Shown: positions 1 to 64,000 of the stretch, one piece after another
Layout of the letters: every line of letters begins with the position of its first letter
How positions within the stretch are numbered: position 1 is the first letter of the stretch
Virus record (IMG/VR): IMGVR_UViG_2609459792_000007
DNA length: 64,000 nt
Reading direction: 5' to 3' (one strand)
Source of the DNA: a virus
Taxonomy: Duplodnaviria; Heunggongvirae; Uroviricota; Caudoviricetes
Position numbers and translations under genes: made by a program
Notes under the pieces: generated by a model
What the model was told of the DNA's origin: nothing
The model's input: the letters and a program-made list of their open reading frames with translations, nothing else
Database searches by the model: none

Positions 1-86
1 CAAGTTAACGTTGAGAAATTTATCGTACTTATCATCTCCCGCAAAACAAGAACCCCAGTTGGTTTATATCTAAAAGATTAACAATT

Positions 87-109
87 AGGCGACTTCTGTC
101 GCCTTTTTT
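87..109 (+). terminator. Hairpin plus T-run upstream of parA
   Basis: aggcgac-ttct-gtcgcct stem-loop followed by T6. Confidence 0.4.
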
Positions 110-257
110 GTTAACAGCCATTGATTCTCGCCTAAAAATTCTAAGGCAGCACCTACCATTTAACCTTTACACAGCAGCCGTAGGCATTTAGGCTATATCA
201 CATATAAGAAAACAAGTTGTTTCAGACAATAATAATAGACGCAAAGGGAACTCTCCA

Positions 258-926
258 ATGACCAAGATCTTTGTGGTTGGCGGCACAAAGGGCGGGCCTG
301 GCAAATCCACCGTTGCCCAGCAAATTGCCGTTTGCCTGAAAGTCAAAAAGAAGAAGAAGGTTTATATCACTGATATAGATATTCAGCGCACGACAACAAG
401 CTGGTGTGAAGACCGTCGACAGAACGAAGACCTTGAGCTGATTCCTTTTGCATACGTTCAGGATGACATCATTAAGCACCTAAAATCGCTTCAGGGTAGA
501 GCTGAGTTTGTAGTGGTAGATGCTGGTGGCTTTGACTCCGAAATTCAGCGACAAGCGATGCTGATGGCCGACGTTATCATTATCCCGCTTCGTCCTAAGC
601 GTCGTGATTTGAAATCTCTGCGTGACATCGATCCTATTATCGACAATGTTCGTAATGTAAACGATAAAGTGAAGGTCCGCGCGGTCATGAACCAGTGCCC
701 GGCTTTGCCATCACAAGTGTCTCGCATTCTGGCGGCTAAAGAGATTGTCGAGACGTTTGGCATCGAGTCTGCGCCAGTCAATCTATATAACCGCAACGTC
801 TACGATGATGCGGAAGAGTCAGGTCGTTCTATCTTTGAAATGACCGGTAGCGAGCGCGACAAAAAGGCGGAAGCCGAGTTTGAAGAATTTGTAGATTATC
901 TGTTGAGTCTGGAGGAAGAAGAATAA
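258..926 (+). CDS. parA: ParA-like partition ATPase (small, type Ib-like)
   Basis: N-terminal deviant Walker A GGTKGGPGKST; 222 aa; small overlapping downstream partner gene; acidic C-terminus. Confidence 0.7.
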   Translation: MTKIFVVGGTKGGPGKSTVAQQIAVCLKVKKKKKVYITDIDIQRTTTSWCEDRRQNEDLELIPFAYVQDDIIKHLKSLQGRAEFVVVDAGGFDSEIQRQAMLMADVIIIPLRPKRRDLKSLRDIDPIIDNVRNVNDKVKVRAVMNQCPALPSQVSRILAAKEIVETFGIESAPVNLYNRNVYDDAEESGRSIFEMTGSERDKKAEAEFEEFVDYLLSLEEEE

Positions 927-1285
927 TGTCCATGAAAATGGGTGACCTAGCAAAGCGCAAAGAGCCTGATGCACCGGCTAAGAACACAACTCCTTTGCGC
1001 CAACCAGTCAGACCACAAGGACGCCCGACTCGTGGCAAAGAGAAAATTAAAAGCCGCACTATGTCACTGGAAGACGAATACTTCGAGCTTCTGGAAATGA
1101 TGAAGTTTATCCCTCGTTTCGAGAAGTTCACCCGCTCTGATGTGATTCGTGCTGCTATTTTCCATCTGGCAGAGAAGTCACCGCAGGAAATCGAGGACAT
1201 CGTGAAACTTAACGAGGCGATCACCGCTGCCGATGTCACGATGCGTACCGATGAAATCAAACGAGAGTTGATGAAGAAAGGTTAA
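926..1285 (+). CDS. Small partition partner protein (ParG/ParB-like, putative ribbon-helix-helix)
   Basis: 119 aa; start overlaps parA stop (ATAATG); basic disordered N-terminus then short helical C-terminal domain. Confidence 0.45.
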   Translation: MSMKMGDLAKRKEPDAPAKNTTPLRQPVRPQGRPTRGKEKIKSRTMSLEDEYFELLEMMKFIPRFEKFTRSDVIRAAIFHLAEKSPQEIEDIVKLNEAITAADVTMRTDEIKRELMKKG

Positions 1286-1290
1286 AAATC

Positions 1291-1321
1291 ATGCATTGGC
1301 GCGTACATTGCGCCAATGCAT
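1291..1321. terminator. Perfect 12-bp inverted repeat hairpin (bidirectional terminator candidate)
   Basis: atgcattggcgc-gtacatt-gcgccaatgcat between convergent genes. Confidence 0.5.
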
Positions 1322-1337
1322 AACTACAGTGTCAGCT

Positions 1338-2105
1338 TTATGCCGCGCTAACACTATGTTCAGTCCTAACCACCCCAACCTTCACAAAAGGGCTACCGTA
1401 GCTTGGTGGCTTCTTGATTAATTTGCCTACATACAGTTTTCTAATATGCTCATCGGCTATTCTGCCAACAAATTCATATCGTTTTGTGTCGGGGCCAAGA
1501 GCTATATCCCTTGTAAAGTACTGCTGAGAACCGGCTTTGACCCAGCATTCAATCTGATAAACTTCCATTATTAGCCCACCATATGTAGCGTAGGCATATT
1601 TGAGATTCTCGTCTCTTGGAACCTTTGCCCATACGCCACGCGTAGCTTCATATAATGCCAGAGCGGACATTCCTGATTTGTAGGTGCTGTTTAGCAGGAA
1701 GGCAAGACCGGCGTGCTCAGGAGCAATTTCAGTTTCCTCTTGCAGCACTAAGTGATGGTAGGCGTCCAGTGATATTCTGCCCATCATGGAACCACTTCCT
1801 CGAACCTTATTCGTAAGCTCTCCGACCCCCATAAGGTCGATGCATGTCGCCTCAACAAGTTTGGCTGTGGTTTCATCCATACCATGACGAAGAATATCTA
1901 TGCCTAATTTTTTATTAGCCAAAAGTTCTTTGATCCGCATGGATTTGGGAGAGTCATCGGGATACTTGATGTGATCGAGACAACGAGTCGATTTGCCTTT
2001 TCCTATGTAAAACGGTCTTTTCATCTTGTCTTCTGTATCATAGAGACAGTAAACATAGTATTTAGCCTTATCCAAGGATCTCGCGTATACCGATAAATCG
2101 TCCAT
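1338..2105 (-). CDS. GIY-YIG-like nuclease domain protein
   Basis: N-terminal YYVYCLYD...KRPFYIGKGKSTR resembles GIY-YIG motif; one of few minus-strand genes. Confidence 0.4.
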   Translation of the reverse strand: MDDLSVYARSLDKAKYYVYCLYDTEDKMKRPFYIGKGKSTRCLDHIKYPDDSPKSMRIKELLANKKLGIDILRHGMDETTAKLVEATCIDLMGVGELTNKVRGSGSMMGRISLDAYHHLVLQEETEIAPEHAGLAFLLNSTYKSGMSALALYEATRGVWAKVPRDENLKYAYATYGGLIMEVYQIECWVKAGSQQYFTRDIALGPDTKRYEFVGRIADEHIRKLYVGKLIKKPPSYGSPFVKVGVVRTEHSVSAA

Positions 2106-2215
2106 TATTGCATCTCTTAGCTACTGACTAATGCGTTCTATTTTACACATAAGTTTTTAATCAATTTAACAGGCTCAAAGTGTAGAGCTTCTGGGCGTCT
2201 AAGACGACAAGTTAT

Positions 2216-2271
2216 GCCTGCTTCTGTATATATAAATAATAAGTAACTTATTAAATATATACGGAAGCAGG
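2216..2271. repeat. Palindromic ~55-bp element, copy 1 (contains TATAAATA)
   Basis: gcctgcttctgtatatataaata...atatacggaagcagg; near-identical copy at 48466-48522. Confidence 0.6.
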
Positions 2272-2387
2272 TCTTTTAAAAGACACCACCAGAACAACTC
2301 CCTTCCGTTTCCACTTCCAAAAACTGCCACCAGTCGCTATCATCCGCTCATTGTGATAAGTAAGTAACTACCTACCAGGTGAGCCAC

Positions 2388-3128
2388 ATGAGCCAAATCT
2401 TTTTCGATACCATCGACAACGACCAGTACGACTTCATGACAGAGTGGAATACCGCTGTTATGGACAAGTGGGTCGCTGAAAACATTGGTTTGTCGCGCTG
2501 TAAAGACGAGGCTGAACTCTTCGAGACGAAGTGGTTTGATTACCGCGACATGCATCCTCTCATGGCCACCTGTCTTTTTACGGAGGCATACAAACGTCAG
2601 TACTCAAATATCATGCTGACGCACGGTCGCGAACACTTTGAAACAGCTCCGTTCACCACCGGGTTAAAACGCCTGCCTTATCAGGAGTTGTCGACTGCCA
2701 ATAAAACGTCGCTATGGAAAGCACGCCAGTTTGCGGATCGCTATTGCTGCTCATACGACTATTTTATCTCCACCGTTCTTTCCGCAGCTGCACGACGGCT
2801 GTGGGACAAGCTGCCGCGCCCACAGCATTTATGGCAGCCAGAGCTGGTTGAGATATTCGAAGAGAAATTAGCCAGACGCGCAACAACCCGTCTGGATGAC
2901 TCTCTGGTTAGTTTTAAGCATATGGGAGACATGCAGTTCAACCCGATTCAGGAAAGCTATTTTGAGTGGATTCTGGAGCGTTTACGCGCCATCCCCCGCA
3001 GCAAGCGCATACGCGCAATTTTCTCCGCTATCTGGCTAATGGAAATCGTTCCAGAGCGCCTTATTTCCGCCCACTTTCCAGAAGAACTGGAAGAAGCACG
3101 GCGGTTTATTGATCCCCTATCTAATTAA
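2388..3128 (+). CDS. Hypothetical protein
   Basis: ORF with conserved cacATG start context at 2388 (track start 2379 is GTG); sits directly upstream of helicase. Confidence 0.5.
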   Translation: MSQIFFDTIDNDQYDFMTEWNTAVMDKWVAENIGLSRCKDEAELFETKWFDYRDMHPLMATCLFTEAYKRQYSNIMLTHGREHFETAPFTTGLKRLPYQELSTANKTSLWKARQFADRYCCSYDYFISTVLSAAARRLWDKLPRPQHLWQPELVEIFEEKLARRATTRLDDSLVSFKHMGDMQFNPIQESYFEWILERLRAIPRSKRIRAIFSAIWLMEIVPERLISAHFPEELEEARRFIDPLSN

Positions 3129-3171
3129 CTAATACTAGAAAACAATTTGTTTAAAAAACAAAGGAAAGCAC

Positions 3172-4512
3172 ATGACCGAACTTTGCCATACAGGACGCGG
3201 GCTGTCCGAAGAGTTTGATGAAGATTTCCAGAACAGACTGACGGCATATTTTTGTCGTGATCACGAGTTTCTTACTCGTGCGGGAGATCTGGTTGTGCCT
3301 AGCCAATTTGCCAATGCGGCCAATGCCATATTGGTTAATATGGTTTCGGGCTATTACCGTATGTACAAGAGCGCGCCCTCTTCATCTGCAATTCTGGATA
3401 TGCTTAAGCGTGCGAAACGCGATAAGACTATCCGTGAGGAACTATTCGCCGATGTTGTTGCTGCGTTTAAGCGCATCCTTGCAGAAAAATTGTCCGATAC
3501 CTCGTACATGGTTGACCAGGTATCAACCTTCGCAAAAAGCGTAGCGTTTGATGATGCTCTGATTAAGGCTGCTGAACTGAAAGAGAAAGGCGACTTTCAG
3601 GGGGCGATGGCAATCATGGCCAAGGTTCAGCAGATTGGATCGAACGAAGCGACCGGAATCTATGACTACTACACCTCCGCAAGTGAGCGATTGAAAGCGC
3701 GTGAATATGAGGCTTCAGAGGAGTATGTGCCAAACAGCATTACAACTGGACTCCCTCTGCTCGATAGGTTGCTGTACCAAAAAGGCTGGGCGAAGCGTGA
3801 AATGGTGCTCTTCATGGGGTTCGCTAAATCCGGTAAATCGACCGCAATGGGTGAGTTTTCCATAAACGCAACGCTTGCTGGCTACAATGTTCTGTATCTC
3901 TCGCTGGAGGTTCACACCAACATTTTGTCCGACCGTTTTGATGCAAGATTGTCGGAGACGGAAATGTCCAAGTTGGTGGAACGGCGCGATGAAGTTCATC
4001 GTAAGTTGGCAGAGTTGGGAGCCTCTAAGGGGATTGGTAGTTTGTGGGTTGTTGAGCGTCCGTCAGGAAGTATGTCACCGGCAGATCTGGACCGTATGCT
4101 TAACAGCATGAAAGCCAACGGCATGGTGCCTGACATGGTTGTTGTCGACTACGCAGATTTGATGCGTGCCAGTTATGACCTTCGTGATGATCGCGCCAAC
4201 ATTCGTAGTATCTACACCGATTTACGTGCTCTTTATGACAAGCATAACGTTGCTGGTATCACGGCGTCGCAAACAAACCGTGAAGGTGGCGCGTCAGAAG
4301 TTGCCACAATGATGCACGCTGCCGACAACATCGAAAAAGTACGTATTGCTGACCTGGTAATAACGATCAACAAAACCGAAGAAGAAGAAGCGAAAGGAGA
4401 GGCTCGTCTCTACTTTGCTGGTTCGCGTAACCAGCAGGGAGGGATCAGCATTCGCGTTAAACAAAACCTCGAACAAATGCGCTTCATTGAGCGGATCTTA
4501 GACGTTACCTAA
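3172..4512 (+). CDS. DnaB-like replicative helicase (RecA-fold ATPase)
   Basis: Walker A GFAKSGKST, Walker B-like MVVVDYADL, C-terminal RecA-like core; conserved aaaggaaagcacATG start context. Confidence 0.75.
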   Translation: MTELCHTGRGLSEEFDEDFQNRLTAYFCRDHEFLTRAGDLVVPSQFANAANAILVNMVSGYYRMYKSAPSSSAILDMLKRAKRDKTIREELFADVVAAFKRILAEKLSDTSYMVDQVSTFAKSVAFDDALIKAAELKEKGDFQGAMAIMAKVQQIGSNEATGIYDYYTSASERLKAREYEASEEYVPNSITTGLPLLDRLLYQKGWAKREMVLFMGFAKSGKSTAMGEFSINATLAGYNVLYLSLEVHTNILSDRFDARLSETEMSKLVERRDEVHRKLAELGASKGIGSLWVVERPSGSMSPADLDRMLNSMKANGMVPDMVVVDYADLMRASYDLRDDRANIRSIYTDLRALYDKHNVAGITASQTNREGGASEVATMMHAADNIEKVRIADLVITINKTEEEEAKGEARLYFAGSRNQQGGISIRVKQNLEQMRFIERILDVT

Positions 4513-4593
4513 AAAATAAGCGTGGAGAACACCTCCACGCTTGATTCATTGGTGAAACAACTTTTCTTTTGCCAAACCACAAAAGAAAAACAC

Positions 4594-5775
4594 ATGAGCC
4601 TTTATGTTATATCAACATTTAGGTTGGTCACAATATTGCCTGTTAAAAGTGGAATTATCGTGAGCGAGCTGAAAGAGCTAATTACCGAATTAGATTTTGA
4701 ACAATGGTTGGACACTGAAGGTATCGTTTATCGACGTGGAGGCGTGAGTGCTCGCGGTCGTGAAGTGAATATCAAGGAGTGTCCGGTATGCGGCAGCTCC
4801 AACTGGAAGGTATATTTCAATCTGACCAGTGGCGTCGGCAAATGCTTTGCTGGTGATCATCCCGAAGAGATTCAGTTCAATAAGCTGGTCTTCCTCAAGC
4901 ACTACAGCGGTAAATCACGACGACAGTTCGAGGAATATGTGCAGAACGCTCTTCTTTCCCAGGGGTGGGCACCAAAGAAAGAAGAGCTAGTGCTTGCAAG
5001 CACAGTCGAGTTAGAGGGGCCAGTTGCACTCCCTCGTCATTACGAGCTTCCTATAGATGGCCGTCTTCCAGACTATCTGGTTGAACGAAACATATCACCT
5101 GAAATGGCAAAGTATTTTGACCTACGATACTGCGTCGAAGGCAAGCACGCTTATGTAGATCCGTATACAGATCAGGTAAAAGGGCAGATATTCGATATGC
5201 GAGTACTGATACCGGTTTACGATCTGGATGGGGTAATGAAGACATTTCAGGGACGAGACATTACCGGTACAGCAGAACGCCGCTACCTCTTTCCTATGCA
5301 GCTTCCAGCTTCAGGTAAATTTCTCTACAACGGCCATAATGCAGTCGGCAAACAGACTGTAGTTGTCTGTGAGGGTGCGTTCGATGTTATGGGGGTCAAA
5401 CGAGCTATTTTCGACGAAGAAACATTACGTGATTACGTGGAGCCAATAGGAACGTTCGGGATGCATCTATCTGGTAACACCACTCAGGATGCAGAAGATC
5501 AGTTAGGCGCGTTCCTGACGCTCAAGGCGCGTGGGTTACGTAATGTGATCATGATGTGGGATAGTGAAAAGCAAGCTATACGCAACACTATGGCCGCAGC
5601 CAGGCGACTGACCAGTATCGGTCTTAATGTCAAAGTTGCGTGTTTGGGTGAGGAAGGACTCGACCCGGGCGGTGCAACGCCAGAACAAATTATCAAAGCC
5701 TATTATCGGGCAAAACCGTATACCAAACAGTTGGAGTTGCAAAGCAAGGTTTTGGGCATTAAGGCGCTATCGTAA
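4594..5775 (+). CDS. DNA primase (zinc-ribbon plus Toprim)
   Basis: CPVCGSS...C..GDH zinc-binding motif; Toprim-like VVVCEGAFDV and MWDSE; start chosen at cacATG 4594 rather than track start 4522. Confidence 0.65.
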   Translation: MSLYVISTFRLVTILPVKSGIIVSELKELITELDFEQWLDTEGIVYRRGGVSARGREVNIKECPVCGSSNWKVYFNLTSGVGKCFAGDHPEEIQFNKLVFLKHYSGKSRRQFEEYVQNALLSQGWAPKKEELVLASTVELEGPVALPRHYELPIDGRLPDYLVERNISPEMAKYFDLRYCVEGKHAYVDPYTDQVKGQIFDMRVLIPVYDLDGVMKTFQGRDITGTAERRYLFPMQLPASGKFLYNGHNAVGKQTVVVCEGAFDVMGVKRAIFDEETLRDYVEPIGTFGMHLSGNTTQDAEDQLGAFLTLKARGLRNVIMMWDSEKQAIRNTMAAARRLTSIGLNVKVACLGEEGLDPGGATPEQIIKAYYRAKPYTKQLELQSKVLGIKALS

Positions 5776-5850
5776 CAAGTGCCGCTAAAATAAGTAGATG
5801 ATTACTTATCTTTCTGTAAGAATACTTTCATCTGTTAGCTAGGAGTTGGT

Positions 5851-6633
5851 ATGAAAGACGAAATTCACAAATTAGCCTGCGACATCATTGATAAAACTGG
5901 TTTAGAAATCAGCGAGAGCAATCGACTAGACATCATTGAAAAAGCGGTAAAAACAGCAATGGATCATATCGCCACTCGTTTGGTTGAGATCCCGCTACCA
6001 GGGCTACCTTATCTGAAAGTTGAGTTACACGTATGGGGTGAACCTTCTTGTGCACGGCGTTCTGCATTAGTTGTTTTTATTAGCAAAGAAAACCCGCTCA
6101 GTCTTAAAGTGCAGGTTGGTGCATGGATGGATGGCAAAGTGATCTACACAAATACCGTTTTTTGTGCGCCAAACGACAGTATTATTGAAGAGGCTATTCA
6201 GGAATCACTTCTAACTATGCATAGCTTAGTTTTGCTGGAAGACAAGCAAAACTACGAAGAGTACTTACGGTCGATAAAAGGTGAGAGAACATTGTCACTT
6301 AGAGCCGATTTCGTTACCCCGACAAACCTGTTGGAAGTCTTGCTTAATAAAGGGGCTAATGATGCCGTAAATGTAATCAGAGAGAGTGAGTATGCGTCTC
6401 TTTGCGACATGTGCAAAAGCCAGTTGGATCTGGTGCATATCGTTATTGATGCTGGGAAGGCATGTGATGGCGTAATGGCGGAATTTGCTGGGAAGATGGT
6501 CAGGATTGCTAACGAATTACCGATGATAGAGCAAGAGGCTAAATCATACGCCACCAATCATGTCACAGAGCTTCTTGTCCCCTATCGCTTAGAAAGCAAT
6601 CAGCGCAAGATGATTAGCTGGGGAAGTTGGTAA
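5851..6633 (+). CDS. Hypothetical protein
   Basis: 260-aa ORF with RBS; no recognised motif. Confidence 0.45.
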   Translation: MKDEIHKLACDIIDKTGLEISESNRLDIIEKAVKTAMDHIATRLVEIPLPGLPYLKVELHVWGEPSCARRSALVVFISKENPLSLKVQVGAWMDGKVIYTNTVFCAPNDSIIEEAIQESLLTMHSLVLLEDKQNYEEYLRSIKGERTLSLRADFVTPTNLLEVLLNKGANDAVNVIRESEYASLCDMCKSQLDLVHIVIDAGKACDGVMAEFAGKMVRIANELPMIEQEAKSYATNHVTELLVPYRLESNQRKMISWGSW

Positions 6634-6689
6634 TCTCTCCGCGCGTCGTTTTTTTACGCAAACAATGATAGGTAAGTACAAGATTATTT

Positions 6690-7172
6690 ATGGCGATAGT
6701 TGTGAAAGCTGATTTGTCAAAAATCCCCTCTATTTCAGGAAATAATGGTTATTCACTTCGTTGTGAGGAAGTAAAGATAAACGGTGAGTCGGCATATTGC
6801 AGTTACTCCGTTTGCCAGCACACCATTCTTGCCTTCAAAGAAAACCGTCTTCCTCGAACTTCTTTCCAGTCGTGCGCAACCGCTATTAAAGCAGGCAAAT
6901 GCAAGGCGTTAAAAATGATGGTTGAAGAGATTCGTAAAGGAGAATCTCTGTATTTCGAAGATATGACCGCACTCATTAAGGAGGTTGAAGAACGGAATAA
7001 ACAAGCCAGAACTATAAAACGAAAACGTGACAGTGTAACGATTAATAGCATGGTTAAGAAGAGCGCCACATCACAAACAGCGATCACTGACGTGTATGCG
7101 GCGTTGCTTGAAGAAACAACAAAAGAAACACATGAGCAAATCGATCAACATATGGAGGCAAAACAACAATGA
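6690..7172 (+). CDS. Hypothetical protein (Cys-rich N-terminus)
   Basis: 160-aa ORF; overlaps ligase start. Confidence 0.4.
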   Translation: MAIVVKADLSKIPSISGNNGYSLRCEEVKINGESAYCSYSVCQHTILAFKENRLPRTSFQSCATAIKAGKCKALKMMVEEIRKGESLYFEDMTALIKEVEERNKQARTIKRKRDSVTINSMVKKSATSQTAITDVYAALLEETTKETHEQIDQHMEAKQQ

Positions 7173-8491
7173 AAAAGTTGATCGCACTTAAGCATAAGCT
7201 GGACGAAATGAAAGCTATGGGAACCAATGCAAAAAAAGAGGCATTGGCCAACATGGATGACTTTGAACAAAGCATGGTTTCATTGATGCTCAACCCTTTC
7301 ATCCGTTTTGGGGTAAAGAAATACAAAGTGGCAGAGCCGCTTAGTGAGTCCGTCCCAAGTGACGAAAAAGCCATTGATGTACTGAATAAGCTGGCCTCTC
7401 GCGAGCTGACGGGGAACGCAGCAATAGTTGCTGTTGAGTCTATCGTAGCGTCAATGTGCGCCGATGGGCAGGACGTGTTCCGTCGTTTCCTCTTAAAAGA
7501 CCCGAAAGCAGGTGTTGGGATTAGCCTATGCAACAAGGTTTTTGAGAATCCCATTCCGAAATTCGAGGTGCAGCTGGCGTCACCGTATAAAGAAAAAGGC
7601 GACAAATACCCCTTCAAGCCAAATCCTAAAGCAAAATGGCCGATGATTGGCAGTCTTAAGCTCGATGGTTTGCGAGTAATTTGCGAGGTTATTGTTGACG
7701 AGGAAGAGGTTAACTTCCTTTCTCGTACTGGTAATCCAATCACGTCTCTCGATCACCTAAAGCCAGCAATGCTCGAATTAGGCAAACTTTCAGGCCACAA
7801 ACACATCTTCTTCGATGGTGAAGGAACAGCCGGTTCATTTAACCAGTCCGTATCTGCATTGCGCAAAAAGAACGTGCAGGCAATTGGCGCTATTTATCAT
7901 GTTTTCGACTTCTTCCTACCGGAATGGCGGGCACAGGCTAAATCCAAAGAGTATGCAAAGACAGGTATGAAGCTGAAAGAGCGCCTGGCTATGCTGGTGG
8001 CGTTGTTCAAAAACGATCGCAGTGAAGGCTACGGACAAGACATTCACCTGCATCCGTTCTATATCATCCATAGCCACGAAGATTTCATCGAACGCTTTAT
8101 GAAACGCCTGGACGATAACGAAGAAGGGGAGATGGGCAAAGATCCGAACTCTGTTTACGAGTTTAAACGTACCCGCAGCTGGTGGAAGTTAAAAGACGAA
8201 GATTCAGAAGATGGTGAAATTATCGACTTTGAGCCGGGCGACCCGGACTCTGGTTTTGCCAACACACTTGGAAAAATTGTTATTCGTCTTGAAAACGGCG
8301 TCATCGTTCGTGCGAGCGGCATTAAGCATAAATATCTGGACGAGATCTGGAACAACAAAGAGAAGTACCGTGGTCGTATTGTTGAGGTTCATTGTCACGA
8401 GAAAACGCCGGATGGCAGCTTACGCCACCCACGACTGAAATGGCCGCGTTGCTTACGCGATACAGAAGATCGAATCGGAGATAAAGAATGA
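7169..8491 (+). CDS. ATP-dependent DNA ligase
   Basis: Adenylation motif KxDG in SLKLDGLRV; size 440 aa. Confidence 0.75.
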   Translation: MKKLIALKHKLDEMKAMGTNAKKEALANMDDFEQSMVSLMLNPFIRFGVKKYKVAEPLSESVPSDEKAIDVLNKLASRELTGNAAIVAVESIVASMCADGQDVFRRFLLKDPKAGVGISLCNKVFENPIPKFEVQLASPYKEKGDKYPFKPNPKAKWPMIGSLKLDGLRVICEVIVDEEEVNFLSRTGNPITSLDHLKPAMLELGKLSGHKHIFFDGEGTAGSFNQSVSALRKKNVQAIGAIYHVFDFFLPEWRAQAKSKEYAKTGMKLKERLAMLVALFKNDRSEGYGQDIHLHPFYIIHSHEDFIERFMKRLDDNEEGEMGKDPNSVYEFKRTRSWWKLKDEDSEDGEIIDFEPGDPDSGFANTLGKIVIRLENGVIVRASGIKHKYLDEIWNNKEKYRGRIVEVHCHEKTPDGSLRHPRLKWPRCLRDTEDRIGDKE

Positions 8492-8667
8492 TGCTCGGCT
8501 GGATGATTGCATTTTTAGCGGTTGGTTTTTTAATCGGTATTGTGGTGATGTCCAGTTGCATCAATGACTACATTAAAAGCGGTGTTATAGAACGACGCGG
8601 TCGTATTTATCGCATTGTAGAAATAACCCACACAGTGAAGGAGATTAAGGATGATCGTATTAAGTAA
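8488..8667 (+). CDS. Small membrane protein (paralog A)
   Basis: 59-aa ORF below track cutoff; hydrophobic segment AFLAVGFLIGIVVM then ...YRIVEITHTVKEIK; paralog of ORF at 8863. Confidence 0.4.
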   Translation: MMLGWMIAFLAVGFLIGIVVMSSCINDYIKSGVIERRGRIYRIVEITHTVKEIKDDRIK

Positions 8668-8866
8668 GCGGGAGAAGGAAACGCTTCATGAAATCAGTAA
8701 GTGGCCGGAGTTCCCTGAGTACTGGAAGCCTAAAACGCGGGCTAAGTTAGAGCGGTTAGGGTTGGTTGCAAACGTTTCTGAAACGTGGTGTTCGGCCAAC
8801 TACCAGTTAACTGATAAAGGGAAAGTATTGCTACAGCAATTAGTAGAATCAGGAGCGTTAAAATGA
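8651..8866 (+). CDS. Hypothetical small protein
   Basis: 71-aa ORF between paralogous membrane ORFs. Confidence 0.4.
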   Translation: MIVLSKREKETLHEISKWPEFPEYWKPKTRAKLERLGLVANVSETWCSANYQLTDKGKVLLQQLVESGALK

Positions 8867-9015
8867 TTCCATACATCTCATTAGCTTTTATGGGTGGCTT
8901 CCTTATTGGCTTCGGCATCTGTCGTGATTTAATTAAGCAGGAACTTAAAACCAAAACACTGTGCATCGGAAAGCGTGTGTATCGGGTAGTTCATGAAACA
9001 AAGGTTAGAAAATGA
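8863..9015 (+). CDS. Small membrane protein (paralog B)
   Basis: 50-aa ORF; AFMGGFLIGFGI then ...VYRVVHETKVRK, parallel to 8488 ORF. Confidence 0.4.
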   Translation: MIPYISLAFMGGFLIGFGICRDLIKQELKTKTLCIGKRVYRVVHETKVRK

Positions 9016-9302
9016 GCAATTTAACTTCTTGGGACTGGTGGTTGGTCACCTATTTCTTAGCGGCTGGAGTAGCATTCGCCTTTTACGTAGGTCAGTTAGT
9101 CGTAAAACTGTTGCTGATTAAATTTGCTAGTCATAAACGTATCGATGATGGTCTGTGGCGTCTTGGCACCTTGGTGGAAACTCGCTACGGGCAACTTAAG
9201 GAGAACGAAACCATTACTATCCAAGCGAAACGATTCACTGCCACCATCACAAGAACACCTAGTCGTAGAGTGGCCTTGATCAAAAAAGTCACAACCGAAT
9301 AA
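9012..9302 (+). CDS. Small membrane protein
   Basis: 96 aa; N-terminal TM segment WWLVTYFLAAGVAFAFYV. Confidence 0.4.
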   Translation: MSNLTSWDWWLVTYFLAAGVAFAFYVGQLVVKLLLIKFASHKRIDDGLWRLGTLVETRYGQLKENETITIQAKRFTATITRTPSRRVALIKKVTTE

Positions 9303-10081
9303 AAATACAATGATAAGTATTTACTTACTTATCTTATATGTATAAGATGACTTTGTTTTCGTTGAGACGCGACTGTTTGAACTTAAATACAAGTGCAAAC
9401 GAAGAAGTCTATCTGGCAGTAGCCTAATAAGCCAAACACCAGCGAGGTCAGTTTCCAGCCTCGTTACCGAAATGGGACACACTGAGCGAGTGTGATTGCA
9501 GAACGCAGGAGGGAACATTCATGTTCCCTCCGATGAAGTAACAGAATGGGCGGTTGGTATATTTTCAACTCCATATGACTCCCGGATTCTTAGCCACTGA
9601 CCGCCCATTCTGTTACGTCATTTTGTTCAATTATGTCGTTTATACTGGGTTAAAAAGCGGCGACGTAGCCCGGCTGGTATGGTCAGCCAGCACACAACGT
9701 TGAGGCCATTACATTTTTATCAATTCTAAGGTTCTATTCACAGAGATACCGGCGAGCGTTGATATGTAACATGTTGGGCAAACATTCAATCGGAGTAGTG
9801 GCCTCAACGTTGTGAAAATAGGATAGTTGTGTAGGTTTAACCACTGTTGCCATTGGTACCTGTTTTCACAACAAATGATTCCATACATCACATTGTATAA
9901 ATTACAAAGTAGGTGCTGTCCTCAGAAACATCATCTACTTAAATAATTTGCCTTCTACTATTGAGCGAAGTCGAAAGCGTCTGGCACTAACGAAAAGTGC
10001 AAGTAGCGGTGCGTTTCCTGGCAGAAACTAACACCGCCGCGATTGGCACTGTTGAGTAATAAATACTGGCAGTGCTGAATT

Positions 10082-10156
10082 GATGGTGTAGCTCAGCGGT
10101 AGAGCAGTTGGCTGTTAACCAACTGGTCGGTGGTTCGAATCCACCCACCATCGCCA
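10082..10156 (+). tRNA. tRNA-Asn (anticodon GTT)
   Basis: Hand-folded cloverleaf: acceptor gatggtg/caccatc, D-stem gctc/gagc, anticodon stem gttgg/ccaac with loop ctGTTaa, T-arm ggtgg-ttcgaat-ccacc, CCA end. Confidence 0.85.
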
Positions 10157-10161
10157 ATTTA

Positions 10162-10248
10162 GGGGAGTTAGTCCGTAGAGGTAGCGGGGTAGACTGTAAA
10201 TCTACTGTCATGGAGACTCGGGTGGTTCGACTCCATCACTCCCCACCA
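10162..10248 (+). tRNA. tRNA-Tyr (anticodon GTA), long variable arm
   Basis: Acceptor ggggagt/actcccc, anticodon stem gtaga/tctac with loop ctGTAaa, T-arm ggtgg-ttcgact-ccatc, CCA; D-arm not cleanly canonical. Confidence 0.6.
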
Positions 10249-10252
10249 AATT

Positions 10253-20300: not shown

Positions 20301-20848
20301 ACCCCAAACGATCGGCTGAAATTAACGCACTCATGACACGGATGGCGGCTGAAATGGGCTTAGGTGATGAACTAATCCGCCCCAGCATTGGTATTAAGCC
20401 GAAAATCATGATCATTCTGGACAATGCAAACGGCAATGATGCTCGAACCGGTTACTTCATGGAGAACGGATACGACGATTTTAAGGCCAAGCTGTTGACG
20501 GCTGGAGATTTGCGCATGGGCGATCTCTATGTCACAGGCGTTTGCAAAAAGGTGAAAGACAAAGAAAAGGACTACACCAAAGACGAGATCGGCCAGTTCA
20601 CCGACTTTATGCGTGAAGAGATCAATCTGGTACGTCCGACCTATGTGCTGACGTGTGGCAGTCGGGCAACGGCATTGTTTAACAACAAAAACAAGCCATC
20701 CGATTTAGTCGGTAGGAAGGAGTATCTTCCAGACCTTGACGTTACAGTCTTTTACGGGTTTAACCCCAACATTCTTTACTTCAGACCTGAAGAGGGAGAA
20801 CGACTAGAAGCGATATTAGCCGACGTAGCAGAAACTATTAAGTCGTGA
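17330..20848 (+). CDS. DNA polymerase III alpha-like replicative polymerase (PHP domain)
   Basis: 1172 aa; DnaE-type motif GPGRGSSAGSLVAWCIGIT; N-terminal PHP-like region; conserved cacATG start context. Confidence 0.85.
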   Translation: MKALMVRTDFSLGESALKAENAVKIAREAGYTAVISADSMNIASVIPLQRAAGDDMAVICGVKLNIVDDPTYEHRAKLAKESMRCMESLERGRNYSFTALIKNEQGYRDICELMTAANTREQFYFVPRLSLEQLVSTYAKGNIILLTSDIGSVFQRNDFAKIISTLITAGGKDNFYSVVYPHPTPFYDQINVRAMKVASALKIEPVAFYPAYYESIDDADIKDIAHMVTNNIKIDQPHRLRIPHQRDNAVNGRRHLLEALKAFSVRMDVPVTAAMASTTQDSIIEACTWRWHELPPALPKMADDEPATLMKLAVAGLRKRLTTKEFGYTPPASENRVYVERLKYEMDTLTRLGFCGYFLMVRDLMNHSRETGIPVGPGRGSSAGSLVAWCIGITNVDPIRHGLLFERFINPERLDLPDADLDFSQARRHEVIEYLNERYGEDYVAGIPNFTYLGAASALRDTARIYGVESADMAVSKELKNAEDDSLPLEELREQLASLDKYATKYPDAFNAACKLQSLMRGFGRHAAGMIVAGVPLTERTPVERRGDARCIAFDKRYCEAMGLIKLDVLGLATLDLLDSAKRYIKENTGEDINLDAISLEDRKVLDGFAAGYTQGVFQLESGPMRKLLKDLGGGIEPMSFKTVVATTALFRPGPIQSGMLDDYVSVAKGFMTPESLHPVLDELTAETNGVILYQEQTMNATRLLAGFTMAEADAVRSAIGKKNMEKMKSMGEKFIVQAQAGWIDVELEDGTTQRIHRAEHFKCEDGTLKTVEEALEHGAKLPINAVRVTASHPGLSEMKAKEIWTAFEKNGAYQFNKSHSVAYSLISYQSMWLKTHYPAEFFAAALTILGEDKHQGLVKDALTYGIRVLPPDVNVSSNRIEIRTLEDGSQVLYAPFSAVKGCSENGCQAIMRAREKVGGKFESLAQFEEAVEKRACNSRVRESLQKVGAFASIEPGSLPATDPERLRDQAELMGNLVIDAVKASRPFEMNPKRSAEINALMTRMAAEMGLGDELIRPSIGIKPKIMIILDNANGNDARTGYFMENGYDDFKAKLLTAGDLRMGDLYVTGVCKKVKDKEKDYTKDEIGQFTDFMREEINLVRPTYVLTCGSRATALFNNKNKPSDLVGRKEYLPDLDVTVFYGFNPNILYFRPEEGERLEAILADVAETIKS

Positions 20849-20857
20849 TCCAATAAA

Positions 20858-20882
20858 CATGGCCTCTATGGCCATGTTTTCT
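20858..20882 (+). terminator. Terminator after polymerase gene
   Basis: catggcc-tctat-ggccatg hairpin plus T-run. Confidence 0.6.
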
Positions 20883-20973
20883 CTTATCCCCTCATATCCC
20901 CTATCCTCGAACTCCTTGCCTTATCATCACAATGATATAATCAATATAAGATGATAAGTAAAAAGGAAAGCAC

Positions 20974-21405
20974 ATGATCACCGATATTTACGAGAAAATA
21001 ATGTCTGATCTCGAGTTTGACCGAGACAATCTGGAGGAAGTCTGGCGTAGACAACCCCGCCTTTTAATGGAGTATGGCTCAAAACTCGCTCATGCAGAAA
21101 GAAGTGTCGCAGAGGCAAAACTTAACCTTGAAGCTGTTGAAGCAAAGCTATACGACACAGAGCGTAAGAACTTGAGTATGAACGGCATTAAGTTCAACGA
21201 GTCTGTACTGGACGCTAAGGTTAAAACGAACCCACAGTATCTATCTAAACGGCAGAAGTTGGATGAAGCACGGCACATCGCAGACATATACAAACATGCT
21301 GTCGCCGCCTTCACGCATCGCCGAGACATGATCGTTCAGGCGTCGAAGATGGCCATCGTTGAATTAGAGCGATTAGGCTCTGAACGCTTTATTACTCCCC
21401 GTTGA
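20974..21405 (+). CDS. Hypothetical coiled-coil protein
   Basis: 143-aa ORF; conserved aaaggaaagcacATG start context. Confidence 0.45.
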   Translation: MITDIYEKIMSDLEFDRDNLEEVWRRQPRLLMEYGSKLAHAERSVAEAKLNLEAVEAKLYDTERKNLSMNGIKFNESVLDAKVKTNPQYLSKRQKLDEARHIADIYKHAVAAFTHRRDMIVQASKMAIVELERLGSERFITPR

Positions 21406-21522
21406 TTTTTGATAGATAATAAGTAAGTACTGATCTATCATTTAACAGCTCGAAAGAGCCACGAATGAACGAAAGCCCAACGCGCATAGCGCCATCGGCC
21501 AAATCACAACAAGGAGAAACAC

Positions 21523-22551
21523 ATGTCTAAGACATTACTTGATTTGCTTAACAAAACTCGTGAAGACATTGCTGCCAAACGTGGTAACAACGTTGATCTG
21601 ACTCGCTTAAAAGACGGCGTCAACTATATCCGCATCTTCCCGAATAAAGACGACCCAAACGGTAAGTTCTTCCAGACTTTCGGTATGCACTACGTTAAGT
21701 ATCAGAACGAGGAAGGTAAAGAAGCAACCAACGCTTATATTTGTGAGCAACATACTCACGGTCGCGCTTGTCAGCTATGCGAAATGGTTATGGAAGGTCG
21801 CGCTCGTCACAAGGGTAACAAAGCAATGGAAGAACGCATCGGTCAAATGCGTGCCACTCCTCGCTACCTGGTCAACGGCATTCTTTCTGCTCGTGAGGAT
21901 TTCGCAGATGCTGAGAAATGCCAGTTAATCGAGCTACCGTCTACTGTATTCGATGATATCTGCAAAGCAATCACCGAAGACATCGCTGATGATATCGGTA
22001 ATCCACTGAGCAAAGAGGAAGGCTACGCATTCCTGATTAAACGTACTGGCTCTGGTCGCGATACCAAATATGACGTCTCGCCTAAGCGTAAAGTCTACAA
22101 AGGCGATATCGAAGATAAATTCTGGAACACCCAGCATGATCTGATCGCATACGCAAATCAGGCTGATGAAACTCGTCTTCTGTCGACAGTTCGCACTATG
22201 GGTCGTCTGATTGGCATCGCTGCACCAACTGCCGCAGCATCTGCACCAGCAATTTCCTCAACCGCGAAAACATCGGCTGCGGCACTACCTGGATTTGGCT
22301 CTGTCACTGGTCATACGGAGGGTGCGACTGCTGTAGCAACCGCTCACACCCCAGCTTCTGAACCAACCAGTCTGGTTGATGAAGAAATCCTCCGTGCCGT
22401 TGAAACTGAATTTAAACCAGAAGCAAGTTCCGCTGCCGTTGCCGTATCAGTCAAAGAGTCTGAAGCAGTCGCAGCGACATCTGTAGCAACCGCATCTGCG
22501 ACGGAAGATGAAGGTCTGGATGACCTACTGAGAGAGCTGGACTCTCTGTAA
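21523..22551 (+). CDS. gp32-like single-stranded DNA-binding protein
   Basis: His/Cys cluster CEQHTHGRACQLCE (zinc-site-like), Ala/Ser/Thr-rich linker, acidic C-terminal tail DEGLDDLLRELDSL. Confidence 0.5.
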   Translation: MSKTLLDLLNKTREDIAAKRGNNVDLTRLKDGVNYIRIFPNKDDPNGKFFQTFGMHYVKYQNEEGKEATNAYICEQHTHGRACQLCEMVMEGRARHKGNKAMEERIGQMRATPRYLVNGILSAREDFADAEKCQLIELPSTVFDDICKAITEDIADDIGNPLSKEEGYAFLIKRTGSGRDTKYDVSPKRKVYKGDIEDKFWNTQHDLIAYANQADETRLLSTVRTMGRLIGIAAPTAAASAPAISSTAKTSAAALPGFGSVTGHTEGATAVATAHTPASEPTSLVDEEILRAVETEFKPEASSAAVAVSVKESEAVAATSVATASATEDEGLDDLLRELDSL

Positions 22552-22568
22552 TCCCATTACGTGACCAG

Positions 22569-22596
22569 TAAGGCGTCTACGGACGCCTTACTTTTT
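22569..22596 (+). terminator. Terminator after SSB-like gene
   Basis: taaggcgtc-tacg-gacgcctta hairpin plus T5. Confidence 0.6.
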
Positions 22597-22608
22597 GGAA
22601 GGAATGTA

Positions 22609-23556
22609 CCGGTGATTTATCTCTTCGTAGATGGCAATAGCCTGGGTTATTACCACCAACAATCTGACAAATTGCACAACGGCGAAATGGAAGTACAGGC
22701 TGCTTTCGGCTTTGTTAAGAACGTCCGTCGTTATGCCTCCATCCTCCATGCCCGACCTATGATTCTTTGGGATGGATTTAGTGACAAGCGTCGCGACTTT
22801 TACCCGGACTACAAAGCAAATCGCGACGACGATCCTGATATGAAAAAGATGAAGGAAGGCTTTGCTGTCCAGAAGCCATACATCCTCAAAATGATGACCG
22901 CGCTTGGTGTTAACCAAATCATTGCAAAAGATGCAGAAGCGGATGATCTGGCCGGGCTGCTGGTATCCCGCATGGCACCGCAGCCAACCGTTGAACACAT
23001 CTATCTGTTAACAGGCGATAGCGACTGGCTTCAGTTAGTTCGTGAAAACGTAAGCTGGGTAAGCCTGCGTGAAGACGCCAAAAACAAGCAGGTTAATTTT
23101 GAGCAATTTGCGGAGCTGACAGGATTCGCCACGCCTCGCGCATTTTTGGAAGCAAAAGCATTACAAGGCGATAACTCGGACAACATTAGCGGTGTTGGAG
23201 GCATTGGTGCTGGCGGTGCGAAAGAGCTGCTGCATGAATGGGGAAGTGTCGCAACGATGGTACGCGGCATCAACGACGGCTCAATCGTGGTTAATAAAGG
23301 GCGTCATAAGACCGCCTTCAACAAACTAGCGAAGAATGCCTTCAACGAGAAAACAGGCTGTCGAATGCTCGAAGCGTTCAAGAGAAACATCACGCTAATG
23401 AACCTGATTGAGACGAAGTTTCCGCCTACCGAAATCGAAACAATCAAAGGCAATCGTGACGTGAAAGCATTCGAGCAACTGTGCTACGAGCTGAATTTCC
23501 GTTCGTTCCTTGAAGACCTTGAAGTGTTTGTTCTTCCATTCGAAAGGTATTGCTAA
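22609..23556 (+). CDS. 5'-3' exonuclease / flap endonuclease (PIN plus H3TH)
   Basis: N-terminal IYLFVDGNSLGYY; H3TH-like GDNSDNISGVGGIGAGGAKELL; GTG start at 22609 follows RBS ggaagga (track start 22561 lies inside the terminator). Confidence 0.75.
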   Translation, partial: PVIYLFVDGNSLGYYHQQSDKLHNGEMEVQAAFGFVKNVRRYASILHARPMILWDGFSDKRRDFYPDYKANRDDDPDMKKMKEGFAVQKPYILKMMTALGVNQIIAKDAEADDLAGLLVSRMAPQPTVEHIYLLTGDSDWLQLVRENVSWVSLREDAKNKQVNFEQFAELTGFATPRAFLEAKALQGDNSDNISGVGGIGAGGAKELLHEWGSVATMVRGINDGSIVVNKGRHKTAFNKLAKNAFNEKTGCRMLEAFKRNITLMNLIETKFPPTEIETIKGNRDVKAFEQLCYELNFRSFLEDLEVFVLPFERYC

Positions 23557-23822
23557 TGCTTAAATCGATTATTAATGGCGCTACAACCACCCCTACCCAA
23601 CTGGCAAAAGAGATTGTCTTTTATCACGGTGAGTACGCTGTCATCGCACTGCCGTCAATTCTAGGCGCTGCCGGAATGAAAGCGACAGATCGCGAGTTTG
23701 GATTAGTCAGCGAGCAGGTCGTAAAAATCCTCGCTCGTGTATCCAGACTCCTTAACCACGATGCGATTGTATTCGACGAATCCGCCGCTTTAAAACGAAT
23801 CAACGAAACAAAAGGAGCCTGA
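23550..23822 (+). CDS. Hypothetical small protein
   Basis: 90-aa ORF bridging exonuclease and RecA-like genes. Confidence 0.4.
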   Translation: MLMLKSIINGATTTPTQLAKEIVFYHGEYAVIALPSILGAAGMKATDREFGLVSEQVVKILARVSRLLNHDAIVFDESAALKRINETKGA

Positions 23823-23824
23823 TC

Positions 23825-24898
23825 ATGGCAAAAGGAAAATCCGCACTGGCACTTGCTCTGAAAAAGAAAATCGGTAGCAACGACGAAATTCAGAAAGTAA
23901 CTCATTGGATTGACACAGGCTTTCCTCCGTTAAACAAAGCTATTTCCGGTCGTTACGATGGCGGTTTCCCATGTGGTCGTATCGTAGAAGTATTCGGGCC
24001 GCCAAGCGCGGGGAAAACCTTTTTGGCAACAGCAGCAATGATCTCCGCTCAGAAACAAGATGGTCTGGCGGTATTCCTCGATCATGAGAACAGTTTTGAC
24101 GTTGGCCTGGCGGTAGCCAATGGCTTGAATGCAGATGAGGATGACGGTCAGTGGGTATACAAGCAGCCAGATACCTTCGAAGACTCTGTAGAGTTGATCG
24201 GCACAATACTTAAATTGGTACGTGATGAAGAGCTTATCCCTGAATCAGCACCTATCTGTATCGTGGCTGACTCACTTGCGTCTATGGTTCCGAACTCCAA
24301 AGCCGAGAAGTTCGAAAAGATGGCTGAAGGCACTGCTAAAGACAAAGATCAGCTAAACATGAACGACAATACGGCGCTTGCTCGTGCGACGAGCGCAAAC
24401 TTCCCCACTCTGGCTTTGTGGGCACGCAAATATAACGCCTGCATTATTTTCTTGAATCAGGTTCGCACAAAAATCGGTGTAATGTTTGGCGACCCTACGA
24501 CGTCGCCAGGCGGCGATTCACCGAAGTTTTACGCTTCTGTGCGCATCCGTCTCGGTGCATCGGTGATGAAGGATGGTAAAGAGAAGATCGGTCAGGACGT
24601 AGGCGCAGAGTGCATCAAAAACAAAGTTGCACCACCGTATGGCAAGTGCACCTGGAAATTCTACTTCGATCCTACTCGTGGCCTCGACGTTATCGAATCG
24701 CTCGTCGAGTACATGCTGGAAGAAGGATACCTGCCAAAGAACGCCAGCGGTCGAGTAGAAATTGGTGACAAGAAATACACCAAATCACAGATCGTCGAGA
24801 TGTATCGGGAGAAGCCACTAGCTGAAATCATTGCGGCTTTACAGGCAATCGACGACCGGAGATCAAAAGACAATCCCACCGAGTCAGTAGAAGAGTAA
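23825..24898 (+). CDS. RecA-like recombinase
   Basis: Walker A GPPSAGKTFLA; RecA-like core VEVFGPPSAGKT...FLDHENSFD. Confidence 0.8.
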   Translation: MAKGKSALALALKKKIGSNDEIQKVTHWIDTGFPPLNKAISGRYDGGFPCGRIVEVFGPPSAGKTFLATAAMISAQKQDGLAVFLDHENSFDVGLAVANGLNADEDDGQWVYKQPDTFEDSVELIGTILKLVRDEELIPESAPICIVADSLASMVPNSKAEKFEKMAEGTAKDKDQLNMNDNTALARATSANFPTLALWARKYNACIIFLNQVRTKIGVMFGDPTTSPGGDSPKFYASVRIRLGASVMKDGKEKIGQDVGAECIKNKVAPPYGKCTWKFYFDPTRGLDVIESLVEYMLEEGYLPKNASGRVEIGDKKYTKSQIVEMYREKPLAEIIAALQAIDDRRSKDNPTESVEE

Positions 24899-24902
24899 AC
24901 AC

Positions 24903-24927
24903 AAGGCGTCCACAGGACGCCTTTTTT
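24903..24927 (+). terminator. Terminator after RecA-like gene
   Basis: aaggcgtcc-aca-ggacgcctt hairpin plus T6. Confidence 0.7.
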
Positions 24928-24990
24928 ATCTCTTGAAAATATATAAGTACTTACTTATCATTTTCACATAACAACCACATAGGAAAACAC

Positions 24991-25191
24991 ATGATCAAAA
25001 TCTATCTATTGGCAGTAGCCACAGGCCTTTCAGTGGCTCTCATCTACGGATTACTGGTTCCGTCGCTGATTTCTGCAAAGAGTGATTTGGCCGTCATGCT
25101 TGGAGTTATTGTTGGTTTTGGCGCTCCAGTAATCGGTCTTATTGGTGGTCGTAAGTTTATTAACTCATTAATCAAAGCAAAGGGGAAATAA
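24991..25191 (+). CDS. Small two-TM membrane protein
   Basis: 66 aa; two hydrophobic segments; stop 4 bp before SPFH gene start. Confidence 0.45.
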   Translation: MIKIYLLAVATGLSVALIYGLLVPSLISAKSDLAVMLGVIVGFGAPVIGLIGGRKFINSLIKAKGK

Positions 25192-25194
25192 GTA

Positions 25195-26025
25195 ATGAAG
25201 AAAGGTTTACTTGCAGTTGCTCTGGCGGCTATTTGCACAATGGGTCTTACTGGCTGTGATCGCGTAGAGCCTGGATACGTTGGCATCAAAGTAAACAAAT
25301 TAGGTGAAGACAAAGGGATTGGTGAAGTGGTTGGCGTTGGTCGCCAATGGACAGGTCTTAACACCGAACTTTACGTATTCCCGACCTTCAAACAAATGAA
25401 GACCTACGACGAGCCGTTCACATTCCAGATGAGTGACGGTACTGCTATTGGTCACAAAATTGGCGTTGCGTATCTGGTTAATCGTGACAAGGTAACGACG
25501 GTGTTCCAGACCTATCGCAAAGGCGTAGACGATATCACCGAATCAGATCTGCGTCAGAAAATTGCCGACTCTCTAAACCGTTTGGCCAGCCGTATGACCA
25601 CTGACTCATTTATCGACGGTGGTAAGGCACAATTGTTGGACAACGCACTGAAAGATATTCAGAAAGAGATGTCTCCGGTTGGTATTGAGGTACTGAGCCT
25701 GTCATGGGTTGGAAAGCCTGATTACCCAAAAACCGTCATTGAATCTATCAACGCCAAAGTAACGGCTAACCAGCGTACTCTGCAACGTCAGCAGGAAGTC
25801 GAACAGCGTAAAGCTGAGGCGAATATGCTGCGTGAACAGGCTAATGGTGAAGCTGATGCTATCCGTGCTCGTGCGCAAGCAGAAGCAGACGCCATTCGTC
25901 TGCGCGGTGAAGCTCTGCGTCAAAACCCGAACGTTATGGAACTGGAAGCCATCAATAAATGGAATGGCCAGTTACCGCAGTACATGACTCAAGGGGCTAA
26001 CACTCCTTTCATTACAGTGAAATAA
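25195..26025 (+). CDS. SPFH/band-7 (prohibitin-like) lipoprotein
   Basis: Signal peptide with lipobox LTGC; SPFH-like core; C-terminal Ala/Glu/Arg-rich coiled coil. Confidence 0.55.
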   Translation: MKKGLLAVALAAICTMGLTGCDRVEPGYVGIKVNKLGEDKGIGEVVGVGRQWTGLNTELYVFPTFKQMKTYDEPFTFQMSDGTAIGHKIGVAYLVNRDKVTTVFQTYRKGVDDITESDLRQKIADSLNRLASRMTTDSFIDGGKAQLLDNALKDIQKEMSPVGIEVLSLSWVGKPDYPKTVIESINAKVTANQRTLQRQQEVEQRKAEANMLREQANGEADAIRARAQAEADAIRLRGEALRQNPNVMELEAINKWNGQLPQYMTQGANTPFITVK

Positions 26026-26043
26026 CTCTCTTTAAGAAGATCA

Positions 26044-26066
26044 GGCGTCCAGTTGGACGCCGTTTT
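26044..26066 (+). terminator. Terminator after SPFH gene
   Basis: ggcgtcc-agtt-ggacgcc hairpin plus T-run. Confidence 0.6.
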
Positions 26067-26120
26067 ATTCTCGTTATTATCACATACAAGAAAACAATTT
26101 GTTAAAAGGTAAAGTTAATT

Positions 26121-26945
26121 ATGCCCAACCACATTACAAACGAAATCCGAGTCATAGGTGGTACAAATAAACAACGCTTAGATTTCATACGTGCCATAAC
26201 TAACAAAAAAGGTCTAATTGACTTTAATACCATTTGCAGACGTCCGAAAAGTATAGAAATGGAAGAAAACAATCATATCAGGCGCATGGCCTCTGCAATG
26301 GCGGGCGAAACAGTTTACGACTACATGTTCGGTGAATTAAAGACTCCAGAACAGGTCGAATTAGCTATGCGTGAATCTGGAATGACACGCAAGGAAATTC
26401 GCAAAATCAAAGAGCAGGCTCTTATGCGGCTTGAGAATTATCGTCGCTATGGCTATTACTCATGGTTTGACTGGTCGCGAGCTAATTGGGGAACAAAATG
26501 GAATGCCTACAACATCGAAATGCCCGTAAAACGTATCCCTACACGTATTAAGTACGGCCATAATTTCCGCCATACACACATTCGAGCATATGCAAAACGA
26601 ATCTATAAAAAACGTCTTGCAAGACATGCCGCAACTGGTGGTGAGTTGGTGATTCGCTTTGAAACAGCCTGGTCTATGCCAAAACCAATTTATCAAGCGA
26701 TGGCTAGAAAGTTCCCGCACCTTGAGTTTGTAATACGTTATGCAGACGAAGACTTCGGCAATAACTGCGGATTCATTTTACTTCGCAACGGCAAATGGGA
26801 ATATGACTACATTGCACCGGCGAATAACGAACAATCGTCAGAAGAAAAAATCAAATGGCGCAAGTTCGCCTTTGAGTTATGTTGTCCTGGTATCACTCCA
26901 CAAGAATACGGTCTAAATGAAGAATACGAATACGCCGGATATTAA
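26121..26945 (+). CDS. Hypothetical protein (Trp-rich, basic)
   Basis: 274-aa ORF in AT-rich island; no confident family assignment. Confidence 0.45.
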   Translation: MPNHITNEIRVIGGTNKQRLDFIRAITNKKGLIDFNTICRRPKSIEMEENNHIRRMASAMAGETVYDYMFGELKTPEQVELAMRESGMTRKEIRKIKEQALMRLENYRRYGYYSWFDWSRANWGTKWNAYNIEMPVKRIPTRIKYGHNFRHTHIRAYAKRIYKKRLARHAATGGELVIRFETAWSMPKPIYQAMARKFPHLEFVIRYADEDFGNNCGFILLRNGKWEYDYIAPANNEQSSEEKIKWRKFAFELCCPGITPQEYGLNEEYEYAGY

Positions 26946-26990
26946 AGAATTGTCATTTGGCTTTACGCTCGAAGCATAGTGGTTAAGAAG

Positions 26991-27731
26991 ATGAAAAGAA
27001 AAATTGAAGAACCAAAAACGACACTTAATAAACATGGGGAAAAAATTCAAACACACCCAGCGTTCGGTCTTGTGAAAACAAGCCGTGTTAGCACGACTGG
27101 CATTCGTCTATTTGATTCAGAACTGGAACATAGAGACTATATTGAAATAGGCGTTTACGAGGCTGAACTGTCCTTAGACAATGAACGAACCCGGCCACAA
27201 AGGAGTAGCAATAGACGGCCTTTAGTTGAAATTAGACTTAGCCAGGCACAATGGGCTGCTATGGTTAGCAGTTTTGGTGTGGGCGAAGGTGTGCCATGCA
27301 CTATTTCATATAAAACCATTGGCGACTCAATTAGAGTTCATGATATTGCCGAGCAAAAAAGTATTCGGCAAAAATTCAACGATCAAATAAAGGCAGCTAC
27401 GAATAGTGAGATTGATCGACTTAATCAGCAAGTTTCAGAGCTAGGTGAGCTTGTGAAAAAAGGAAGAGCTGGAAAACGTGACCTTGAAGAACTATATAGA
27501 AAACTTGCATCTGCTGTAGCTAACCTTCCTGAAAATCTGTGCTTTGCTACCGAATTAATGCAGGAGCAAATGGATGAAATTGTCTCATCTGGAAAGGCGG
27601 AGATTGAGGCGTATGTTGCAGGCACTGTTATGCGTAAAGGGTTAGCAGCATTAGGCACAGAATCATGCATTAACGATGATCCTACTGTCTCTATCACCAA
27701 AATGGAAAGCGGTAAAGAATTACTGCCATAA
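26991..27731 (+). CDS. Hypothetical protein
   Basis: ORF; ATG at 26991 preferred over GTG at 26979. Confidence 0.4.
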   Translation: MKRKIEEPKTTLNKHGEKIQTHPAFGLVKTSRVSTTGIRLFDSELEHRDYIEIGVYEAELSLDNERTRPQRSSNRRPLVEIRLSQAQWAAMVSSFGVGEGVPCTISYKTIGDSIRVHDIAEQKSIRQKFNDQIKAATNSEIDRLNQQVSELGELVKKGRAGKRDLEELYRKLASAVANLPENLCFATELMQEQMDEIVSSGKAEIEAYVAGTVMRKGLAALGTESCINDDPTVSITKMESGKELLP

Positions 27732-27751
27732 ATGCATCTGAGGTACTGACA

Positions 27752-28141
27752 ATGCTTTTAATTCAACCTGGTTTCGGTTTAAAGATAAAAAAAGGGCATA
27801 TGTTTGGTGAGCGAGATTCCAAACGAAAAATTCTGTCTATTCGATTACCATTTATCACCATTCATTGGTTAAACAGAGAGTCAACCGATTATTGGTATAA
27901 ATGCGCAAGAGCAGCATTTAACGACCCTGACTGGTTTGTAGAAAATCACCACGCGGTTCGTCAGGCAAAAAGAAAGGCTAATACGACATATATGAAGGCA
28001 TATCAGGATGCCTGGGAAGAACATCGTGGCCGATACCAAAAAAACATTGAAAAACTTGAATCAGAAAATATGGACCTAAGAAGAAAACTCGGTGAAGCAC
28101 GTCGAGACATCGAAGCATATAAACGTCTTGTATCGGAGTGA
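27752..28141 (+). CDS. Hypothetical protein with C-terminal coiled coil
   Basis: 129-aa ORF; start uncertain (alternative ATG at 27797). Confidence 0.35.
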   Translation: MLLIQPGFGLKIKKGHMFGERDSKRKILSIRLPFITIHWLNRESTDYWYKCARAAFNDPDWFVENHHAVRQAKRKANTTYMKAYQDAWEEHRGRYQKNIEKLESENMDLRRKLGEARRDIEAYKRLVSE

Positions 28142-28143
28142 AT

Positions 28144-28278
28144 ATGACTTTACGTTGTTTTTTCAAAGGGCATAGTTTTTCACTATACAGAAACAGAAAT
28201 AATAATGGGGCATTCTACATATGTAGTAAATGTGGGAGGACAAAATATCTTCCAGATGTCAAATTTGAAGGTCCTTAA
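28144..28278 (+). CDS. Small Cys-rich (zinc-ribbon-like) ORF
   Basis: 44-aa ORF below track cutoff: C-x4-H ... C-x2-C (CFFKGH...CSKCG); starts 3 bp after the previous stop. Confidence 0.3.
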   Translation: MTLRCFFKGHSFSLYRNRNNNGAFYICSKCGRTKYLPDVKFEGP

Positions 28279-28304
28279 ATGTTTGCATTAAATGGGCAAT
28301 ACAG

Positions 28305-28721
28305 ATGATCACAACAGACTTTTCTAAATTAAGTGATTTTGAAATTAACAGACGAGTATGTGAGGCTTTAGATATGGAGGAGTATTTCTTCATACCTGAT
28401 GACGAAGCAAATTTCGATTCGGAGATCCCCACTGACGAAAGAGGTCCTGTTTGGCAGACGTCAAAAAGGGATATTAATGGCTTCCGTGCTTCAAACGGAA
28501 ATTGCTTCAATCCTTGCAACAACCCGGCGGACGCAAAGCCTATTATCGTAGAGAACAGAATTGGCATTATTCCTGCGCCAGAAAATGGATTATGGAAGGC
28601 TGCGCATAGAAAGATTGGTAACGATAATACTCCATACCATATGACTCAAAATGTAAATCCACTCCGCGCCGCCATGATTGTCTTTCTGATGATGAAAGAA
28701 AGTGAGAGTTGTACCGATTAA
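28305..28721 (+). CDS. Hypothetical protein
   Basis: 138-aa ORF in AT-rich island; contains FNPCNNPADAKPIIVENRI. Confidence 0.4.
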   Translation: MITTDFSKLSDFEINRRVCEALDMEEYFFIPDDEANFDSEIPTDERGPVWQTSKRDINGFRASNGNCFNPCNNPADAKPIIVENRIGIIPAPENGLWKAAHRKIGNDNTPYHMTQNVNPLRAAMIVFLMMKESESCTD

Positions 28722-29020
28722 TGAATATATACGATTTTTTTAAAAAACCTAACACATGTGTCAGAAAAGGGTATAGACCGTCAGTCATCGATTGCTGGTC
28801 GCTATCAGCAAATAATCTCAACAATGTATTCAAAATGCATTGGGAGTTTCTTTGTGAAGCGCGCGGCGTTCTCGACATGACAGTCAGAGAAGCAATTATC
28901 TGGATTCTTTGGTTTCCGGTAAGAACATTTATGACTCTGACGTACCCATTTATCTTCTGGATTTGGGGAACCGTCCTTTATTTCATATTAAAAGGAGAAG
29001 TAAAACATGGCAGCAATTAA
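28721..29020 (+). CDS. Small membrane protein
   Basis: ATG overlaps previous stop (TAATG); hydrophobic segments IIWILWFPV and LTYPFIFWIWGTVLYFIL. Confidence 0.4.
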   Translation: MNIYDFFKKPNTCVRKGYRPSVIDCWSLSANNLNNVFKMHWEFLCEARGVLDMTVREAIIWILWFPVRTFMTLTYPFIFWIWGTVLYFILKGEVKHGSN

Positions 29021-29432
29021 GAAACTCTACGATGCCGCAAACGCGGCTCTGGATGTTATTGATGATGAAGTATCAAAAGGCTTTCCTGAACCTGATTGGG
29101 CGCATCAACTACGAAATGCTATCGCCGAAATGAATCCACCAGATCCGACCACCGACGAGACAGACTGGCAGCGATTTATCCGTATGTACGCTCAGGAAAT
29201 AGGTCCAACGCCAACGGCAGAGCAAGCAATGCTGCTGAAATACTTCAAAGAGGCGGGAGAGGATTTACCAATTGATGACTCAGCATATTGGTTCCACTGC
29301 GCATGGCGTAAGTATGACGTGATATTCACACAAGGCATGGGGAGCAAAGATATGGTTGTGTGGCATCTACTCCATATAGACACAGCCGTTGACAGAGTCA
29401 TTGAACAGTTTTTCCCTAAACAAGAAGATTGA
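29007..29432 (+). CDS. Hypothetical protein
   Basis: 141-aa ORF with RBS aaaggag. Confidence 0.45.
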   Translation: MAAIKKLYDAANAALDVIDDEVSKGFPEPDWAHQLRNAIAEMNPPDPTTDETDWQRFIRMYAQEIGPTPTAEQAMLLKYFKEAGEDLPIDDSAYWFHCAWRKYDVIFTQGMGSKDMVVWHLLHIDTAVDRVIEQFFPKQED

Positions 29433-29487
29433 TCGCCTATTCATAACTAACAAAATAAGTAAACACTAACCACAAAAGGAAAAACAC

Positions 29488-29763
29488 ATGAGAGTTTTAG
29501 TTCGAATCGTTACCAGCACTGTCTATGACGTGTTTCCGCTTTTTATGGTCAAAGCCGATGGTCTTAACGACGAAGAAACTGACGCGCTGATCCAGCGTAT
29601 TCTCGTTGAATATACAGGTCATGACGCTGATTCAGTGATGGTTGATGATGATGGTGTTTGTTGGCATAACGGCAACTGTTGGTACGTAGAAGAGACTCAA
29701 CAAATCAGTGATGAAGATGCCGCACATCTTGAGCGTATTTTAAGCATCAGCACTTTTGAGTGA
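29488..29763 (+). CDS. Hypothetical acidic small protein
   Basis: 91 aa; conserved aaaaggaaaaacacATG start context. Confidence 0.45.
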   Translation: MRVLVRIVTSTVYDVFPLFMVKADGLNDEETDALIQRILVEYTGHDADSVMVDDDGVCWHNGNCWYVEETQQISDEDAAHLERILSISTFE

Positions 29764-29978
29764 GTTTACAGTAAAATTTATATAAGTTAGTATCTACCTA
29801 TCATGAAGATTTTTATTGAATACTTGTTACTCATCGTGTCAATAGCTTTTGTCATCGACTGCATTTTCACTGGTGTCATTCGTAAAGTCTTTTCCCCGGT
29901 GAACGACGTAGTCATAAACGCTTTGGCTATCGTGCTCGTATTTAATTCAGCATTTGATGTAATCAAAGAGGTGGCAGC

Positions 29979-30314
29979 ATGAAGGCCATCCCATTTGCGC
30001 TGTTGTTCCTTTCTTCGATCGTTGTGGCCGACACCACTGTTTATCAGTGTGAAATGTCTGTAGCCGACGTTAAGAATGGCGCTCTTACCGACGTCATAAA
30101 AGCACCATATGGAGCGATGGTCGTAGACAGCGGCGACCAGTTCTATGTTGTGCGTGACGATCGAGTGTTGTCATCCCCATATCTCACAAATCGTAATGGC
30201 AAATTAACCGGCGTCGGAGAAGACCACTTCGTATACAACAAATACAAGGGCTTCTATGGCGTTCACGCTTCTCAGCAAAGCTACCTTTTCGATGACTGCA
30301 AGGAGGTTGGATAA
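29979..30314 (+). CDS. Secreted small protein (signal peptide)
   Basis: N-terminal MKAIPFALLFLSSIVVA signal-like segment; two Cys. Confidence 0.45.
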   Translation: MKAIPFALLFLSSIVVADTTVYQCEMSVADVKNGALTDVIKAPYGAMVVDSGDQFYVVRDDRVLSSPYLTNRNGKLTGVGEDHFVYNKYKGFYGVHASQQSYLFDDCKEVG

Positions 30315-30526
30315 TGGCATTAACACTGGCAGGTCTGGAAATCGAGAAAACAAGCGGCTACTGGCGTGCTAAGGGTTTCAAGCAGCCTGGCATTCTTGAG
30401 CGTCTGGAACGTGAAGATGGGTATATCGTCCACCAGCGGCGTGAATGGCGTATGTACGATCCAGAAACAGGAAAACTGACTACAAAAGCCGGAACACTTT
30501 GGGGTCTGTTGAAGAAAATACACTAA
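30314..30526 (+). CDS. Hypothetical small protein
   Basis: 70-aa ORF overlapping previous stop. Confidence 0.35.
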   Translation: MALTLAGLEIEKTSGYWRAKGFKQPGILERLEREDGYIVHQRREWRMYDPETGKLTTKAGTLWGLLKKIH

Positions 30527-30569
30527 TAGCACCAACCACTGCGGTGAGTAGTCTACTCACCGCATTCGT

Positions 30570-31012
30570 ATCCAGCTCATTATCCACTGTAGTCAGTAAC
30601 AAAACCTTCCTACATATCTGCTAACCACTGTAGCGAGTAGACAGCCTTTCATTCGCATCAAACAACCACTATGGTGAGTATTGGAGTGAGATGTCCAGCG
30701 GGTATCCACTATGGTGAGTAAGCCTTTGCTGTTTTCAGTGGATATCCACTCGCCACAGTGGATACGCTCAAAGATGAGGGCGACAACAACCACTATAGAC
30801 AGTAAATTTTCCAAGATACCCAGTGACCACTAACCTCGCAGCCCTTGTTTCATCAGTGTTAGTGATCACTAACATTTAATTCAGTATTTGCATTCTACTG
30901 CCTACAGTGGTTATCAACAGATAACGATACTCACTATAGTGGATAGCGAATTACAGATATAAGTAAGGCTCACTACAGTGGATAGTGAGTCTTACTACTA
31001 ACTACAGTGGTT
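30570..31012. repeat. Iteron array downstream of repA (incA-like), at least 10 copies
   Basis: Repeated CCACTRTRG / CYAYAGTGG cores, e.g. ccactgtagtcagtaac, ccactatggtgagta (x2), ctcactatagtggatagcg, ctcactacagtggatagtgag; orientation switches near 30900. Confidence 0.8.
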
Positions 31013-31015
31013 GGG

Positions 31016-32071
31016 CTATTTGCGAGTCTTTGCCTTGCGCAACTCTTCGAGAAGCGCCAGTTCTTCTTTACTCAACATGACCATTTTGCCTTCTTTTTCG
31101 TCAGGCACAACGTCGATAATGTCATCTTGATTCTCATCTGGGAGGCTATATTCCGTCTCATCATTATCGATTTTTGTTGATATTTGTGCCTGGCGTAACT
31201 TTGGCCGCCTATAGTGGATGACGAAGTAGACCGAGTTTCCGCGCTTAACTTCCGTGTAATCGAGATATCCTATCTCTCGCAGCTGTTCCATAGCCTTTCT
31301 TACCGTCGCATTCTGAGTAATAGTGCGACTTGTCAGATTAAGTCTGGCGCGTAAACGGGCTAGTGATATTGGTGCCGGATCAGGCGGCAAACTTTCAATA
31401 AAAGTATAAAGCGCCTGAGCGGATTCTTTTCTTGAGAGTTCGTTTATAGCCCGGAGTTGCAGAAGAACCTTTTTGTCGAACTGGTAGAGTTCGAAAATCT
31501 TGGGATCTGCTTTCAGTTCGACCGTATCGTGCTTGACACTATATTTTGCCGTTTGCACAAGATGCGTTACGTAAAACTCATCAGAGCCTTTGCTACGGAA
31601 CGAGATGGTATTTGTGGCAATACGGCTTAGCGAACTGTCCAGGCGTTTGCGTAACTTCGCTGATGACCTGGCGGTCGGAATGCCACACAGCCTTACAAAC
31701 TCAACGAACGGCAACGTGACAGTATCGCCAACGACCTTGTGTTTGGCAAACGCGTGGATTATTCCCACCCACGTTTTAAAGTCGTTATCCATATCAAGCC
31801 GAAGGCCAGAGATCCTTATGTCTTCGTACCCTTCGGCTTTTGCCAGAGACAGCTGTTTGAGTTCAGCAGAGGCATCCATAGAGACCATTTGCCCCTTTCT
31901 TCCTCTGGATGTCGATTTCAGCGTCGGAACGAAGAGGCCCAGACGCATCAAAGCAACAGGCTGAACAGTGTTATTAGTGTTAGGAACCAACGTAACAACT
32001 TCGCCTGTCTTTTTATCTGTTTCTGAAAATGCTTCAACGATCGCTATGTTTTTATTGCCGTTTTCGCTCAT
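31016..32071 (-). CDS. repA: RepA/RepE-family iteron-binding replication initiator
   Basis: 351 aa; flanked by iteron arrays on both sides; from memory resembles RepFIB/P1-type RepA (not searched). Confidence 0.75.
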
Positions 32072-32099
32072 TCCAAATGTCTCTTGTTATTCGACGGCT

Positions 32100-32240
32100 T
32101 TGGTGGCCTTTGCTGATTACAGTGGATAGTAGCACTCATCACAGCGGTTATCCTACCGTCTATAGTGGTTTTTCTCCTCTCTATAGTGGTTGCTTTGCTC
32201 CCTATAGTGGATTGTTCGCTCTCTATAGTGGATATCGATC
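32100..32240. repeat. Iteron array upstream of repA (origin/promoter-proximal), about 5 copies
   Basis: ttacagtggatag, ctatagtggtttttc, ctatagtggttgc, ctatagtggattg, ctatagtggatat at ~21-22 bp spacing. Confidence 0.8.
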
Positions 32241-32280
32241 ATGTCTGAAGGCAGATGGCACAACGGTTTGAGGTGGGCGG

Positions 32281-32500
32281 GGATCTTATTGGGTCTTTAT
32301 GGGTCTCTTTGGTTCTCTTTGTGATCTGAATTACTGGATCGGGCCTGTGGATAAAAATCAGAGAATTTCAAGAACAGGTAACTCTACTCTTCTGTGGATA
32401 TTTAAGGACATAAGAATCATGACTAAGAGTAGAGTTTAAAATATATCTATGTATATCAGTATGTTAATGAAGAATTAAGTCATTAAGTTATCCATAAAAG
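32281..32500. other. Origin-like region: GATC cluster, DnaA boxes, AT-rich unwinding stretch
   Basis: GATC sites at 32282-32340; tgtggataa (32347-32355, perfect reverse DnaA box) and tgtggatat (32393-32401); AT-rich 32437-32500; ttatccata near 32489. Confidence 0.65.
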
Positions 32501-32504
32501 ACAA

Positions 32505-32715
32505 TGTGCTCTACTCTCTACAGTGGATATATACAGCTCTCCAGAGTGGTTGTTTTACTCTTCATAGCGGTTATTCAGCTCTCTACAGAGGTTTCTTTGC
32601 TCTCCATAGTGGATGGCAACACCCTTTCAGACCAGTAACCGCAACGGCTAGAGGCGATCGGGGATCTCTTTGGATCTTCTATTTGATCTTACTTGGGATC
32701 TCTTATTTGGATCTA
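32505..32715. repeat. Second iteron set plus second GATC cluster
   Basis: ctctacagtggatat, ctccagagtggttg, ttcatagcggttat, ctctacagaggttt, ctccatagtggatgg, then six GATC within 32655-32715. Confidence 0.7.
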
Positions 32716-32814
32716 TCCAGTGGATAACTGGGATAAGTAAAACAGGCAAATGCAGATTAAGGTATGCCTAATGAGTTATCGTAGCATCGGCCAATAACTA
32801 CTGAAAAAACGATT

Positions 32815-33459
32815 ATGGATCTAAAACGCACGCGCTGGGTTCGTCGTCTTGAGGACGGCTCCTACACTATCGAATCAAATTCCAACCTGAATAAGCAGAA
32901 GTTACTTTGTGATATCTGCGGTATAGCGGCGAAGTGCCCGATCTACGAAACCAGAATTAAACTTGATAAGGCTGGTGTGAACTTTCATTTGAATAGTTGT
33001 ATCAGGTACGTTCCATTGCTCGCATTTCGTAAACCGATCATCGGATTGGATGCGCCCTACTTCAACACACTCCGTTCAGGGGTAACGTGGCGAGATCGTT
33101 TATCACCAGACAAGCTGATTTGCCTCGTATCCGCAGACACAGGGAAAATCATCCGTTTTGGGAAAGTAGACAAGGTTTACTCAGGCCCAGTTGACGAGAT
33201 GTTGCGGAAACACAGCCGGTTTAATCACCTCTGCATGGGTGGTGAGAAAATCGAGAAGGTTGAAGAAGTGATCCGCAAATCCTACGGACACTTCCTGACC
33301 AAAGATAGCCTGCTCACTGCAATCTACATCAGACATGTAAAACGTGAGTTCGACCTTGAATACCATAGCGAAGAAGAACTGAACCTTGTCGATCCACGTC
33401 CTAAAGCTGGCGTCATAAGCATAAATGCAGCGCGTAAAAAGCCCACTGACGCGCTGTAA
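32815..33459 (+). CDS. Hypothetical protein
   Basis: 214-aa ORF beside the replicon. Confidence 0.45.
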   Translation: MDLKRTRWVRRLEDGSYTIESNSNLNKQKLLCDICGIAAKCPIYETRIKLDKAGVNFHLNSCIRYVPLLAFRKPIIGLDAPYFNTLRSGVTWRDRLSPDKLICLVSADTGKIIRFGKVDKVYSGPVDEMLRKHSRFNHLCMGGEKIEKVEEVIRKSYGHFLTKDSLLTAIYIRHVKREFDLEYHSEEELNLVDPRPKAGVISINAARKKPTDAL

Positions 33460-33713
33460 CCCTCCAGATCGTATATTGGCGTAGATAGAATCTACGCCCC
33501 CTCAAAATAGCTCTCATAGCGTTCTACAGTGATCCTGTCTTATTTTTAGTCATACAGACAAGCAAAGTTGCGCCACGATAAATAGGTATATACTTACTTA
33601 TAAATTTTGTATATTAAGGCGCTCGTTTCATTCCTAACATACCGTTATGCATAGTTGTTTACCTCCTCATTGCTCTTAGAATTTGTATCAAAATAACCAC
33701 AAAGGAAAAACAC

Positions 33714-34799
33714 ATGACTTTGCCATACGGCGTCATTTCTGACTGCCACTACCACAAATGGGATGCGTTCTCCACGACGAACGCTGAGGGGCTTAACTCC
33801 AGACTTGAAATACAGTTGGAAGCAACGAAAGAAGCAGCCATCGCCATGAAGAAGGCCGGTTGTAAGTACATGTTGGTTGCCGGTGATACATTTCACGTCC
33901 GAGGAACTGTGTCCCCTTCTGTTTTGCATTACGTAACTGAAACGTACAAGTGGATTATCAACGAGCTTGATCTGACAGTAGTAATGCTGGCCGGTAATCA
34001 CGATCTTGAAACCAACGATTCAGTATATAGCGCCAACGCAGCAGCATCGCTGAGTTCTATCGGCGTGGTAATCGTATGTGGCAAGCGCCCACACTCAATA
34101 AAAATTGGTGATGTGACTGTCCACCTGATTAGCTGGCGTAACAATCATGCGGAGCTTATCAGCGATCTGAAAGCATTACGTAAGAGCGTAGAAGGTGATA
34201 ATCATGACGTTGTTATCCATACATCCATTAACAAAGCCATTCCAACAATGCCTGACGTCGGTATCGATGCGCAGGAGTTAAAGGATATCGGCTTTCGTCT
34301 CGTGCTTAGTGGGCATTACCACAACCACAAAGAGGTCATTCCTGGAGTTATCAGTGTCGGTGCACTGACTCATCAAAATTGGGGAGATGTTGGATCTCTG
34401 GCTGGCTACATGATCGTAAACCCGGACGGCAGTTTCAGTCACTACGAAACCAGTGCGCCTAAATTCATTAACCTGGAAGATGATGTTGCTGATGACCAAA
34501 TTCGCGGCAACTACGTGCGTTTCCGCGCCTTAATTGAGAACGATGAAGAAGGCATTAAGTACCAGAACATCCTCAAAACAATGGGTGCAAAAGGTGTCGT
34601 GTGCAACTTCATCCGTAAGTCATCAATGATGGAAGGTACAGCCAGCACAACTGAAACCAGCAAAATCGATAGCCTTGGAGAGTCGGTATCTGCTTATTGC
34701 AAGATTGTCCACGATACTGACGGCGGATTTGATCTGAGCAAATTGGATATTTTGTGTCAGGAAATCCTCACCGAAGCGGAGAGTTCGGAGGCTGTGTGA
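33714..34799 (+). CDS. SbcD/Mre11-like nuclease (calcineurin-like phosphoesterase)
   Basis: Motifs ISDCHYH, VAGDTFH, LAGNHD, SGHYH; conserved cacATG start context. Confidence 0.75.
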   Translation: MTLPYGVISDCHYHKWDAFSTTNAEGLNSRLEIQLEATKEAAIAMKKAGCKYMLVAGDTFHVRGTVSPSVLHYVTETYKWIINELDLTVVMLAGNHDLETNDSVYSANAAASLSSIGVVIVCGKRPHSIKIGDVTVHLISWRNNHAELISDLKALRKSVEGDNHDVVIHTSINKAIPTMPDVGIDAQELKDIGFRLVLSGHYHNHKEVIPGVISVGALTHQNWGDVGSLAGYMIVNPDGSFSHYETSAPKFINLEDDVADDQIRGNYVRFRALIENDEEGIKYQNILKTMGAKGVVCNFIRKSSMMEGTASTTETSKIDSLGESVSAYCKIVHDTDGGFDLSKLDILCQEILTEAESSEAV

Positions 34800-35028
34800 A
34801 GCAAAGTCGTTATGGGAGCTTTCGAGACTTTGCCATCACGATGAAAAGACTTGAACGAGGCCAGACGGTGATTTTTCACAAGCCCTCCCCGCCACAAGGA
34901 AATCCCGTAGCGTTTTATCTTGGAAGGTTAACAAGAAAAGGCGTATTGAGGCGCAGATCCTTCCCGGCGCATACGGAGTTCAGATTGAAAGAAGGCCAAA
35001 AGCTAACACACGGTATCAGAGGTGTTAT

Positions 35029-36945
35029 ATGAAGTTTTTAAAGCTCCAGGTTGAGAATTTTATGGCTATCGCCAGCGCGGAGGTCGAGTTAGATCAGCGT
35101 GGTTTAGTGCTTATTCAGGGTGTTAATAGTGATGATAGTTCCGCATCAAGTAATGGCTCTGGAAAGTCAACTCTAATGAATAGCCTGATGTGGTGTCTTT
35201 ATGGCGAAACAGCTCATGGTGTGAAGGGTGACGATGTGTTGTCTACCGACCATGAAAAGAACTGTCGTGTTGCAGTAACCATCGAGGATGAAGGCAAGAG
35301 ATACGCAATCATTCGTCACCGTAAACACAAAGAGTTCAAAAATCGTCTTATCGTTCGTGGTGAAGATGGCGATATGACGAAAGGCAAAGATGCGCTGACG
35401 CAGGAGTTCGTCGAGCGTCTGATCGGTGCATCTAAAGAGGTTTTCATGGCTTCCATCTATGCGAGCCAAGAAGCTATGCCAGATTTACCTGGAATGTCCG
35501 ACAAAAACCTCAAAACCATCGTAGAAGAAGCCGCTGGCGTTGACAGACTGACACGCGCCTACGCTATTGCTCGTGAGCGAGCTAATGCAGCTGCCGCACG
35601 TATGGATGTGGTTAAAACCAAATTGGAGTCGACAATCTCGACCATTGAGGCAACACAGTCAGAAATTGAGTCAGCGAAAGCCTCCTCTGAATCATGGGAG
35701 CAAGAGCGTTCTAAACGTTATGACGATGCCCTGGCTGGGCTGGCCAGTGCCGAAGTTGAGTTAACGGAAGTTGAACTTGAGATCCGCACTCTTCCCGAAC
35801 AGATACGTGATACCGAGAAGGCAATCGAAAGTGAGCGCAAAAAGTTAGCCTCAAAAGAAGAACATGACGCCAAGTTGCTCAAAGTTCGTGGTGCGATAAC
35901 TGATATTCGGGCAAGCATCAAAGCTACAGAAAATAGTCAGGCTGATGCAATGAACCGCGCGCGTAATTTTAAGACCAAAGCAGAAGAGGTTGGTACTAAA
36001 GTGGGATCACCATGCCCTACTTGTGGCAAAGCCTACTGCGAAGAAGATCTATCAACGGTGAAGGAGAGTTTCATTGAACAAGCACGTCAGGAAATTGGTC
36101 AGGCGAAGACACTTGCAGAGGCAATGGCTAAACACAAAACGAATCTTGAGAAAGCGTTAAGCATTGAGTCTGCCCTTGTTAAAACGACACCTGATGTAAC
36201 GGCTATCATTGCCCGGATTGAAGAGCTTACGAAACAACTCTCATCTTTGCGTCATCGTGAGAAGGAGGTTGTTGCTATTGAGTCTCTTGTGACTCGTGCT
36301 CGTACTGAGGTCGATCGTATATCAAAAGAGATTAATCCGTTTATTGCTCTTATCGCCAGACACGAAGATAACTTGGTATCCAGTAAGTCTACCTTCAAGT
36401 CCTTAAAAGATGAGTTGAAGGCTATTCAGGAACAAACGTTGCTATTGGAAAAAGCTCGTCAGGTCTACTCTCCTGCCGGGGTGCGTTCTCATATTTTGAC
36501 GTCTGTTACGCCTTTCCTGAATACACGCACTGCCGAGTATCTCAATACGTTGTCTGACGGGAATATTACTGCTGAGTGGTCGACGATGGATGTCACTAAA
36601 AAAGGTGAGTATCGCGACAAATTCAACATTAGTGTGCAGAAGAAAGGTTCAAGTAAGTCGTTCCAGACCCTCTCTGGTGGTGAGAAGCGGAAGGTTCGCA
36701 TTGCGTGTTCTTTGGCATTGCAGGATCTGGTTAGTAACCGGGCGAGTAAAAACATCGATTTGTTTATCGGCGACGAAATTGACGATGCACTCGATACAGC
36801 CGGTCTTGAACGCCTCATGGGTATTCTGGAGTCCAAAGCTCGCGAGCGAGGTACTGTGCTGATTATCTCCCATAAAGAGATGAAGTCATGGTTCCGGGAA
36901 ACTATTACGCTGGAAGTTAAAGAGGGGCGCAGCTATGTCGTTTAA
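35029..36945 (+). CDS. SbcC/Rad50-like ATPase
   Basis: Walker A GSGKST, long coiled coil with CPTCGK hook-like CxxC, signature LSGGEKRKV, D-loop LFIGDEIDDALD. Confidence 0.8.
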   Translation: MKFLKLQVENFMAIASAEVELDQRGLVLIQGVNSDDSSASSNGSGKSTLMNSLMWCLYGETAHGVKGDDVLSTDHEKNCRVAVTIEDEGKRYAIIRHRKHKEFKNRLIVRGEDGDMTKGKDALTQEFVERLIGASKEVFMASIYASQEAMPDLPGMSDKNLKTIVEEAAGVDRLTRAYAIARERANAAAARMDVVKTKLESTISTIEATQSEIESAKASSESWEQERSKRYDDALAGLASAEVELTEVELEIRTLPEQIRDTEKAIESERKKLASKEEHDAKLLKVRGAITDIRASIKATENSQADAMNRARNFKTKAEEVGTKVGSPCPTCGKAYCEEDLSTVKESFIEQARQEIGQAKTLAEAMAKHKTNLEKALSIESALVKTTPDVTAIIARIEELTKQLSSLRHREKEVVAIESLVTRARTEVDRISKEINPFIALIARHEDNLVSSKSTFKSLKDELKAIQEQTLLLEKARQVYSPAGVRSHILTSVTPFLNTRTAEYLNTLSDGNITAEWSTMDVTKKGEYRDKFNISVQKKGSSKSFQTLSGGEKRKVRIACSLALQDLVSNRASKNIDLFIGDEIDDALDTAGLERLMGILESKARERGTVLIISHKEMKSWFRETITLEVKEGRSYVV

Positions 36946-37678
36946 ATTAAGCCGCTCGCAGTTTTTGCAGGTATTTGCAGTGATGCAGTCGATAAAACTG
37001 ATCAATGGGCATACTTCCAATGGTGCGGCTCCACGTATTCTGTGGGGCAGCAACAATATTGACGGAGTACAATTCGCCGCGTTGCTTGGTCTAATATCCG
37101 AGACGCCATTGATGCAAAGTTTGAAATCACTACCACCTGGATGTATTGCGCCGATCCTGATTAATCCTTTTGTTGAGGGGGGATATCTTCCCAACGTCGG
37201 GCCTGGGTTTATTGCATCCCATGAAACTGAAGATCTTAACATTAATAGCGAAGGGTTCTTTGGGGGAATGGGTGCGCATCACTGTATGGCTTTCACGAAC
37301 CTTATTCGACTTGCCAATAAGCGGGTGGATAGTTTGGCATCGCCAGGTGATGCTTTTACTGGTTTCCTTATCCAAAGGAGGGATAAAAAGTACAGTGCGG
37401 ACAAACTACAGTTTGTTGGTAAGTATGGAGAAATGGTAGAAATCGAACTTCAGCTCCCTCATGTTTTAGCAAACGATAGTGCAGACAGTCGGAGGCTATT
37501 GGGCATCATGCGTCATTTCATAGCAAGTGGTGTTAAACATGCCGCAGATAAACGTGTCACGCAGGAAAATGAGTATTCAGACTTTGCAAACTATCCCCAA
37601 CCAACGTTGCAAACGGCAATAGTAGCCAATTCGTTGGAGGCGAGATTATTGGAAAACCCTATATGGGGAACATGGTAA
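36935..37678 (+). CDS. Hypothetical protein
   Basis: 247-aa ORF overlapping SbcC-like stop; no recognised motif. Confidence 0.4.
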   Translation: MSFKLSRSQFLQVFAVMQSIKLINGHTSNGAAPRILWGSNNIDGVQFAALLGLISETPLMQSLKSLPPGCIAPILINPFVEGGYLPNVGPGFIASHETEDLNINSEGFFGGMGAHHCMAFTNLIRLANKRVDSLASPGDAFTGFLIQRRDKKYSADKLQFVGKYGEMVEIELQLPHVLANDSADSRRLLGIMRHFIASGVKHAADKRVTQENEYSDFANYPQPTLQTAIVANSLEARLLENPIWGTW

Positions 37679-37687
37679 GGAGACTAT

Positions 37688-38257
37688 ATGAGTAAAAAAA
37701 TCAGCGTAGTTGGTGTTGATCCCTCAATGAGCAACTTTGGGCTTGCTGTGGGCACTTTAGACCTTGAGACGGACGAACTTGAGATTCACGGCCTTACTCT
37801 TGTTGAGACTAAAGCGGGGAGTAACAAAAAGACCGTTCGTGTGAACAGTGACGATCTGCGCCGCGCCAGTGAAATATGGCGTGTTGCGAAGCCAATCATT
37901 GATAAGGCAAATATGGTTTTTTGTGAGCTACCGGTTGGGAGCCAAAACTCTCGTTCGCAGACGTCTTACGGTATTTGTATCGGTGTACTTGCGTGTGTGG
38001 ATAAGCCATTGATCCAGGTTACTCCAAACGAAATCAAGCATTTTGTCGGCAATAAACTTACTACATCGAAAGAAGAGATTATCCAGTGGGCTACGAAAAA
38101 ACACCCTAAAGCACCGTGGCTGCGTCGTAAGCAATCTGGACAGGATGTTCTCGTGAACAAAAACGAACATTTGGCTGATGCGGTGGCTGCCATCCATACC
38201 GGTATGCAAACAGATCAGTTCCGCCAGGTGCGCGATGTTCTTAAGTCTCTCATTTGA
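37688..38257 (+). CDS. RuvC-like Holliday junction resolvase (RNase H fold)
   Basis: N-terminal VVGVDPSMSNFGLAV resembles the RuvC first catalytic motif; 189 aa. Confidence 0.5.
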   Translation: MSKKISVVGVDPSMSNFGLAVGTLDLETDELEIHGLTLVETKAGSNKKTVRVNSDDLRRASEIWRVAKPIIDKANMVFCELPVGSQNSRSQTSYGICIGVLACVDKPLIQVTPNEIKHFVGNKLTTSKEEIIQWATKKHPKAPWLRRKQSGQDVLVNKNEHLADAVAAIHTGMQTDQFRQVRDVLKSLI

Positions 38258-38291
38258 TTTCATTGATAGGTAAGTGCTTATCTATTAACAT

Positions 38292-38320
38292 GGGCCACTA
38301 TATTTAGTGGCCCTCTTTAT
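38292..38320 (+). terminator. Terminator after resolvase gene
   Basis: gggccacta-tattt-agtggccc hairpin then T-rich. Confidence 0.55.
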
Positions 38321-38330
38321 TTGGTGATAC

Positions 38331-40646
38331 ATGATAAGCATCGTAAAACGTAACGGCCAAACAGAGCCGTTATCCGAAGAAAAATACAACCGCGTCGTAA
38401 TGTATGGCGTAGAAGGCATTCGTGGTGTAAGCGCATCCGCTGTAGCAATGGGAGCTGCGGCCAGCATTTTTGATGGGATTACCACCAGCCAGTTGCATGA
38501 GGCTTTGGTTAAATCTGCCGCTGATTTGATCTCACCAGAAGCACCAAATTACTCACAGGTGGCTGCCCGCCTGAACATTTTTAAAATCCGCAAAGATGCC
38601 TTCGGTCGTTACGACTATCCGAACTTCTACCAACACATTGTCAAGAACGTTAACAAGGGCGTTTATGACAAGGATTTGCTGACACATTATTCGTTTGAAG
38701 AGATCGAAGAACTCGGCAATTACATTAAGCCGAAACGTGACGATCTTTTTGGCTATGCAGCTACGGTGCAGTTGCAAAGCAAATACCTCGTTCAAAACCG
38801 TGTTACTGGTGAGATTCATGAGGGGCCGCAACATATCTATATGCTGGTAGGCATGTGTCTGTTCCAGAATTGGGAAGACGACTGCGCTGGCAAAACACGT
38901 ATGGAGATGGTCAAAGGTTTCTATGACGTTACAAGTACGTTCAAACTGTCTCTGCCCACACCAATCATGGCCGGCGTCCGTACTCCAACCCGTCAGTTCT
39001 CCAGTTGTGTGCTGATTGAGTCTGGCGATAGTCTGAAAGGGATTAGTGCAGCTTCAGCCGCAATTATCGACTACGTTTCACGTCGTGCTGGAATTGGTAT
39101 TGGTTTTGGCCGTATCCGTGCGCTGGGCAGCGAGATCCGCAATGGTGAAGCCACCCATACTGGAGTTATTCCATTCCTGAAGCATTTCCAGACGGCTGTT
39201 AAATCTTGTTCGCAAGGTGGTGTTCGTGGTGGCGCAGCAACAGCGTTTTACCCGATCTGGCATCTTGAAGTTGAAAGTCTGCTGGTGGTGAAAAATAACC
39301 GTGGTATTGATGAAAACCGCGTTCGCCATCTTGATTACGGCGTCATGAGTAACCGTCTAATGTACCGTCGACTCGTCAGAAGCGAGAACATCACTCTGTT
39401 CAGCCCGCATGATGTGCCTGATATGTACGAAGCCTTCTTCACAGACCAGGAGCTGTTTGAAAAGCTGTACCATAAATACGAAGCCGATGATTCAATTCGC
39501 AAGAAGTCAGTACCTGCCATTGAGCTGTTCTCATCTCTGATGCAGGAACGAGCGTCCACGGGCCGAATTTATATTGCGAACGTCGATCATATTAACGAGC
39601 ATGGCGCTTTCATTCCTGCTCTTGCACCTGTTCGCCAGTCAAACCTGTGCATGGAGATCACTCTACCCACTCGTCCACTGGCATTTACCGACGACCCGAA
39701 CGGTGAGATCGCGCTATGCACTTTATCCGCTTTTAACCTCGGAGCCATCCGTTCACTGGAGTCTCTTAAAGAGGTGGCGTTCTATGCCGTTGCTGCACTG
39801 GATTCGTTACTGGATTATCAAGACTATCCGATGGAGGCAGCCGAAGTGCCTGCCAAAGCTCGTCGTAGCTTGGGAATTGGTGTAACCAACTTTGCTTATT
39901 ACCTGGCAAAGAATGGCGTTCGTTATTCTGATACCGCTGGCAATAAACTGGTGCATGAAACGTTCGAAGCTATCCAGTATTACCTTCTTGATGCCAGCTG
40001 CCGACTTGCTGAAGCAAAAGGTGAGTGTGACTGGTTTGAGCAGACCAAGTACGCAATTGGTCAGTTGCCGATCGACCATTACCGTTCTTCATTAGACGAA
40101 AGTGGCGAAACCAACTTTGAGTTAAAGATGCCGTGGGAAGAACTGCGTGAACGTATTGCAAAATACGGCCTTCGCAACTCCACACTGACGGCACAAATGC
40201 CATGCGAGACTTCCAGCCAGATCACTAATTCCACCAACGGCATCGAACCGCCTCGTGGACCGGTGTCGGTGAAATCTTCTAAGGACGGCATCGTTAAGAT
40301 GGTCGTGCCTGAGTTTGAAAAACTGAAGGAACAGTATGAATACCTGTGGGATATGCCGGACAACCGCGGCTATCTGACAAAGGTGGCGATCATCCAGAAG
40401 TTCTTTGACCAGGCTATTTCAGCCAATACCAACTATGACCCTTCTCGCTTTGAAGGCGATAAAGTCCCAATGATGACGCTACTGTCAGATTTGCTTCTCG
40501 CCTACAAGATGGGAGTTAAAACGCTTTACTACCACAACACCAGAGATGGGGCAGGAAAGCGTGATGACGACGAACCGCAGAATCCACTGACGCAAGCTGT
40601 AGCCGTCGAGCCAGAAGATGAGTGCGACGGAGCCTGCAAAATCTGA
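38331..40646 (+). CDS. nrdA: Ribonucleotide reductase class Ia large subunit
   Basis: 771 aa; N-terminal ATP-cone-like region; followed by nrdB. Confidence 0.85.
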   Translation: MISIVKRNGQTEPLSEEKYNRVVMYGVEGIRGVSASAVAMGAAASIFDGITTSQLHEALVKSAADLISPEAPNYSQVAARLNIFKIRKDAFGRYDYPNFYQHIVKNVNKGVYDKDLLTHYSFEEIEELGNYIKPKRDDLFGYAATVQLQSKYLVQNRVTGEIHEGPQHIYMLVGMCLFQNWEDDCAGKTRMEMVKGFYDVTSTFKLSLPTPIMAGVRTPTRQFSSCVLIESGDSLKGISAASAAIIDYVSRRAGIGIGFGRIRALGSEIRNGEATHTGVIPFLKHFQTAVKSCSQGGVRGGAATAFYPIWHLEVESLLVVKNNRGIDENRVRHLDYGVMSNRLMYRRLVRSENITLFSPHDVPDMYEAFFTDQELFEKLYHKYEADDSIRKKSVPAIELFSSLMQERASTGRIYIANVDHINEHGAFIPALAPVRQSNLCMEITLPTRPLAFTDDPNGEIALCTLSAFNLGAIRSLESLKEVAFYAVAALDSLLDYQDYPMEAAEVPAKARRSLGIGVTNFAYYLAKNGVRYSDTAGNKLVHETFEAIQYYLLDASCRLAEAKGECDWFEQTKYAIGQLPIDHYRSSLDESGETNFELKMPWEELRERIAKYGLRNSTLTAQMPCETSSQITNSTNGIEPPRGPVSVKSSKDGIVKMVVPEFEKLKEQYEYLWDMPDNRGYLTKVAIIQKFFDQAISANTNYDPSRFEGDKVPMMTLLSDLLLAYKMGVKTLYYHNTRDGAGKRDDDEPQNPLTQAVAVEPEDECDGACKI

Positions 40647-40752
40647 CATATGGTGGGGGATATCCCCACCTTCTCTTTGATTTGTAAGCCTTGTTTAAAC
40701 ATATAAGATAACAACTTGTTTAAACGCACCAAAAAAGAAAAAGGAAAAACAC

Positions 40753-41895
40753 ATGTCATATTCAACGTTCCGTTTGGGTGCTAATGATGCAACCAAAGAG
40801 CCTATGTTCCTCGGACAATCTGTCAACGTGGCACGTTACGATCAGCAAAAATACCGTGATTTTGAAAAGTTGATTGAACGTCAATTGTCTTTCTTCTGGC
40901 GGCCGGAAGAAGTTGATATTTCGAGCGATCGTATCGACTTCAACACGAAGCTGCGGGACCACGAACGTCACATTTTTCTGAGCAATCTCCGTTATCAAAC
41001 GTTACTCGATTCAGTTCAGGGACGTAGCCCAAATGCAACGCTGCTGCCGCTTATCTCTATTCCTGAACTGGAAACGTGGGTTGAAACATGGTCTTTCTCT
41101 GAGACTATCCATAGCCGCAGCTACACCCACATTATTCGTGGCATGGTGGACGATCCGAGCATTGTTTTTGACGGTATTGTTACGGATGAAGAAATCATCA
41201 ACCGAGCGATCAGTATCTCTGCTGAATATGACAGGCTTTATGGGATGACCTGCGAGCGCCAGTCGTTAGGTGAGAAGGAGTTTGAACGTCTGTACGTAAA
41301 TGAATATGGCTGGGAGCCATACCCTTTGCACCGTCAGCTTTTCCGCACGTTGGTGTCCATTAATGCGCTTGAGGCGATCCGTTTCTATGTAAGTTTTGCA
41401 TGTACGTTTGCCTTTGGCGAACGGAAGTTGCTTGAGGGTAACACCAAAATTATGCGCTTTATTGCCCGTGATGAAGCTCTGCATTGCGAAGGAACTGAAC
41501 GCATGATCCGCTTCATGCGTACCGGTCGCGAAGGTTTATTGTGGAAAGAGATTGCTGCTGATGAAGAAAACGTCATTTACGACACCATGAAATCAGTCGC
41601 CGAACAAGAAATGAACTGGGCAGACTATCTCTTCAAAGACGGTTCGATGATTGGTTTAAACGCGGATATTCTCAAAACCTATGTAAAATACCGCACCAAT
41701 CTGGCTATGAATCGTCTTGGCCTGAAGGCTTTATTTCCAGAGGTTACCACCGATCCGCTGGTCTGGATGAACAAGTGGTTGTTAACCGACACACTGCAAA
41801 TTGCACCACAAGAGGCAGAGCAAAGCACATATCTGGTAGGTCAGATCGATTCTACCGTGGATAAGGCTTCTCTAAGCCAGTTTGCTGACCTGTAA
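40753..41895 (+). CDS. nrdB: Ribonucleotide reductase class Ia small subunit
   Basis: 380 aa; di-iron ligand-like ExxH patterns; conserved cacATG start context. Confidence 0.85.
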
Positions 41896-41972
41896 ACCGA
41901 TACAAAGCATTATGTGGCCTGGCAACGCTGGGCCACAATGGATCACAAGAATTAAGAAGGAACAAAACTAGC

Positions 41973-42842
41973 ATGAACTTTACCAAACTGACTGACCACC
42001 TGAAACTTGCCACCGATCGACTCATTGGATTTAAGCCAGAACCATATGAGTTGCATGAAGGTCATGGTGTAGCTACTGAAAGTATTTACAAGATGGTCGA
42101 TCAGTTTCATGAACTCTTCCAGCATCCGAGACGCGTTATGCCGACACCAGAGCTGCTTCGTCTCCGTGCAAGCCTGATTCATGAAGAAGCTGTAGTGGAA
42201 GGTATTCCAGCCGCAATGAATGGGGATATTGAGCAACTGCTGGATGCAATGGCCGACTTTTTATACGTTGGTGTTGGTACGATGGTCGCCATCAAAGGTG
42301 GTATTTCTACCGGCATGACCTATTACACGCAGGAACAGAGCATTGATCGCTTTATGCAGACAATTTTTGTGCCTGGTAACACTGTTTTCGATGATATGGC
42401 AATGCCATTTCAGGAAGCTCGTGAGGCGTCATGTATGCTCGAAGAGCTGGCAGATAAACTTGAGAACAAGACTGTTAAGGATTCTGAGCTGATTCAGGAA
42501 CTGCGCCGTGTCATGAACAAAATCTATGTGGCGTGCATGATGACCTATCGACTGGCTGATTTCCTCGGTATCAATGTAGTCGAGCTGGTTGGCGAAATTC
42601 ATCGGTCTAACATGACAAAATTATGGCCTGCTGATGTTGAGGAACGTCGCCAGGCTGTGGCCAACTGCAAATACGACTCTTCAGATCTGGGATTCCGCCA
42701 TGCTGATGGCACCGATAAGATGATCGGTTTTCGAATTTCCGATGGAAAGATTCTGAAGTCTCCAACCTATAGTGATGTCGATTTATCCTCCTTTGTTGAG
42801 CAAGCTAAAGCCTCGGCAATGTACGGAATGATCAAAAAATAA
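41973..42842 (+). CDS. Putative MazG-like all-alpha NTP pyrophosphohydrolase
   Basis: EExxE...D pattern in LIHEEAVVEGIPAAMNGDIEQLLDAMAD; assignment tentative. Confidence 0.35.
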   Translation: MNFTKLTDHLKLATDRLIGFKPEPYELHEGHGVATESIYKMVDQFHELFQHPRRVMPTPELLRLRASLIHEEAVVEGIPAAMNGDIEQLLDAMADFLYVGVGTMVAIKGGISTGMTYYTQEQSIDRFMQTIFVPGNTVFDDMAMPFQEAREASCMLEELADKLENKTVKDSELIQELRRVMNKIYVACMMTYRLADFLGINVVELVGEIHRSNMTKLWPADVEERRQAVANCKYDSSDLGFRHADGTDKMIGFRISDGKILKSPTYSDVDLSSFVEQAKASAMYGMIKK

Positions 42843-42910
42843 TTGTAGGTAGTTATCTATCTGTGTATATTGCGTTGGCGCGTTAAATTTCTGAAACAAC
42901 TATTCGTTTT

Positions 42911-42937
42911 TGGTGGCCTATGGCCACCATTTTTTTA
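42911..42937 (+). terminator. Terminator after MazG-like gene
   Basis: tggtggcc-tat-ggccacca hairpin plus T7. Confidence 0.7.
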
Positions 42938-43013
42938 TCTGTCTGGTCTTGTTCTCTCAATAAATGTAAACTCACGCAATGAATAAGTGGTTACTTATCT
43001 TTGTGAGGTTTTT

Positions 43014-44117
43014 GTGTCACTCCTTTTGAATCGTGAGCATACGAACGGTCAGGTAACAAACGCATCGTATGCAAAAGTTATTGAGACGGTGCTTAAAAGC
43101 GGCGTGCAGGCTGATGATCGCACAGGCACTGGTACTTTAAGCACCTGCTACGTTCCCTCTTACTACATGCTTACTGGTGGGACTGTGCCGCTTATTTCTG
43201 GAAAGGCGGTAAATCTTAAGCCACTGCTTGTCGAACTTGAGTGGTATCTGAAAGGCACGGGCAACATCCAATTTCTCAAGGATAACGGCGTTAAGATTTG
43301 GGATGCATGGGCCGATGAGAATGGCGATTTGGGGCCGGTTTACGGTAAGCAGTGGCGTCGATGGGAAGATACCCGCATCGTGAGCCATAGTGAATATCTG
43401 AGCAAGATCGATACTTTCCGTGAACGCGGGTACAAAGTCGAGGGATACCTGGGTATCAGTGAAGATCGCGTAGTGCTGTCCCGTGAAATCGATCAGCTAC
43501 AGCGTATTGTCGATACACTGCGCACGAACCCTACCGATCGTCGCATCATGCTTAACGCATGGAACGTAGGCGAGCTTGAGGATATGAAACTGCCACCTTG
43601 CCACTTTGTCTTCTCTTTGTGGAGTCGTGAGCTTGATTTTGAAACCCGTTTAACGATGGCAACTGACATTGGTCTTCAACACAGTCGCCTCGGTTATGAG
43701 TCTATCTACACCAAGATGCTATACGATCTGGAGATGGACGGCAGTGTTACTGAAACTGAACTGGATGAACTTGGAATCCCCAAACGCATCCTCAACTCCT
43801 GCCTCGTACAGCGTAGCGTAGACACTTTTGTTGGTATGCCATTCAATATTGCTGGCTATGGCATTCTCACTCATTTTCTCGCGAAGATTACGGGTCACAT
43901 GGCCGGTGCATTTGTGCATTTTGGCTTTGACGTGCATTTATACAATAACCACATGGAAAGTGTGTGTGAGCTAATGAAACGACAGGCTCCAGAGCATTCA
44001 GATCCGGTCGTTATTTTCCCTCATGAATGGTCTGAGCTGGATGATTTCAAATGGGACGATATTCTGATTCTTGGCTATGACCCTCTACCGTGGATCAAGG
44101 TTCCAGTGGCGGTGTGA
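43014..44117 (+). CDS. thyA: Thymidylate synthase (ThyA family) with internal insertion
   Basis: WADENGDLGPVYGKQWR, active-site PPCH, RSVD...PFNIAGY with Asn retained; ~50-aa insertion between FSLW and the RSVD block; GTG start 43014 after RBS gagg. Confidence 0.8.
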   Translation: MSLLLNREHTNGQVTNASYAKVIETVLKSGVQADDRTGTGTLSTCYVPSYYMLTGGTVPLISGKAVNLKPLLVELEWYLKGTGNIQFLKDNGVKIWDAWADENGDLGPVYGKQWRRWEDTRIVSHSEYLSKIDTFRERGYKVEGYLGISEDRVVLSREIDQLQRIVDTLRTNPTDRRIMLNAWNVGELEDMKLPPCHFVFSLWSRELDFETRLTMATDIGLQHSRLGYESIYTKMLYDLEMDGSVTETELDELGIPKRILNSCLVQRSVDTFVGMPFNIAGYGILTHFLAKITGHMAGAFVHFGFDVHLYNNHMESVCELMKRQAPEHSDPVVIFPHEWSELDDFKWDDILILGYDPLPWIKVPVAV

Positions 44118-44118
44118 T

Positions 44119-44532
44119 ATGGCAAGAGGTATGTATGTCTTATGCGAAATTGAAGGTGTGCTGGCAAATACAAGCCATCGTAAATCTGTATCTGACGCGG
44201 ATGCAGGCCAGCTCATTGCCGGTGATGAACTCATTTTCCCCACCAGCCGTATGTTGCGTGGTTTTGCTCGCTCAGGGGCTGAAGTGGTGCTTATCAGTAG
44301 CCGCTCTGAAACTCTTGAAGCGCCAACTAAACGATGGCTGAAAGATTTTGGCGTTGATTATGACTGGCTTCATCTCGTACCGAATGGCACCAGTTATGAG
44401 AAGCATATTAAGCGCACATTAGCGGAGCATAAAGGCGATCTGCTTATCGCTGCGCTGGTGCACGATCCTCGACTCCGTGCCGCTTTAGCCGACTCTCACC
44501 ATCGACCGGTCATCTATGAGGTGAGCAAATGA
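44119..44532 (+). CDS. Hypothetical protein
   Basis: ORF between thyA and DHFR; ATG 44119 directly after thyA stop. Confidence 0.4.
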   Translation: MARGMYVLCEIEGVLANTSHRKSVSDADAGQLIAGDELIFPTSRMLRGFARSGAEVVLISSRSETLEAPTKRWLKDFGVDYDWLHLVPNGTSYEKHIKRTLAEHKGDLLIAALVHDPRLRAALADSHHRPVIYEVSK

Positions 44533-45005
44533 AGATGATCGCTGCTGTTGGCCGTAACTATGAGATCGGCATAGCGAATGAACTCCCCTGGCGTTGTTCT
44601 ACCGATCTGAAGCTATTTAAGAGACTCACCAAAAACGCCACTGTCGTTATGGGGCGTAAAACGATGGAAAGTCTCAAACGCCCTCTTCCAGAGCGTCATA
44701 ACCTCGTTTTGACGCGCTCTCATGGCTTTGTACCAAATGGATTCTACCCTGCTGGTGTGGATGATGTGTTGCGATTACCAGAGCCTGTGTGGGTGATTGG
44801 CGGGGAACAAATTTACTCGCTATTCATGCCGCATGTTGAAGAGATTTGGCTCTCCCACATCGGCGTTGATGTGCCAAACGCTGATGCATTCTTCCCGGCA
44901 AGCATGATGCGTAACTTAGGCTTTGTGCCTGTTGAAACAGCTTATACCCAACGAGCCAGCGAGGAAGAGCCTGGCTTTTCGCAGATCGTATACAGAAGGT
45001 CGTAA
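44529..45005 (+). CDS. Dihydrofolate reductase
   Basis: N-terminal MIAAVGRNYEIGIANELPW...LTKNATVVMGRKT..SL.RPLPERHNLVLTRS matches DHFR signature. Confidence 0.85.
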   Translation: MKMIAAVGRNYEIGIANELPWRCSTDLKLFKRLTKNATVVMGRKTMESLKRPLPERHNLVLTRSHGFVPNGFYPAGVDDVLRLPEPVWVIGGEQIYSLFMPHVEEIWLSHIGVDVPNADAFFPASMMRNLGFVPVETAYTQRASEEEPGFSQIVYRRS

Positions 45006-45649
45006 TGGATTACCGGATTGGGATCACTGGTGCTCAGGGCAGTGGGAAAACAACCCTGGCTAAATATATCGACAAACATTACGGAATCCCTTACGTGGAT
45101 GCTGGTGTCGGAAGTTTGATGAGCCGCCTCGGTGTTCGAGTAGGTGAGTCTATGACTCTATATGAGCGGCTTCAGATTCAAATGGAAATAGCAAAGCATA
45201 TAGAGCTACTTACGCGTGGTGTTGAAGGCTTTGTTATCGATCGCACACCTGCTGATGTTATGGCCTACACGTTGGATTTGGTCGGCCATACCAATGAAGA
45301 TCGGTGTATTGAGTTAGCCCTCGATATCGAAAAGTTTTGCCACAAAACTGCTATTTCAAACTTTAACGCCATTGCTGGCTTACGCCCGGGAGTCGCTCTC
45401 TCCGAGCGAGATTACTTGCGTTCACAACGAGCATCATTAGACCGTCTGTATGTCGCTCGTATTGATGCGTTGATGTGCGGGGAACTGACAAAAATTCACC
45501 TACATCCGCAAAGGGGAGATCTGCAAACCTTCGTCGTTTCCAACCGATATCGCACAGTTGAAGCAAGAGCCAGATCAGTAATGAGAATGCTAGATAACGC
45601 AGTAGAAAAGATAGAAAACCGCTTCTGTGGCCGAGTGACCGTTCATTAG
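45005..45649 (+). CDS. P-loop nucleotide/nucleoside kinase-like protein
   Basis: Walker A GITGAQGSGKTT at N-terminus; 214 aa; sits in nucleotide-metabolism cluster. Confidence 0.5.
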   Translation: MDYRIGITGAQGSGKTTLAKYIDKHYGIPYVDAGVGSLMSRLGVRVGESMTLYERLQIQMEIAKHIELLTRGVEGFVIDRTPADVMAYTLDLVGHTNEDRCIELALDIEKFCHKTAISNFNAIAGLRPGVALSERDYLRSQRASLDRLYVARIDALMCGELTKIHLHPQRGDLQTFVVSNRYRTVEARARSVMRMLDNAVEKIENRFCGRVTVH

Positions 45650-45710
45650 AAATTGTTCGCCTCTTCGACATTGCAACAATAAAACTCTCAAAATGGGTTA
45701 AGGATAAAAA

Positions 45711-46130
45711 ATGTTTAGTGAAATGTTGCTTGAAGATGAACTGGATCGGAAAACAACAGAGGCTTTGATTCGTGTAGCGGACGAACATTCCCGGTCGCTT
45801 ATGACCGATCGAGAGGCTCGTCTGGCTATTCGTGCCATATTCGAAACTGCGCAGGGGCTTGTTGGCGCACAAGTAGGTGAAGCCATTAACATCGCCATGT
45901 CTCAGTTCAGTGAAGACAGTAAAAAGCCTCTGTTTCCTATGCATTTGATGCTGGCTGGTGGCACGGTGCTTTATATCTCTGTTTGTCTGGATAGCAACCA
46001 AATCAATATTCTCAACACTGCGTCAGGTAAGTGGAAAGATCCGATTGTCTGTGAAACCAGTGAAGAAACTTTGAAAAAAGCGGCTCAATTTGTACGTAGC
46101 GCACTACTTAAGGGCGCTAAGAAGTTGTAA
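45711..46130 (+). CDS. Hypothetical protein
   Basis: 139-aa ORF. Confidence 0.4.
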   Translation: MFSEMLLEDELDRKTTEALIRVADEHSRSLMTDREARLAIRAIFETAQGLVGAQVGEAINIAMSQFSEDSKKPLFPMHLMLAGGTVLYISVCLDSNQINILNTASGKWKDPIVCETSEETLKKAAQFVRSALLKGAKKL

Positions 46131-46139
46131 GGAGTTCTG

Positions 46140-46697
46140 ATGACAACGATTGTTGCAGGCATCGATATCGAGTCTACGGGACTGGATTTCCTTGCTGGTC
46201 ATAAAATTATTGAAATCGCAATTACCCGCTATGAACTGGAGACACAGAGACATATTGATAGTCTGGAGATGCGTTTTAACCCTCGCAGAAACATAGATCC
46301 GAAAGCTCAAGCCGTTCATGGCATTTCATTGGAACAGCTCGCAGCTGAACCTTTGTTGTCAAATCATGCCAGCGAAATTGGCGCTTATATGGGGGCATGT
46401 AGTGCGTGGATTGCTCATAACGGTGAAGCGTTTGATATACCATTTATTCGACACGAGTTTTCAGGGTATGGAGTAAGACTGCCAGATGTTCCTGTTATAG
46501 ATACTATGTTATCGGGATTGTGGGCCACAGAAGACGGTAAACGTCCCCGCCTTGAAGAGTTGGCCTTCTCTCTTGGCTTTATATACGATCATGCCAAAGC
46601 ACATAGCGCCTTATATGACACAAACTTAATGATGCAATGCTTCTTTAAGGCACGTAATAAGTACGGATTTTTTAAATTACCCTCTGAAATTGTGTAA
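46140..46697 (+). CDS. DnaQ-like DEDDh 3'-5' exonuclease
   Basis: Exo I GIDIESTG, Exo II AHNGEAFDIPF, Exo III HSALYDT. Confidence 0.8.
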   Translation: MTTIVAGIDIESTGLDFLAGHKIIEIAITRYELETQRHIDSLEMRFNPRRNIDPKAQAVHGISLEQLAAEPLLSNHASEIGAYMGACSAWIAHNGEAFDIPFIRHEFSGYGVRLPDVPVIDTMLSGLWATEDGKRPRLEELAFSLGFIYDHAKAHSALYDTNLMMQCFFKARNKYGFFKLPSEIV

Positions 46698-46857
46698 AGC
46701 AAAAGCCTACTTTAAAGAGAGTTTAAAGTAGGCTTTCTTTTAAAGAACAGTCGCCTTTCAATCATTTCCTGCCTGTATTTAATACTTTTCCGCCTGATAG
46801 GTTTAGTCAAAATGTAGCCATCGAAACGCAAATGTAACCAAACAGAAGGAGACTTAC

Positions 46858-47667
46858 ATGAGTTCGGTTGAAAATGTAATGACAAATGATGATCTGGACG
46901 AACTGACAGCTATGTTGCAATCACTTGATGAACCGGTAAAAAAAGCTGCACAGGTTGAGAATACTGATGATATTGACGATCTGCTTCTAGGCCTCGATGC
47001 TGGCGTAGCCATGAGTTCTGATGATGTTGCCGAAGAACTGTTCAATGAAGAAAAAGCAGGTGATTTCAGCTCCGCTTTAAATGAGTTGGAGTTAGCGCAT
47101 GAGCCTATAAACGTAATTAACACTGAAAGTGGTGAAGCTGCCGAAAACGAGCCAGAACAATTGGGATTTATTGAGGTTGAAGATTGTGTTGAGGTTAATG
47201 ATGAATTAAAAGTTCAACAGTCAAATGATAGCAATACAAATAAAAAAGCTCGTACTGCAAGAGGTCCTCGTTTTACTTTAAGTGATAAAGATGATTCGTT
47301 TTTCAATAAAGCAGGCTTAGAAAAAGATATTTTCTTAGACGCTTACGAAAACGCGCCTGTCAAAGCAAAGGATAAGATATTAAACCTTCTTAATTGGTTT
47401 AGCGGAGGTCCAGATATTAGTGTTTACACGGTAATTTCCATGAGACACCTTCTCACAGAAAAGAAGGCTACAAGTAATAGTATTAAGATTGCTTTAATGA
47501 GCAATCCAGAAAAACCGTATCCGCTTAACACTGCGTCAACTCAGGCTGGGCAAATGATGGCTGTATTTCCAGCTACAGGAATTGCTGTTAGAGACGGTGG
47601 AAATCTAACATTGAACGAAGAATCACCGATCGTTAAGAAGTTTGTCGCGGAGTACACTATTGGATGA
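46858..47667 (+). CDS. Hypothetical protein with highly acidic N-terminal half
   Basis: 269 aa; Asp/Glu-rich first ~120 residues; directly upstream of Dam-like methyltransferase. Confidence 0.45.
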   Translation: MSSVENVMTNDDLDELTAMLQSLDEPVKKAAQVENTDDIDDLLLGLDAGVAMSSDDVAEELFNEEKAGDFSSALNELELAHEPINVINTESGEAAENEPEQLGFIEVEDCVEVNDELKVQQSNDSNTNKKARTARGPRFTLSDKDDSFFNKAGLEKDIFLDAYENAPVKAKDKILNLLNWFSGGPDISVYTVISMRHLLTEKKATSNSIKIALMSNPEKPYPLNTASTQAGQMMAVFPATGIAVRDGGNLTLNEESPIVKKFVAEYTIG

Positions 47668-47849
47668 CGTTCCCCTACTGAAAATAAAGCCCATAGAGAG
47701 CTTTATAGTGCTGGGTAAGCTAACCCATACCCAGCACCACAAAAACGCGTCAGAGAGCTTCTCGTTTGCATTTCTGGCGCGTTTTATTTGATTGCCAGAC
47801 ATAAAATCAAATGCAAAAATAGGTATTTACTTACCTATCGAGAAAGAAG

Positions 47850-48443
47850 ATGATTGCAGCCGAAAAAATCAAACAGCGAAAGCGCGACAACTCTCTTCGT
47901 GACCTCTGGAGAACACCTGATTGGCTGTTTTCTGCCATTCAACGTTATCTTGGAGTGACATTTGATGTTGACGTTGCCTGCAACAAGGACAATGCAAAGC
48001 TGCCTAATTTCATAGGCGTTGAGCGTGATGCTTTGAAATCTGAATGGGGACAGCCAGGTACAATTGCCTTCCTCAATCCACCCTACTCCAAAATCTCCCC
48101 CTGGATTGATGCGGCTATACGTGAGCAGGCTCGCGGAGTTACAACAGTGATGCTAATTCCTCAATCCCTAGATACAAAGTGGTATGAGCGTGCAACAGAG
48201 TGTGCGAATGAGACGATTATTCTGTCTGGTGGCCGCGTAGCGTTTGTCGAGCCTGACGTCAATCTGGGTCAGGTAGAAGTAAACATCAACCCAGGTGGCA
48301 GTATGCTCGTTGTTTTTCGAGGATTCTGTCAGGACGCTGGGCACTCTATAAGCAAGATCCCTTTGGACGTCATGAAAAGTCTGGGAGGGTATGATCCTGC
48401 GAATGTGATCAGGAAAAAAAGACCATCAAAGAAGGCTGCTTAG
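47850..48443 (+). CDS. DNA N6-adenine methyltransferase (phage Dam-like)
   Basis: Catalytic motif NPPYS; 197 aa. Confidence 0.7.
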   Translation: MIAAEKIKQRKRDNSLRDLWRTPDWLFSAIQRYLGVTFDVDVACNKDNAKLPNFIGVERDALKSEWGQPGTIAFLNPPYSKISPWIDAAIREQARGVTTVMLIPQSLDTKWYERATECANETIILSGGRVAFVEPDVNLGQVEVNINPGGSMLVVFRGFCQDAGHSISKIPLDVMKSLGGYDPANVIRKKRPSKKAA

Positions 48444-48465
48444 TTTGTTCTGGCGTCTGTAATTA

Positions 48466-48522
48466 GCCTGCTTCTGTATATATAAATAACTACATATTAA
48501 TTATTAATATACGGAAGCAGGC
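48466..48522. repeat. Palindromic ~55-bp element, copy 2 (contains TATAAATA)
   Basis: gcctgcttctgtatatataaata...atatacggaagcagg; matches copy at 2216-2271 including flanking tctggcgtct. Confidence 0.6.
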
Positions 48523-48604
48523 TGTTTTGTATCAGAGACTCCAGACCTGAACATCACTACAGAATCCACTAGAACCCCTTCCCAGACGCTTTAAAATCGA
48601 TTTT

Positions 48605-48859
48605 ATGAATCACTTTAAGGAAACTAACATGTCATACCCGACTAATGTCGTTGCGCTCGTAGAGAGCGATTTTCTGGCCCAGGCCCGTGAAATGATGAAA
48701 GATCGCGAGCAGGCTTTCAACTTGTACGAATGGGCAATTAAGTGCTTGCATCTTGGGGAGCATCGCGAACTTGTTGAACAGCTTTTAGGTGAGTTGATCA
48801 ACGAGGTGTTTGCCTTGAATGTTCAACTACATGGTCGAGAAAATAATCAATCGAAATGA
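48605..48859 (+). CDS. Hypothetical small protein
   Basis: 84-aa ORF; alternative ATG at 48629. Confidence 0.35.
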   Translation: MNHFKETNMSYPTNVVALVESDFLAQAREMMKDREQAFNLYEWAIKCLHLGEHRELVEQLLGELINEVFALNVQLHGRENNQSK

Positions 48860-49443
48860 TAGATAAGTACAAACTATTCATAAAGTGAATTGTAAGTGCT
48901 AAGATCTGATAGTTTCCAGTCGTAGACTGGAGACTCGACCTGATGGGTGGGGGTAAGCGTCACTGGCGTCAGGTTTAAAAAAGCTCACTACCAGCGTAGA
49001 ACCGGTGCCGTTTAGGTGTCGGGGAAGGGGGAACCAAAGTGAGCGGAGACAAGGGTCACTTTATGATTGTCGAGTCTGGGGTGTTTCGAGAGGTTGAATC
49101 CAGTACTCCCCTTCATAAAGTGTGGGAAGATCTCGGTTCTGGGGTGCTGTCATCCATAACTTCCCAAGTCTAAGCTGGCAGTAGACTTAGGCCATAACTT
49201 TTCAGGTTATGAAACGACCAGGTTGGTGAGGGATTTTTATACTCACCTCCCTGGGAGAGTATTACCTGAAAAGACAACCTCTCACTTCGTTCGAGGTGAA
49301 CTTCACTCACTTCGTTCGTTCAGTTCAGGTTTATAAAAACCTGTTCTGGGAAGTAATTTGTTTATTTTAATAATTATTAACACGCACGCGTGTGCGCACG
49401 CGCGAGGAAAAAAATCGGCGCGGCGCTTGATTCAGGAGTTTAT

Positions 49444-50034
49444 ATGACGACGAAGACACCAGCCCGATCGCAAGAAAAAACTCGCAAAAAAGCCAAAAAC
49501 AAAACTTCTCCCCGCACCAATTCCACAACGCCTGTCGTAGAGTTCAATCCCCAGCTTAAAACCGTGAAAATCTTCAGTGATGGCTCTTGCCTTAAAAATC
49601 CGGGTGGCCCGGGCGGTTACGGTATAGTTCTCCAGTATCGTGGTGAGGAACGCGAGTTCTCAGATGGTTTTCATAGCACCACCAATAACCGCATGGAGAT
49701 GATGGGGGCACTTATCGGGCTGGAGCGTTTGAAATATCCATGCAACGTTATTTTGCACTCTGATAGCCAGTATCTGAAAAACGGCATGACACTGTGGATG
49801 AAATGGTGGAAACGCAATGGATGGATGACTTCTGACAAAAAACCGGTAAAGAATGTTGATCTGTGGAAGCGTCTGGATGAGGCCGCAAGTCGACATAATG
49901 TTCGCTGGAAGTGGGTTAAAGGCCACGCCGGGCATCGTGAAAATGAAATATGTGATCGACTCGCGAAGATCGCAGCTTTTTCCGCAGCAGATATGCCTCA
50001 CAAGAAAGATATTGGTTTTGTTTATAACAAATAG
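49444..50034 (+). CDS. Ribonuclease HI
   Basis: [36 protein letters not shown]; start at ATG 49444 with RBS aggag; basic N-terminal extension. Confidence 0.85.
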
Positions 50035-50182
50035 TAAGTAAGTCTTTACCTATCATTTTAAATCATGTATCTTATCGGCGTCAGGATGACAATGTGTCGG
50101 TAAGACACAGTTCCAGGATGGAACGAGAAAGGCGGCTGGCAATCGCCAGCCGCAACTCTTTCTGACACTGGATGGAGTCCAC

Positions 50183-50677
50183 ATGGCACGTCAAACCTAT
50201 TTCACTTCTGCAACTAAACGTCCTCGTTCACTACGTCAAATTTTGGCCGAATTATTTAGCGGTCGTGTTCTGTCACGTCTTGATGAACTAGAGACTGCCG
50301 TTCGGTTGCTGAATGAACGTTTAGATAAGCAAGCGTCAGTTGTTGCGAACGTGGGGGCGATTGTTACCTCTGGTTCTTCACGCGAAGCGAAAAGTACACG
50401 GCCTTTAGTGAAGGAGAAAAACAACAAGGACAGTTCGAATGGAAAATTTTCAAAGAAAGAGGCTGAAACCAATGGCCTACGTTCTCATTATAGTTTCACT
50501 GGCGACGATAGCCGTTCCAGCCGGCCAGAGCCTTTTGATGCCGGGTTCATCCATCACCACACCTCCGTCGACGACAATTACCACCACTCCAGTAGAGCGT
50601 CCTGTCACTCTGGATGGGATGACGGTGGATGCGATACCTCAAGTTCATCCAGTTACTCAGGATCATGCTGTGACTAA
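50183..50677 (+). CDS. Hypothetical protein (low-complexity C-terminus; extent uncertain)
   Basis: ORF overlaps alternative-frame membrane ORF 50439-50690; only one frame is likely genuine over the shared stretch. Confidence 0.25.
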   Translation: MARQTYFTSATKRPRSLRQILAELFSGRVLSRLDELETAVRLLNERLDKQASVVANVGAIVTSGSSREAKSTRPLVKEKNNKDSSNGKFSKKEAETNGLRSHYSFTGDDSRSSRPEPFDAGFIHHHTSVDDNYHHSSRASCHSGWDDGGCDTSSSSSYSGSCCD

Positions 50678-50690
50678 GGCGGTTGTATGA
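50439..50690 (+). CDS. Putative small membrane protein (alternative frame)
   Basis: N-terminal TM segment AYVLIIVSLATIAVPA, Thr/Pro-rich tail; overlaps 50183 ORF. Confidence 0.3.
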   Translation: MENFQRKRLKPMAYVLIIVSLATIAVPAGQSLLMPGSSITTPPSTTITTTPVERPVTLDGMTVDAIPQVHPVTQDHAVTKAVV

Positions 50691-50884
50691 ACTGGTTTTC
50701 AAATCACTTTGGAAAAACTTGGCTGGCGATTCTGGCTTTCATAGCTCTCATGGCCGCCGGTTGGGTATCGAACATTGTAAAACTCGTTTGCTCTGGTGAT
50801 CTCCAGTTTCAGGCTGGTATGACCTTGGCTCGTGTTGTTGGGATTTTTGTTTTTCCAGTCGGTTCGGTACTTGGTTATTTCTGA
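50687..50884 (+). CDS. Small two-TM membrane protein
   Basis: 65 aa; hydrophobic segments WLAILAFIALMAAGW and VVGIFVFPVGSVLGYF. Confidence 0.4.
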   Translation: MNWFSNHFGKTWLAILAFIALMAAGWVSNIVKLVCSGDLQFQAGMTLARVVGIFVFPVGSVLGYF

Positions 50885-50977
50885 CGGTTGTTAGTGCATA
50901 TGCATTGACCGTCTTTTCGTAAGCAATTCATGTAACTAGAAAACAGCTTGTTTTAACAAATAACAAAAGGAAAGCAC

Positions 50978-51403
50978 ATGTTAGGTTTATTCAAAAAGAA
51001 AACTCGTAAAGCTGTTATCGAGGTCAAAAAAATGGAGAACCGAGATGCGGTTGAAGCCACCGTGTGGGGCGCGTACATGATCTCCTATGCCGATGGCACA
51101 TGCGACGCAAAGGAAATTTCCATTCTTGAGAAAACAATTGCAGCTCTGCCTGCGTTTTCTCCGTTTGCTGGTGAGATTGCCCAAATGAGCGCCAATATCC
51201 GTGCTCAATACGAAGCCTCACCGCGCCGCGCTAATGCCCAGGCTTTACGTGAGCTGGCTGATGTGGCCGGGACTAATGATGCAGTAGATGTACTGTGTCT
51301 GTGCCTTGATATTGCCGACCAAGACGGTATTGGCGAACAAGAAGAGCTGGCCCTGAAAAAGATCGCACAGGCGCTTCAGTTGTCACTGGATGCTTATCTC
51401 TAA
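50978..51403 (+). CDS. TerB-like domain protein
   Basis: 141 aa; ADG..D..E...L..A.. pattern and C-terminal DQDGIGEQEELALKKIA typical of TerB-like folds; assignment from motif only. Confidence 0.45.
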   Translation: MLGLFKKKTRKAVIEVKKMENRDAVEATVWGAYMISYADGTCDAKEISILEKTIAALPAFSPFAGEIAQMSANIRAQYEASPRRANAQALRELADVAGTNDAVDVLCLCLDIADQDGIGEQEELALKKIAQALQLSLDAYL

Positions 51404-51561
51404 TGCTTGAGAGATTCCGGCTTGTGACCGTCATTGCTCTTCTGGTGATGGCGGTGTTGGTGGATTTTACGGGAAAGATGATGTCTGTCATTTCTGATGG
51501 CGTCCTCATTGGTCTGGCGATCTACTTCGCTTATCCGCTAGTCCGTAAAGCAACGTGTTAA
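51403..51561 (+). CDS. Small membrane protein
   Basis: 52-aa ORF below track cutoff; overlaps TerB-like stop (TAATG); followed by hairpin gggccaaatggccc. Confidence 0.35.
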   Translation: MLERFRLVTVIALLVMAVLVDFTGKMMSVISDGVLIGLAIYFAYPLVRKATC

Positions 51562-51700
51562 TGACAAGGGCCAAATGGCCCTTGTGTTTCGTTGACCGAA
51601 ATAGAGAGTTTGCACCTTTACGTTTAGCTTGCTCCCCTTTTATGCCACATCACAATAAAGCCAATAAGAAAACAACTTGTTTAAGCATTAGGAAAAACAC

Positions 51701-52270
51701 ATGTGCAAGAAATGCAAAGCGATAGCTGATGAACAAAACGCCTTATTCGAAGAAATGGATGCTAATGAACTGGTCAAAATGTTAGCCATTCTTCGAGGAA
51801 TAGAAGACGTTTCCATATTTGAGAGAGTGGTTACAGCACTTAATTTTGAGTCCACCTTTGAAGAGCCAACTCAGGTTGTAGCTTTAGCACATCATTTCGG
51901 TGTTCATTATCTTGCTGAAAAAGAGCGCGCTGATAAGTTGCAGGCGACTTTGGATATGGTGAGCGAGACTCAACGAACTGATGACACTAACAAGAGTGAG
52001 GCGATTATTGCCAGCAAAGATCGTGAAATTGCTGGGCTTAAATCCTCTCTAACGATGTTGATGTCTGCGTTCAATCTTATGTCTTCTCAGGCGGGTTATA
52101 AAATGCCATCACTAAACAGCGATGATCCGATGGCCGTTCGTCAGCTTTTGGGAGCAATGGCCGACCAACTCGACGACACAAAGAGTCGGCTTGAAGACAT
52201 GATGCGTGAGTTAAGCCATCGACATAACCTCGCAACACAGCCACACAAAGCCTTTCAAAGCTCTAATTGA
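51701..52270 (+). CDS. Hypothetical protein (N-terminal CxxC)
   Basis: 189 aa; conserved cacATG start context; terminator-like hairpin after stop. Confidence 0.45.
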   Translation: MCKKCKAIADEQNALFEEMDANELVKMLAILRGIEDVSIFERVVTALNFESTFEEPTQVVALAHHFGVHYLAEKERADKLQATLDMVSETQRTDDTNKSEAIIASKDREIAGLKSSLTMLMSAFNLMSSQAGYKMPSLNSDDPMAVRQLLGAMADQLDDTKSRLEDMMRELSHRHNLATQPHKAFQSSN

Positions 52271-52325
52271 TCTGATATGGCCGCATGATCGGCCATATTG
52301 TGTTGATAAAAAACAAGGATGAAAA

Positions 52326-52607
52326 ATGGCATACGGTACAGGGATTTACAACAATAAAGGAATTAACGTTACTGGCTTCCTTACTCCTATTTTTTTTCTT
52401 GATCGATTTACTGCGTCATCAGGCTCTAAGACGTACTCCAATCCGCCACCGGGTAAATCGCTACATGCCGTGTGGTCATTGATGCCTCTTAACAACGACA
52501 ACTACATTAATTTACCTGTTCCAACAGTTACTATTAATGGAAATACGGTTAGTTGGTCAAATTTATATACGGGGCTTGGTTCTTACATATACACATACTG
52601 GGGATAA
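52326..52607 (+). CDS. Hypothetical Asn/Ser/Thr/Tyr-rich protein (AT-rich island)
   Basis: 93-aa ORF in low-GC segment. Confidence 0.35.
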   Translation: MAYGTGIYNNKGINVTGFLTPIFFLDRFTASSGSKTYSNPPPGKSLHAVWSLMPLNNDNYINLPVPTVTINGNTVSWSNLYTGLGSYIYTYWG

Positions 52608-52609
52608 TT

Positions 52610-53224
52610 ATGTTCGGGATGTCAATTACTCAATCAGATGGAAGTTTGTGGATGAGTCCAGAATTTACTCCGCAAAATCTGATTAATAAAGGGACAATGT
52701 CTACATCTAAAGGTTCTGTTTTTCAAACATCAATCCCATCAAACAAATCATGCTTTTTCTTCATAAAAAGCAGTAATAAGGCGAACATGATGTTTATTCA
52801 TGAGCATAGTAACGGATACAATGCTCTCAGATTGCATCAGGTAAATGGTAGCCCCGGAACAATAACAGTTTATGCTTTTTCTGATATGGTGTTACCACAT
52901 TCTGGCTATGGCATTGCCATGTATAACAGCGCAGGCGCAATGGTGTATCACGGTGAGATGATGCCCCTTGATGCGAAACTTATCACTATTTCTGACCCTC
53001 AATTTACAATAGATATGGGGTATCCATGTGCGGTAATGCCTGCTATGGTTGGGGTATATAACTATAGACGAACCGATTACGACAGACCTGTCTATGTAAC
53101 AATGACAGGTGCAACTGGAAACCAAGTATATAACGGTCAATGGTATTCCGGTAATGTCACATGGGATATTAAGAAGATTTATACAAACAAAATTCTGGTG
53201 ATAAATACCTCCAAGTATGATTAG
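52610..53224 (+). CDS. Hypothetical Asn/Ser/Thr/Tyr/Gly-rich protein (AT-rich island)
   Basis: ORF starting at ATG 52610 (track start 52553 runs back into the upstream gene); low-GC codon usage. Confidence 0.4.
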   Translation: MFGMSITQSDGSLWMSPEFTPQNLINKGTMSTSKGSVFQTSIPSNKSCFFFIKSSNKANMMFIHEHSNGYNALRLHQVNGSPGTITVYAFSDMVLPHSGYGIAMYNSAGAMVYHGEMMPLDAKLITISDPQFTIDMGYPCAVMPAMVGVYNYRRTDYDRPVYVTMTGATGNQVYNGQWYSGNVTWDIKKIYTNKILVINTSKYD

Positions 53225-53327
53225 CCAATGCCTTTATTTGAAGGATTGCCTGTTTATTTCTATTTAGTACCTTTTCATTTTTGAAATAATTGCACCATTA
53301 AACAAATCACTTCTTAATGGTGCAATT

Positions 53328-55013
53328 ATGAATACAGCCCTTTCCATCATCGACGATGCCAACTCAAACACTGCTATCGACTATCGGCAGGAAATGAACG
53401 TCATCCACGAAATTGTGGCCGAGTGCGAGAAAGAGATCGCCTTCATGTATCAGGTACACGACTTCGTTTATGGCGACGAACGCCACAACATGATTAATCG
53501 CCTGCTGAGACTAAACCATCGACCAGATGAAGATCGCTCGCGTTTAAATCGAGGTTGGTTGGATAAAGTCGATCTGGAATGGGTGAAACAGAATATTTGG
53601 GCCGAGTACTGGAGGAAGGTCACGGACATGACTAACGTTTTGCTGATCATGCCAGCTTCCCGTCGAGATGAGTGGCGCGAGCAGTTTATAGAGGGCAAAC
53701 AGGAAGTCATCAAAACTGACAGAACCGGCTACCAGATGAAGGTTAAAGAGTTCGTTGGTGTACCGGAGTTCAAAGCAGAAACGGTCATACCCACGATGCT
53801 TAATTTGCTGAATGACAGGCACAAATATCTCTCTGAGCGCGTGTATGGCTTGTTTAAGGCGCTGAGTCCTGCGCACAAGACAAATAAGACAAACGGTTTC
53901 AGCGAACGTCTGATAATCGCTGACTGCATTTCTGATTTCTGGCGGGACAGCGTTAGTGTGAACTATCGCAAAGAGGACTATATCGACGATCTGCGTGTCT
54001 TGCTTCATTTCTTCGCGCACAAAGAATTTATTACCATCAACCGCACTGCTGAGGTGCTATCAGCTGCGTATCGGGCAAACGACTGCCAGACCGGTGACTG
54101 GATGAACGTCGATGGAAATCTAATGCGCGTGAAGATGTTCAAGAACGGCAACGTTCACTTTGAAATACATCCTGACGTGGCCTGGAAGTTGAATGAGGTG
54201 CTGGCTTACAGTATGCCTGCTGCAATCCCCGCGCCATGTCGCACCGCGCCAAAAACACGGGCACCAAAGCAGTTCGGTTTAATCCAGAAGACGATCTCCG
54301 TGCCGGTTCGCACTGCGCTTCGTGACGGGCGATTGAGCAAAGACAAAGGCGTATGGTACTTCTCTGATTCAGCTCTCCAGAAGTCGCAGGTGGAAGAGCT
54401 TGAGCGCACACTGAGCTTCATTGGCGGCGTGCAGGAGAAAAAGCACTGGCAGTTCCCGTATGACATCGACCATACGCTAAATACGATTGTGGCTACCGGT
54501 TTAATACCGGATACAAAATCACACCAGTTCTACCCTACCCCACGCTTGATTGCTGAGTACGTTGCCAGAGCCACTGAATTGAAGCCTGGTGAGAAGCTGC
54601 TGGAGCCTCAAGCCGGACGTGGGGATCTTCTGGCCTATATTAACGCCGATCTGGAAGATGTTACCTGCATAGAAATCGCATCTCTCTTCGCTGATATCCT
54701 GCGTGGAAAAGGGTATACGAACACGATTTGCTGCGACTTCATAAAGTGGTCTGAGGACAACGCAGGTTATCAGTTCGACAAAATCGTTATGAACCCGCCG
54801 TACTCGCTTGGTCGTCATAAAGAGCACACGCTGGCTGCGCTGGGGCATCTGAAAGTCGGCGGGCGTCTTGTAGCAGTATTGCCGGGCACTGCGCCAATAC
54901 TGGACTGGATGACGATGGATAATTACGTTTATGCCAGAGGGAAGTCGTTTACCAACGAGTTTGAAGACACAGGGATCACAGTCAGCGTATACGTTTTCAA
55001 ACGCGTTAAATGA
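53328..55013 (+). CDS. DNA methyltransferase, NPPY-type, with large N-terminal domain of unknown function
   Basis: C-terminal AdoMet motif LEPQAGRGDL followed by IVMNPPYS; ~400-aa N-terminal region unassigned. Confidence 0.6.
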   Translation: MNTALSIIDDANSNTAIDYRQEMNVIHEIVAECEKEIAFMYQVHDFVYGDERHNMINRLLRLNHRPDEDRSRLNRGWLDKVDLEWVKQNIWAEYWRKVTDMTNVLLIMPASRRDEWREQFIEGKQEVIKTDRTGYQMKVKEFVGVPEFKAETVIPTMLNLLNDRHKYLSERVYGLFKALSPAHKTNKTNGFSERLIIADCISDFWRDSVSVNYRKEDYIDDLRVLLHFFAHKEFITINRTAEVLSAAYRANDCQTGDWMNVDGNLMRVKMFKNGNVHFEIHPDVAWKLNEVLAYSMPAAIPAPCRTAPKTRAPKQFGLIQKTISVPVRTALRDGRLSKDKGVWYFSDSALQKSQVEELERTLSFIGGVQEKKHWQFPYDIDHTLNTIVATGLIPDTKSHQFYPTPRLIAEYVARATELKPGEKLLEPQAGRGDLLAYINADLEDVTCIEIASLFADILRGKGYTNTICCDFIKWSEDNAGYQFDKIVMNPPYSLGRHKEHTLAALGHLKVGGRLVAVLPGTAPILDWMTMDNYVYARGKSFTNEFEDTGITVSVYVFKRVK

Positions 55014-55074
55014 TAGGTAAATACTTACTTAATTTGTGTAAGAATGTAATAACTAAACGATAAGAGAAAAACAC

Positions 55075-55779
55075 ATGAACAACCTCCAGTTAGAGCATTT
55101 TAACGTCACAGGCCATTCTGATTTTCCTTTCAAGTTTACATTGAAAGGTTATGCAGAGGATGCGGTAGGCCAGATCATTATTGATAAAGGCATCGTTAAG
55201 TTTGAGGGGAATTTTGATGAATCCGCGAAAACATTCATAGACTTCGTTGCCAAACGTTGGAGCGAGCAATGGAAAGACCTGGAAAAGCGCGCTAGTGAGT
55301 TTGATCGGTTCATGGATGCAATGGATACAGCAAAAGAGGCTCTTGCTGCTGGTACTCCGTTAGATCTGGAGTCACTTTTCAACGGCGAAGTGGCCTCTGC
55401 GATGTTCGCCACCATGTTCGCGGGTGAGTTCGTCCGCAGCGGTGCCAAAAACTACCTTGAGCTGGATTACAACGTCCCTGCAATTGGCGATTTCGTCGTT
55501 ACCATCCAACGCAAAGAAGGTAAGACGCCAGGTGAACGCGTCGCAGAGCTTGAGGCCGTTGTGGATCAGCGTAACGGAGAGTGTGACCGTTTGATCAACG
55601 AGCTTCATGCACTTCGGGAAGAAAGAATATGCGCGGGTAGTAATACACGTAATGCAGCGGATATCTACTTCCAGTTAGTTGAGGAATGCCAGATTCCACC
55701 AGGTGGCTCTCTTGTCGATTACGTAAGACATTTAATGGCGGAAGTTAGCTCCAGCCATAAAGATGGTGAGGTGCGCTGA
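55075..55779 (+). CDS. Hypothetical protein
   Basis: 234 aa; conserved cacATG start context. Confidence 0.45.
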   Translation: MNNLQLEHFNVTGHSDFPFKFTLKGYAEDAVGQIIIDKGIVKFEGNFDESAKTFIDFVAKRWSEQWKDLEKRASEFDRFMDAMDTAKEALAAGTPLDLESLFNGEVASAMFATMFAGEFVRSGAKNYLELDYNVPAIGDFVVTIQRKEGKTPGERVAELEAVVDQRNGECDRLINELHALREERICAGSNTRNAADIYFQLVEECQIPPGGSLVDYVRHLMAEVSSSHKDGEVR

Positions 55780-56159
55780 TGTTTGGCATTGACGCACAGC
55801 GTATAGCCGCTTTTGCAAAAAGCCCTCTTGATAATCCCTTGTCTCGTAGTGAGCAAATGGAGCTGGCAAGGCTTTTTCTTCATATTCAAAAACAGTCAGA
55901 CGTTTTCAATAACATGCCTGATCAACCTATTCTGGATGGTCACATCCAGATGGTCATTAACAGTCATGAGAAAGGCTGGGCTGCAATCGTCCCCAGCACA
56001 ATTACATACAAGTTGGCGAAAGAGGTTCAAGAGTTTCGAAAAGCCAGTGTCGAATCGGAGTCTACCAAAGCCGCAATAAACACTCTTATTCGCATGGGGT
56101 TCACATGGACCGGTGGAGCCTACTGGCAAGCACCTCACCCCATTTTATCCGGCAATTAG
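55779..56159 (+). CDS. Hypothetical protein
   Basis: 126-aa ORF overlapping previous stop. Confidence 0.4.
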   Translation: MFGIDAQRIAAFAKSPLDNPLSRSEQMELARLFLHIQKQSDVFNNMPDQPILDGHIQMVINSHEKGWAAIVPSTITYKLAKEVQEFRKASVESESTKAAINTLIRMGFTWTGGAYWQAPHPILSGN

Positions 56160-56278
56160 ACGCTACAAATCCTTCGGCATGAATAAATAAAGGCCATAAG
56201 TTGTGGCCTTAAATAAATTGTTTTCTACCTTTTCTTATTTGTGAAAATAACCACAACTAGAAAACAACGGAGTTAAGA

Positions 56279-56920
56279 ATGTCTAGTATTTCCGAAGCTC
56301 ATATGTTCGCCGCTGGCGCTCATGGTGGCGTTGGTCAGAAAAGAAAATATACCGGCGAAGACTACATCAACCACCCGGTTGCTGTCCGAGAGATTGTTGC
56401 ATTGCATGACGGAACCGTGGAGATGCAAATCGCGGCGCTTCTGCATGATGTGGTCGAAGACACCCATGTAACCATAGAGATGGTTCGTGATCACTTCGGT
56501 GAGCGCGTAGCTGAAATGGTTCAGGCTCTGACCAACATTGCAAGGCCAGAAGACGGCAATCGAATACAGCGTTTCATCATCAATGTCCGGGAGCTGGAGC
56601 AAAATCTCGACATGCAGACGCGCATGATCAAGCTGGCTGACCTGCTCGACAATACCTCTTCTATCGTGAGTCGCGATCCTGAGTTTTCAGCTATCTACCT
56701 TGCAGAGAAAGAGCTGATGCTGGACGTACTTTTTAACGGGAAGGAGATTGGTGCCAACGCTGATGTTGTCGAGTACATGGAGAGGATAGGTATAGAACAC
56801 CCGTTGTTATTAAGCGCAATGGCGAAAGTCACTGAAGGTATTGCGCTTCTGAAACCGGTACACATCAAACGTTATGAAAAACACAAATCGCTGATCTGGA
56901 GCGCGTGGGAGGCTGCATGA
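56279..56920 (+). CDS. HD-domain hydrolase, SpoT/Rel hydrolase-like (small alarmone hydrolase candidate)
   Basis: YINHPVAVREIV...AALLHDVVEDT matches the HD motif of RelA/SpoT hydrolase domains; 213 aa, no synthetase domain. Confidence 0.65.
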   Translation: MSSISEAHMFAAGAHGGVGQKRKYTGEDYINHPVAVREIVALHDGTVEMQIAALLHDVVEDTHVTIEMVRDHFGERVAEMVQALTNIARPEDGNRIQRFIINVRELEQNLDMQTRMIKLADLLDNTSSIVSRDPEFSAIYLAEKELMLDVLFNGKEIGANADVVEYMERIGIEHPLLLSAMAKVTEGIALLKPVHIKRYEKHKSLIWSAWEAA

Positions 56921-57459
56921 AGATCGAAAAAATAGATGTTCTTTCCTTTGTGCTGACGGATCTGGAACGCCTCGATCCGGTTCGAGTGATGATTGAAAAC
57001 TACGAACCTGGTAAGGGAAGAATCACCATCACCTGCTACGGAAAAGCGTGGACTGCGGCTTGGTTTGCTATGGGCGGTGATGATGTGCAGACGTTCATTA
57101 AGCGGGTCAGCAACGAGTATCTAATCGGCTATTTCGACCCTCAACTGCGAAGCACGGTCGACGATGACAACGATGCAAATCTGCTTTTCGTGAAGTCAGA
57201 AATCATAAAGTTACGAAGAGAGAGAGAAATAGACGCTGTACTGGCTCGCGAAATGTGGGACGAGGCGGAAAACGCCGATGACGTAAAAGAAAGCTGCTGC
57301 TGTTTCGGCGTCGGTAACAAACTACTGAATCTCTTTGGTGATGATCCGTGGTATGCCGACTGGCCAACGGTACCAAACCCGAAATACCAGTATCTGGAAC
57401 GCATTGTGAACTCGGTACGTGAAGGGCTGAAAGAGTTAGACAAGTTAGAGGCATCGTAA
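56917..57459 (+). CDS. Hypothetical protein
   Basis: ORF with ATG 56917 overlapping HD gene stop (ATGA). Confidence 0.4.
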   Translation: MKIEKIDVLSFVLTDLERLDPVRVMIENYEPGKGRITITCYGKAWTAAWFAMGGDDVQTFIKRVSNEYLIGYFDPQLRSTVDDDNDANLLFVKSEIIKLRREREIDAVLAREMWDEAENADDVKESCCCFGVGNKLLNLFGDDPWYADWPTVPNPKYQYLERIVNSVREGLKELDKLEAS

Positions 57460-57914
57460 TGAGAGAGAAAATCAAGAACCCGGTCGTCGTATTGTATAAG
57501 CGGGAAACCAGCGATTCTTATGCGGTATCTATCACTGATGGAAGCCAGAACATGCACGATGGTCTGCTAATGGCCTCCGTATCTCCTGATGATTCGGACT
57601 ACCCTTTCGCCACTTTCGCTATGGTTGGTTACTACATGGCTGCCGAAATTGAGAAGTTGCGGGCGCAGAGAGACGCATTAGCGGCGGAGAATGCAGCCCT
57701 GAAAGAATCTGAGCGAGCATTCGATGCGATGTGTGCCGAGGAACACGGAGATAATTGGGTTAGCGAATTAACGGAGACTCCAGCCACCGATGCTTTTCTG
57801 GCTGAAGTACGTGCGCAGGGCGTGGAGATGTTTGCTGAGTGTGCATACACACTTGAACATCATGATCACGCAGTAGCCTTCGCCGCTGATCTTCGCAAAG
57901 GAAATAAACAGTGA
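57459..57914 (+). CDS. Hypothetical protein
   Basis: 151-aa ORF, translationally coupled. Confidence 0.4.
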   Translation: MREKIKNPVVVLYKRETSDSYAVSITDGSQNMHDGLLMASVSPDDSDYPFATFAMVGYYMAAEIEKLRAQRDALAAENAALKESERAFDAMCAEEHGDNWVSELTETPATDAFLAEVRAQGVEMFAECAYTLEHHDHAVAFAADLRKGNKQ

Positions 57915-58477
57915 GTGAGATTTACTACCTGACGTTACGTGAGCGTTATTCACCAAAACCAGCGCCTAAATGCTCTGTTTGTGGCGAGGAAATGTCAATA
58001 CAGCGCATATCTGGAGCACATGTTGTTTATGCCTGTTCCGGTGAGGGTGATGACGGATATTTTAAGATAGGGCGTACTTTTGCAGACGAACATTATGAAA
58101 AATCACGCGTAACAGTAGTTGATGATAGTGATCCCGATGTGATTGCACTGCTGGACGAAATGGATAAAAGACAGCAACACATCCGACGTCTTGAGCAGGA
58201 GAACGTAGAGATGGCCCTAACGCTTGAGAAACTGCGTGTTGAGCTGGAGACCGTTAAACAGCGGGAAAAGGATCTGTTTATGGAAAATGTTCGACTTAAG
58301 TCAGGTATAGCAGGTCTGATACACCTCGGTATTCGATATGCGGATGTCGAAGTCATGAAAATAGCTGGAGATGCCCAGCTTTCTACTCCCTGTACTGACA
58401 GCATCATAAACAGTATTGCATCAGGCGTTTTCACCAAAGAGGGTCAGCATGATGAGAACAGTAGAAGTTCGCGCTGA
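57911..58477 (+). CDS. Hypothetical zinc-ribbon plus coiled-coil protein
   Basis: CSVCGEE...YACSGEGDDGYFK then coiled-coil segment. Confidence 0.4.
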   Translation: MSEIYYLTLRERYSPKPAPKCSVCGEEMSIQRISGAHVVYACSGEGDDGYFKIGRTFADEHYEKSRVTVVDDSDPDVIALLDEMDKRQQHIRRLEQENVEMALTLEKLRVELETVKQREKDLFMENVRLKSGIAGLIHLGIRYADVEVMKIAGDAQLSTPCTDSIINSIASGVFTKEGQHDENSRSSR

Positions 58478-58637
58478 AGATGTAATCCCAGGTGATGTGG
58501 TCATAACATCTAAAGGCAAACGATGTGCGGTTAAATCTTTCTGGATGGAAGGTGACAAAGTGACTCTGTTCGGTACGGATGGTTCCGAAACGGATTATGA
58601 CTACGACGAATTGCTTGTTGTTGAGAGAGCTATCTAA
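58449..58637 (+). CDS. Hypothetical small protein
   Basis: Start moved to ATG 58449 (track start 58416 is TTG). Confidence 0.3.
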   Translation: MMRTVEVRAEDVIPGDVVITSKGKRCAVKSFWMEGDKVTLFGTDGSETDYDYDELLVVERAI

Positions 58638-59305
58638 TGACCACCGTTAACAATAAGAAATGCTACCCAAGCGAGAAATATCTTAATGAGCTGATCACCA
58701 ACATTGAGTTCGCTGCAAGGGCACCAGTTGAAGTCGTGAGAGCGATTGCAGCAGAGCTACAGAAGTACCGTAAGGCCTATGCCAATACAGCCGCAACTAA
58801 GGATGGTTGGATAAGCTGTAGTGAGCAGATGCCTGTAATTGGCGAGCTAAATTGGAGAACTAGTTTTCCTTTGCTGATTACGTGTGAGATCGGCGTTATA
58901 CCTGCTTATTACGGCTTTGTAAGCATTAATGGTGAAAGACATTATGGCTTTATGGAGAGTTTTAAATACGGAGATGAGCACGGCAACCACCCTCAAACTA
59001 ATGAATATGGCTTCATTAGTAATGTCACACACTGGATGCAGCTACCAGAACGCCGCAGGAGTCGAAGAGTGAATAAAGCAGAGTTATTTCAGAAAATATC
59101 GGCTCTCGCGACTGAATGCCACGCTATAGCATCTGAGCTTGATGTTGGCGGTGAACGAACCGAGATGTTCGAAATATACAGTGTGCTGCGCAATCTCTGT
59201 CGGCGTGGCTACGCTACTCAGGTGGGGCGAATGACTAACCCACTACTCTCATCCTGTGATGAGGATGACTCGGATGAGGATGACTCGGATGAGGATGACG
59301 AATGA
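58637..59305 (+). CDS. Hypothetical protein with acidic DEDDSDEDDSDEDDE tail
   Basis: 222 aa; C-terminal Asp/Glu/Ser repeat. Confidence 0.4.
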   Translation: MTTVNNKKCYPSEKYLNELITNIEFAARAPVEVVRAIAAELQKYRKAYANTAATKDGWISCSEQMPVIGELNWRTSFPLLITCEIGVIPAYYGFVSINGERHYGFMESFKYGDEHGNHPQTNEYGFISNVTHWMQLPERRRSRRVNKAELFQKISALATECHAIASELDVGGERTEMFEIYSVLRNLCRRGYATQVGRMTNPLLSSCDEDDSDEDDSDEDDE

Positions 59306-59685
59306 TGCATAAATCAGTAGCCGGTGAGTTTCAGAAGGAAGTCGATAATACCACTGATCTATTGGACGATATTTTAAGCATTCTCGCGCTGCTTGAGGCT
59401 GGCGATTGGTCAGAACATTGCACTAAAACAGAGCTAGGCGGTCGGCTTGAAAGAGAGATTACACGACTGATTAGCGATGCCCAAAATGATTTGTCACCTG
59501 AGCATCTCCCCTGCGATGTAGTCCTTGTGCCAGGGGTGAGGATACACGAAGGCGTCAGAACGAAAACATTATTAACCGCATTACAGAGAAGAGCCGAACT
59601 AAGCTCGCGGATAAAGTTGATGCCATCCAAAATATTTGATGTCGTCAAATTTACGCCATCGCAACATACTGAGAGAGATAAATGA
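59302..59685 (+). CDS. Hypothetical protein
   Basis: 127-aa ORF, translationally coupled. Confidence 0.4.
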   Translation: MMHKSVAGEFQKEVDNTTDLLDDILSILALLEAGDWSEHCTKTELGGRLEREITRLISDAQNDLSPEHLPCDVVLVPGVRIHEGVRTKTLLTALQRRAELSSRIKLMPSKIFDVVKFTPSQHTERDK

Positions 59686-60497
59686 GCACGGTAGCGAAAG
59701 ATCTCACAGAAGATATTCTCAATGAAATTATTGCTGGTGCAAATACCTCGCTTGAGCAACTTCTTGCGTTAGCACTGAGAGCCGAACGTCGAGACAGAAA
59801 TCGTTTTTATGAGCGATTACCAGGGAAGCGACCAGATAGATCGGATGAAGAAGGTTGCGATATAGACTACATGGAGCCTTCAGAGATTTATCAACTTGGT
59901 AAAGATGACGGCTGGAACGCTTATCACGATGCTGTGATGAAGTTGGATGAAAAAGTTAAACCTCTTTCTCGACCGGTAGATCACGGTTTCCGCGATAACT
60001 GCGAATGCTCTAGTTGCCAGACCACGGCCCGTATTTGTTCCGAATTGACAGATAAGTCCAGCCTAATCTACGAAGTTAATGTAGGCGGTAATACATGGGT
60101 CGAATGCACAAGAGCTGCATACGTAAGAGCAAAAGACAAGGGTGAATTAACCAGAGTTGTTACCCATCACCCAAATAATGAGCTTAAAGATCACCAGATT
60201 CGAGAACTAGTGAACGAGTTGCGGCATATTGCGGTTACGTATCACGGAACGCAGCAATTGCGGGAGAAAATTGCCAGAGCAGTGAACAACTCGCTCAAAG
60301 GTGGACAATCCCAACCGAAACGTATACGAATTACACATATAGGTGAAAACGGAACAGAAATCCCCCAATTTTCTGTTGGGGACATCTTTGATGTACATGG
60401 AGAAGAGTTTGGCGAGCCTCACATCACTATGCCTAGTGGCCATGTTTATTGGCTAAGAGCTATGGAGAAATATGGTGATAAATGGGAAGTGTTATGA
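59682..60497 (+). CDS. Hypothetical protein
   Basis: 271-aa ORF. Confidence 0.4.
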   Translation: MSTVAKDLTEDILNEIIAGANTSLEQLLALALRAERRDRNRFYERLPGKRPDRSDEEGCDIDYMEPSEIYQLGKDDGWNAYHDAVMKLDEKVKPLSRPVDHGFRDNCECSSCQTTARICSELTDKSSLIYEVNVGGNTWVECTRAAYVRAKDKGELTRVVTHHPNNELKDHQIRELVNELRHIAVTYHGTQQLREKIARAVNNSLKGGQSQPKRIRITHIGENGTEIPQFSVGDIFDVHGEEFGEPHITMPSGHVYWLRAMEKYGDKWEVL

Positions 60498-60510
60498 GGG
60501 ATGCTAAGTT

Positions 60511-61035
60511 ATGACTAAATTTGGAAAGCTGGAAGCTCATTTGCTAACTCGTAACTACCGCCATGATGTGCATCCATATAGACAGTGGATCGATGAAAGC
60601 GAAGGAGTTGTTACATTCCCTCTATACAGGTTTGATGGGATGTTGGCCGGGTATCAGACATACAGACCAGGCGCTCCTAAGCAGCATAGCAATCCGAAGA
60701 TGGCCCGGTATTTCACACGAGCGCACGGCAGACAGCTACTATGGGGAACCTATCTTCCTTTAAAAGATGGACCGATATGGATAACTGAGTCGATTTTTAA
60801 AAGTGCAGCAGTGCACAACGCGGGCGGAAATTCGTGGGCGCTGTTAGGTTCGACTTTCTCAGCAGGATTACGTCGTCAACTGGCAATGCTGCCGTATGAC
60901 TTTCGCGTAATAGGTGACAATGATGCGGCTGGTGAATCACTTGTGAAGTCTTTCGGAAAAGGTTTTGTGGCCCCGGATCTTGACGAGCTACAACCAAATG
61001 AAGTGTCTCATTTGATTTTTAGCCATAGCCAATAA
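60511..61035 (+). CDS. Toprim-like domain protein
   Basis: ITESIFKSAAV (Glu) followed by GDNDAAG (DxD) in Toprim-like spacing; tentative. Confidence 0.35.
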   Translation: MTKFGKLEAHLLTRNYRHDVHPYRQWIDESEGVVTFPLYRFDGMLAGYQTYRPGAPKQHSNPKMARYFTRAHGRQLLWGTYLPLKDGPIWITESIFKSAAVHNAGGNSWALLGSTFSAGLRRQLAMLPYDFRVIGDNDAAGESLVKSFGKGFVAPDLDELQPNEVSHLIFSHSQ

Positions 61036-61171
61036 GCATCCCTTCTCCATTAAGGCCACTAGTTGTGGCCTTAAACAATTTGTTTTCTACCTTTTCTTGT
61101 TCGAGAAAATAACGTTCCTTTGTCTGGTGCTATGTACCGAACAGTTGCACTGAGTGAGCTTCTTTCATGTA

Positions 61172-61191
61172 TACTGTATGAATGAACAGTA
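61172..61191. promoter_or_regulatory. LexA (SOS) box
   Basis: TACTGTATGAATGAACAGTA = CTGT-N8-ACAG palindrome, 17 bp upstream of the UmuD'-like start. Confidence 0.8.
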
Positions 61192-61207
61192 TTGAGGGCA
61201 AAACGCT

Positions 61208-61597
61208 ATGGGCTTCCCTTCTCCTGCGGCGGATTATGCTGAGAGCCGTATTTCTCTTGATCAGCAGATAATTAGACATCCTTCAGCGACCTACTTCATG
61301 AGGGCAGCTGATAGTCATCATCGTGAGGGAATATTACAGGGTGCATTGCTGGTGGTCGATTCCTCACTTACCCCGGTTGATGGTTCTCTGCTTGTATGCG
61401 CTCTGGATGGGGAATATCGCGTAAAAAGATACCGGAAGTATCCACGTCAGCATCTGGAGGATTTAAGAACCGGTAAGAAGGAAGCATTGCCAAAGGATGA
61501 CGATGGGTGCACGGGCAGCAATGCCGTGTTTGGTGTGATCACTCACATTATCAACGACGCAAGAAGTGGCGAGTTTGATGATTGTCCCGTGATGTAG
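61208..61597 (+). CDS. UmuD'-like S24 peptidase-fold protein, pre-truncated, no umuC partner
   Basis: Starts MGFPSPAADYAE (UmuD residues just after the autocleavage site); SATYF..A.DS....GI..GALLVVD; LexA box upstream. Confidence 0.8.
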   Translation: MGFPSPAADYAESRISLDQQIIRHPSATYFMRAADSHHREGILQGALLVVDSSLTPVDGSLLVCALDGEYRVKRYRKYPRQHLEDLRTGKKEALPKDDDGCTGSNAVFGVITHIINDARSGEFDDCPVM

Positions 61598-61608
61598 GAG
61601 AACTGATT

Positions 61609-61633
61609 AGGCGGTGCAATGCACCGCCTTTTT
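61609..61633 (+). terminator. Terminator hairpin at element/chromosome boundary
   Basis: aggcggtgc-aat-gcaccgcct plus T5; ends 2 bp before the apbC stop codon on the opposite strand. Confidence 0.6.
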
Positions 61634-61634
61634 A

Positions 61635-62735
61635 TCACACTGCGCGGAATGCGATTTCGCCAGGTATTACTTCACCTTGCCAATACATTTGGGCAGCAAC
61701 GCGATCTGCGAGGTCACGATAAATAGCCGTAAATTCGCTATCTGGACGACTAATAACGGTTGGTGTTCCGTTATCCAGATCTTCACGAAGAGAGATATGA
61801 AGTGGCATTTGGCCTAACAACTGCGTGTTGTATTTCTCGGCCAGTTTCTCTGCGCCACCGGTGCCAAAAATTGGCTCGTGATGACCGCAGTTACTGCAAA
61901 TATGCACACTCATGTTTTCAACGATACCCAGTACCGGCACTTCGACTTTTTCGAACATCACAATGCCTTTCTTCGCATCGATCAGCGCGATGTCTTGCGG
62001 CGTAGTTACCACAACAGCACCAGTTACAGGAATGTTCTGCGCCAGCGTCAATTGAATATCACCAGTGCCCGGCGGCATATCGAGAACGAGATAGTCCAGA
62101 TCAGGCCACAGTGTTTCCTGCAACATCTGCATCAGCGCCTTGCTGGCCATCGGTCCACGCCACACCATTGCATTGTCGTCGGTGACCAGATAACCAATAG
62201 AGTTGGTTGCCAGGCCATGAGACATGATAGGTGCCATGTGAGTACCGTCCGGTGAGGTTGGACGTTGGTTTTCCGCGCCCAGCATGGTTGGAATTGATGG
62301 ACCATAGATATCGGCATCCAAAATACCAACTTTCGCACCTTCAGCAGCCAACGCCAGTGCCAAGTTTACTGCTGTGGACGATTTGCCTACACCGCCCTTG
62401 CCTGAGCTTACGGCGATAATATTCTTAACGCCATTAATGCCTGGTTGGTTTTTGACGCGCTTAAGCGTGGCAATGTTGTACGACAGCTTCCAGTCAATAG
62501 CCTTTGCGCCAGTGATACGGAGCAGATCACCACTACATTGCTCTTTCAGGTCTTCAAAAGGCTTATTCCACACGAAAGGCATGATTAGTTCGACATGCAG
62601 TGTGTCATCCATCAACGCAACATGGTGTAACGCTTTAAGCGTAGTCAGGTTGTGTTTCAGGGTTGGGTGCTGAAAATTAGCCAGCGTACCGGCTACCATT
62701 GCTCTCAGGGCATCCGGCGATTTGGACTCGCTCAT
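61635..62735 (-). CDS. apbC: Iron-sulfur cluster carrier ATPase ApbC/Mrp
   Basis: Walker A SGKGGVGKSS, C-terminal CSNCGH; near-identical in recalled motifs to enterobacterial Mrp; divergent from metG. Confidence 0.9.
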   Translation of the reverse strand: MSESKSPDALRAMVAGTLANFQHPTLKHNLTTLKALHHVALMDDTLHVELIMPFVWNKPFEDLKEQCSGDLLRITGAKAIDWKLSYNIATLKRVKNQPGINGVKNIIAVSSGKGGVGKSSTAVNLALALAAEGAKVGILDADIYGPSIPTMLGAENQRPTSPDGTHMAPIMSHGLATNSIGYLVTDDNAMVWRGPMASKALMQMLQETLWPDLDYLVLDMPPGTGDIQLTLAQNIPVTGAVVVTTPQDIALIDAKKGIVMFEKVEVPVLGIVENMSVHICSNCGHHEPIFGTGGAEKLAEKYNTQLLGQMPLHISLREDLDNGTPTVISRPDSEFTAIYRDLADRVAAQMYWQGEVIPGEIAFRAV

Positions 62736-62892
62736 CCCGTCTCCTTTATTTTAATTTGCGCAATTATCGCCTTGTAGTGTACTCCAGCTACGACATTTAA
62801 TCATTTATGAGAAATGCTGTTATCACATGGCAGACATAAGGCCATTTTGTTACTATCAAGCCCCTTTTCACTACAAAGAAGTAATGCCTACT

Positions 62893-64000
62893 ATGACCCA
62901 AGTCGCGAAGAAAATTCTGGTGACGTGCGCGCTGCCGTACGCTAACGGCTCAATCCACCTCGGCCATATGCTGGAGCACATCCAGGCTGATGTCTGGGTT
63001 CGTTACCAGCGAATGCGCGGCCACGAGGTTAATTTCATCTGTGCCGACGATGCCCACGGTACGCCGATCATGCTGAAAGCACAGCAGCTTGGTATCACAC
63101 CGGAGAAGATGATTGGCGAAATGAGTCAGGAACACCAGACTGATTTCGCAGGCTTTAACATCAGCTATGACAACTATCACTCGACGCACAGCGAAGAGAA
63201 CCGTCAGTTGTCTGAGCTTATCTATACTCGCCTGAAAGAGAACGGTTTTATTAAAAACCGCACTATCTCTCAGTTGTACGACCCGGAAAAAGGCATGTTC
63301 CTGCCGGATCGTTTTGTAAAAGGCACCTGCCCGAAATGTAAAGCGCCAGATCAATACGGCGATAACTGTGAAGTCTGCGGCGCAACATATAGCCCGACTG
63401 AATTGATCGAGCCGAAATCGGTGGTTTCTGGCGCTACCCCGGTAATGCGTGATTCCGAACACTTCTTCTTTGATCTGCCTTCTTTCAGCGAAATGTTGCA
63501 GGCATGGACCCGCAGCGGCGCGTTGCAGGAGCAGGTGGCGAACAAAATGCAGGAATGGTTTGAATCCGGCCTGCAACAGTGGGATATCTCCCGAGATGCG
63601 CCTTACTTCGGTTTTGAAATTCCGAACGCGCCGGGCAAATATTTCTACGTCTGGCTGGACGCGCCGATTGGCTACATGGGTTCCTTCAAGAATCTGTGCG
63701 ACAAGCGCGGCGATACCACCAGCTTCGATGAATACTGGAAGAAAGACTCCACCGCCGAGCTGTACCACTTCATCGGTAAAGATATTGTTTACTTCCACAG
63801 CCTGTTCTGGCCTGCCATGCTGGAAGGCAGCAACTTCCGCAAGCCGACCAACCTGTTTGTTCACGGCTATGTGACGGTGAACGGCGCGAAGATGTCCAAG
63901 TCTCGCGGCACCTTTATTAAAGCCAGCACCTGGCTGAATCATTTTGACGCCGACAGCCTGCGTTACTACTACACTGCGAAACTCTCTTCGCGCATTGATG
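62893..64000 (+). CDS. metG: Methionyl-tRNA synthetase (5' part, runs off window end)
   Basis: [26 protein letters not shown] (HIGH motif), zinc knuckle [18 protein letters not shown]; open to position 64000. Confidence 0.9.

Follow-up and report, generated by a model that had tools for sequence, protein, structure and literature searches.

A RepFIB/P1-Type Replicon With Two Upstream Iteron-Plus-GATC Modules in an SSU5-Like Phage-Plasmid

The segment 30530-32736 of the analyzed window (the whole stretch of DNA, 64 kb) is the plasmid-maintenance (plasmid-prophage) replicon of an SSU5-like phage-plasmid, the Escherichia coli phage Cyrano. By its sequence, this iteron replicon is a member of the RepFIB/P1 family, and two modules composed of iterons, a spacer, a GATC cluster, and DnaA boxes are located upstream of its repA gene. 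According to the reading favored here, with a probability of about 0.6, the distal module is the main origin, and the proximal module combines an operator with a semi-degenerate copy of the origin. The RepFIB/P1-type family and the IncFIB typing of the replicon were already known; the two-module architecture is a variant, apparently undissected.

Results

Identity of the Element and Its Initiator

The window is 99.8% identical at the DNA level to the phage Cyrano (pLF82) and, at the same level, to plasmids of ~107 kb typed as IncFIB; plasmids of this element are assigned to IncFIB by MOB-suite. The region was found intact in 90 of 5,426 complete E. coli genomes (~1.7%), and no annotation of it was found in the RefSeq E. 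coli records checked. An Rfam scan of 30300-33000 at E<=1 gave no match; therefore, no known antisense or regulatory RNA is expected in this interval.

The repA gene is located on the minus strand (31016-32071) and encodes a predicted iteron replication initiator of 351 aa. Iterons were found on both sides of this gene, as stated in the preliminary description, and the profile search proposed there revealed the Pfam domains Rep3_N (E 1.3e-10) and Rep3_C (E 1.3e-4), both above cutoff. Thus, by its domain content RepA is a Rep_3 (WH1+WH2) initiator. Similarity to known iteron initiators was also found: RepA is 60% identical to RepA of F RepFIB over 329 aa (E 5e-143), 47.5% identical to RepA of P1 and P7 (E 1e-71), and 91% identical to RepA of SSU5. 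No family was matched in the NCBIfam scan, and a sequence search of PDB gave nothing at E<=0.01.

Iteron Arrays

Iterons were searched for in the whole 64 kb with a position weight matrix at a cut-off of >12 bits. In total, 24 iterons with the consensus CTAYAGTGGWT were found within 30530-32618, including 12 downstream of repA, one inside it, six in a proximal upstream array, and five in a distal upstream array. Elsewhere in the 64 kb, a single match above 12 bits was found (15.9 bits). More than 20 iterons had been expected from inspection of the sequence, with two upstream sets of about five, and both estimates agree with the scan. The downstream set, previously put at about 10, is present but contains 12 copies.

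The downstream, incA-like array (30530-31016; scores 19.8-29.1 bits) has mixed orientation, with six iterons on the minus strand (30530, 30578, 30619, 30660, 30700, and 30784) and six on the plus strand (30725, 30745, 30894, 30926, 30965, and 30994). The last of these adjoins the repA stop codon. In both position and mixed orientation, this array matches the annotated incA of P1. Copy control and incompatibility of RepFIB are determined by its downstream block (PMC11983097). The intragenic iteron was found at 31201-31223.

Both upstream arrays are in the plus orientation. The proximal array (32109-32237) begins 38 nt from the repA ATG and contains six iterons with 21-bp spacing, at 32109, 32131 (weak), 32152, 32173, 32194, and 32215. 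The distal array (32510-32618; scores 16.5-28.1) contains five iterons with 21-23 bp spacing, at 32510, 32533, 32554, 32575, and 32596. Its three inner copies are non-consensus variants; the array is 83-86% identical to those of the relatives, and the variant positions are conserved.

The Distal Module

The two upstream modules are arranged head to tail and have 77% mutual identity, including the 'caacgg...ggggatct' segment of each. The tandem duplication of an iteron-plus-GATC unit, proposed from the sequence alone, is thus real. In each module the order of elements is that of the annotated P1 oriR: DnaA box, Dam sites, spacer, and five iterons. The GATC clusters that follow both arrays have a periodicity of ~10-13 bp. 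Two such clusters had been described, and both are present, but they are unequal, with six GATC in the distal one and three in the proximal one.

In the distal module, the iterons are followed by a GC-rich spacer of 37 nt (32619-32655, plus strand), the P1 equivalent of which is 39 nt long. Next to it is the distal cluster of six GATC in 58 bp (32656-32713, plus strand), located at 32656, 32663, 32673, 32685, 32697, and 32710. This is the densest GATC cluster in the window, where the next one has 3 per 70 bp and the background is 4.3 per kb. The GATC units resemble the 13-mers of oriC, for example GATCTCTTATTTG. All six GATC are invariant in seven family members, although the segment itself is only 73-76% identical. 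In P1 oriR, the cluster aligns to the Dam sites, of which five are annotated. The cluster is presumed to be a Dam/SeqA-controlled unwinding element.

The distal module is closed by a tandem pair of DnaA-box-like sequences on the minus strand (32719-32736), AGTGGATAA with one mismatch to TGTGGATAA and CTGGGATAA with two. In P1 oriR, this pair aligns to the site annotated for DnaA binding (CCAGTGGATAATGTGGATAAGT), and it also aligns with the Klebsiella phage-plasmid origin. The segment 32619-32736 therefore has the full set of elements used here to recognize an origin core, namely DnaA boxes, at least five GATC at ~10-12 bp, and a GC-rich spacer. The distal GATC/DnaA core is 74% identical to that of P1 and 78% identical to the single origin of the Klebsiella phage-plasmids, and the proximal core is 65 and 68% identical to them, respectively. 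By its sequence, the distal module (32510-32736) is a complete P1 oriR-type origin, and it is most likely the main initiation site.

The Proximal Module

The GC-rich spacer of the proximal module (the 'caacgg' segment; 32238-32281, plus strand) aligns with the distal, P1, and F spacers. Next to it is a cluster of 13-mer-like units (32282-32340, plus strand), which is partly degenerate. It contains three GATC (32282, 32323, and 32337) and three in-register degenerate units at 32292 (GGTC), 32302 (GGTC), and 32312 (GTTC); the degenerate units are unchanged in 7/7 family members. The module is closed at 32346-32354 by a DnaA box that matches TGTGGATAA perfectly (minus strand, TTATCCACA) and is the only TTWTNCACA match in the region. 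At this position the relatives have TGTGTATAA, still compatible with TTATNCACA. One perfect and one near-perfect DnaA box had been noted before; the perfect one was found, and the boxes with one mismatch are three in number (32393, 32488, and 32719).

Within the upstream region, conservation is highest in the proximal GATC/DnaA block, with 94-95% identity to five of the six relatives compared and 88% to pYUXYEH3934-1. This conservation, together with the fixed state of the degenerate units, is evidence against simple decay; it is compatible with an origin that still functions or with some other constrained role. The repA leader and the first iterons are the best-conserved non-coding block, being 95-97% identical to those of SSU5 and pMT1. 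A recombination tract, instead of selection, might in part explain the high conservation from the 5' half of repA through the proximal module.

In the P1 record, PrepA lies inside the repA-proximal iterons; by analogy, the proximal array (32109-32237) is the presumed repA promoter/operator. No convincing sigma-70 promoter of repA was found in the proximal array by a consensus scan, and 7 promoter-like sites were found in the promoter/terminator scan, with 4.4 expected. Most likely, the proximal module serves first as the repA promoter/operator and as an extra handcuffing partner, with a half-decayed copy of the origin core.

The Inter-Module Spacer

The two modules are separated by a spacer (32361-32509) of conserved length (149-152 nt) and variable sequence. 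It is the least conserved segment, with 62-65% identity to the relatives. Two DnaA-like boxes with one mismatch each are located in it (32393-32401 and 32488-32496). The AT-rich stretch reported between the modules is present, with a GC content of 22-29%, but it is specific to the Cyrano lineage: the spacer as a whole has 29% GC in this lineage versus 40-44% in SSU5, pMT1, and pHCM2. Since the AT-rich stretch is not conserved, it is unlikely to be an unwinding element, and this role was rejected. The predicted single-strand DNA fold of the spacer is no better than those of shuffled sequences (z -0.76). A 12-bp inverted repeat at 32380/32426 has no structural support and is not conserved.

Distribution and Asymmetry of the Modules

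Both modules, with the same spacing, were found in Cyrano, SSU5, pMT1, and pHCM2, as well as in plasmids of Enterobacter and Citrobacter. The two-array layout was found in 40 species-level loci. It is shared by non-phage plasmids of Pantoea (for example, pPAG03), Rahnella, and Erwinia. Only one module was found in P1, F RepFIB, the Klebsiella phage-plasmids, and the LPP-1-type plasmids of Pantoea. In a neighbor-joining tree of RepA, built without bootstrap and with partly default-assigned tip labels, the two-array replicons form one clade. By this distribution, the two-module layout is of old origin and has been retained by a large enterobacterial plasmid clade, a sub-clade of RepFIB to which pMT1 and pHCM2 belong; it is no peculiarity of the Cyrano element.

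A head-to-tail pair of modules with 77% identity might also be produced by a functionless recent tandem duplication or by an assembly artefact. This explanation has a negligible probability. The presence of both modules in SSU5, pMT1, pHCM2, and the 40 loci speaks against a recent duplication, the two modules are also present in the 90 complete E. coli genomes, and the lineage-conserved differences between the copies are incompatible with either a recent event or an artefact. Both possibilities are therefore refuted. A cassette insertion, in which an F-like RepFIB proximal module would have been placed beside a resident SSU5-type origin, was considered as well, and the two cores do differ in the relatives that their ends resemble. 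However, the iterons of both arrays are of the same type. Given this and the occurrence of the layout in non-phage plasmids, a single old duplication is the simpler explanation, and the insertion was rejected.

The modules are 83-95% identical to those of the relatives, versus 62-65% for the spacer between them; judging by this difference, both modules are under selection. At the same time, they are unequal. The mean number of GATC after the array in the 40 two-array loci is 5.5 for the distal module and 3.6 for the proximal one. The distal number is at least as high as the proximal one in 40/40 loci, being greater in 37 and equal in 3. In the plasmid pW1-b of Moellerella, two iteron arrays and the distal core are kept and the proximal GATC cluster is absent, and in X. 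hominickii the proximal GATC are down to 2 with both arrays and the distal core retained.

This asymmetry bears on the reversed assignment of roles, in which the proximal module would be the working origin, as in classical RepFIB, whose origin is next to the repA-proximal iterons, and the distal module would be an auxiliary incompatibility/handcuffing locus that would also titrate SeqA and DnaA and either reduce the copy number or time it. Several observations point in that direction. At its right end (TACTGGATCGGGCCTGTGGATA), the proximal core is nearly identical to the end of the single, functional-type origin of F RepFIB. The proximal module also has the only perfect DnaA box of the window and shows the highest conservation among the non-coding blocks. 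The upstream BCDD'D'' iterons, which lie beside repA in RepFIB, are associated with the origin there (PMC11983097). Nevertheless, this assignment is improbable: three of the six GATC units of the proximal module are lost here, its GATC cluster is missing in Moellerella and reduced in X. hominickii, with a complete distal core in every case, and the single origins of P1 and of the Klebsiella type are closer homologues of the distal core than of the proximal one.

The same data can be read as two functional origins, used alternatively or jointly under one RepA. For example, a Dam-rich origin that SeqA can sequester would provide once-per-cycle replication of the prophage, and a Dam-poor one would allow unsequestered rounds on induction or when the element becomes established after infection. 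Judged by sequence, the potential for two origins is there: iterons, spacer, periodic T-rich repeat cluster, and DnaA box are retained in each module, each module is conserved well above the spacer, the length of the latter is steady, and the layout persists in the 40 loci. The copy number of classical P1 is 1-2. The copy number of Cyrano, 5.5 per chromosome, is above this value (PMC9928086 for Cyrano). On the other side, the proximal cluster falls to zero in some lineages that keep the replicon, and the layout is the same in non-phage plasmids such as pPAG03 of Pantoea, so it is not an adaptation to the phage lifestyle. Joint or alternative use of two origins is considered rather unlikely.

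Proposed Mode of Replication

From the observed anatomy, homologies, and conservation pattern, we infer RepA binding, the position of the promoter, the firing module, and the dependence on Dam and DnaA. In the favored reading, with the distal module as the main origin, RepA monomers would bind the upstream iterons, as in P1 and RepFIB, and the host DnaA would bind the box or boxes beyond the ~60-bp cluster of GATC-containing, 13-mer-like repeats. By the same analogy, RepA and DnaA would jointly open this repeat cluster for helicase loading, with initiation timed by Dam methylation and SeqA at the GATC sites. The 12 downstream iterons would titrate RepA and handcuff the origin iterons, keeping the copy number low. 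The proximal module (32109-32354), located on the repA leader, may have retained activity as a secondary origin that depends less on Dam.

Discussion

The replicon itself is ordinary, and its value lies in the comparison: a duplicated origin unit with a consistent asymmetry is conserved in dozens of enterobacterial plasmid lineages, among them the plasmids of plague (pMT1) and typhoid (pHCM2). These lineages offer a natural system for studying how origin, operator, and handcuffing roles are partitioned among iteron arrays and how many GATC an origin requires. They also make it possible to study which element controls the incompatibility and copy number of SSU5-like phage-plasmids, a point of relevance to replicon typing, plasmid curing, and vector design.

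More speculatively, the clade of pMT1, pHCM2, and SSU5-like elements might use a bipartite origin, formed by an ancient duplication of oriR whose copies divided the labor. One copy would be the Dam-rich, fully equipped initiation site. The other, Dam-poor and fused to the repA operator, would still fire or couple repA expression to the state of the origin. This proposal is doubtful at present; if true, a single initiator would have two modes of initiation or control.

Comparison With Known Systems

A single upstream origin module is a trait of P1, F, and P307, and two modules were found here; this is a layout variant within the RepFIB/P1 family and no ground for exclusion from it. The preliminary description had recognized the logic of a P1/F-type origin. 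The order of elements and the homology support this, with the correction that RepFIB, and not P1 or F RepFIA, is the nearest relative described. It had also been unable to assign the duplicated module to a described origin, and likewise no description of it was found in the searchable literature, although the 1998 papers on pMT1 may have drawn it.

In the RepFIB replicons of P307, F, and pO157, as here, repA lies between upstream, origin-associated iterons and a downstream control block. The origin core of F RepFIB contains five GATC and DnaA box(es), and its end motif TACTGGATCGGGCCTnTGGATA is near-identical to the one found here. In contrast, F RepFIB has one upstream array and one GATC cluster, and no further array is present within 1.5 kb. 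Its iteron is AYAGYTTAT, different from the consensus found here, and the number of 12 downstream iterons is unlike RepFIB.

P1 shares with this replicon the order of DnaA site, five Dam sites, ~39-bp spacer, five iterons with 21-bp spacing, and repA, as well as a control array of mixed orientation that begins at the repA stop. Both are maintenance replicons of a phage-plasmid. P1 differs from the replicon described here in its single module, its number of iterons (5+9), and its iteron sequence, which is unrelated. P1 also has further DnaA boxes between the iterons and repA; none were seen at this position here.

In RK2 (oriV with 5+3+1 iterons) and R6K (alpha, beta, and gamma origins), one Rep protein acts with more than one iteron cluster, and the extra clusters modulate copy number or serve as alternative origins. 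The Rep proteins of such plasmids are, we assume, only distantly related to the RepA studied here. In contrast to RK2 and R6K, the tandem repeat found here, with its copies ~400 bp apart, comprises a whole origin unit with iterons, spacer, GATC repeats, and DnaA box.

The same locus with the same two modules was found in the family of SSU5, pHCM2 (Salmonella Typhi), and pMT1 (Yersinia pestis), where the gene order is also the same: a P1 cra-like gene, repA, a gene for an ASCH-domain protein, and sbcCD-like genes. The DNA of SSU5 is 83% identical over 86% of a 2.5-kb query, and pMT1 and pHCM2 are ~80-81% identical across the whole 736-bp upstream region. The DnaA boxes are of the GTGGATAA type in the Cyrano lineage, versus GTGTATAA and GTGAATAA in SSU5, pHCM2, and pMT1, and the end of the distal core in the Cyrano lineage is nearer to the Klebsiella/P1 type than it is in these three. 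Lindler et al. reportedly demonstrated in 1998 that a 2,450-bp fragment of pMT1 with the corresponding repA replicates autonomously.

Initiator and Element

The repA gene (31016-32071, minus strand) encodes a protein of 351 aa that matched both Rep3_N and Rep3_C of Pfam above the cutoffs. This protein has 91% identity to RepA of SSU5, 60% to RepFIB RepA from plasmid F, 53% to RepA of Klebsiella SSU5-like phage-plasmids, and 47.5% to RepA of P1 and P7. The proposed similarity to iteron initiators is thus borne out by the Pfam domains and by the identity to the F protein. No match was found in NCBIfam or in a sequence search of the PDB. In phage-plasmid records from Klebsiella and E. coli O169 (L008, 1752-2969; L011, 1773-2987), a 405-aa "RepB family" CDS is annotated that extends upstream through the entire origin iteron array. 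The annotated start looks over-extended because the 366-aa product of an internal ATG (L008, 2849) aligns with other RepA proteins.

The replicon family and the element itself are already known and typed. A 2,450-bp fragment of pMT1 carrying an SSU5-type repA was reportedly found by Lindler et al. in 1998 to replicate autonomously. The 2.5-kb segment around the replicon has 99.8% identity to Escherichia phage Cyrano (OV696614), which is pLF82, the SSU5-like phage-plasmid of E. coli LF82, and 83% to Salmonella phage SSU5. In PLSDB, 461 plasmids match it, most of them non-mobilizable, about 107 kb, and typed IncFIB, with Escherichia, Enterobacter, Yersinia, Salmonella, and Citrobacter as the main sources. 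The order P1 cra-like gene, repA, ASCH-domain gene, and sbcCD-like genes is common to Cyrano, SSU5, Yersinia pestis pMT1, and Salmonella Typhi pHCM2. Of 5,426 complete E. coli genomes, 90 carry the region upstream of repA in intact form, plasmid-borne every time and without any annotation. The sole measured property found for the Cyrano/pLF82 element is its copy number: stationary LF82 cultures contained 5.5 copies per chromosome (PMC9928086).

Iterons

A position-weight matrix was built from clear iteron copies (consensus about TACTCTCTAYAGTGGWTA), and both strands of all 64 kb were scanned at a threshold of 12 bits. Between 30530 and 32618, 24 sites were found, with only one elsewhere in the 64 kb (15.9 bits). 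The preliminary description had placed more than 20 iterons on both sides of repA; their presence holds, with the counts corrected to 12 downstream, 6 and 5 upstream, and 1 inside repA. The downstream array (30530-31016) has six copies per orientation, the final one adjoining the repA stop codon. Upstream, the proximal array (32109-32237) contains 6 copies at 21-bp spacing and the distal array (32510-32618) contains 5. The intragenic site (31201-31223, plus strand, 18.1 bits) overlaps codons of the conserved RepA motif (F)VIHYRRP (coding strand ATC CAC TAT AGG) and may be either a chance result of codon usage or a RepA site within the gene.

The outermost downstream iteron and the sequence following it form a 17-bp inverted repeat (30535-30569, ACCACTGCGGTGAGTAG / CTACTCACCGCATTCGT). 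The cra-like gene (30314-30526) has its stop codon just before this repeat, which may also serve as the gene's terminator hairpin. At 30702-30765, iterons 30700 (-), 30725 (+), and 30745 (+) are arranged head-to-head (CAGTGGATATCCACT...CACAGTGGATA), and the core of this arrangement resembles a DnaA-box sequence (GTGGATA). As a general feature, there is overlap between the iteron core AGTGGAT and the core of the DnaA box; DnaA might therefore also bind iterons. An 88-bp gap separating two blocks of downstream iterons contains a perfect 16-bp palindrome, GTTAGTGATCACTAAC (30858-30873), with GATC at its centre and a half-site at 30819-30834. The Klebsiella-type phage-plasmid, whose iteron type differs, also has motifs like GTTAGTRAYCACTAAC downstream of its repA (L008, about 1345-1400). 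The number of such motifs in the window does not by itself reach significance; the palindrome may be a candidate site for a dimeric regulator.

Two Upstream Modules

The proximal (32109-32354) and distal (32510-32736) modules align with 77% identity, and the replicon features claimed earlier, including DnaA boxes and a duplicated module, are all present. Both GATC clusters also exist and are clearly asymmetric. Against a background of 4.3 GATC per kb, the distal cluster (32656-32713) has six GATC in 58 bp, the densest in the window, whereas the proximal one has three (32282, 32323, and 32337) plus three degenerate in-register units (GGTC at 32292 and 32302, GTTC at 32312). A perfect DnaA box, TGTGGATAA, is located at 32346-32354, and one-mismatch boxes at 32393, 32488, and 32719. 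The oriC 13-mer is GATCTnTTnTTTT; the GATC-repeat units resemble it in sequence, the best match being GATCTCTTATTTG at 32697.

Between the modules, a 12-bp inverted repeat (32380-32392 / 32426-32438, AACTCTACTCTT / AAGAGTAGAGTT) flanks a DnaA-like box, TGTGGATAT; its predicted fold is no better than that of shuffles, and relatives vary in this segment. Among the sigma-70-like sequences of the region, the top match (32467-32440, minus strand; TTAACA, 16 nt, TATATT; 10/12) lies in the AT-rich spacer, directed at the proximal module and repA; its sequence is not retained in SSU5 or pMT1.

Conservation of the Layout

Both modules are kept in register in all seven SSU5/pMT1/pHCM2 family members compared. 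Compared with the other six, the window is 92-95% identical in the leader, 86-89% in the proximal iterons, 88-95% in the proximal GATC/DnaA block (94-95% against five of the six), 62-65% in the inter-module spacer, 83-86% in the distal iterons, and 73-76% in the distal GATC/DnaA block. None of the seven differs in the six distal GATC or in the three degenerate proximal units. In a sliding comparison, the best-conserved stretch was the 5' half of repA with the leader and first iterons (95-97%). Spacer length is conserved (149-152 nt); its AT-richness is not (GC 29% in the window vs. 40-44% in the others).

A survey with the RepA alignment as query and one genome per species gave 80 loci. Two upstream arrays, 244-440 bp apart, were found in 40 of them, from Yersinia, Buttiauxella, Rahnella, Erwinia, Pantoea, Sodalis, Franconibacter, Cedecea, Xenorhabdus, and Morganella. 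In all 40, the distal array is followed by at least as many GATC (mean 5.5) as the proximal one (mean 3.6; 37 greater, 3 equal). Pantoea agglomerans pPAG03, a non-phage plasmid, has the same two complete modules. The proximal cluster is down to two GATC in Xenorhabdus hominickii and gone in Moellerella, both arrays and the distal core being retained in each. A neighbour-joining tree of RepA, which carries no support values and gives a default label to three tips whose upstream sequence was too short, places the two-array replicons in a single clade. Outside it fall P1, the Klebsiella type, F RepFIB, and the Pantoea LPP-1-type, each with one module only. By sequence comparison, the two-module layout is old and conserved.

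Roles of the Modules

By homology, RepA would bind the iterons, DnaA would occupy its boxes, and the cluster of GATC repeats lying between them would open. The GATC sites would be acted on by Dam and SeqA, while the downstream array would titrate RepA and handcuff the origin. The evidence favours a division of labour, in which the distal module would be a complete origin, always preserved, and the proximal array on the repA leader most plausibly a promoter/operator and additional pairing partner. It likewise favours a proximal origin core that is strongly constrained in the SSU5/pMT1/pHCM2 family and in process of loss in some lineages; firing of both modules as origins is considered unlikely. 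A distal main origin with a chiefly operator-like proximal module is the preferred reading, with a probability of about 0.6.

Comparison With Known Origins

No description of tandem origin modules or their asymmetry was found in the searchable literature, yet the family and element are known; the tandem layout is therefore regarded as an apparently undissected variant of the RepFIB/P1-type replicon.

The segment 32640-32815 (distal core end and ASCH-gene leader) has 78-79% identity to Klebsiella-type phage-plasmids (L008, 2990-3170), whose RepA and iterons are of another type, vs. 71-76% to SSU5, pMT1, and pHCM2. This suggests recombination at the shared boundary between SSU5-like elements with different replicons.

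According to the oriR annotation of the P1 GenBank record, P1 oriR contains a DnaA-binding site, five Dam sites, a gap of ~39 bp, and five 19-bp iterons at 21-bp spacing; the repA promoter lies within the two repA-nearest iterons, and nine incA iterons follow repA, the first at its stop. The oriR order of elements is found in each upstream module of the window. Over 140 nt, the distal core is 74% identical to P1 oriR and 78% to the single origin of Klebsiella phage-plasmids, compared with 65% and 68% for the proximal core. The alignment of the distal core with P1 extends across the GATC sites and tandem DnaA boxes (TTTGGATCTATCCAGTGGATAACTGGGATAAGTAAAAC vs. ATTGGATCTATCCAGTGGATAATGTGGATAAGTGAAAA in P1). 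A reversed assignment, with the proximal module as origin and the distal one as accessory, is rated less probable still than dual firing. The proximal core end, TACTGGATCGGGCCTGTGGATAAA, is almost the same as the F RepFIB origin end, TACTGGATCGGGCCTCTGGATATGTGGATAAA. F RepFIB has a single upstream iteron array and a single five-GATC cluster, and no second array occurs within 1.5 kb. In RepFIB, the single upstream block (BCDD'D'') is associated with the origin and the downstream block (E-K) with control and incompatibility under a handcuffing model (PMC11983097).

Follow-up and report, generated by a model that had tools for sequence, protein, structure and literature searches.

The window, the whole 64,000-nucleotide stretch of DNA analyzed here, is an SSU5-like phage-plasmid with 99.0% nucleotide identity to Escherichia phage Cyrano and 76.7% to SSU5. 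Between positions 38331 and 45649, it carries seven co-linear genes for NrdA, NrdB, a MazG-like protein, ThyA, a small open reading frame (ORF), dihydrofolate reductase (DHFR), and a P-loop kinase (Table 1), and both the coordinates and the Pfam support for each gene bear out this part of the original prediction. The island is matched by 684 plasmid records, and nrdA is annotated in Cyrano, SSU5, and plasmid records. The hairpin directly 3′ of nrdA is a pattern match only, and the region's total of such sites is not above that of shuffled sequence.

Table 1. Genes and other features of the nucleotide-metabolism island, with window coordinates
Feature	Position	Strand	Length	Basis or remark
NrdA, class Ia ribonucleotide reductase large subunit, with ATP-cone	38331..40646	+	771 aa	Pfam Ribonuc_red_lgC 3e-131, Ribonuc_red_lgN, ATP-cone
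GC-rich hairpin, intergenic, terminator-like or attenuator-like	40652..40670	+		consensus scan, 8 pairs, 6 GC
NrdB, ribonucleotide reductase small subunit	40753..41895	+	380 aa	Pfam Ribonuc_red_sm 4.5e-46
MazG/HisE-type all-alpha NTP pyrophosphohydrolase	41973..42842	+	289 aa	Pfam PRA-PH 1.3e-08, 35.6 bits vs cutoff 21.3
Intrinsic-terminator-like hairpin between MazG-like gene and thyA	42911..42936	+		TGGTGGCC-TAT-GGCCACCA, then seven-T run
ThyA, classical folate-dependent thymidylate synthase	43014..44117	+	367 aa	Pfam PF00303 (Thymidylat_synt) 2.3e-79
ThyA insertion 1 (residues ~119-157 of 367)	43368..43484	+	~34 aa extra	predicted small strand-helix-helix-hairpin unit
ThyA insertion 2 (residues ~205-261)	43626..43796	+	~51 aa extra	predicted three helices at tip of central beta-hairpin
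Small HAD/PNKP-phosphatase-like protein	44119..44532 (ORF from 44071)	+	137 aa	Pfam HAD_PNKP 8.9e-05, below cutoff
Dihydrofolate reductase, DfrA51 allele	44529..45005	+	158 aa	Pfam DHFR_1 1.6e-34
P-loop small-molecule kinase	45005..45649	+	214 aa	Pfam AAA_28 4.2e-09

The thyA ORF spans 42987-44117 with an upstream extension to a GTG at 42987, but the GTG at 43014 is the probable true start because it is preceded by GAGG at 43004-43007 and gives the 367-aa length of the orthologues. The ATG of the small HAD-like ORF lies 1 nt past the thyA stop codon, the DHFR start overlaps the stop codon of the HAD-like ORF, and the kinase start overlaps the DHFR stop codon. Translationally coupled and preceded by a terminator-like hairpin, thyA and these three genes probably constitute a sub-operon.

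The small ORF had been listed as unknown, and we can now place it as HAD/PNKP-phosphatase-like from its Pfam hit, a match to phrog_5387 (8e-90), and a match to the Pnkp1 phosphatase domain (1.9e-05). In a comparison with the SSU5 and Photobacterium orthologues, its HAD motif I reads ExEGV and not DxDGT. Since both catalytic Asp residues are replaced by Glu, the protein may lack phosphatase function altogether. The kinase matches phrog_2107, "thymidylate kinase" (1.4e-10), and the best folds for its AlphaFold model (AF2; pLDDT 87.5) are deoxynucleoside and thymidylate kinases, with a TM of about 0.55-0.65, which suggests a deoxynucleoside or deoxynucleotide kinase.

ThyA passes the NCBI thymidylate synthase equivalog TIGR03284 with 223 bits against a cutoff of 108, and it is 43.6% identical to E. 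coli ThyA (EcTS) over 264 aligned residues, as compared with 18-22% identity to hydroxymethylases. In the EcTS alignment, it keeps R21, K48, E58, W80, W83, V93, Y94, R126, R127, L143, C146, H147, Q165, R166, S167, D169, N177, H207, and Y209, so the PPCH cysteine and the asparagine of PFNIAGY are both present, as originally predicted. Its dUMP-binding set is identical to that of EcTS, and its C-terminal tail, IKVPVAV, is intact and follows the thymidylate-synthase pattern IKxPVA(V/I). The AF2 model of ThyA has a pLDDT of 95.3 and overlays on EcTS in Foldseek with a TMt of 0.94. Compared with E. coli ThyA (PDB 1TYS, 2TSC, and others), the fold and the catalytic and cofactor-binding residues, tail included, are thus the same, and the differences are added segments. 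The alignment and the model strongly support ThyA being a thymidylate synthase that would make ordinary thymidylate.

The original prediction had noted a single insertion of ~50 residues that is absent from bacterial ThyA. The insertion is real, with 51 extra residues extending the tip of the beta-hairpin formed by Ec 153-159, but it is not the sole one, as a further 34 residues lie past the QWRxW helix, in the stretch from Ec 101 to 109, and the 43014 start gives an N-terminal extension of ~14 aa. The 264-aa bacterial ThyA lacks both insertions, but among phage and metagenomic ThyA homologues they are common. Erwinia phage EarlPhillipIV gp110 has homologous counterparts of both, and dozens of homologues carry them; across homologues, their lengths vary between 0 and 74 residues. 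Together they make up 85 conserved extra residues. Purifying selection acts on both, with pN/pS values against SSU5 of 0.044 for insertion 1 and 0.137 for insertion 2, as compared with 0.073 for the ThyA core.

A surface loop shared by ordinary phage Td proteins had been named as one of the findings that would speak against a link between the insertion and base modification, and the thymidylate synthases of jumbo phages do share the insertion. Those of EarlPhillipIV (gp110), Pseudomonas phage 201phi2-1, and Erwinia phage Yoloswag have insertions at both sites, although their overall identity to ThyA is only ~38%. The gp110 insertions are 34 and 44 residues long and resemble those of ThyA in sequence (SRELDFETR against TRELTHEER, and RERGYK against TAAGYE), and the 201phi2-1 protein reaches 457 aa. 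BFVD models of jumbo-phage thymidylate synthases match the ThyA model with a TMq of 0.79-0.87, whereas solved structures reach at most 0.70. The insertions are a phage-lineage decoration, added, like the N-terminal extension, on to an intact thymidylate synthase core, and most likely they serve as structural or interaction decoration without a change of chemistry.

We lean against, but consider possible, a reading in which the chemistry is ordinary and the two insertions are a functional add-on. They might form a docking surface to the element's DHFR, NrdAB, kinase, or replisome, as in a T4-like dNTP-synthetase complex, or they might confer insensitivity to regulation or inhibition by the host. 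The model folds both insertions with confidence, purifying selection on them is as strong as on the core, their position and in part their sequence are conserved between enterobacterial phage-plasmids and the jumbo phages of Erwinia and Pseudomonas, and their range of lengths is as expected for a peripheral module. On the other hand, docking specific to DHFR is not general, because two jumbo-phage-type contexts have no Pfam-recognisable DHFR beside the insertion-bearing enzyme, the EarlPhillipIV locus being one of them. Eukaryotic thymidylate synthases, as in the human sequence, also have an insertion at position 1, and this fits a merely tolerant loop.

A hydroxymethyl-pyrimidine pathway had been singled out as worth excluding, and at the level of sequence and structure, the exclusion holds. 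The hydroxymethylases (SPO1 gp29, M6 gp58-type, ViI-type, and T4 gp42) share the superfamily and 18-22% identity with ThyA, and they have in common with it the Cys nucleophile, Glu58, Arg166-Ser167, Asp169, and His207-Tyr209. In all four aligned enzymes (T4 gp42, SPO1 gp29, ViI-like, and M6-like), position C-3 is Asp, the Cys is followed by Thr or Asn, and position 165 is Met or Asn. Each of them lacks at least one of Trp80 and Trp83, and the thymidylate-synthase tail is missing from all four. Asp at C-3 and tail loss are published hydroxymethylase signatures (PMC6400193). ThyA carries every thymidylate-synthase signature checked and, at those positions, none of the residues common to the four hydroxymethylases, where the dUMP-hydroxymethylase signatures are those of four aligned sequences and a structural paper on the T4 dCMP hydroxymethylase, not of dUMP-hydroxymethylase mutants.

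The linked DHFR bears on the same point. It passes NCBIfam NF047324 trim_DfrA51 with 338.2 bits against a cutoff of 322, is 91% identical to SSU5 DfrA51, and keeps A6, I13, D26, and S48. The name DfrA51 was given to this DHFR in 2025, and DfrA51 expressed in E. coli raised the trimethoprim MIC (PMC12217456). Since it confers trimethoprim resistance there, DfrA51 must reduce dihydrofolate, which is the product of thymidylate synthase and not of hydroxymethylase. The earlier argument from the DHFR to a dihydrofolate-producing synthase is thus supported, the linked gene being an allele of DfrA51, a functional DHFR in E. coli.

We searched the window and the SSU5 genome by tblastn with M6 gp51-55, T4 beta-glucosyltransferase, the SPO1 dCMP deaminase and gp22.1, and the ViI-like neighbours, and nothing significant was found. 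[quoted passage not shown] It is very unlikely that ThyA is a dUMP hydroxymethylase, with the pyrophosphatase and kinase serving a 5-hydroxymethyl-uracil or thymidine-hypermodification pathway of the SPO1, M6, or ViI kind. The length of ThyA, ~100 residues above that of bacterial ThyA, does recall the known dUMP hydroxymethylases (346-383 aa), and an NTP pyrophosphatase, a phosphatase-like ORF, and a P-loop kinase are classes seen in the SPO1-type pathway. However, the extra length of those enzymes comes from a long helical extension at the C-terminus, in place of the tail, whereas here there are two internal insertions and an intact tail, with Leu instead of Asp at C-3, and the alignment of the kinase with the 5-hmU DNA kinase M6 gp54 is confined to the 24 residues of the P-loop.

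That the long ThyA is a decayed, inactive paralogue carried as passive cargo deserves scarcely any credence: a host copy of thyA already exists and the element persists as a plasmid prophage whose lytic-cycle genes are mostly silent, but all catalytic residues are intact, the core shows the low pN/pS given above, and both gene and gene order are still conserved in a Photobacterium element at 50% protein identity. Action on dCMP, as a T4 gp42-like hydroxymethylase or a dCMP methyltransferase, has practically no probability; the latter would by pathway chemistry also give dihydrofolate and fit the linked DHFR, but Asn177 is kept where the cytosine-specific T4 enzyme has Asp (Asp179, the cytosine determinant; PMC6400193) and the dUMP-binding set is that of EcTS, in an alignment without an XP12-type dCMP methylase, for which the comparison is indirect.

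From the sequences and models, we conclude that the cluster is very probably a conserved deoxynucleotide-supply module that makes ordinary dTMP and no modified base. By homology, NrdAB would reduce ribonucleoside diphosphates. The MazG-like protein matches phrog_671, "nucleotide pyrophosphohydrolase" (1e-47), and weakly D. radiodurans DR2231 (E about 1e-3, in two segments). No trimeric dUTPase is annotated in the element, so the MazG-like protein would probably convert dUTP to dUMP, as a dUTPase-like supplier. ThyA would then turn dUMP and 5,10-methylene-THF into dTMP and dihydrofolate, as its residues and model strongly support, and the DfrA51-type DHFR would regenerate tetrahydrofolate, an activity for which the 91%-identical SSU5 orthologue provides the experimental evidence. 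Going by its predicted fold, the kinase probably adds phosphate to a deoxynucleoside or dNMP on the way to the triphosphate. In the literature we searched, neither this ThyA nor Cyrano/SSU5 virion DNA has been the subject of an enzyme assay, a complementation test, or a nucleoside analysis.

The T4 frd-td-nrdA-nrdB cluster likewise groups DHFR, thymidylate synthase, and class Ia ribonucleotide reductase in a phage. T4 Td has the same catalytic residues as ThyA, but its insertions are different ones, located in the small domain and close to the C-terminus, and it has an intron. T4, unlike the window, also encodes the gp42 dCMP hydroxymethylase and glucosyltransferases. The order NrdA-NrdB-PRA-PH-ThyA-HAD-DHFR-AAA_28 recurs in the Photobacterium element, although its ThyA is only 50% identical. 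The published descriptions that we consulted of the pHCM2, SSU5, and Cyrano cluster mention neither the insertions in ThyA nor the degeneracy of the HAD motif. The nrdAB-thyA-dhfR region of pHCM2, SSU5, and Cyrano (pLF82) is that of the same element type, with the same genes in the same order and no substantive difference from the window, and rnhA, dhfR, thyA, and nrdAB were described in pHCM2 in 2002, as cited in PMC12928451. The cluster is thus the long-annotated, already-known DNA-precursor gene cluster of the SSU5-type phage-plasmid.

The island of seven + strand genes is an already annotated dTMP/dNTP supply module of a phage-plasmid family that is very common in enterobacteria, and not a hidden base-modification system. 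Its genes, which the original prediction had called as a co-linear set, were confirmed at the same coordinates with an ORF list and Pfam. The 7.3-kb island region shares 99.0% identity with Escherichia phage Cyrano, known in E. coli LF82 as the phage-plasmid pLF82, 98–99% with other E. coli phage-plasmids and 76.7% with Salmonella phage SSU5. In PLSDB it has matches in 684 plasmid records; their hosts include Klebsiella, Escherichia, Enterobacter and Salmonella, and almost all of these plasmids are non-mobilizable and ~110 kb in size. From these matches we conclude that the window comes from an SSU5-type phage-plasmid. The presence of the island on this family is already known, and rnhA, dhfR, thyA and nrdAB have been noted since 2002 on the related Salmonella Typhi plasmid pHCM2 (as cited in PMC12928451).

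Features of the island and of its surroundings in the window
Feature	Coordinates	Basis or remark
tRNA cluster	10082-10639	four genes: Asn-GTT, Tyr-GTA, Thr-TGT, Ser-TGA
SbcC/Rad50-like ATPase	35029-36945	upstream of nrdA
247-aa ORF	36935-37678	upstream of nrdA; unannotated, no Pfam match
189-aa ORF	37688-38257	upstream of nrdA; no Pfam match, RNase H-like in SSU5 annotation
GC-rich hairpin	38292-38313	before nrdA
NrdA	38331-40646	ORF list + Pfam
GC-rich hairpin	40652-40670	after nrdA
NrdB	40753-41895	ORF list + Pfam
PRA-PH/MazG-like protein	41973-42842	ORF list + Pfam
GC-rich hairpin	42911-42936	after the MazG-like gene
ThyA ORF	42987-44117 (likely start GTG 43014)	ORF list + Pfam
ThyA insertion 1	43368-43484	
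ThyA insertion 2	43626-43796	
Small ORF, HAD/PNKP-phosphatase-like	44071/44119-44532	ORF list
DHFR	44529-45005	ORF list + Pfam
P-loop kinase	45005-45649	ORF list + Pfam
Dam-family N6-adenine DNA methyltransferase	47850-48443	shortly downstream of island; PF05869, 2.5e-38

The likely GTG start of ThyA has a GAGG 6 nt upstream and gives a 367-aa protein, and all full-length SSU5-group orthologues are also 367 aa. The ATG of the small ORF lies 1 nt past the thyA stop codon, the start codons of the DHFR and kinase genes each overlap the preceding stop codon, and the genes from thyA onward are, judged from the sequence, translationally coupled. GC-rich hairpins occupy three intergenic gaps, and the one between the MazG-like gene and thyA is strong and terminator-like, with a T-run; it is the only one of the three in which that run is clean. 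Acting as attenuators or as RNA-stability elements, they may divide the operon into sections. The neighbours upstream of nrdA also precede the island in a Photobacterium element, which carries SbcC-like, NrdA, NrdB, PRA-PH, ThyA, HAD_PNKP, DHFR, AAA_28 kinase and RNase_T-type exonuclease genes in the same order and whose ThyA is only 50% identical to that of the window. This is an old module, and its genes travel together.

Existing records of these elements differ in places from the present annotation. The Cyrano record OV696614, in the region corresponding to window 42987-45649, carries two labels that seem mistaken: 'ThyX Thymidylate synthase' for the classical ThyA, and 'ABC transporter ATP-binding protein' for what is apparently the P-loop kinase. 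The SSU5 RefSeq record names the kinase 'AAA family ATPase', and it annotates only one tRNA (Asn) in the region corresponding to the four-gene tRNA cluster of the window.

ThyA scores 266.7 bits against PF00303 (cutoff 24.3) and 223.2 bits against TIGR03284, the NCBI thymidylate synthase equivalog (cutoff 108.35); it falls below the reach of the narrower NF0024xx models, as expected because of two insertions. The alignment to E. coli ThyA (EcTS, whose numbering is used here) bears out the predicted PCH cysteine and the Asn of PFNIAGY, and this Asn177, which sets uracil specificity, is residue 278 of the 367-aa protein. Cys146-His147, Glu58, Tyr94, Asp169 and the Arg21/126′/127′/166 phosphate clamp are identical to EcTS, and across 57 homologues all of these are invariant or nearly so. 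Also kept are the elements that close the active site off so that hydride can be transferred (PMC6400193), namely Trp80/Trp83 (in IWDAWAD), Leu143 (in KLPPCH) and the C-terminal tail, which was checked against I-K-x-P-V-A-(I/V) and reads IKVPVAV. At 24 tabulated sites ThyA equals EcTS save for the final residue, where Ile and Val are conservatively exchanged. The AlphaFold2 model, built from a 57-sequence alignment, has a pLDDT of 95.3, and its top Foldseek match in the PDB is E. coli thymidylate synthase (E 1e-31), with a TM of 0.94 by target and 0.68 by query; the core fold is therefore intact. Sequence and model together point to a classical thymidylate synthase that would produce dTMP and dihydrofolate.

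The original prediction had held that a hydroxymethyl-pyrimidine pathway built around a ThyA homologue was worth excluding, by alignment with ThyA and with dCMP and dUMP hydroxymethylases for the discriminating residues. As comparators we took, from annotated phage genomes, T4 Td, T4 gp42 (dCMP hydroxymethylase), SPO1 gp29 (dUMP hydroxymethylase), a ViI-like Kuttervirus enzyme and an M6-like Yuavirus enzyme, and ThyA sides with EcTS throughout, at 43.6% identity versus 18–22% to the hydroxymethylases. The published hydroxymethylation signatures derive from the ternary complex of T4 gp42 and comprise an Asp at C-3, where E. coli TS has Leu143, a Ser94 equivalent to Val93 of E. coli TS, a Val instead of the solvent-excluding Trp83 and absence of the C-terminal tail by which the cofactor is sealed in for hydride transfer, and cytosine specificity in gp42 comes from Asp179 instead of Asn177 (PMC6400193). 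In all four aligned hydroxymethylases C-3 is Asp, the Cys is followed by Thr or Asn, and position 165 is Met or Asn; the Trp80/Trp83 pair is complete in none of them, and all lack the thymidylate-synthase tail. The three dUMP hydroxymethylases among them have Asp at C-3, Asn after the Cys, Asn at Ec165 and a gap or aromatic at Trp80/Trp83, the corresponding residues of the window ThyA being Leu, His, Gln and Trp/Trp. Where T4 gp42 has Asp179, Asp145, Ser94 and no tail, the window ThyA has Asn, Leu and Val, and its tail is complete; the retained Asn177 speaks against an enzyme directed at dCMP. In the dUMP hydroxymethylases the added length comes from a C-terminal helical extension, whereas the extra residues of the window ThyA are internal and its tail is intact, so length alone is no resemblance.

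Gene content agrees with the residues. Searches with tblastn of the window and the SSU5 genome did not recover the companion genes of such pathways (5-hmU DNA kinase, aGPT-Pplase, dTTPase, dTMPase and dCMP deaminase): M6 gp51-55, SPO1 gp21.8 and gp22.1 and the ViI-like neighbours gave nothing at E <0.05 in the SSU5 genome, and neither these queries nor T4 beta-glucosyltransferase and the SPO1 dCMP deaminase had a credible match in the window or the whole SSU5 genome. The sole window match at E <0.05, to SPO1 gp22.1 (E 0.004, 30068-30235, minus strand), was rejected as spurious because it runs antisense to a + strand ORF and corresponds to no ORF of 80 aa or more itself. The one capacity for modifying DNA that was detected in the element is methylation; two DNA methyltransferases are annotated in the SSU5 record. 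The published literature searched contained no evidence on DNA modification or thyA complementation for SSU5, Cyrano or pHCM2. Within the limits of evidence from sequence, fold and gene content, the hydroxymethyl-pyrimidine alternative is ruled out.

The linked DHFR lends indirect support to ordinary dTMP synthesis. The DHFR, coupled to thyA via one small ORF, scores 338.2 bits against the NCBIfam model NF047324 'trim_DfrA51' (curated cutoff 322) and is 91% identical to the SSU5 DfrA51 reference, with A6, I13, D26 and S48, which have been mutationally tested in DfrA51 (PMC12217456), all conserved. By these sequence measures it is a DfrA51 allele, predicted to be trimethoprim-insensitive. In E. 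coli the SSU5 allele raises the trimethoprim MIC from 2–4 to 256–512 mg/L (PMC12217456), and DfrA51 is therefore a working DHFR. The earlier argument that DHFR linkage favours a dihydrofolate-producing synthase is thus upheld, since the orthologue functions in E. coli and dihydrofolate is made by thymidylate synthase only, not by a hydroxymethylase (PMC6400193). DfrA51 shares a conserved operon with its cognate thymidylate synthase, and the elements carrying it include hundreds of clinical Klebsiella, Escherichia, Enterobacter and Salmonella plasmids. The gene dfrA51 is a recently named trimethoprim-resistance gene; in the window it is an integral, coupled member of a nucleotide operon and not a cassette brought by a mobile element.

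The MazG-like protein scores 35.6 bits against PF01503 (cutoff 21.3), and its EExxxE and DxxxD stretches (HEEAVVE, DAMAD) correspond to the acidic metal-binding helices of a putative MazG/HisE all-alpha NTP pyrophosphohydrolase. It has a weak match to D. radiodurans DR2231, which prefers dUTP, and no dUTPase is annotated in SSU5; on these two grounds the protein probably supplies dUMP. At 289 aa it is about twice as long as DR2231, with two matching segments ~80 residues apart, and it is extended at the C-terminus; the Photobacterium orthologue has only 242 aa.

The small ORF, previously called unknown, is HAD/PNKP-phosphatase-like instead, with a Pfam HAD_PNKP score of 23.1 bits, under the cutoff of 27.6. 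Motif I of Pnkp1 reads C-D-L-D-G-T, whereas the window and SSU5 copies read C-E-I-E-G-V and so lack a DxDxT with a nucleophilic Asp, both catalytic Asp residues being replaced by Glu and the Thr by Val. The Photobacterium orthologue (L014 9076-9516), in contrast, keeps the canonical C-D-L-D-G in C-D-L-D-G-G. Because of the Asp-to-Glu replacement, the enterobacterial copies may be inactive or repurposed, yet they are conserved.

The kinase belongs to a family (PF13521, AAA_28) whose members, among 5.8 billion proteins searched, all lay on SSU5-like elements of ~100–110 kb. As a 5-hmU DNA kinase of the M6 gp54 type it would show homology to gp54 beyond Walker A, and it does not: tblastn gave E 0.41, and hhalign aligned 24 columns covering the P-loop only. 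The alignment with E. coli Tmk is equally confined to the P-loop. Profile searches of PDB sequences added little beyond the P-loop. With sequence matches stopping there, a fold search was needed to place it: the nearest folds to its model (pLDDT 87.5) are deoxynucleoside and thymidylate kinases, at a TM of ~0.55–0.65. A defence-system reading fails, as PADLOC matched none of the other proteins tested and gave only weak P-loop matches for the kinase.

Against E. coli ThyA, the window ThyA aligns in three blocks, and MAFFT alignment of the references with 120 homologues placed 34 extra residues between Ec 101 and 109 (insertion 1) and 51 at the tip of the Ec 153-159 beta-hairpin (insertion 2), in addition to an N-terminal extension of ~14 aa. 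The predicted insertion of ~50 residues is thus present but not alone, the 34-residue one having been missed. AlphaFold2 predicts, with high confidence, a strand, two short helices and a hairpin for insertion 1 and three helices for insertion 2; Foldseek found no solved PDB structure covering either. The pN/pS values against SSU5 are 0.044 for insertion 1, 0.137 for insertion 2 and 0.073 for the core, which marks both insertions as protein segments under selection. A source of the extra length in an intron or structured RNA was rejected, because the insertions keep the reading frame and are subject to purifying selection, and Rfam in E-value mode had no match within 38000-46200.

In the 120 best homologues the insertions vary in length between 0 and 74 residues, and the longer ones tend toward large viral-looking contigs in the few contexts inspected. 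The best BFVD structural matches are long phage thymidylate synthases, including those of 201phi2-1 and Yoloswag (TMq 0.79–0.87), above any solved structure (TMq at most 0.70). We found no literature on these insertions. One possible but rather unlikely reading is that they, perhaps with the N-terminal extension, form a phage-lineage surface module with its own function in SSU5-type phage-plasmids and jumbo phages, leaving dTMP chemistry unchanged; such a module would, for instance, dock ThyA into a virus-encoded dNTP-synthesis/replication complex or shield it from a host regulator or inhibitor. Thymidylate synthase is among the most conserved enzymes known, and for that reason this widespread insertion-bearing clade could merit structural and biochemical study. 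A DHFR neighbour may or may not be general among insertion-bearing thymidylate synthases: the ORFs of ~160 aa that sit beside the enzyme in a metagenomic jumbo-type contig and at the locus of the Erwinia jumbo phage EarlPhillipIV have no Pfam match. The ThyA of that phage, gp110, is very close to E. coli ThyA apart from its insertions, which occupy precisely the two positions found in the window ThyA and are recognisably similar to them in sequence. The original prediction had named sharing of the insertion with phage Td proteins as a mark of an ordinary explanation; this holds for the jumbo-phage lineage, which shares both, but not for T4 Td, whose insertions lie elsewhere.

What the first reader, a model, noticed from the sequence alone, without database searches (positions are those of the whole stretch)
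46858..48443. Acidic protein immediately upstream of a Dam-like methyltransferase: possible anti-restriction pair
The 269-aa protein has an Asp/Glu-rich N-terminal half, a composition seen in DNA-mimic anti-restriction proteins, and is followed by an orphan NPPY adenine methyltransferase with no restriction partner. A second, larger NPPY methyltransferase with a long unassigned N-terminal domain lies at 53328-55013. Together they suggest layered protection against host restriction.
Basis: inference. Interest (0 to 1): 0.5.

Follow-up and report, generated by a model that had tools for sequence, protein, structure and literature searches.

The report
Winged-helix protein with SSB-like acidic arm
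The "acidic anti-restriction protein" is more likely a replication-module protein of a phage-plasmid: a DNA-binding-type winged-helix domain on a floppy acidic arm whose tip copies the tail of the phage's own single-strand-binding protein. The two methyltransferases are ordinary orphan enzymes of mobile elements.

Summary
The window is an SSU5-like phage-plasmid, about 98% identical to Escherichia phages Cyrano and CMS-2020a. The ORFs, the acidic N-half (26% D+E, net -28) and both NPPY methyltransferases are real.

The "anti-restriction pair" reading is not supported for the acidic protein:
- The acidic stretch is its least conserved part (41% identity against 76-78%). It is predicted disordered and varies from 73 to 211 aa across the family.
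- The family has at least 250 clusters at 50% identity, no Pfam model, and every copy is annotated "hypothetical".
- It occurs in SSU5-like, Pseudomonas nickie-like, Stenotrophomonas and Rhizobium siphophages, always 0-4 genes after the dnaQ-like exonuclease. Dam is adjacent only in most enterobacterial members.
- A matrix of the N-peptide built from distant relatives picks out the extreme C-terminal tip of gp32-type SSBs, including the window's own SSB and T4 gp32.

Best reading (inferred): a replication or recombination accessory factor that carries an SSB-tail-like recruiting peptide.

The Dam (PF05869) and the DUF4942-methyltransferase are common orphan methyltransferases of mobile elements. 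The clearer anti-restriction signal is that 14 of 64 palindromic hexamers are absent from the window.

The parts
46858..47667 (+). Gene for the 269-aa acidic-arm / winged-helix protein (equivalent to Cyrano CYRAN_78 and SSU5_087; phrog_5235)
   Evidence: ORF list. 98% identical to cluster P0001, with 55 homologs all on phage-plasmid-sized contigs. phrog_5235 E 1.5e-149. Annotated hypothetical in Cyrano and SSU5.
46885..46932 (+). N-terminal peptide motif, copy 1 (aa 10-25, NDDLDELTAMLQSLDE): an SSB-tail-like amphipathic acidic helix
   Evidence: 78% pairwise identity within the SSU5 group. Scores 20.7 bits against a matrix built from 129 distant relatives. Modelled as a helix, pLDDT about 84.
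46963..47001 (+). Peptide motif, copy 2 (aa 36-48, TDDIDDLLLGLDA)
   Evidence: DNA-level direct repeat 46887-46905 / 46965-46983 at 84% identity. Matrix score 13.3 bits. L42, L43 and L46 are nearly invariant.
47002..47262 (+). Acidic, predicted-disordered arm (aa 49-135)
   Evidence: pLDDT below 50 for residues 84-131. Only 41% identity within the SSU5 group. The N-terminal part ranges from 73 to 211 aa across the family. Median 24% D+E, median net charge -18.
47269..47652 (+). C-terminal winged-helix domain (aa 138-265)
46702..46745 (+). Terminator-like hairpin between the exonuclease gene and the acidic-protein gene
   Evidence: Perfect 15-bp stem with a 5-nt loop, followed by CTTTT.
46140..46697 (+). 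dnaQ-like 3'-5' exonuclease, the conserved syntenic neighbour
   Evidence: PF00929 RNase_T E 1.1e-20; phrog_192 'DNA polymerase exonuclease subunit'. Lies 0-4 genes upstream of the family member in every lineage examined.
47850..48443 (+). Orphan phage Dam-type N6-adenine methyltransferase (197 aa)
   Evidence: PF05869 E 2.5e-38. TIGR01712 113.9 bits, above its cutoff of 97. NPPY at residue 76. PADLOC 'oMTase' models. Homologs in 1294 phage records, 39% identical to the Stx phage 933W copy.
53328..55013 (+). DUF4942 plus C-terminal gamma-type N6-adenine methyltransferase (561 aa)
   Evidence: PF13708 E 1.7e-20 (aa 140-295). phrog_6263 'DNA methyltransferase' E 7e-299. AdoMet motif LEPQAGRGDL upstream of NPPY at 489. 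Homologs on 2528 plasmid records, 1358 of them conjugative.
22513..22548 (+). C-terminal tip (GLDDLLRELDSL) of the gp32-like SSB (gene 21523-22551), the peptide that the acidic protein's N-motif resembles
   Evidence: Second-best hit of the family N-motif matrix in the six-frame scan of the window, and the only high-scoring C-terminal 12-mer among 314 segments. The core matrix places the best site of five gp32-type SSBs 0-3 residues from the C-end.

Best explanation
The 269-aa protein is not a DNA-mimic partner of the Dam. It belongs to an uncharacterised family found in the replication module of siphophages of about 105-120 kb that encode their own DnaE, DnaQ-like exonuclease and gp32-type SSB.

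Anatomy (shown): one or two short amphipathic acidic peptides at the N-terminus, then a disordered acidic arm of variable length, then a conserved winged-helix domain.

Mechanism (inferred): the winged-helix domain anchors the protein on DNA, or on a replisome protein. The flexible arm presents a peptide that copies the C-terminal tip of the phage's own gp32-type SSB. The protein would therefore recruit, hand over or compete for the factors that dock on the SSB tail; in T4 these are the primase, the helicase loader and RNase H. The acidic arm may also fold back on the basic face of the winged helix and gate its binding, as SSB tails do.

The neighbouring Dam and the distant DUF4942-methyltransferase are independent orphan methyltransferases that pre-methylate the element's DNA.
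For: Element identity: SSU5-like phage-plasmid.

Fold:
- AF2 pLDDT above 90 for aa 140-265, with residues 84-131 disordered.

Conservation: N-motif 78%, C-domain 76%, arm 41%.

Family:
- 250 clusters at 50% identity, all with the same three-part layout.
- Named members come only from four phage lineages that carry gp32-like SSB, DnaE and DnaQ.

Synteny:
- The gene lies 0-4 genes downstream of the dnaQ-like exonuclease in every lineage.
- Dam is absent in L005, L008, L009, nickie, RHEph10, RHph_Y2_11 and ANB28.

Motif:
- A matrix from 129 distant members hits the protein's own N-terminus (20.7 bits), then the last 12 residues of the window's SSB (14.6).
- T4 gp32's tip scores 17.2 and the Rhizobium phage SSB tail 16.5.
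- The 7-residue core finds the best site of all five SSBs 0-3 residues from the C-end, at a background frequency of 3e-4 or less per position.

Literature:
- The acidic A-domain of gp32 binds gp61, gp59 and RNase H (PMC3012046).
- The gp32 C-terminal region is proposed to be bifunctional, both recruiting partners and gating ssDNA binding (PMC11551737).
- In T7, the acidic tails of gp4 engage basic patches on the polymerase, and gp2.5 also binds the polymerase (PMC12593628).
Against: - No binding has been shown: neither the winged helix to DNA nor the peptide to any partner.
- Winged-helix domains can also serve purely as protein-protein modules.
- The motif is short and rich in D, E and L, so part of the resemblance to SSB tails is compositional. 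About 1% of shuffles of the SSB tail reach the same score.
- The ANB28 family member has only a weak N-motif (7.4 bits).
- The partner of the extreme gp32 tip itself is not defined. The Dda-binding helix is a different segment, residues 248-270, which scores only 5.0.
- The gene follows a terminator and may be its own transcription unit, so operon logic with dnaQ is weak in this window.
Confidence: 0.45

Rival explanations
1. One reading: the acidic half is a DNA mimic (Ocr/ArdA-like) that blocks host restriction enzymes and works as a pair with the downstream Dam.
For: Strong negative charge in residues 1-134 (net -28). Dam lies downstream in most enterobacterial SSU5-like elements. The element is clearly under restriction pressure, given the palindrome avoidance.
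Against: - No match to Ocr, ArdA or other anti-restriction families, or to PADLOC models.
- The acidic arm is disordered, 41% conserved and 73-211 aa long, unlike the rigid, folded known mimics.
- The conserved part is a winged helix.
- Dam is missing beside homologs in L005 and in three other phage lineages.
- L008 and L009 carry a separate PF03230 'Antirestrict' gene.
- The gene sits in the replication module, not at a leading or early-entry end.
Confidence: 0.06
2. A sequence-specific transcription factor of the phage. The winged helix reads promoter or operator DNA, and the acidic arm and peptide contact RNA polymerase or another regulator. This would be a MotA-like or repressor-like role that times expression of the replication-module genes.
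For: The best structural matches are transcriptional regulators: ArsR, MarR, Fur and PadR. Polar T/S/Q residues are conserved at the start of the predicted recognition helix. The gene has its own upstream region with a block conserved across the SSU5 group.
Against: - No repeated operator-like motif was found. The AAATGTARCC pair is not conserved and GCCTGATAGGTTT is not enriched.
- Recognition-helix residues that stay invariant across very different hosts and genomes argue against sequence-specific operators that should co-evolve.
- This model does not explain the resemblance of the N-peptide to SSB tails.
Confidence: 0.2
3. A non-specific DNA-coating or architectural protein, like the globular domain of a linker histone, whose acidic arm auto-inhibits binding. 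It would organise or shield replicating phage DNA.
Confidence: 0.1
4. An anti-defence decoy: the SSB-tail-like peptide on an acidic arm titrates a host factor or a defence sensor that recognises phage SSB or SSB tails.
For: Resemblance of the N-peptide to the phage SSB tail. Rapid sequence turnover of the arm.
Against: - The strongly conserved winged helix has no role in this model.
- The gene is present in strictly lytic and in temperate lineages across distant hosts, always at the same replication-module position.
- There is no match to anti-defence families.
Confidence: 0.07

Closest known systems
T4 gp32 acidic C-terminal A-domain, and gp32-type SSB tails in general
   Same: A short amphipathic acidic peptide ([DE][DE]L[DE]x[LMF]L) sits at the very end of a disordered acidic segment. 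The family's N-motif matrix scores the T4 gp32 tip at 17.2 bits and places the best site at the C-terminal tip of all five gp32-type SSBs tested. In T4 this domain recruits replisome proteins (PMC3012046).
   Different: Here the peptide is at the N-terminus, is sometimes duplicated, and is attached to a winged-helix domain rather than an OB-fold ssDNA-binding core. There is no sequence homology to gp32 outside the motif.
T7 gp4 helicase-primase and gp2.5 SSB acidic C-terminal tails
   Same: This is a precedent for an SSB and a second replisome protein of one phage both engaging the DNA polymerase. The acidic tails of gp4 bind basic patches on the polymerase, and gp2.5 also binds it (PMC12593628).
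   Different: The T7 tails end in an aromatic residue and sit on enzymes of known activity. Here the carrier is a small winged-helix protein with no known activity.
Winged-helix DNA-binding domains (ArsR/SmtB, MarR, Fur, PadR families)
   Different: Sequence identity is only 0-16%. No Pfam winged-helix family matches. There is no metal or ligand site or dimerisation element typical of those families, and there are extra N-terminal helices (146-181) plus the acidic arm.
Ocr (T7 gp0.3) and ArdA DNA-mimic anti-restriction proteins
   Same: High negative charge.
   Different: Those proteins are folded, rigid mimics of B-DNA in which the acidic surface is the conserved functional part (my own knowledge of the published structures). 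Here the acidic part is disordered and is the least conserved segment, and there is no sequence match.
Phage orphan Dam methyltransferases (PF05869 / TIGR01712; e.g. the Stx phage 933W copy)
   Same: ORF 47850-48443 matches the family above its curated cutoffs, with NPPY intact and no restriction partner.
   Different: Only 39% identical to the nearest named non-SSU5 phage copy. Its specificity is untested; GATC is expected only by analogy, from my recollection of characterised members.

Membership tests
Ocr / ArdA-type DNA-mimic anti-restriction proteins | Sequence membership in the Pfam Ocr, ArdA or Antirestrict families | tested here: not met
   Pfam scan at E<=0.1 returned only a spurious sub-threshold AAA_lid hit. 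NCBIfam, PADLOC and PDB sequence searches found nothing relevant. Scanning 61 family members individually against Pfam also found nothing.
Ocr / ArdA-type DNA-mimic anti-restriction proteins | A folded, conserved acidic surface that imitates the DNA backbone | tested here: not met
   The acidic arm has pLDDT below 50 (residues 84-131), 41% identity against 76% for the C-domain, and varies from 73 to 211 aa in length.
Ocr / ArdA-type DNA-mimic anti-restriction proteins | Inhibition of Type I restriction-modification enzymes | not testable with these tools
   Requires plating-efficiency or biochemical assays.
Winged-helix (wHTH) fold superfamily | H1-S1-H2-H3-S2-wing-S3 topology | tested here: met
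Winged-helix (wHTH) fold superfamily | DNA binding through the recognition helix and wing | not testable with these tools
   Only indirect support: T225, Q229 and Q232 are invariant at the start of H3, and positions 169, 173, 219 and 245 are K/R-conserved.
gp32-type SSB tail motif (functional resemblance, not homology) | A terminal amphipathic acidic peptide matching the SSB C-terminal tip | tested here: met
   The matrix built from 129 distant members hits the window SSB tip (14.6 bits), the T4 gp32 tip (17.2) and the RHph_Y2_11 SSB tail (16.5). The core matrix places the best site in 5 of 5 SSBs 0-3 residues from the C-end.
gp32-type SSB tail motif (functional resemblance, not homology) | Binds the same partner proteins as the SSB tail | not testable with these tools
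   Needs pull-down, peptide competition or a multimer structure prediction.
Phage Dam N6-adenine methyltransferase (PF05869 / TIGR01712) | HMM score above the curated cutoff, with near full-length coverage | tested here: met
   PF05869: 131.8 bits against a cutoff of 28.1, profile positions 5-160 of 169. TIGR01712: 113.9 bits against 97.05.
Phage Dam N6-adenine methyltransferase (PF05869 / TIGR01712) | Catalytic (D/N)PP(Y/F) motif intact | tested here: met
   NPPY at residues 76-79 in the context AFLNPPYSK.
Phage Dam N6-adenine methyltransferase (PF05869 / TIGR01712) | Methylation activity and target site | not testable with these tools
   Needs a SMRT or nanopore methylome. GATC is not avoided in the window (277 observed, O/E 0.86), which is compatible with a GATC target but is not proof.
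DUF4942-containing gamma-class N6-adenine methyltransferase | DUF4942 domain plus a C-terminal AdoMet motif I followed by NPPY | tested here: met
   PF13708 at 74 bits (cutoff 25), aa 140-295. LEPQAGRGDL lies upstream of NPPY at 489. phrog_6263 E 7e-299.
Type II restriction-modification system (methyltransferase with a cognate endonuclease) | An adjacent restriction endonuclease gene | tested here: not met
   The neighbours of both methyltransferases are small hypothetical proteins, RNase H, a TerB-like protein and Ead/Ea22-like genes. No nuclease is annotated beside them in Cyrano or SSU5. PADLOC gives 'orphan methyltransferase' models for the Dam.

The most novel reading that the evidence does not exclude
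The family is a previously unrecognised replisome or recombination organiser of phages that use DnaE-type polymerases. It would be a DNA-anchored 'SSB-tail mimic' that recruits, or hands over, the proteins that normally dock on the gp32-type SSB tail (primase, helicase loader, flap nuclease/RNase H, recombination mediator). It might act, for example, at the lytic origin or at recombination intermediates.
Probability: 0.25. Interest if true: 0.6.

Novelty: new variant of a known kind. Interest (0 to 1): 0.38.

Why it matters
For the original question, this removes a false lead. High acidity alone does not make a phage protein a DNA mimic, and the two methyltransferases are routine orphan enzymes.

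On the positive side, it defines a widespread, unannotated phage protein family (at least 250 clusters at 50% identity, no Pfam model) with a clear domain plan and a testable hypothesis. Replication proteins other than the SSB can carry the SSB's own recruiting peptide. That would help explain how the poorly studied DnaE/DnaQ-type replisomes of SSU5-like phage-plasmids and nickie-like phages are assembled. SSU5-like elements are clinically relevant carriers of resistance genes in Enterobacteriaceae (PMC9600943).

The very selective loss of 6-bp palindromes shows where this element's real anti-restriction investment lies.

Tried and rejected
- Sequence searches of the acidic protein against Pfam, NCBIfam, PADLOC and PDB found nothing. 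Scanning 61 diverse members individually against Pfam gave only chance hits.
- Foldseek against BFVD viral structures returned only unnamed or uncharacterised proteins.
- The AFDB50 fold library was unavailable.
- The search for related loci with the diverse alignment failed because no stretch was conserved enough. The second word-indexed homolog search mostly returned the same SSU5-like set, but it gave P0140 and P0200 for context look-ups.
- Operator search: the AAATGTARCCA pair upstream of the gene (2 copies in the window, 0.32 expected) is not conserved in SSU5 or in the Enterobacter and Raoultella relatives. The conserved upstream block GCCTGATAGGTTT is not enriched elsewhere in the window (22 matches against 15.7 +/- 3.8). 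Both were dropped.
- Rfam found only three tRNAs, and nothing in the 48860-49390 non-coding stretch.
- The promoter and terminator scans were at chance level overall. Only the perfect hairpin at 46702-46736 is convincing.
- TubR-like partition roles were considered and rejected, because the family also occurs in nickie-like phages, which are not in the phage-plasmid group.
- The Dda-binding helix of gp32 (residues 248-270) was considered as the true counterpart of the motif. It scores only 5.0 bits, against 17.2 for the extreme tip.
Full report
**What the window is.** The region 46000-49000 is 97.7-98.3% identical over its full length to Escherichia phages CMS-2020a, Cyrano and PhiR41_1, and about 75% identical in part to Salmonella phage SSU5. 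The window is therefore part of an SSU5-like phage-plasmid. In Cyrano the three genes of the finding are CYRAN_78 (hypothetical), CYRAN_79 (adenine methyltransferase) and CYRAN_90 (DUF4942 protein). They lie inside a long rightward block of nucleotide-metabolism and replication genes: RNR, MazG, thymidylate synthase, DHFR, the epsilon-like exonuclease and RNase H. DnaE, helicase, primase, ligase, a gp32-like SSB, and UvsY-like and RecA-like genes lie further upstream.

**Checking the observation.** All three ORFs exist at the stated coordinates.
- The 269-aa protein has 26% D+E and net charge -28 in residues 1-134. Residues 135-269 are neutral to slightly basic (net +1, pI 8.1).
- The 197-aa protein is a phage Dam: PF05869 E 2.5e-38, TIGR01712 above its curated cutoff, NPPY at residue 76.
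- The 561-aa protein has DUF4942 (aa 140-295) and a C-terminal methyltransferase domain with an AdoMet motif (LEPQAGRGDL) followed by NPPY at 489.
- No nuclease partner is next to either methyltransferase, and PADLOC's best models for the Dam are 'orphan methyltransferase'.
- 'Immediately upstream' is too strong. A 182-bp spacer with hairpins and a promoter-like site separates the acidic-protein gene from dam. A perfect 15-bp hairpin followed by a T-run separates it from the upstream exonuclease gene.

**Anatomy of the acidic protein.** Homologs found by the word-indexed search all lie on contigs of about 100-120 kb, the size of these phage-plasmids, and all are unnamed. Their alignment shows three parts:
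- a conserved N-terminal peptide, NDDLDELTAMLQSLDE;
- an acidic region that changes in both sequence and length;
- a highly conserved C-terminal domain of about 130 residues.

**The family is broad and belongs to the replication module.** An exhaustive phmmer search with the C-domain found 250 clusters at 50% identity with E<1e-3. Nearly all are 220-300 aa long with the domain at the C-terminus. Their N-terminal parts are again acidic (median 24% D+E, median net charge -18), range from 73 to 211 residues, and begin with a peptide of the type D-x-ELDA(M/L)L-x-x-L. Named phages that encode members fall into four groups, all about 105-120 kb: SSU5-like elements, Pseudomonas nickie-like phages, Stenotrophomonas phages ANB28 and BUCTxx99, and Rhizobium RHEph10-like phages. 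Every copy is annotated hypothetical.

In every context examined, the gene lies 0-4 genes downstream of the dnaQ-like RNase_T exonuclease. This holds in the window, SSU5, the Enterobacter and Raoultella relatives, two metagenomic contigs, nickie, RHEph10, RHph_Y2_11 and ANB28. A Dam gene follows it only in most of the enterobacterial SSU5-like elements examined. It is absent in the Raoultella element L005 and in all non-enterobacterial lineages. The DUF4942-methyltransferase is also absent from the stretches examined in L005, L006 and L007. Contigs L008 and L009 carry a separate Pfam PF03230 'Antirestrict' gene 7-9 kb away; as I recall, that is the ArdB/KlcA family. The acidic protein and the Dam are therefore neighbours in one clade, not a functional pair.

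**The N-terminal peptide copies the SSB tail.** The window's gp32-like SSB (21523-22551) ends in ...EDEGLDDLLRELDSL, which resembles the N-terminus of the acidic protein. To test this without bias, I built a 12-column position matrix of the N-motif from 129 distant family members only, and scanned all six-frame segments of the window.
- The top hit was the protein's own N-terminus (20.7 bits).
- The next was the last 12 residues of the SSB (14.6 bits). This is the only high-scoring C-terminal 12-mer among 314 segments.
- A second copy of the motif at aa 35-46 scored 13.3 bits. This duplication is also visible as a DNA repeat.
- T4 gp32's extreme tip, DDTDLDDLLNDL, scores 17.2 bits, and the Rhizobium phage SSB tail scores 16.5.
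- With the 7-residue core, the best site in each of five gp32-type SSBs (window, nickie, ANB28, RHph_Y2_11, T4) lies 0-3 residues from the C-terminus, at scores reached by 3e-4 or less of background positions.

Part of this resemblance is compositional: about 1% of shuffles of the SSB tail reach the same score. However, the terminal placement in every case is hard to ascribe to chance. The acidic A-domain of gp32 is the recruiting platform for gp61 primase, gp59 helicase loader and RNase H (PMC3012046). Recent work proposes that the gp32 C-terminal region is bifunctional, both recruiting partners and gating the ssDNA-binding site (PMC11551737). T7 offers a precedent for an SSB and a second replisome protein both engaging the polymerase, where gp4 does so through its acidic tails (PMC12593628).

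**Most likely mechanism.**
- Shown: the domain plan, the fold, the conservation pattern, the synteny, and the motif correspondence.
- Inferred: the winged helix anchors the protein on DNA or on a replisome component. The disordered acidic arm acts as a flexible tether and possibly as an auto-inhibitor of the basic face of the winged helix. The terminal peptide recruits, or competes for, the factors that bind the SSB tail.

I put this at about 0.45. I looked for operator-like repeats and found none that were conserved or enriched.

**The methyltransferases.** The Dam has homologs in 1294 phage records and is 39% identical to the Stx phage 933W copy. The DUF4942-methyltransferase has homologs on 2528 plasmid records, 1358 of them conjugative. 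On an IncHI2 plasmid it lies within 2 kb of a separate Dam-family methyltransferase gene. Both look catalytically intact. They are best read as ordinary orphan methyltransferases of mobile elements that protect the DNA from cognate restriction. Activity and targets cannot be established here. GATC is not avoided in the window (277 sites, O/E 0.86).

**An unplanned finding that bears on 'layered protection'.** 14 of the 64 palindromic hexamers are completely absent from the 64-kb window. They include the HindIII, EcoRI, PstI, SacI, NcoI, SphI, BamHI, GGCGCC, AGCGCT and TCCGGA sites, each expected about 9-18 times from base composition. Only 14 of 4032 non-palindromic hexamers are absent. Palindromic hexamers total 670 observed against 1016 expected. 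Site avoidance is therefore this element's most visible defence against Type II enzymes. No paper in the held library that mentions SSU5 or phage-plasmids also uses the phrases 'palindrome avoidance' or 'restriction site avoidance'.

**Verdict.** The acidic protein is better described as a member of a new, unannotated winged-helix family of the phage replication module that carries an SSB-tail-like peptide. That is a new variant of known themes (winged-helix DNA binders, acidic recruiting tails). Its interest is moderate, because it gives a concrete and testable handle on an unstudied replisome.

Noticed in passing
window 1-64000: Extreme and selective avoidance of 6-bp palindromes. 14 of 64 palindromic hexamers have zero occurrences: AAGCTT, GAATTC, CTGCAG, GAGCTC, CCATGG, GCATGC, GGATCC, GGCGCC, AGCGCT, GGGCCC, TCCGGA, TCTAGA, GCTAGC and CCTAGG. 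Only 14 of 4032 non-palindromic hexamers are absent. Palindromic hexamers total 670 observed against 1016 expected. CTAG O/E is 0.37, while GATC is not avoided.
   Followed up: partly
window 21523-22551: The gp32-like SSB has a long Ala/Ser/Thr/Glu-rich, low-complexity C-terminal region that ends in the tip GLDDLLRELDSL. The same tip motif is present in the SSBs of nickie, ANB28, RHph_Y2_11 and T4.
   Followed up: yes
window 46140-46697: The dnaQ-like exonuclease is only 185 aa, essentially just the RNase_T catalytic domain. From memory, E. coli epsilon has an extra C-terminal segment that tethers it to the polymerase alpha subunit. How this phage exonuclease joins its DnaE is therefore open, and a bridging subunit is conceivable.
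   Followed up: no
window 48860-49390: A stretch of about 530 bp without a convincing ORF, lying between a small hypothetical gene and RNase H. It is dense in short direct and inverted repeats, for example CTCACTTCGTTCG twice 25 bp apart and TCATAAAGTGA inverted. There is no Rfam match. It could be a regulatory or origin-like region.
   Followed up: partly
window 50978-51561: A TerB-domain protein (PF05099, E 1.2e-6) is followed by a 52-aa ORF. In Cyrano these are annotated as P1 TciA-like and TciB-like. The pair is conserved in the Enterobacter and Raoultella relatives (TerB/DUF3927).
   Followed up: no
window 10082-10325: Three adjacent tRNA genes (Rfam RF00005), matching the Asn/Thr/Ser tRNA cluster annotated in Cyrano.
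   Followed up: no
L018 (IncHI2 plasmid NZ_CP022165.1) 3561-7845: A DUF4942-methyltransferase homolog (30% identity) sits about 2 kb from a separate Dam-family methyltransferase on a conjugative IncHI2 plasmid. Carrying two orphan adenine methyltransferases therefore recurs on unrelated mobile elements.
   Followed up: partly
L008 17660-18094; L009 19065-19520: Metagenomic nickie-like phage contigs that encode a family member also carry a PF03230 'Antirestrict' gene 7-9 kb downstream. It lies in a block with 2OG-Fe(II) oxygenase, DUF3846 and DUF3268 genes.
   Followed up: no
P0002 and P0040 (homologs of window 46858-47667): Two database homologs diverge abruptly from the family alignment partway through and look like frameshifted or mis-assembled copies. 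They were excluded from the alignment used for structure prediction.
   Followed up: no

Follow-up and report, generated by a model that had tools for sequence, protein, structure and literature searches.

What occupies the stretch between orf84 and the RNase HI gene in SSU5/pHCM2-type phage-plasmids of E. coli? The window analysed here is a 64,000-nucleotide piece of viral DNA (IMGVR_UViG_2609459792_000007), in which this slot extends from position 48860 to 49443. The first-pass annotation had described it as an ORF-free region with a direct repeat, a palindrome and an alternating purine-pyrimidine tract, and had offered three readings: a second (lytic) origin, a packaging site or a noncoding RNA locus. 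The last of these is now strongly supported by a conserved promoter, strand-specific covariation, the lack of a conserved frame and an RNA-seq signal. The element, referred to below as type A, covers 48877-49357 on the + strand, 5′ of the RNase H gene.

Genomic setting, distribution and coding potential

The element and its flanks lie within a long + strand block of DNA-metabolism genes (Table 1). On the 5′ side are nrdAB and genes for thymidylate synthase, DHFR, a 3′-5′ exonuclease and a Dam-type methylase, followed by orf84; on the 3′ side are the gene for RNase HI, which has a basic N-terminal extension of ~40 aa, and then TerB/TciA-like genes. The replication block also encodes a DnaB-like helicase, DnaE, a ligase and 5′-3′ and 3′-5′ exonucleases.

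Table 1 Features of the orf84-RNase H slot (window coordinates unless a locus is given)
Feature	Position	Strand	Remarks
orf84	48605-48859	+	upstream neighbour, PHROG 5343 (function not assigned); left edge of slot
Promoter	48877-48905	+	-35 TTCATA 48877-48882, 17-nt spacer, extended -10 TGcTAAGAT 48897-48905
P1, 5′-terminal stem-loop	48911-48935	+	at predicted start
P2 hairpin	48937-48975	+	15 pairs, four invariant G-U; 100% of cells paired
P3 domain	48983-49044	+	closing helix GCUCAC/GUGAGC; holds hairpin P3a 49002-49022
Central multi-helix domain	49046-49283	+	predicted closing helix 49046-49056 with 49277-49283
P5	49057-49122	+	helix of central domain
P6	49123-49166	+	helix of central domain
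P7	49168-49192	+	helix of central domain
P8	49198-49273	+	helix of central domain
Repeat module, CUCACUUCGUUCG twice	49281-49318	+	copies flank central CGAGGUGA, 49292-49299
3′ stem-loop	49320-49356	+	UCAG..CAGGUUU / AAACCUG..CUGG; then invariant CUGGGAAGUAA
A+T-rich spacer	49357-49379	+	length and sequence variable (alignment)
RNase H leader	49380-49427	+	CG/CA tract 49380-49404, A-run, G+C-rich segment
RNase HI gene	49444-50034	+	196 aa; Pfam RNase_H E = 6.8e-44, residues 40-178; PHROG 531
Type-B RNA	L095:3266-3696 and relatives		methylase and orf84 upstream

The region 48860-49443 is 100% identical to plasmid NZ_CP020118.1 and was found in 12 phage records and 687 plasmids (PLSDB; ~690 in round numbers) with 86-100% coverage and 88-99% identity, the plasmid hosts being Klebsiella, Escherichia, Enterobacter, Salmonella, Citrobacter, Cronobacter, Shigella, Kluyvera and Raoultella. 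The type-A RNA is present in 232 of 5426 complete E. coli genomes, plasmid-borne every time and with no RefSeq annotation beneath it, and also on pHCM2 of Salmonella Typhi and on many Klebsiella plasmids. A metagenome scan gave 54 contigs with type A, all near-identical and including human-gut contigs of ~110 kb, and a scan of GTDB species with an invariant 20-mer gave two Kluyvera contigs and one decayed Buttiauxella copy, together with three chance matches inside G+C-rich genes. No E. coli chromosomal homologue was found in 30 genomes, where matches were of 31 nt at E = 1 only; nor did nhmmer find the element in loci around RNase H relatives (41-49% identity) or in L063 and L067. SSU5/pHCM2-type phage-plasmids are common in clinical Enterobacteriaceae, and some members of the family carry resistance genes. 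They are mosaic, and a recombinant or deleted copy of the element exists; the Buttiauxella remnant has a deletion of ~14 kb.

The first-pass statement that the slot has no ORF of 60 aa or more was confirmed, the longest being 44-46 aa. The sole ATG-initiated frame (49062-49173) carries 1- and 2-nt indels in several clades, and variable positions sit in pairs or loops, without codon pattern or third-position bias. Therefore, we conclude that there is no protein gene here. In the annotation of phage Cyrano a GTG-started 44-codon ORF, CYRAN_81, corresponds to 49039-49173 of the window, and by its sequence this ORF appears to be spurious. That the slot encodes one or more small proteins, CYRAN_81 for example, is thus most improbable, even though the ORF exists from either the GTG or the ATG, has been annotated, and in the Buttiauxella remnant is fused in frame to the gene upstream: the fusion arises from the ~14 kb deletion. 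A search for the small hydrophobic ORF of a type I toxin-antitoxin system (hok/sok-like) gave none, as the candidate ORFs are not hydrophobic and are broken by indels, which is unlike a type I toxin. Elsewhere in Cyrano, CYRAN_43 (723-fold) is a genuine 184-aa gene, absent from the window, and the ORF overlapping the tRNAs is CYRAN_40.

In public records the element is left unannotated, is given the spurious 44-codon ORF, or is partly covered by an RNase H gene whose start is placed too far upstream; a covariance model based on our alignment (A1, below) would mend such errors at type-A loci. Rfam 15 (4227 models) applied to the whole window at the gathering threshold matched three tRNAs only, at ~10.1-10.3 kb, and a permissive scan of 48700-49600 gave chance-level matches only (best E = 0.067, 21 bits versus a threshold of 56). 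A tRNA/tmRNA scan of the window likewise found just the distant tRNA cluster, ~38 kb from the element. In the literature no description of the type-A RNA was found, its only trace being the spurious ORF in the LF82 moron list. Type A is a new family among the large structured noncoding RNAs of mobile elements.

Promoter, conservation and fold

The promoter layout is kept in every clade though the surrounding bases differ: other clades have TTTAAA-17-TGaTAAAAT and TTCAAA-17-TGaTACAAT, the Klebsiella clade has TGTAGAAT, and the -10 element varies as TGnTAAGAT, TAAAAT, TACAAT and TAGAAT. A consensus scan missed the promoter because its two hexamers match at 8 of 12 positions only. The transcription start is predicted at ~48911-48913, and since the conserved promoter lies directly ahead, a start at ~48911 would put hairpin P1 at the extreme 5′ end of the RNA. 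The eight clades have unrelated sequences at P1, yet all eight fold into a hairpin (-3.9 to -16.8 kcal/mol), which in each clade finishes just 5′ of an invariant CUCG. On the - strand only one promoter-like site was found, at 48918-48889, which is at or upstream of the RNA start and outside the clade-conserved part.

The window was aligned to SSU5, pHCM2 and one Klebsiella plasmid, and identity was scored per 100-nt window. The best-conserved stretch of the neighbourhood was 48936-49334, with 93-98% identity to SSU5 and pHCM2; against the Klebsiella plasmid, identity was 79% in the co-varying 5′ part (48936-49035) and 93-97% in the remainder (49036-49334). In the same comparison the genes on either side reached 70-83%. 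In an alignment of 50 distinct type-A sequences (A1), the 3′ 300 nt are invariant at most columns and throughout several long blocks; block 49122-49166 has one variable column (49144, G/A) and block 49276-49318 has none. Among 49 full-length gut-metagenome copies, further changes were rare and confined to 1-3 sequences apiece; several are C-to-U opposite G, so that pairing is kept on the + strand. Conservation falls at the A+T-rich spacer. As judged from these alignments, selection on type A is purifying and stronger than that on the flanking genes.

High identity might also come from a recent recombination sweep between phage-plasmids, in which case the segment could have no function. The mosaic nature of these elements and the known recombinant or deleted copy are compatible with such a sweep. 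However, the limits of high identity match the RNA, with the left border immediately 3′ of the variable 5′ hairpin; divergence of the 5′ third follows the clades and is limited to pair-preserving changes; the pattern is repeated in ~690 plasmids from at least nine genera; and the segment is expressed. We therefore consider this explanation highly unlikely.

The consensus fold was computed with RNAalifold from the 50 sequences and contains 128 predicted pairs, at which 99.7% of alignment cells form standard pairs. Eight pairs (70 cells) show compensatory double changes that keep the pairing. None of 500 shuffles equalled the observed pairing, double-change cell count or covariation score, and controls in which the partners were slid by 1-3 columns gave 1-5 double-change cells versus the 70 observed. 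At least 14 helix positions are G-U in their commonest form and would become A-C on the complementary strand. Folding energies are -165.8 kcal/mol for the + strand and -138.5 kcal/mol for the - strand, a gap of ~27, and folding of either strand beats shuffled sequences. Based on the strand-specific compensatory changes and the G-U pairs, the RNA is assigned to the + strand.

Covariation supports helices P2, P3, P3a, P5, P7 and the 3′ hairpin. P2 has three compensatory pairs (AU/GC, CG/UA and AU/GC). In P3, which contains a single-stranded G-rich run, GGGGAAGGGGGAACC, pair 48985:49042 varies as UA/UG/CG, and pairs of P3a vary as GC/GU/AU and are never broken. Compensatory changes were also found in P5 (49059:49120, CG/UA) and P7 (49169:49191, CG/UA/UG, and 49170:49190), and in the 3′ stem pair 49330:49339 is UA or GC, with the loop and inner stem varying between clades. 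P6, P8, the central closing helix and the repeat module are predicted from folding energy, because they never vary; about half of the predicted helices are invariant and have their support from energy.

A second RNA was found in the same slot. Homologues of orf84 are present in 728 plasmids, 40 of them less than 60% identical, and the next element is either the type-A RNA or a different one, type B. The latter, a noncoding element of ~430 nt, is carried by 30 Klebsiella plasmids that belong to a sister lineage and have other replicon types. Downstream of it lies RNase H or, in two cases, an opposite-strand gene that replaces RNase H, the RNA being kept. Type B has a sigma-70 promoter (TTTACT-17-TATCAT), a 5′ hairpin with compensatory changes, a G-rich sequence and many helices, and its 3′ end is a hairpin followed by U7-8, a strong canonical intrinsic terminator. 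Among 11 distinct copies, 99.3% of cells are paired over 106 predicted pairs, nine of which are compensatory, and the element is 87-95% conserved versus 77-88% for its flanks. The two types thus share the slot, the promoter-hairpin-body layout, a similar length and G-richness, whereas type B differs in its (predicted) helix arrangement, its canonical terminator and its less extreme conservation. No similarity between them was detected: nhmmer gave no match and local alignment scores were within those of shuffles. No Rfam match was found for type B at gathering or permissive thresholds. The two RNAs may share an ancestor from which they have diverged past recognition, or else the slot received a new RNA. 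In a Moellerella lineage (L096) the slot is filled by another gene and a type I restriction gene, and no clear RNA gene was found there.

These data bear on the proposal that the segment works as duplex DNA, be it a packaging signal, a partition site or an array of operators, with its repeats and palindromes bound by proteins. The region does have the exact 13-nt repeat, the palindrome and also a GC palindrome, and the record of Klebsiella phage vB_KpnS_p4727 begins ~300 nt upstream of the element. However, the constraint is strand-specific: G-U pairs are tolerated, as are C-to-U changes opposite G, which points to RNA rather than duplex DNA. Moreover, there are only two repeat copies and no array (Tandem Repeats Finder reported nothing), the terminase and ParB-like genes of a close relative are far from the element, and the RNA-seq signal, as read from per-ORF counts, is confined to the segment. 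A DNA site is accordingly a very unlikely explanation, and the packaging site of the first-pass annotation is not borne out, the one-strand constraint and the intrinsic terminator of the type-B counterpart both standing against it.

3′ end, expression and relation to RNase H

The direct repeat of the first-pass annotation is real, although its placement at 49271-49285 and 49295-49309 was off by ~10 nt. The exact repeat is CTCACTTCGTTCG, 13 nt long, at 49281-49293 and 49306-49318 with a spacing of 25; we estimate that chance would give ~0.003 exact repeats of 13 nt in a 584-nt sequence. Across the 50 distinct A1 sequences neither copy varies. The repeat columns are also unchanged in the 49 metagenome copies, where the nearest change is at 49305, just 5′ of copy 2, in two sequences; copy 2 of the Buttiauxella remnant carries a single change (CACTTTG). 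Two hairpins are predicted around the central CGAGGUGA: one with copy 1, of 7 bp and with a GUUC loop (-8.2 kcal/mol), and one with copy 2, of 8 bp (-9.4 kcal/mol). They are nearly isoenergetic and mutually exclusive. Since CGAGGUGA can pair with either copy and not with both, the repeat looks like a module that would switch between two states. The alternative hairpins resemble an attenuator.

The palindrome ggtttataaaaacc was found as described, at 49328-49341, and makes up the top of the 3′ hairpin; the stem of this hairpin shows covariation between clades. After CUGGGAAGUAA, most clades have a U-rich tail (49357-49368), while the Klebsiella clade is without a U-run. A terminator scan found no canonical terminator at the type-A 3′ end, and part of the transcripts may therefore run on into RNase H. 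The alternating purine-pyrimidine tract also exists, with limits one base outside those given previously (49380-49404, 25 nt, rather than 49381-49403). This CG/CA tract lies outside the RNA core and is part of a hairpin-forming leader situated just 5′ of the ribosome-binding site of RNase H. Other clades retain it at varying length, with deletions in pHCM2 and in the Buttiauxella copy. Leader hairpins fall at 49380-49393 and 49394-49426, and the Klebsiella version alone beats shuffles (z -4.4). They may serve as leader structure, operator or second stop point.

Expression was taken from published RNA-seq of E. coli LF82, which carries phage-plasmid Cyrano (Table 1 and S1 Table of PMC9928086). 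Ten samples came from cultures in LB and in two other conditions and from macrophages at two times after infection. The values are per-ORF counts, possibly not strand-specific, and the element is read through CYRAN_81, which lies inside it and was at 12 times the prophage background (PMC9928086). In overnight LB, CYRAN_81 had 117 fpkm, versus 9.5 for orf84, 8.4 for RNase H and 96 for the putative repressor; over the ten samples, log2(fpkm+5) was 6.8-10.35, 3.1-5.8, 2.6-5.0 and 6.4-10.35, respectively (PMC9928086). The element RNA is thus ~12-14 times as abundant as both neighbours in the lysogen, ~14 times in the case of RNase H, and about level with the repressor mRNA, while the lytic replisome genes are near background. 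These per-ORF counts, compared with those of the neighbours, suggest an autonomous transcription unit in the plasmid-prophage state, with little transcription entering RNase H, although the high level could in part reflect the stability of a terminated leader. The best-conserved segment of the neighbourhood is an RNA without prior annotation that is expressed in the lysogen.

Two explanations link the RNA directly to its downstream gene. In the first, the RNA would act in cis as a long leader or attenuator for the RNase H operon, its folded body sensing a protein, an RNA or a small molecule and the alternative hairpins of the repeat choosing between a stop at the 3′ hairpin and read-through. 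In both lineages the RNA immediately precedes RNase H and shares its strand, two near-isoenergetic exclusive hairpins stand just 5′ of the 3′ stem-loop, and a leader in its OFF state would look just so in RNA-seq, as a plentiful short RNA followed by a silent gene. On the other hand, in L095 and L097 the type-B RNA ends in a strong terminator facing a convergent gene and is still conserved with compensatory changes; RNase H homologues lacking any such leader exist; no Rfam riboswitch, T-box or leader model matches; and a sensor of 350 nt would be unusually large. We regard the leader as unlikely on balance.

The second explanation is that the transcript is a replication primer at a lytic origin, with the G-rich RNA forming a persistent hybrid with DNA downstream, the phage RNase HI cutting this hybrid and the 3′ end priming the phage DnaE replisome. 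Precedents are RNA II at ColE1-type origins and R-loops at the origins of phage T4. In agreement with this, a transcript of ~450 nt from a constitutive promoter adjoins an RNase HI gene in a replication block, GC skew is +0.15 versus +0.03 to +0.06 in the flanks, with 11 G-runs versus 3 C-runs, and an A+T-rich stretch lies 3′ of the RNA. Nevertheless, cumulative GC skew has no turning point, being positive throughout and tracking gene direction; no conserved antisense promoter and no RNA I-like match were found; the type-B counterpart has a hairpin and U8 terminator, which release the RNA; the lysogen produces the RNA at a time when its lytic replisome genes stay close to background; and an elaborate fold kept by compensatory changes exceeds the needs of a primer. 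A primer is thus still less probable than a leader. The second (lytic) origin of the first-pass annotation finds no support, given the same skew result, the lack of an iteron or tandem array and the position of repA, the plasmid replicon gene (31016-32071, - strand), ~17 kb upstream. In our ranking we favour a trans-acting RNA first, with the cis leader or attenuator as the main alternative and a ColE1-like primer or origin third.

Proposed function and comparison with known systems

The slot in the E. coli phage-plasmid probably holds a stand-alone gene for a noncoding RNA of ~445-450 nt, type A, that acts in trans as a stable fold during plasmid-state lysogeny. Host RNA polymerase would initiate near 48911 at what appears to be a constitutive sigma-70 promoter with an extended -10. 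The first 25 nt would form a terminal stem-loop of the kind that guards primary transcripts against 5′-end-dependent decay, and the body would fold into the P2 hairpin, the small P3 domain, the four-helix central domain and the 3′ module, where CGAGGUGA would pair with one or other copy of the 13-nt repeat. The 3′ stem-loop, possibly with the G+C hairpins 40-80 nt beyond it, would stop or trim most transcripts before RNase H, through one or both of these structures.

As a stable folded molecule acting in trans, type A may be a scaffold or decoy for a conserved host or phage macromolecule. In its 3′ 300 nt nearly every base is fixed, including those in loops, across eight host genera, and a seed search for a conserved antisense target on the phage-plasmid gave chance-level matches of 11-12 nt only. 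Because bases and loops are fixed and no conserved complementary target was found in the phage-plasmid, binding of a macromolecule is favoured over short-seed antisense action. Our guess is that the partner belongs to replication or RNA-DNA hybrid metabolism, given the fixed place of the RNA beside RNase H inside the DNA-replication block. RNase H relatives also occur without the RNA (L063 and L067).

Some specific candidates were rejected. An 11-nt match at the ribosome-binding site of a small gene is kept in SSU5 and absent in Klebsiella phage pJN2-26. A CsrB/RsmZ-type sponge was rejected on motif counts (GGA, 8 versus 8.4 expected; A.GGA, 1 versus 2.0), with type B alike. For a link to defence, PADLOC gave no match in the neighbours, and Pfam found only RNase_H and Dam there.

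Taking both types together, we tentatively raise a broader possibility, less probable than the trans-acting role of type A itself: the orf84-RNase H slot may be a dedicated RNA-gene locus that has housed at least two unrelated large RNAs, lysogeny-expressed effectors of a new kind. If so, these could be RNA-only or RNA-protein assemblies that control plasmid-mode versus lytic replication, or RNAs that act on a conserved host machine, and few regulatory RNAs known in Enterobacteriaceae would match type A in size and tightness of constraint. Its presence in E. coli makes it tractable, as deletion, pull-down and structure probing are routine there.

Several known systems resemble type A in part. 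ColE1 RNA II is likewise a ~500-nt transcript from a constitutive promoter, richly folded, G-rich and tied to RNase H. Type A differs in having a 3′ stem-loop or terminator, no detected RNA I-type antisense gene and no origin signature, and, unlike ColE1, this plasmid has an iteron-type RepA replicon ~17 kb away. The layout of type III toxin-antitoxin systems (ToxIN) is a promoter, a repeated RNA, a terminator and a protein gene. Here too there are a promoter, a repeat RNA, a partial stop and a gene of a nuclease family, with the RNA ~14-fold over the downstream mRNA. In contrast to ToxIN, two 13-nt repeats lie in a large unique fold rather than in a tandem array of ~36-nt units, and the gene downstream encodes an ordinary RNase HI, without a PADLOC match, in place of an endoribonuclease of the ToxN/AbiQ type.

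The phage immunity RNAs (CI of P4, c4 of P1/P7 and CA of N15) derive from leaders of early operons, are ~70-80 nt long and work by way of boxes complementary to sites on their own operon. Like them, type A is made in the lysogen from a constitutive promoter amid or ahead of early genes of a plasmid prophage, and its repeat boxes have alternative pairings; unlike them, it is ~450 nt long, has no conserved complementary site and has no Rfam match.

Folded RNAs of more than 400 nt beyond the universal ones are rare, and each is or has been a puzzle. Among them are the large "ornate" RNAs without assigned function, GOLLD, ROOL, OLE, raiA and HEARO, described in the motif papers of the Breaker laboratory. 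None of their Rfam models matches type A. They are found in Firmicutes, Bacteroidota and environmental phages, whereas type A is hosted by phage-plasmids of Enterobacteriaceae, is not beside tRNA genes (~38 kb away) and is expressed in the lysogen. Type A is similar to all five in being several hundred nucleotides long, strongly conserved, noncoding and made of many helices, and to GOLLD and ROOL also in being carried by phages and prophages.

Start of the RNase H gene and the tract preceding it

Comparison of public records revealed that the annotated start of RNase H is not uniform (window 49390-49443; L001:3363-4127). The PGAP start is a GTG at 49390, within the alternating CG/CA tract, and the start in the SSU5 record lies about 150 nt further upstream, within the type A RNA, the noncoding RNA encoded between orf84 and RNase H. 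A GGAG ribosome-binding site precedes the ATG at 49444, which is where the protein-level alignment of RNase H between clades begins.

The CG/CA tract (window 49380-49404) differs in length among close relatives: 11 nt are missing in pHCM2 (L002), the deletion is larger in the Buttiauxella copy (L084), and additional CA/CG units are present in the Salmonella Anatum clade (L069). Judged from the sequences, these changes look like slippage in a simple repeat, and the tract as a whole is retained despite them.

The promoter of the E. coli clade carries its -35 hexamer within the 11-mer TTCATAAAGTG, which occurs a second time inside the type A RNA; there, the complement of the 11-mer makes up the other arm of helix P5. 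Other clades do not retain the promoter copy, and the repetition between promoter and RNA may therefore be due to chance.

Rearranged and RNA-free relatives

In the Buttiauxella gaviniae remnant about 14 kb has been deleted, fusing the 3′ end of a metallophosphoesterase gene (window homologue, 33714-34799) to the type A RNA at position 49036; the protein therefore continues through the RNA in the frame of CYRAN_81, a spurious ORF of Cyrano. Homology stops again just 5′ of the RNase H ribosome-binding site, where LysR and MFS genes adjoin. At L063 and L067 (2501-3088), RNase H genes 78-79% identical to that of the window lie in a different phage context; a metallophosphoesterase gene in truncated form and an ORF of 133 aa precede them, and the type A RNA is wholly absent.

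Coordinates of the features compared
Feature	Location	Strand	Remarks
11-mer TTCATAAAGTG and its complement	window 48877-48887, 49112-49122 and 49056-49066		
Four tRNA genes (Asn, Tyr, Thr, Ser)	window 10082-10639		cluster
CYRAN_43, 184-aa ORF	L165:1269-1823	minus	between glutaredoxin and integrase
Decayed SSU5-like remnant	L084:4828-6188		Buttiauxella gaviniae contig NZ_LXEP01000001.1
Type B RNA	L095:3255-3700		
Type B RNA	L097-L100, about 2530-2975		
Type B RNA	L101-L110, about 1755-2200		

ORFs with RNA signal in the Cyrano lysogen

[quoted passage not shown] It is probably another false ORF, scoring through stable RNA. The top-expressed Cyrano gene in the lysogen is CYRAN_43, at 723 times background (PMC9928086); the gene itself is absent from the window, and its flanks match the window at about 11515-11664.

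A second RNA in the sister Klebsiella lineage

Sister Klebsiella phage-plasmids (30 plasmids in PLSDB) carry a second structured noncoding RNA, type B, of about 430 nt. No sequence similarity to the type A RNA of the window was found, nor any match in Rfam. Type B occupies the same slot as type A, between orf84 and RNase H, and has a promoter of its own and a 5′ hairpin that co-varies, and it ends in a strong terminator.

Follow-up and report, generated by a model that had tools for sequence, protein, structure and literature searches.

The closest described counterpart of the locus considered here is tciABC of the phage-plasmid P1, which is non-essential (PMC10695390) and highly variable among P1-like phage-plasmids (PMC9603915). 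In the ter operons, a TerC-TerB complex has been reported as the central unit (PMC12054061), and for TerB carried by phages a part in the competition with superinfecting phages has been suggested (PMC7824862). The phage-plasmids of the SSU5/pHCM2 type are common in clinical Enterobacteriaceae, pHCM2 of S. Typhi among them. In one subgroup, resistance-gene insertions adjoin the tciAB genes (PMC9600943).

The stretch of viral DNA that we analysed (64,000 nt, hereafter the window) is, by nucleotide comparison, an SSU5/pHCM2-type phage-plasmid of E. coli, with 99.7% identity to E. coli plasmids of ~109 kb and 97% identity to phage Cyrano. The locus was found in 215 of 5,426 complete E. coli genomes (~4%) and in hundreds of Klebsiella, Enterobacter and Salmonella plasmids. 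A sequence-only reading had drawn five open reading frames together into a single cluster. The frames lie where it placed them (Table 1), but comparison with relatives divides the region 50183-51615 into two independent units, a backbone unit 1 (50183-50884; ORF164, ORF83 and ORF65) and a cargo unit 2 (~50890-51615; tciA and tciB). We consider this explanation as a whole, a backbone triad with an overlapping ORF83 followed by an exchangeable tciAB moron, to be probable.

Table 1. Features of the locus, with positions in the window
Feature	Position	Strand	Basis or remark
Hairpin, GC-rich (9 bp, 8 G-C), T-containing tail	50132..50153	+	Terminator-like scan; between rnhA and ORF164
ORF164, 164 aa, frame 0	50183..50677	+	phrog_10411, E = 7e-76
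Shine-Dalgarno-like AAGGA	50426..50430	+	Sequence; 8 nt 5' of ORF83 ATG
ORF83, 83 aa, +1 frame, 239-nt overlap with ORF164; peptide PVTLDGMTVDAIPQVHPVTQDHAVTK	50439..50690	+	phrog_15659, E = 2e-48
ORF65, 65 aa, two-TM	50687..50884	+	phrog_6006, E = 3e-27
Weak hairpin, T-rich tail, after ORF65	50890..50909	+	Left edge of variable slot
Promoter/operator-like module	50930..50977	+	Motif count and flanks shared between sites
tciA, 141 aa, soluble acidic TerB-fold protein	50978..51403	+	Pfam TerB PF05099
tciB, 52 aa, two-TM hairpin, DUF3927	51403..51561	+	PF13064; phrog_1470 'TciB-like'
Intrinsic terminator ACAAGGGCC-AAAT-GGCCCTTGT then GTTTCGTT	51564..51595	+	Terminator-like scan, sequence
Next palindrome copy AAACAACTTGTTT	51670..51682	+	5' of 189-aa backbone ORF; right slot edge

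A variable slot between palindromic modules

The two units are separated by a 93-nt spacer that holds the weak hairpin and the promoter/operator-like module. From 5' to 3' the module comprises a -10-like TAACTAGA, the abutting palindrome AAACAGCTTGTTT (50941-50953), a leader with the Shine-Dalgarno sequence AAAGGAAAGCAC and the tciA ATG; the palindrome of this 13-nt element reads AAACANNTTGTTT. Six sites matching the palindrome motif occur in the window, against 0.53 expected, and relatives carry the palindrome 5' of the slot cargo, of the ORF189 homologue and of a DUF4942 methylase. The module is not present at the P1 tci locus. A sigma-70 consensus scan of 49900-51800 returned no promoter on the + strand. 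We infer that the palindrome is an operator or promoter element.

Nucleotide homology to a tciAB-carrying Klebsiella relative begins at 50927, and homology to Rha-carrying relatives resumes at ~51615, placing the breakpoints of the slot at ~50927 and ~51615. In pHCM2, SSU5, E. kobei and pYLPI6a the triad is kept and a Rha/antirepressor gene or a restriction endonuclease takes the place of tciAB. In a further 72 loci the slot is either empty or occupied by tciAB, Rha, a restriction endonuclease, a large minus-strand gene or combinations of these. Unit 2 is best seen as a moron, in which a palindrome of the backbone promoter/operator type precedes tciA and tciB and an intrinsic terminator closes the set. 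Backbone and cargo are separated, and what emerges is a small hotspot between repeated palindromic modules, where tciAB, antirepressor, restriction and other genes replace one another. On the other side of unit 1, the GC-rich hairpin between rnhA and ORF164 forms its upstream boundary. An Rfam search of 48000-53500 returned nothing at E <= 0.1.

Overlapping frames and the backbone triad

ORF164 has a basic N-terminus, a long helix (residues 17-69) and a Ser/Asp/Gly/His/Cys-rich tail (~67-164). In its AlphaFold model, pLDDT rises to 92 in the helix and is ~42 in the tail, which has no confident predicted structure, and a search of ORF164 against the PDB gave no match. RefSeq and GenBank annotate frame 0 only in this stretch, and ORF83 is absent from every annotation of the locus that we examined. 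The sequence-only reading had asked which of the two overlapping frames is translated, and the pattern of substitution supplied the decisive evidence for the +1 gene.

The overlap is preserved beyond chance. Of 77 related loci, spanning eight lineages and reaching down to ~40% protein identity, 75 keep ORF83 intact; in these its stop lies exactly 13 nt past that of frame 0. Its ATG and Shine-Dalgarno are conserved across the eight lineages, with a purine-rich equivalent of the latter (AGGA, GGAGA or GGGAA) in 8/8, and the hydrophobic anchor segment is conserved as well. This segment (residues 12-28, ending in AVPAGQ) follows a charged N-terminus, MENFQRKRLKP, and precedes a Thr/Pro-rich stretch and a conserved LDGM..D.I block. 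A search for a stand-alone homologue of ORF83 led in every case back to this same locus, the most distant match (P0043) being a frame-scrambled assembly.

Selection on the shared nucleotides follows the +1 frame. Sites synonymous in frame 0 change 2.4 times more slowly in the overlap than in the N-terminal part of ORF164 (pSN ratio 0.41, CI 0.26-0.57), and invariant frame-0 third positions rise from 8/80 to 33/68. Counted as minimum changes at the three frame-0 codon positions, the N-terminal part shows 74/55/133 and the overlap 79/56/49 (chi-square p = 2e-6), and 72/121 vs 21/78 frame-0 fourfold sites differ (p = 1e-5); these p-values overstate independence because the eight lineages share ancestry. 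The N-terminal part has normal coding periodicity, while periodicity in the overlap is in phase with +1 and not +2. In all ten pairs compared, pS exceeds pN in the +1 frame and the +2 control is flat. At one locus (L071), frame-0 SGWD has become SGWN by a change that is silent in +1. The ratio pNN/pNS is 0.57 for the +1 frame vs 1.01 for the +2 control, although its baseline is biased, reaching 0.70 even in the N-terminal part, which has no +1 gene; we therefore rejected it as sole evidence of coding, and the case for ORF83 rests mainly on the slowdown at frame-0 synonymous sites and the phase of the periodicity. An open +1 frame was likewise set aside as weak evidence (P = 0.11-0.74 per lineage given the frame-0 protein, product 0.01), since the frame-0 tail is poor in the hydrophobic codons able to create +1 stops.

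Judged by these patterns, ORF83 is a real overlapping gene under purifying selection, whose predicted product is a small membrane or secreted protein (one TM-like segment in a hydropathy scan). It is, on the same comparison, the main constraint on the shared nucleotides and more strongly conserved than the annotated frame. Frame 0 stays open through the tail, where its amino acids show little constraint in their own right (overlap pNN/pSN = 1.05, CI 0.75-1.58), so that a dual function of the overlap is only a possibility.

ORF65 begins 10 nt past the frame-0 stop, its ATG overlapping the TGA of ORF83 (ATGA), and this ATGA/GTGA junction is conserved. The protein carries the motif GGW..N..KL...GDL....G.TLARVVG.F..P.G..LG.F and is under purifying selection (pN < pS in 21/21 pairs, mean 0.43). 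Its two TM-like segments bear out the earlier description of a two-TM protein. We envisage that the ORF83 product would begin with a signal or anchor segment and continue into a Thr/Pro-rich part outside the cytoplasm, that the ATGA junction should couple its translation to that of ORF65, and that the two, made together, would act in the cell envelope. It is possible, though we hold it only tentatively, that ORF164 is mainly a carrier and that ORF83 with the coupled ORF65 forms an unrecognised conserved envelope module of SSU5/pHCM2-type phage-plasmids. Were this so, it is tempting to consider a role in superinfection exclusion or in control of the envelope during the plasmid state.

Other accounts of the overlap deserve consideration. 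That the +1 frame is non-coding and stays open only because the frame-0 tail is of low complexity and poor in hydrophobic residues, leaving ORF164 as sole gene, would suit the deposited annotations and the ease with which +1 stays open by chance, yet we regard it as highly improbable given the slow frame-0 synonymous sites, the frame-0 third positions being the most conserved, the +1 phase of the periodicity, and the conserved ATG, Shine-Dalgarno, ATGA junction and anchor segment. The least credible proposal is a single 168-aa protein made by ribosomes that undergo programmed frameshifting from the N-terminal part of ORF164 into the +1 frame. Exactly such fusions do occur (database proteins P0012, P0015 and P0018, and locus L062), but they arise from the loss of one T in CCTTTTG, for which a 1-nt deletion or a sequencing error in the homopolymer is sufficient explanation; the +1 frame has a conserved start and ribosome-binding site of its own, and we rejected CCTTTTG as a programmed shift site since other lineages do not conserve the T-run. 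A more serious contender, to which we nevertheless assign a clearly minor share of the probability, holds that in the overlap nothing but the +1 gene is of consequence: the frame-0 tail would be passively translated and without a function, and the functional part of ORF164 would be its N-terminal helix. A pNN/pSN near one is expected if selection acts on the +1 frame alone, and the low pLDDT of the tail agrees with this. Moreover, the frame-0 motifs NGLRS and SGWD use the same bases as the +1 motifs MAY and LDGM, and the position of the frame-0 stop itself follows from the +1 residues T-K/E. Against it, frame 0 remains open across the overlap even though the probability of this given the +1 protein is 0.05-0.13 per lineage; about two frame-0 stops would be expected per lineage, and the 75 intact loci have none. 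Sites synonymous in +1 are also mildly slower than single-coding synonymous sites (ratio 0.76, CI 0.59-0.95).

Two further readings concern what the genes do together. An auxiliary holin- or spanin-like lysis device, built from the triad after the manner of embedded Rz/Rz1, is suggested by the presence of a small two-TM protein after an overlapping out-of-frame gene pair and by a faint match of ORF65 to Phage_holin_4_1 (E = 0.036). We think it quite unlikely, and rejected it, on the missing features of its parts and the lysis genes found elsewhere: ORF164 has no TM segment, ORF83 has no lipobox because its product in this window contains no Cys, the holin match falls below threshold (14.6 bits against a cut-off of 22.2), and in the closely related phage Cyrano the holin, endolysin, Rz and Rz1 genes are annotated as a cassette ~50 kb away. 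It is very unlikely, in our estimate, that all five ORFs constitute one membrane-associated stress or exclusion module. The genes are adjacent on the same strand, three of the five proteins are membrane-type and, in this lineage, the five always co-occur; but the triad stays where tciAB is replaced by unrelated genes or absent, tciAB is found without the triad in P1, P7, D6 and other phages, and a hairpin and its own promoter-like module set tciAB apart. The single cluster of the sequence-only reading accordingly gives way to a triad retained in relatives that lack the TerB gene and a separate exchangeable cassette homologous to P1 tciA-tciB.

The annotation of ORF83 can be corrected concretely, as a conserved gene that was missed and that is more constrained than the frame it overlaps. 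With a tail that lacks a confident predicted structure as its partner, it also offers a clean, testable case of gene overlap. It is, on the sequence comparison, a modest new finding; the TerB part was already known and annotated.

The tciA-tciB cassette

The identification of the 141-aa protein as TerB-like holds, both by profile and by fold. TciA scores 29.3 bits against TerB PF05099 (cut-off 24.4; residues 33-136), and its homologues have precomputed PF05099 assignments. Neither the TciA sequence by itself nor a profile of 22 sequences recovered a TerB entry among PDB chains; only fold comparison succeeded, matching the all-helical model to 2H5N and 2OU3 (COG3793). Paired acidic D-G...D/E motifs, YADGTCDAKE and DIADQDGIGEQEE, form acidic pseudo-repeats in which D39, E46, D111, D114 and G117 are invariant across 22 homologues and G40, D43, D116, G119 and E122 nearly so. 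These acidic residues are putative metal or ligand-binding positions. Over residues 1-123 (123 aa), TciA is 85.4% identical to P1 TciA (E = 1e-65), and the two proteins can be aligned along their full length.

TciB matches DUF3927 PF13064 with 47.4 bits (cut-off 25). The description of a 52-aa membrane ORF overlapping the TerB stop stands, as two TM-like segments were found and its ATG shares one base with the tciA TAA (ctcTAATGctt), an arrangement that suggests translational coupling of tciA and tciB. No TM-like segments were found in the 141-aa and 164-aa proteins. With a pN/pS of 0.4-0.6, tciB is under purifying selection, as is tciA, and the small ORFs on either side of tciA can both be confirmed as membrane-type and selectively maintained.

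TciB-like ORFs occur in 38 phage records of several phage types, and directly 3' of the TerB-like gene wherever both coordinates are listed, namely in P1, P7, D6, FSL SP-076, FSL SP-058, UTK0002, Shigella B2 and SSU5-like phages. The pair lacks the triad in P1, P7, D6, ~72-kb Salmonella/Shigella phages and ~40-kb E. coli/Klebsiella phages. TerB with DUF3927 forms a two-gene unit conserved in phages of unrelated types, and the TerB-like gene and its 52-aa partner here are an ordinary, swappable copy of the P1 tciA-tciB cassette. The conserved unit makes the long-unexplained tci function directly approachable. The TerB part is itself ordinary and had been annotated before.

How might the cassette work? 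TciB would hold or relay a cytoplasmic, ligand- or metal-binding TciA at the inner membrane, much as reported for TerC and TerB, and tciAB would protect the carrier cell when its envelope is attacked, for instance by colicins, superinfecting phages or toxic ions, while being dispensable for phage growth. We place this mechanism, a membrane relay giving an accessory protective phenotype, somewhat short of even odds. A stress or exclusion role for tciAB is plausible by likeness to ter operons. PADLOC-DB defence models gave no match to ORF164, ORF83, ORF65, TciA or TciB at E <= 0.1, and an NCBIfam search returned nothing for any of the five proteins.

Relation to described systems

The likeness to P1 tciABC is close. 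TciA is 85% identical and 141 aa long in both, a two-TM DUF3927 TciB starts on the tciA stop, and in both cases a phage-plasmid carries the genes as accessory cargo that is non-essential or variable (PMC10695390, PMC9603915). However, TciB here is merely 39% identical to its P1 counterpart, and the 35-aa single-TM tciC is missing, the terminator coming directly after tciB; tblastn of P1 TciC against the whole window gave chance matches only (E >= 4.6). The setting differs as well, from upl to trnI/ban in P1 and between ORF65 and the 189-aa ORF here, where the palindromic module of the SSU5 backbone, absent in P1, lies upstream.

With TerB of the ter operons, TciA shares a profile score above cut-off, an all-helical fold, paired acidic motifs and an adjacent gene for a membrane partner. 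Unlike terZABCDEF, the locus has no terC, terD, terE, terZ or terA, and among the 12-15 annotated neighbours in the local neighbourhood no Ter proteins were present. The membrane partner is a multi-pass TerC in the ter operons and a 52-aa DUF3927 hairpin here. The solved TerB entries differ from TciA in giving no match at the sequence level.

The overlap in the backbone unit resembles lambda Rz/Rz1 in having a second gene in the +1 frame within the 3' half of a phage gene, with an inner product that is Pro/Thr-rich and, for ORF83 by prediction, envelope-targeted. In contrast to Rz/Rz1, ORF164 has no TM domain and ORF83 no lipobox, and the pair lies outside a lysis cassette; ORF83 also extends beyond the stop of the outer gene, by 13 nt, and should be translationally coupled to a third one.

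Further counterparts are the morons of lambdoid phages and the mobile regulatory cassettes of hyperplastic regions, such as the promoter-stem-loop repeats of T4-type phages. Like phage morons, unit 2 presents a promoter-like element, genes and a terminator inserted between backbone genes, and, as in hyperplastic regions, repeated regulatory modules flank the exchangeable cargo. What distinguishes the present slot is the repeat itself, a 13-nt palindrome that abuts a -10-like hexamer and comes with a shared leader and Shine-Dalgarno sequence.

Two units and an exchangeable slot

The window is a phage-plasmid of the SSU5/pHCM2 type. The region shares 99.7% identity with ~109-kb E. coli plasmids and 97% with Escherichia phage Cyrano, and the locus is found in 215 of 5,426 complete E. 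coli genomes, nearly always plasmid-borne. N6-adenine methylase and RNase H genes lie on its 5′ side, while its 3′ neighbours are a 189-aa ORF (ORF189), two membrane-type ‘moron’ ORFs and a DUF4942 methyltransferase. All five ORFs named in an earlier sequence-only reading appear in the ORF list where it had placed them (Table).

Table. Features of the region and palindrome sites in the window
Feature	Coordinates	Description
RNase H gene (rnhA)	49390-50034	start annotation differs
GC-rich hairpin	50132-50153	9 bp, 8 G-C; between rnhA and ORF164
ORF164	50183-50677	164 aa
ORF83	50439-50690	83 aa, +1 frame relative to ORF164
ORF65	50687-50884	65 aa
Variable slot	~50890-51615	between ORF65 and ORF189
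tciA (TerB-like)	50978-51403	141 aa
tciB	51403-51561	52 aa
Intrinsic terminator, clean	51564-51585	directly after tciB
phrog_557 ORF	52326-52607	‘outer membrane protein’
phrog_425 ORF	52553-53224	‘membrane associated protein’
Palindrome AAACANNTTGTTT	210-222, 3140-3152, 40709-40721, 50941-50953, 51670-51682, 61073-61085	six sites

That reading had proposed a single membrane-associated stress or exclusion cluster. Its observations are confirmed and its interpretation is partly right: the TerB-like part stands, whereas the five-ORF cluster does not, as tciAB is swapped or missing in relatives that keep the upstream ORFs. In S. Typhi pHCM2, phage SSU5 and an E. kobei plasmid, the 164-aa and ~62-aa ORFs are kept and a Rha/antirepressor gene occupies the tciAB position; pYLPI6a has a restriction endonuclease there, and Citrobacter and K. 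pneumoniae relatives carry a large (~690-aa) minus-strand gene. In another 72 loci, drawn from collections of viruses and genomes, the slot holds tciAB, Rha, the endonuclease, combinations such as tciAB plus Rha or tciAB plus endonuclease, or nothing, mostly independently of backbone lineage. Homology breakpoints agree, with a tciAB-carrying Klebsiella relative matching from 50927 and Rha-carrying relatives matching again from about 51615. These swaps and breakpoints make tciAB exchangeable hotspot cargo and the 65-aa ORF part of the upstream backbone unit. The region is thus two units, of which tciAB is a P1-type cargo cassette.

Several features of the surroundings were recorded. RNase H is annotated as 648 nt from a GTG in RefSeq and as 594 nt in Cyrano and PhiR41_1; the longer version carries the Pfam RNase_H domain from residue 58 onward. 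The hairpin 3′ of rnhA is strong, scores as terminator-like on both strands and may be a terminator, a processing site or a site for protein binding. Downstream, the phrog_557 and phrog_425 ORFs, both in moron-type categories, overlap by 55 nt in the mechanical ORF list and not at all in RefSeq, where the second starts later.

The dual-frame overlap

All deposited annotations examined call the 164-aa frame alone. ORF83 is present in PHROGs as phrog_15659 (function unassigned), a few database entries call it, and we found no discussion of it in the literature. Homologues of ORF164 and ORF83 are confined to this phage-plasmid group. In translated relatives the +1 ORF is open, retains its ATG and reaches an identical end point in every lineage despite indels; it is intact in 75 of 77 loci and frameshifted in the other two. 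The +1 stop always comes 13 nt past that of frame 0 and shares bases with the following start codon, in the form ATGA or GTGA. In all lineages the conserved ATG is preceded, 6-9 nt away, by a Shine-Dalgarno-like AGGA, GGAGA or GGGAA, and this Met-1 is the likely start since Met-12 is not conserved.

An open +1 frame is by itself unpersuasive evidence of coding. When synonymous codons of one frame's protein were resampled per lineage and the other frame scored, the +1 frame stayed open given the frame-0 protein with P = 0.11-0.74, chance openness being frequent because the frame-0 tail is poor in hydrophobic codons; frame 0 stayed open given the +1 protein with P of just 0.05-0.13. The decisive evidence is the substitution pattern across eight lineages. 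Minimum changes by frame-0 codon position were 74/55/133, a normal pattern, in the N-terminal part of ORF164 that precedes the overlap, and 79/56/49 within the overlap (chi-square p = 2e-6). Invariant third positions rose from 8/80 to 33/68, and differing frame-0 4-fold sites fell from 72/121 to 21/78 (p = 1e-5). An OLGenie-style classification, scoring each change by its effect in both frames, gave a rate of 0.23 in the overlap versus 0.57 outside for sites synonymous in frame 0 and nonsynonymous in +1 (ratio 0.41, CI 0.26-0.57). For the +1 frame pNN/pNS came to 0.57 (CI 0.44-0.71), against 1.01 in the +2 control; the statistic is biased, as it reads 0.70 in the N-terminal part, where the +1 gene is absent. 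Within the overlap pNN/pSN was 1.05, frame 0 showing no amino-acid constraint of its own. Locus L071 is an instructive example: frame-0 SGWD has become SGWN by a substitution silent in +1, where LDGM is retained. Conserved RNA structure could also hold the overlap constant, but the periodicity is in phase with +1, which excludes such frame-blind constraint. At the level of sequence comparison, ORF83 is coding sequence under selection, and its stop overlaps the start of ORF65. The overlap had been flagged for resolution, rightly, and ORF83 would be a modest but real addition, out-of-frame overlapping phage genes being already known as a kind.

Two kinds of variant touch the overlap. One-nucleotide indels, natural or from assembly, at CCTTTTG (~50529-50535) in P0012, P0015 (on five contigs), P0018 and loci L062 and L083 carry translation of ORF164 into the +1 frame after ~117 residues, yielding fusions of 168 aa. 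Such fusions reflect mutations that are tolerated or else sequencing errors in the homopolymer; programmed frameshifting is unlikely because the run is not conserved. Database proteins P0008 and P0013 are mosaic, with a pYLPI6a-type N-terminal half and a window-type C-terminal half that meet close to the overlap start (~50440), as if the two parts were separate recombination modules.

A helix is predicted with confidence for residues 17-69 of ORF164, and the overlap falls wholly within the protein's low-confidence predicted tail (pLDDT ~42). ORF83 has a charged N-terminus, a single hydrophobic segment ending AVPAGQ, a stretch rich in Thr and Pro, and a conserved LDGM..D.I block. The hydrophobic segment may be an anchor or a signal peptide that is cleaved off. 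ORF65 is, as first described, a two-TM protein; it has a strongly conserved motif and is under purifying selection (pN < pS in 21 of 21 pairs). Lineage L067 keeps ORF83 and has lost ORF65. A lysis cassette was considered and rejected for this unit: in Cyrano the genes for holin, endolysin, Rz and Rz1 map ~50 kb from it, ORF164 lacks a TM segment and the window's ORF83 contains no Cys.

The tciAB cassette and its palindrome

Together, the gene for the TerB-like protein and the 52-aa ORF correspond to tciA-tciB of phage P1, and the TerB part was known and annotated before. A profile search bore out the TerB call (Pfam TerB, 29.3 bits, cut-off 24.4), and the 52-aa protein matches DUF3927 (47.4 bits, cut-off 25). 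PHROGs labels the two ‘tellurite resistance’ and ‘TciB-like’, Cyrano's authors named them ‘P1 TciA-like’ and ‘P1 TciB-like’, and P1 TciA is 85% identical to the 141-aa protein. Two acidic D-G...D/E motifs in TciA are invariant or nearly so across 22 homologues. The membrane ORF noted at the TerB-like gene's stop has two hydrophobic segments, and the tciA stop and tciB ATG have one base in common (TAATG). Purifying selection acts on both genes (pN/pS ~0.1 for TciA, 0.4-0.6 for TciB). By tblastn, a TciB-like ORF was detected in 38 phage records, directly 3′ of the TerB-like gene wherever both coordinates are given (P1, P7, D6, SSU5-like and ~72-kb Salmonella/Shigella phages), and the pair also occurs in ~40-kb E. 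coli and Klebsiella phages; this adjacency marks TerB+DUF3927 as a conserved two-gene unit. The P1 tci operon differs in having a third gene, tciC, absent here, where tciB runs straight into its terminator.

Two observations concern the junction. P0125, a single P1-type database entry from outside the window, is a 196-aa TciA-TciB fusion (PF05099 + PF13064), consistent with a functional link, though an error at the TAATG overlap could also have produced it. Between L005 (Klebsiella) and L006 (Cronobacter), pS is 0.63 in tciA and 0.00 in tciB, which places a recombination breakpoint inside the cassette, where tciA meets tciB or close by.

The palindrome AAACAGCTTGTTT stands directly 5′ of tciA, at 50941-50953, and abuts a -10-like hexamer; the leader and Shine-Dalgarno sequence that come next are near-identical to those at other sites. 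Written as AAACANNTTGTTT, the palindrome has six sites in the window versus 0.53 expected. Five lie 20-45 nt before the ATG of a plus-strand gene and abut -10-like TATAAG or TACTAG, then the shared leader/Shine-Dalgarno AAAGGAAA.CAC-ATG; the sixth (at 61073) is ~120 nt before the next listed plus-strand ORF and is without the leader. In every SSU5-type relative, copies of the palindrome stand 5′ of the slot cargo, of the homologue of ORF189 and of the DUF4942 methylase; the P1 tci locus lacks it. The palindrome probably serves the phage-plasmid as an operator or promoter module. With this module and its terminator, the cassette resembles a classic moron (promoter-like element, genes, terminator) placed in a backbone regulon, and it is plausible that the repeated modules serve as recombination linkers for cassette exchange.

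Possible roles and comparison with known systems

ORF83 and ORF65 may be co-translated small envelope proteins to which ORF164 would contribute its N-terminal helix. Because this unit is backbone-conserved and membrane-targeted, we incline to a role directed at the envelope, for instance exclusion, or control of the envelope during the plasmid state.

[quoted passage not shown] By analogy, TciB may work at the inner membrane to anchor or relay TciA, a TerB-fold protein that would bind a ligand or metal; such a pairing would parallel TerC-TerB, the reported core of ter operons (PMC12054061). These operons have been linked to phage inhibition and to resistance against colicins and tellurite (PMC8123226), and Iyer et al. 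have proposed that phage-borne Ter components function in competition with superinfecting phages (PMC7824862).
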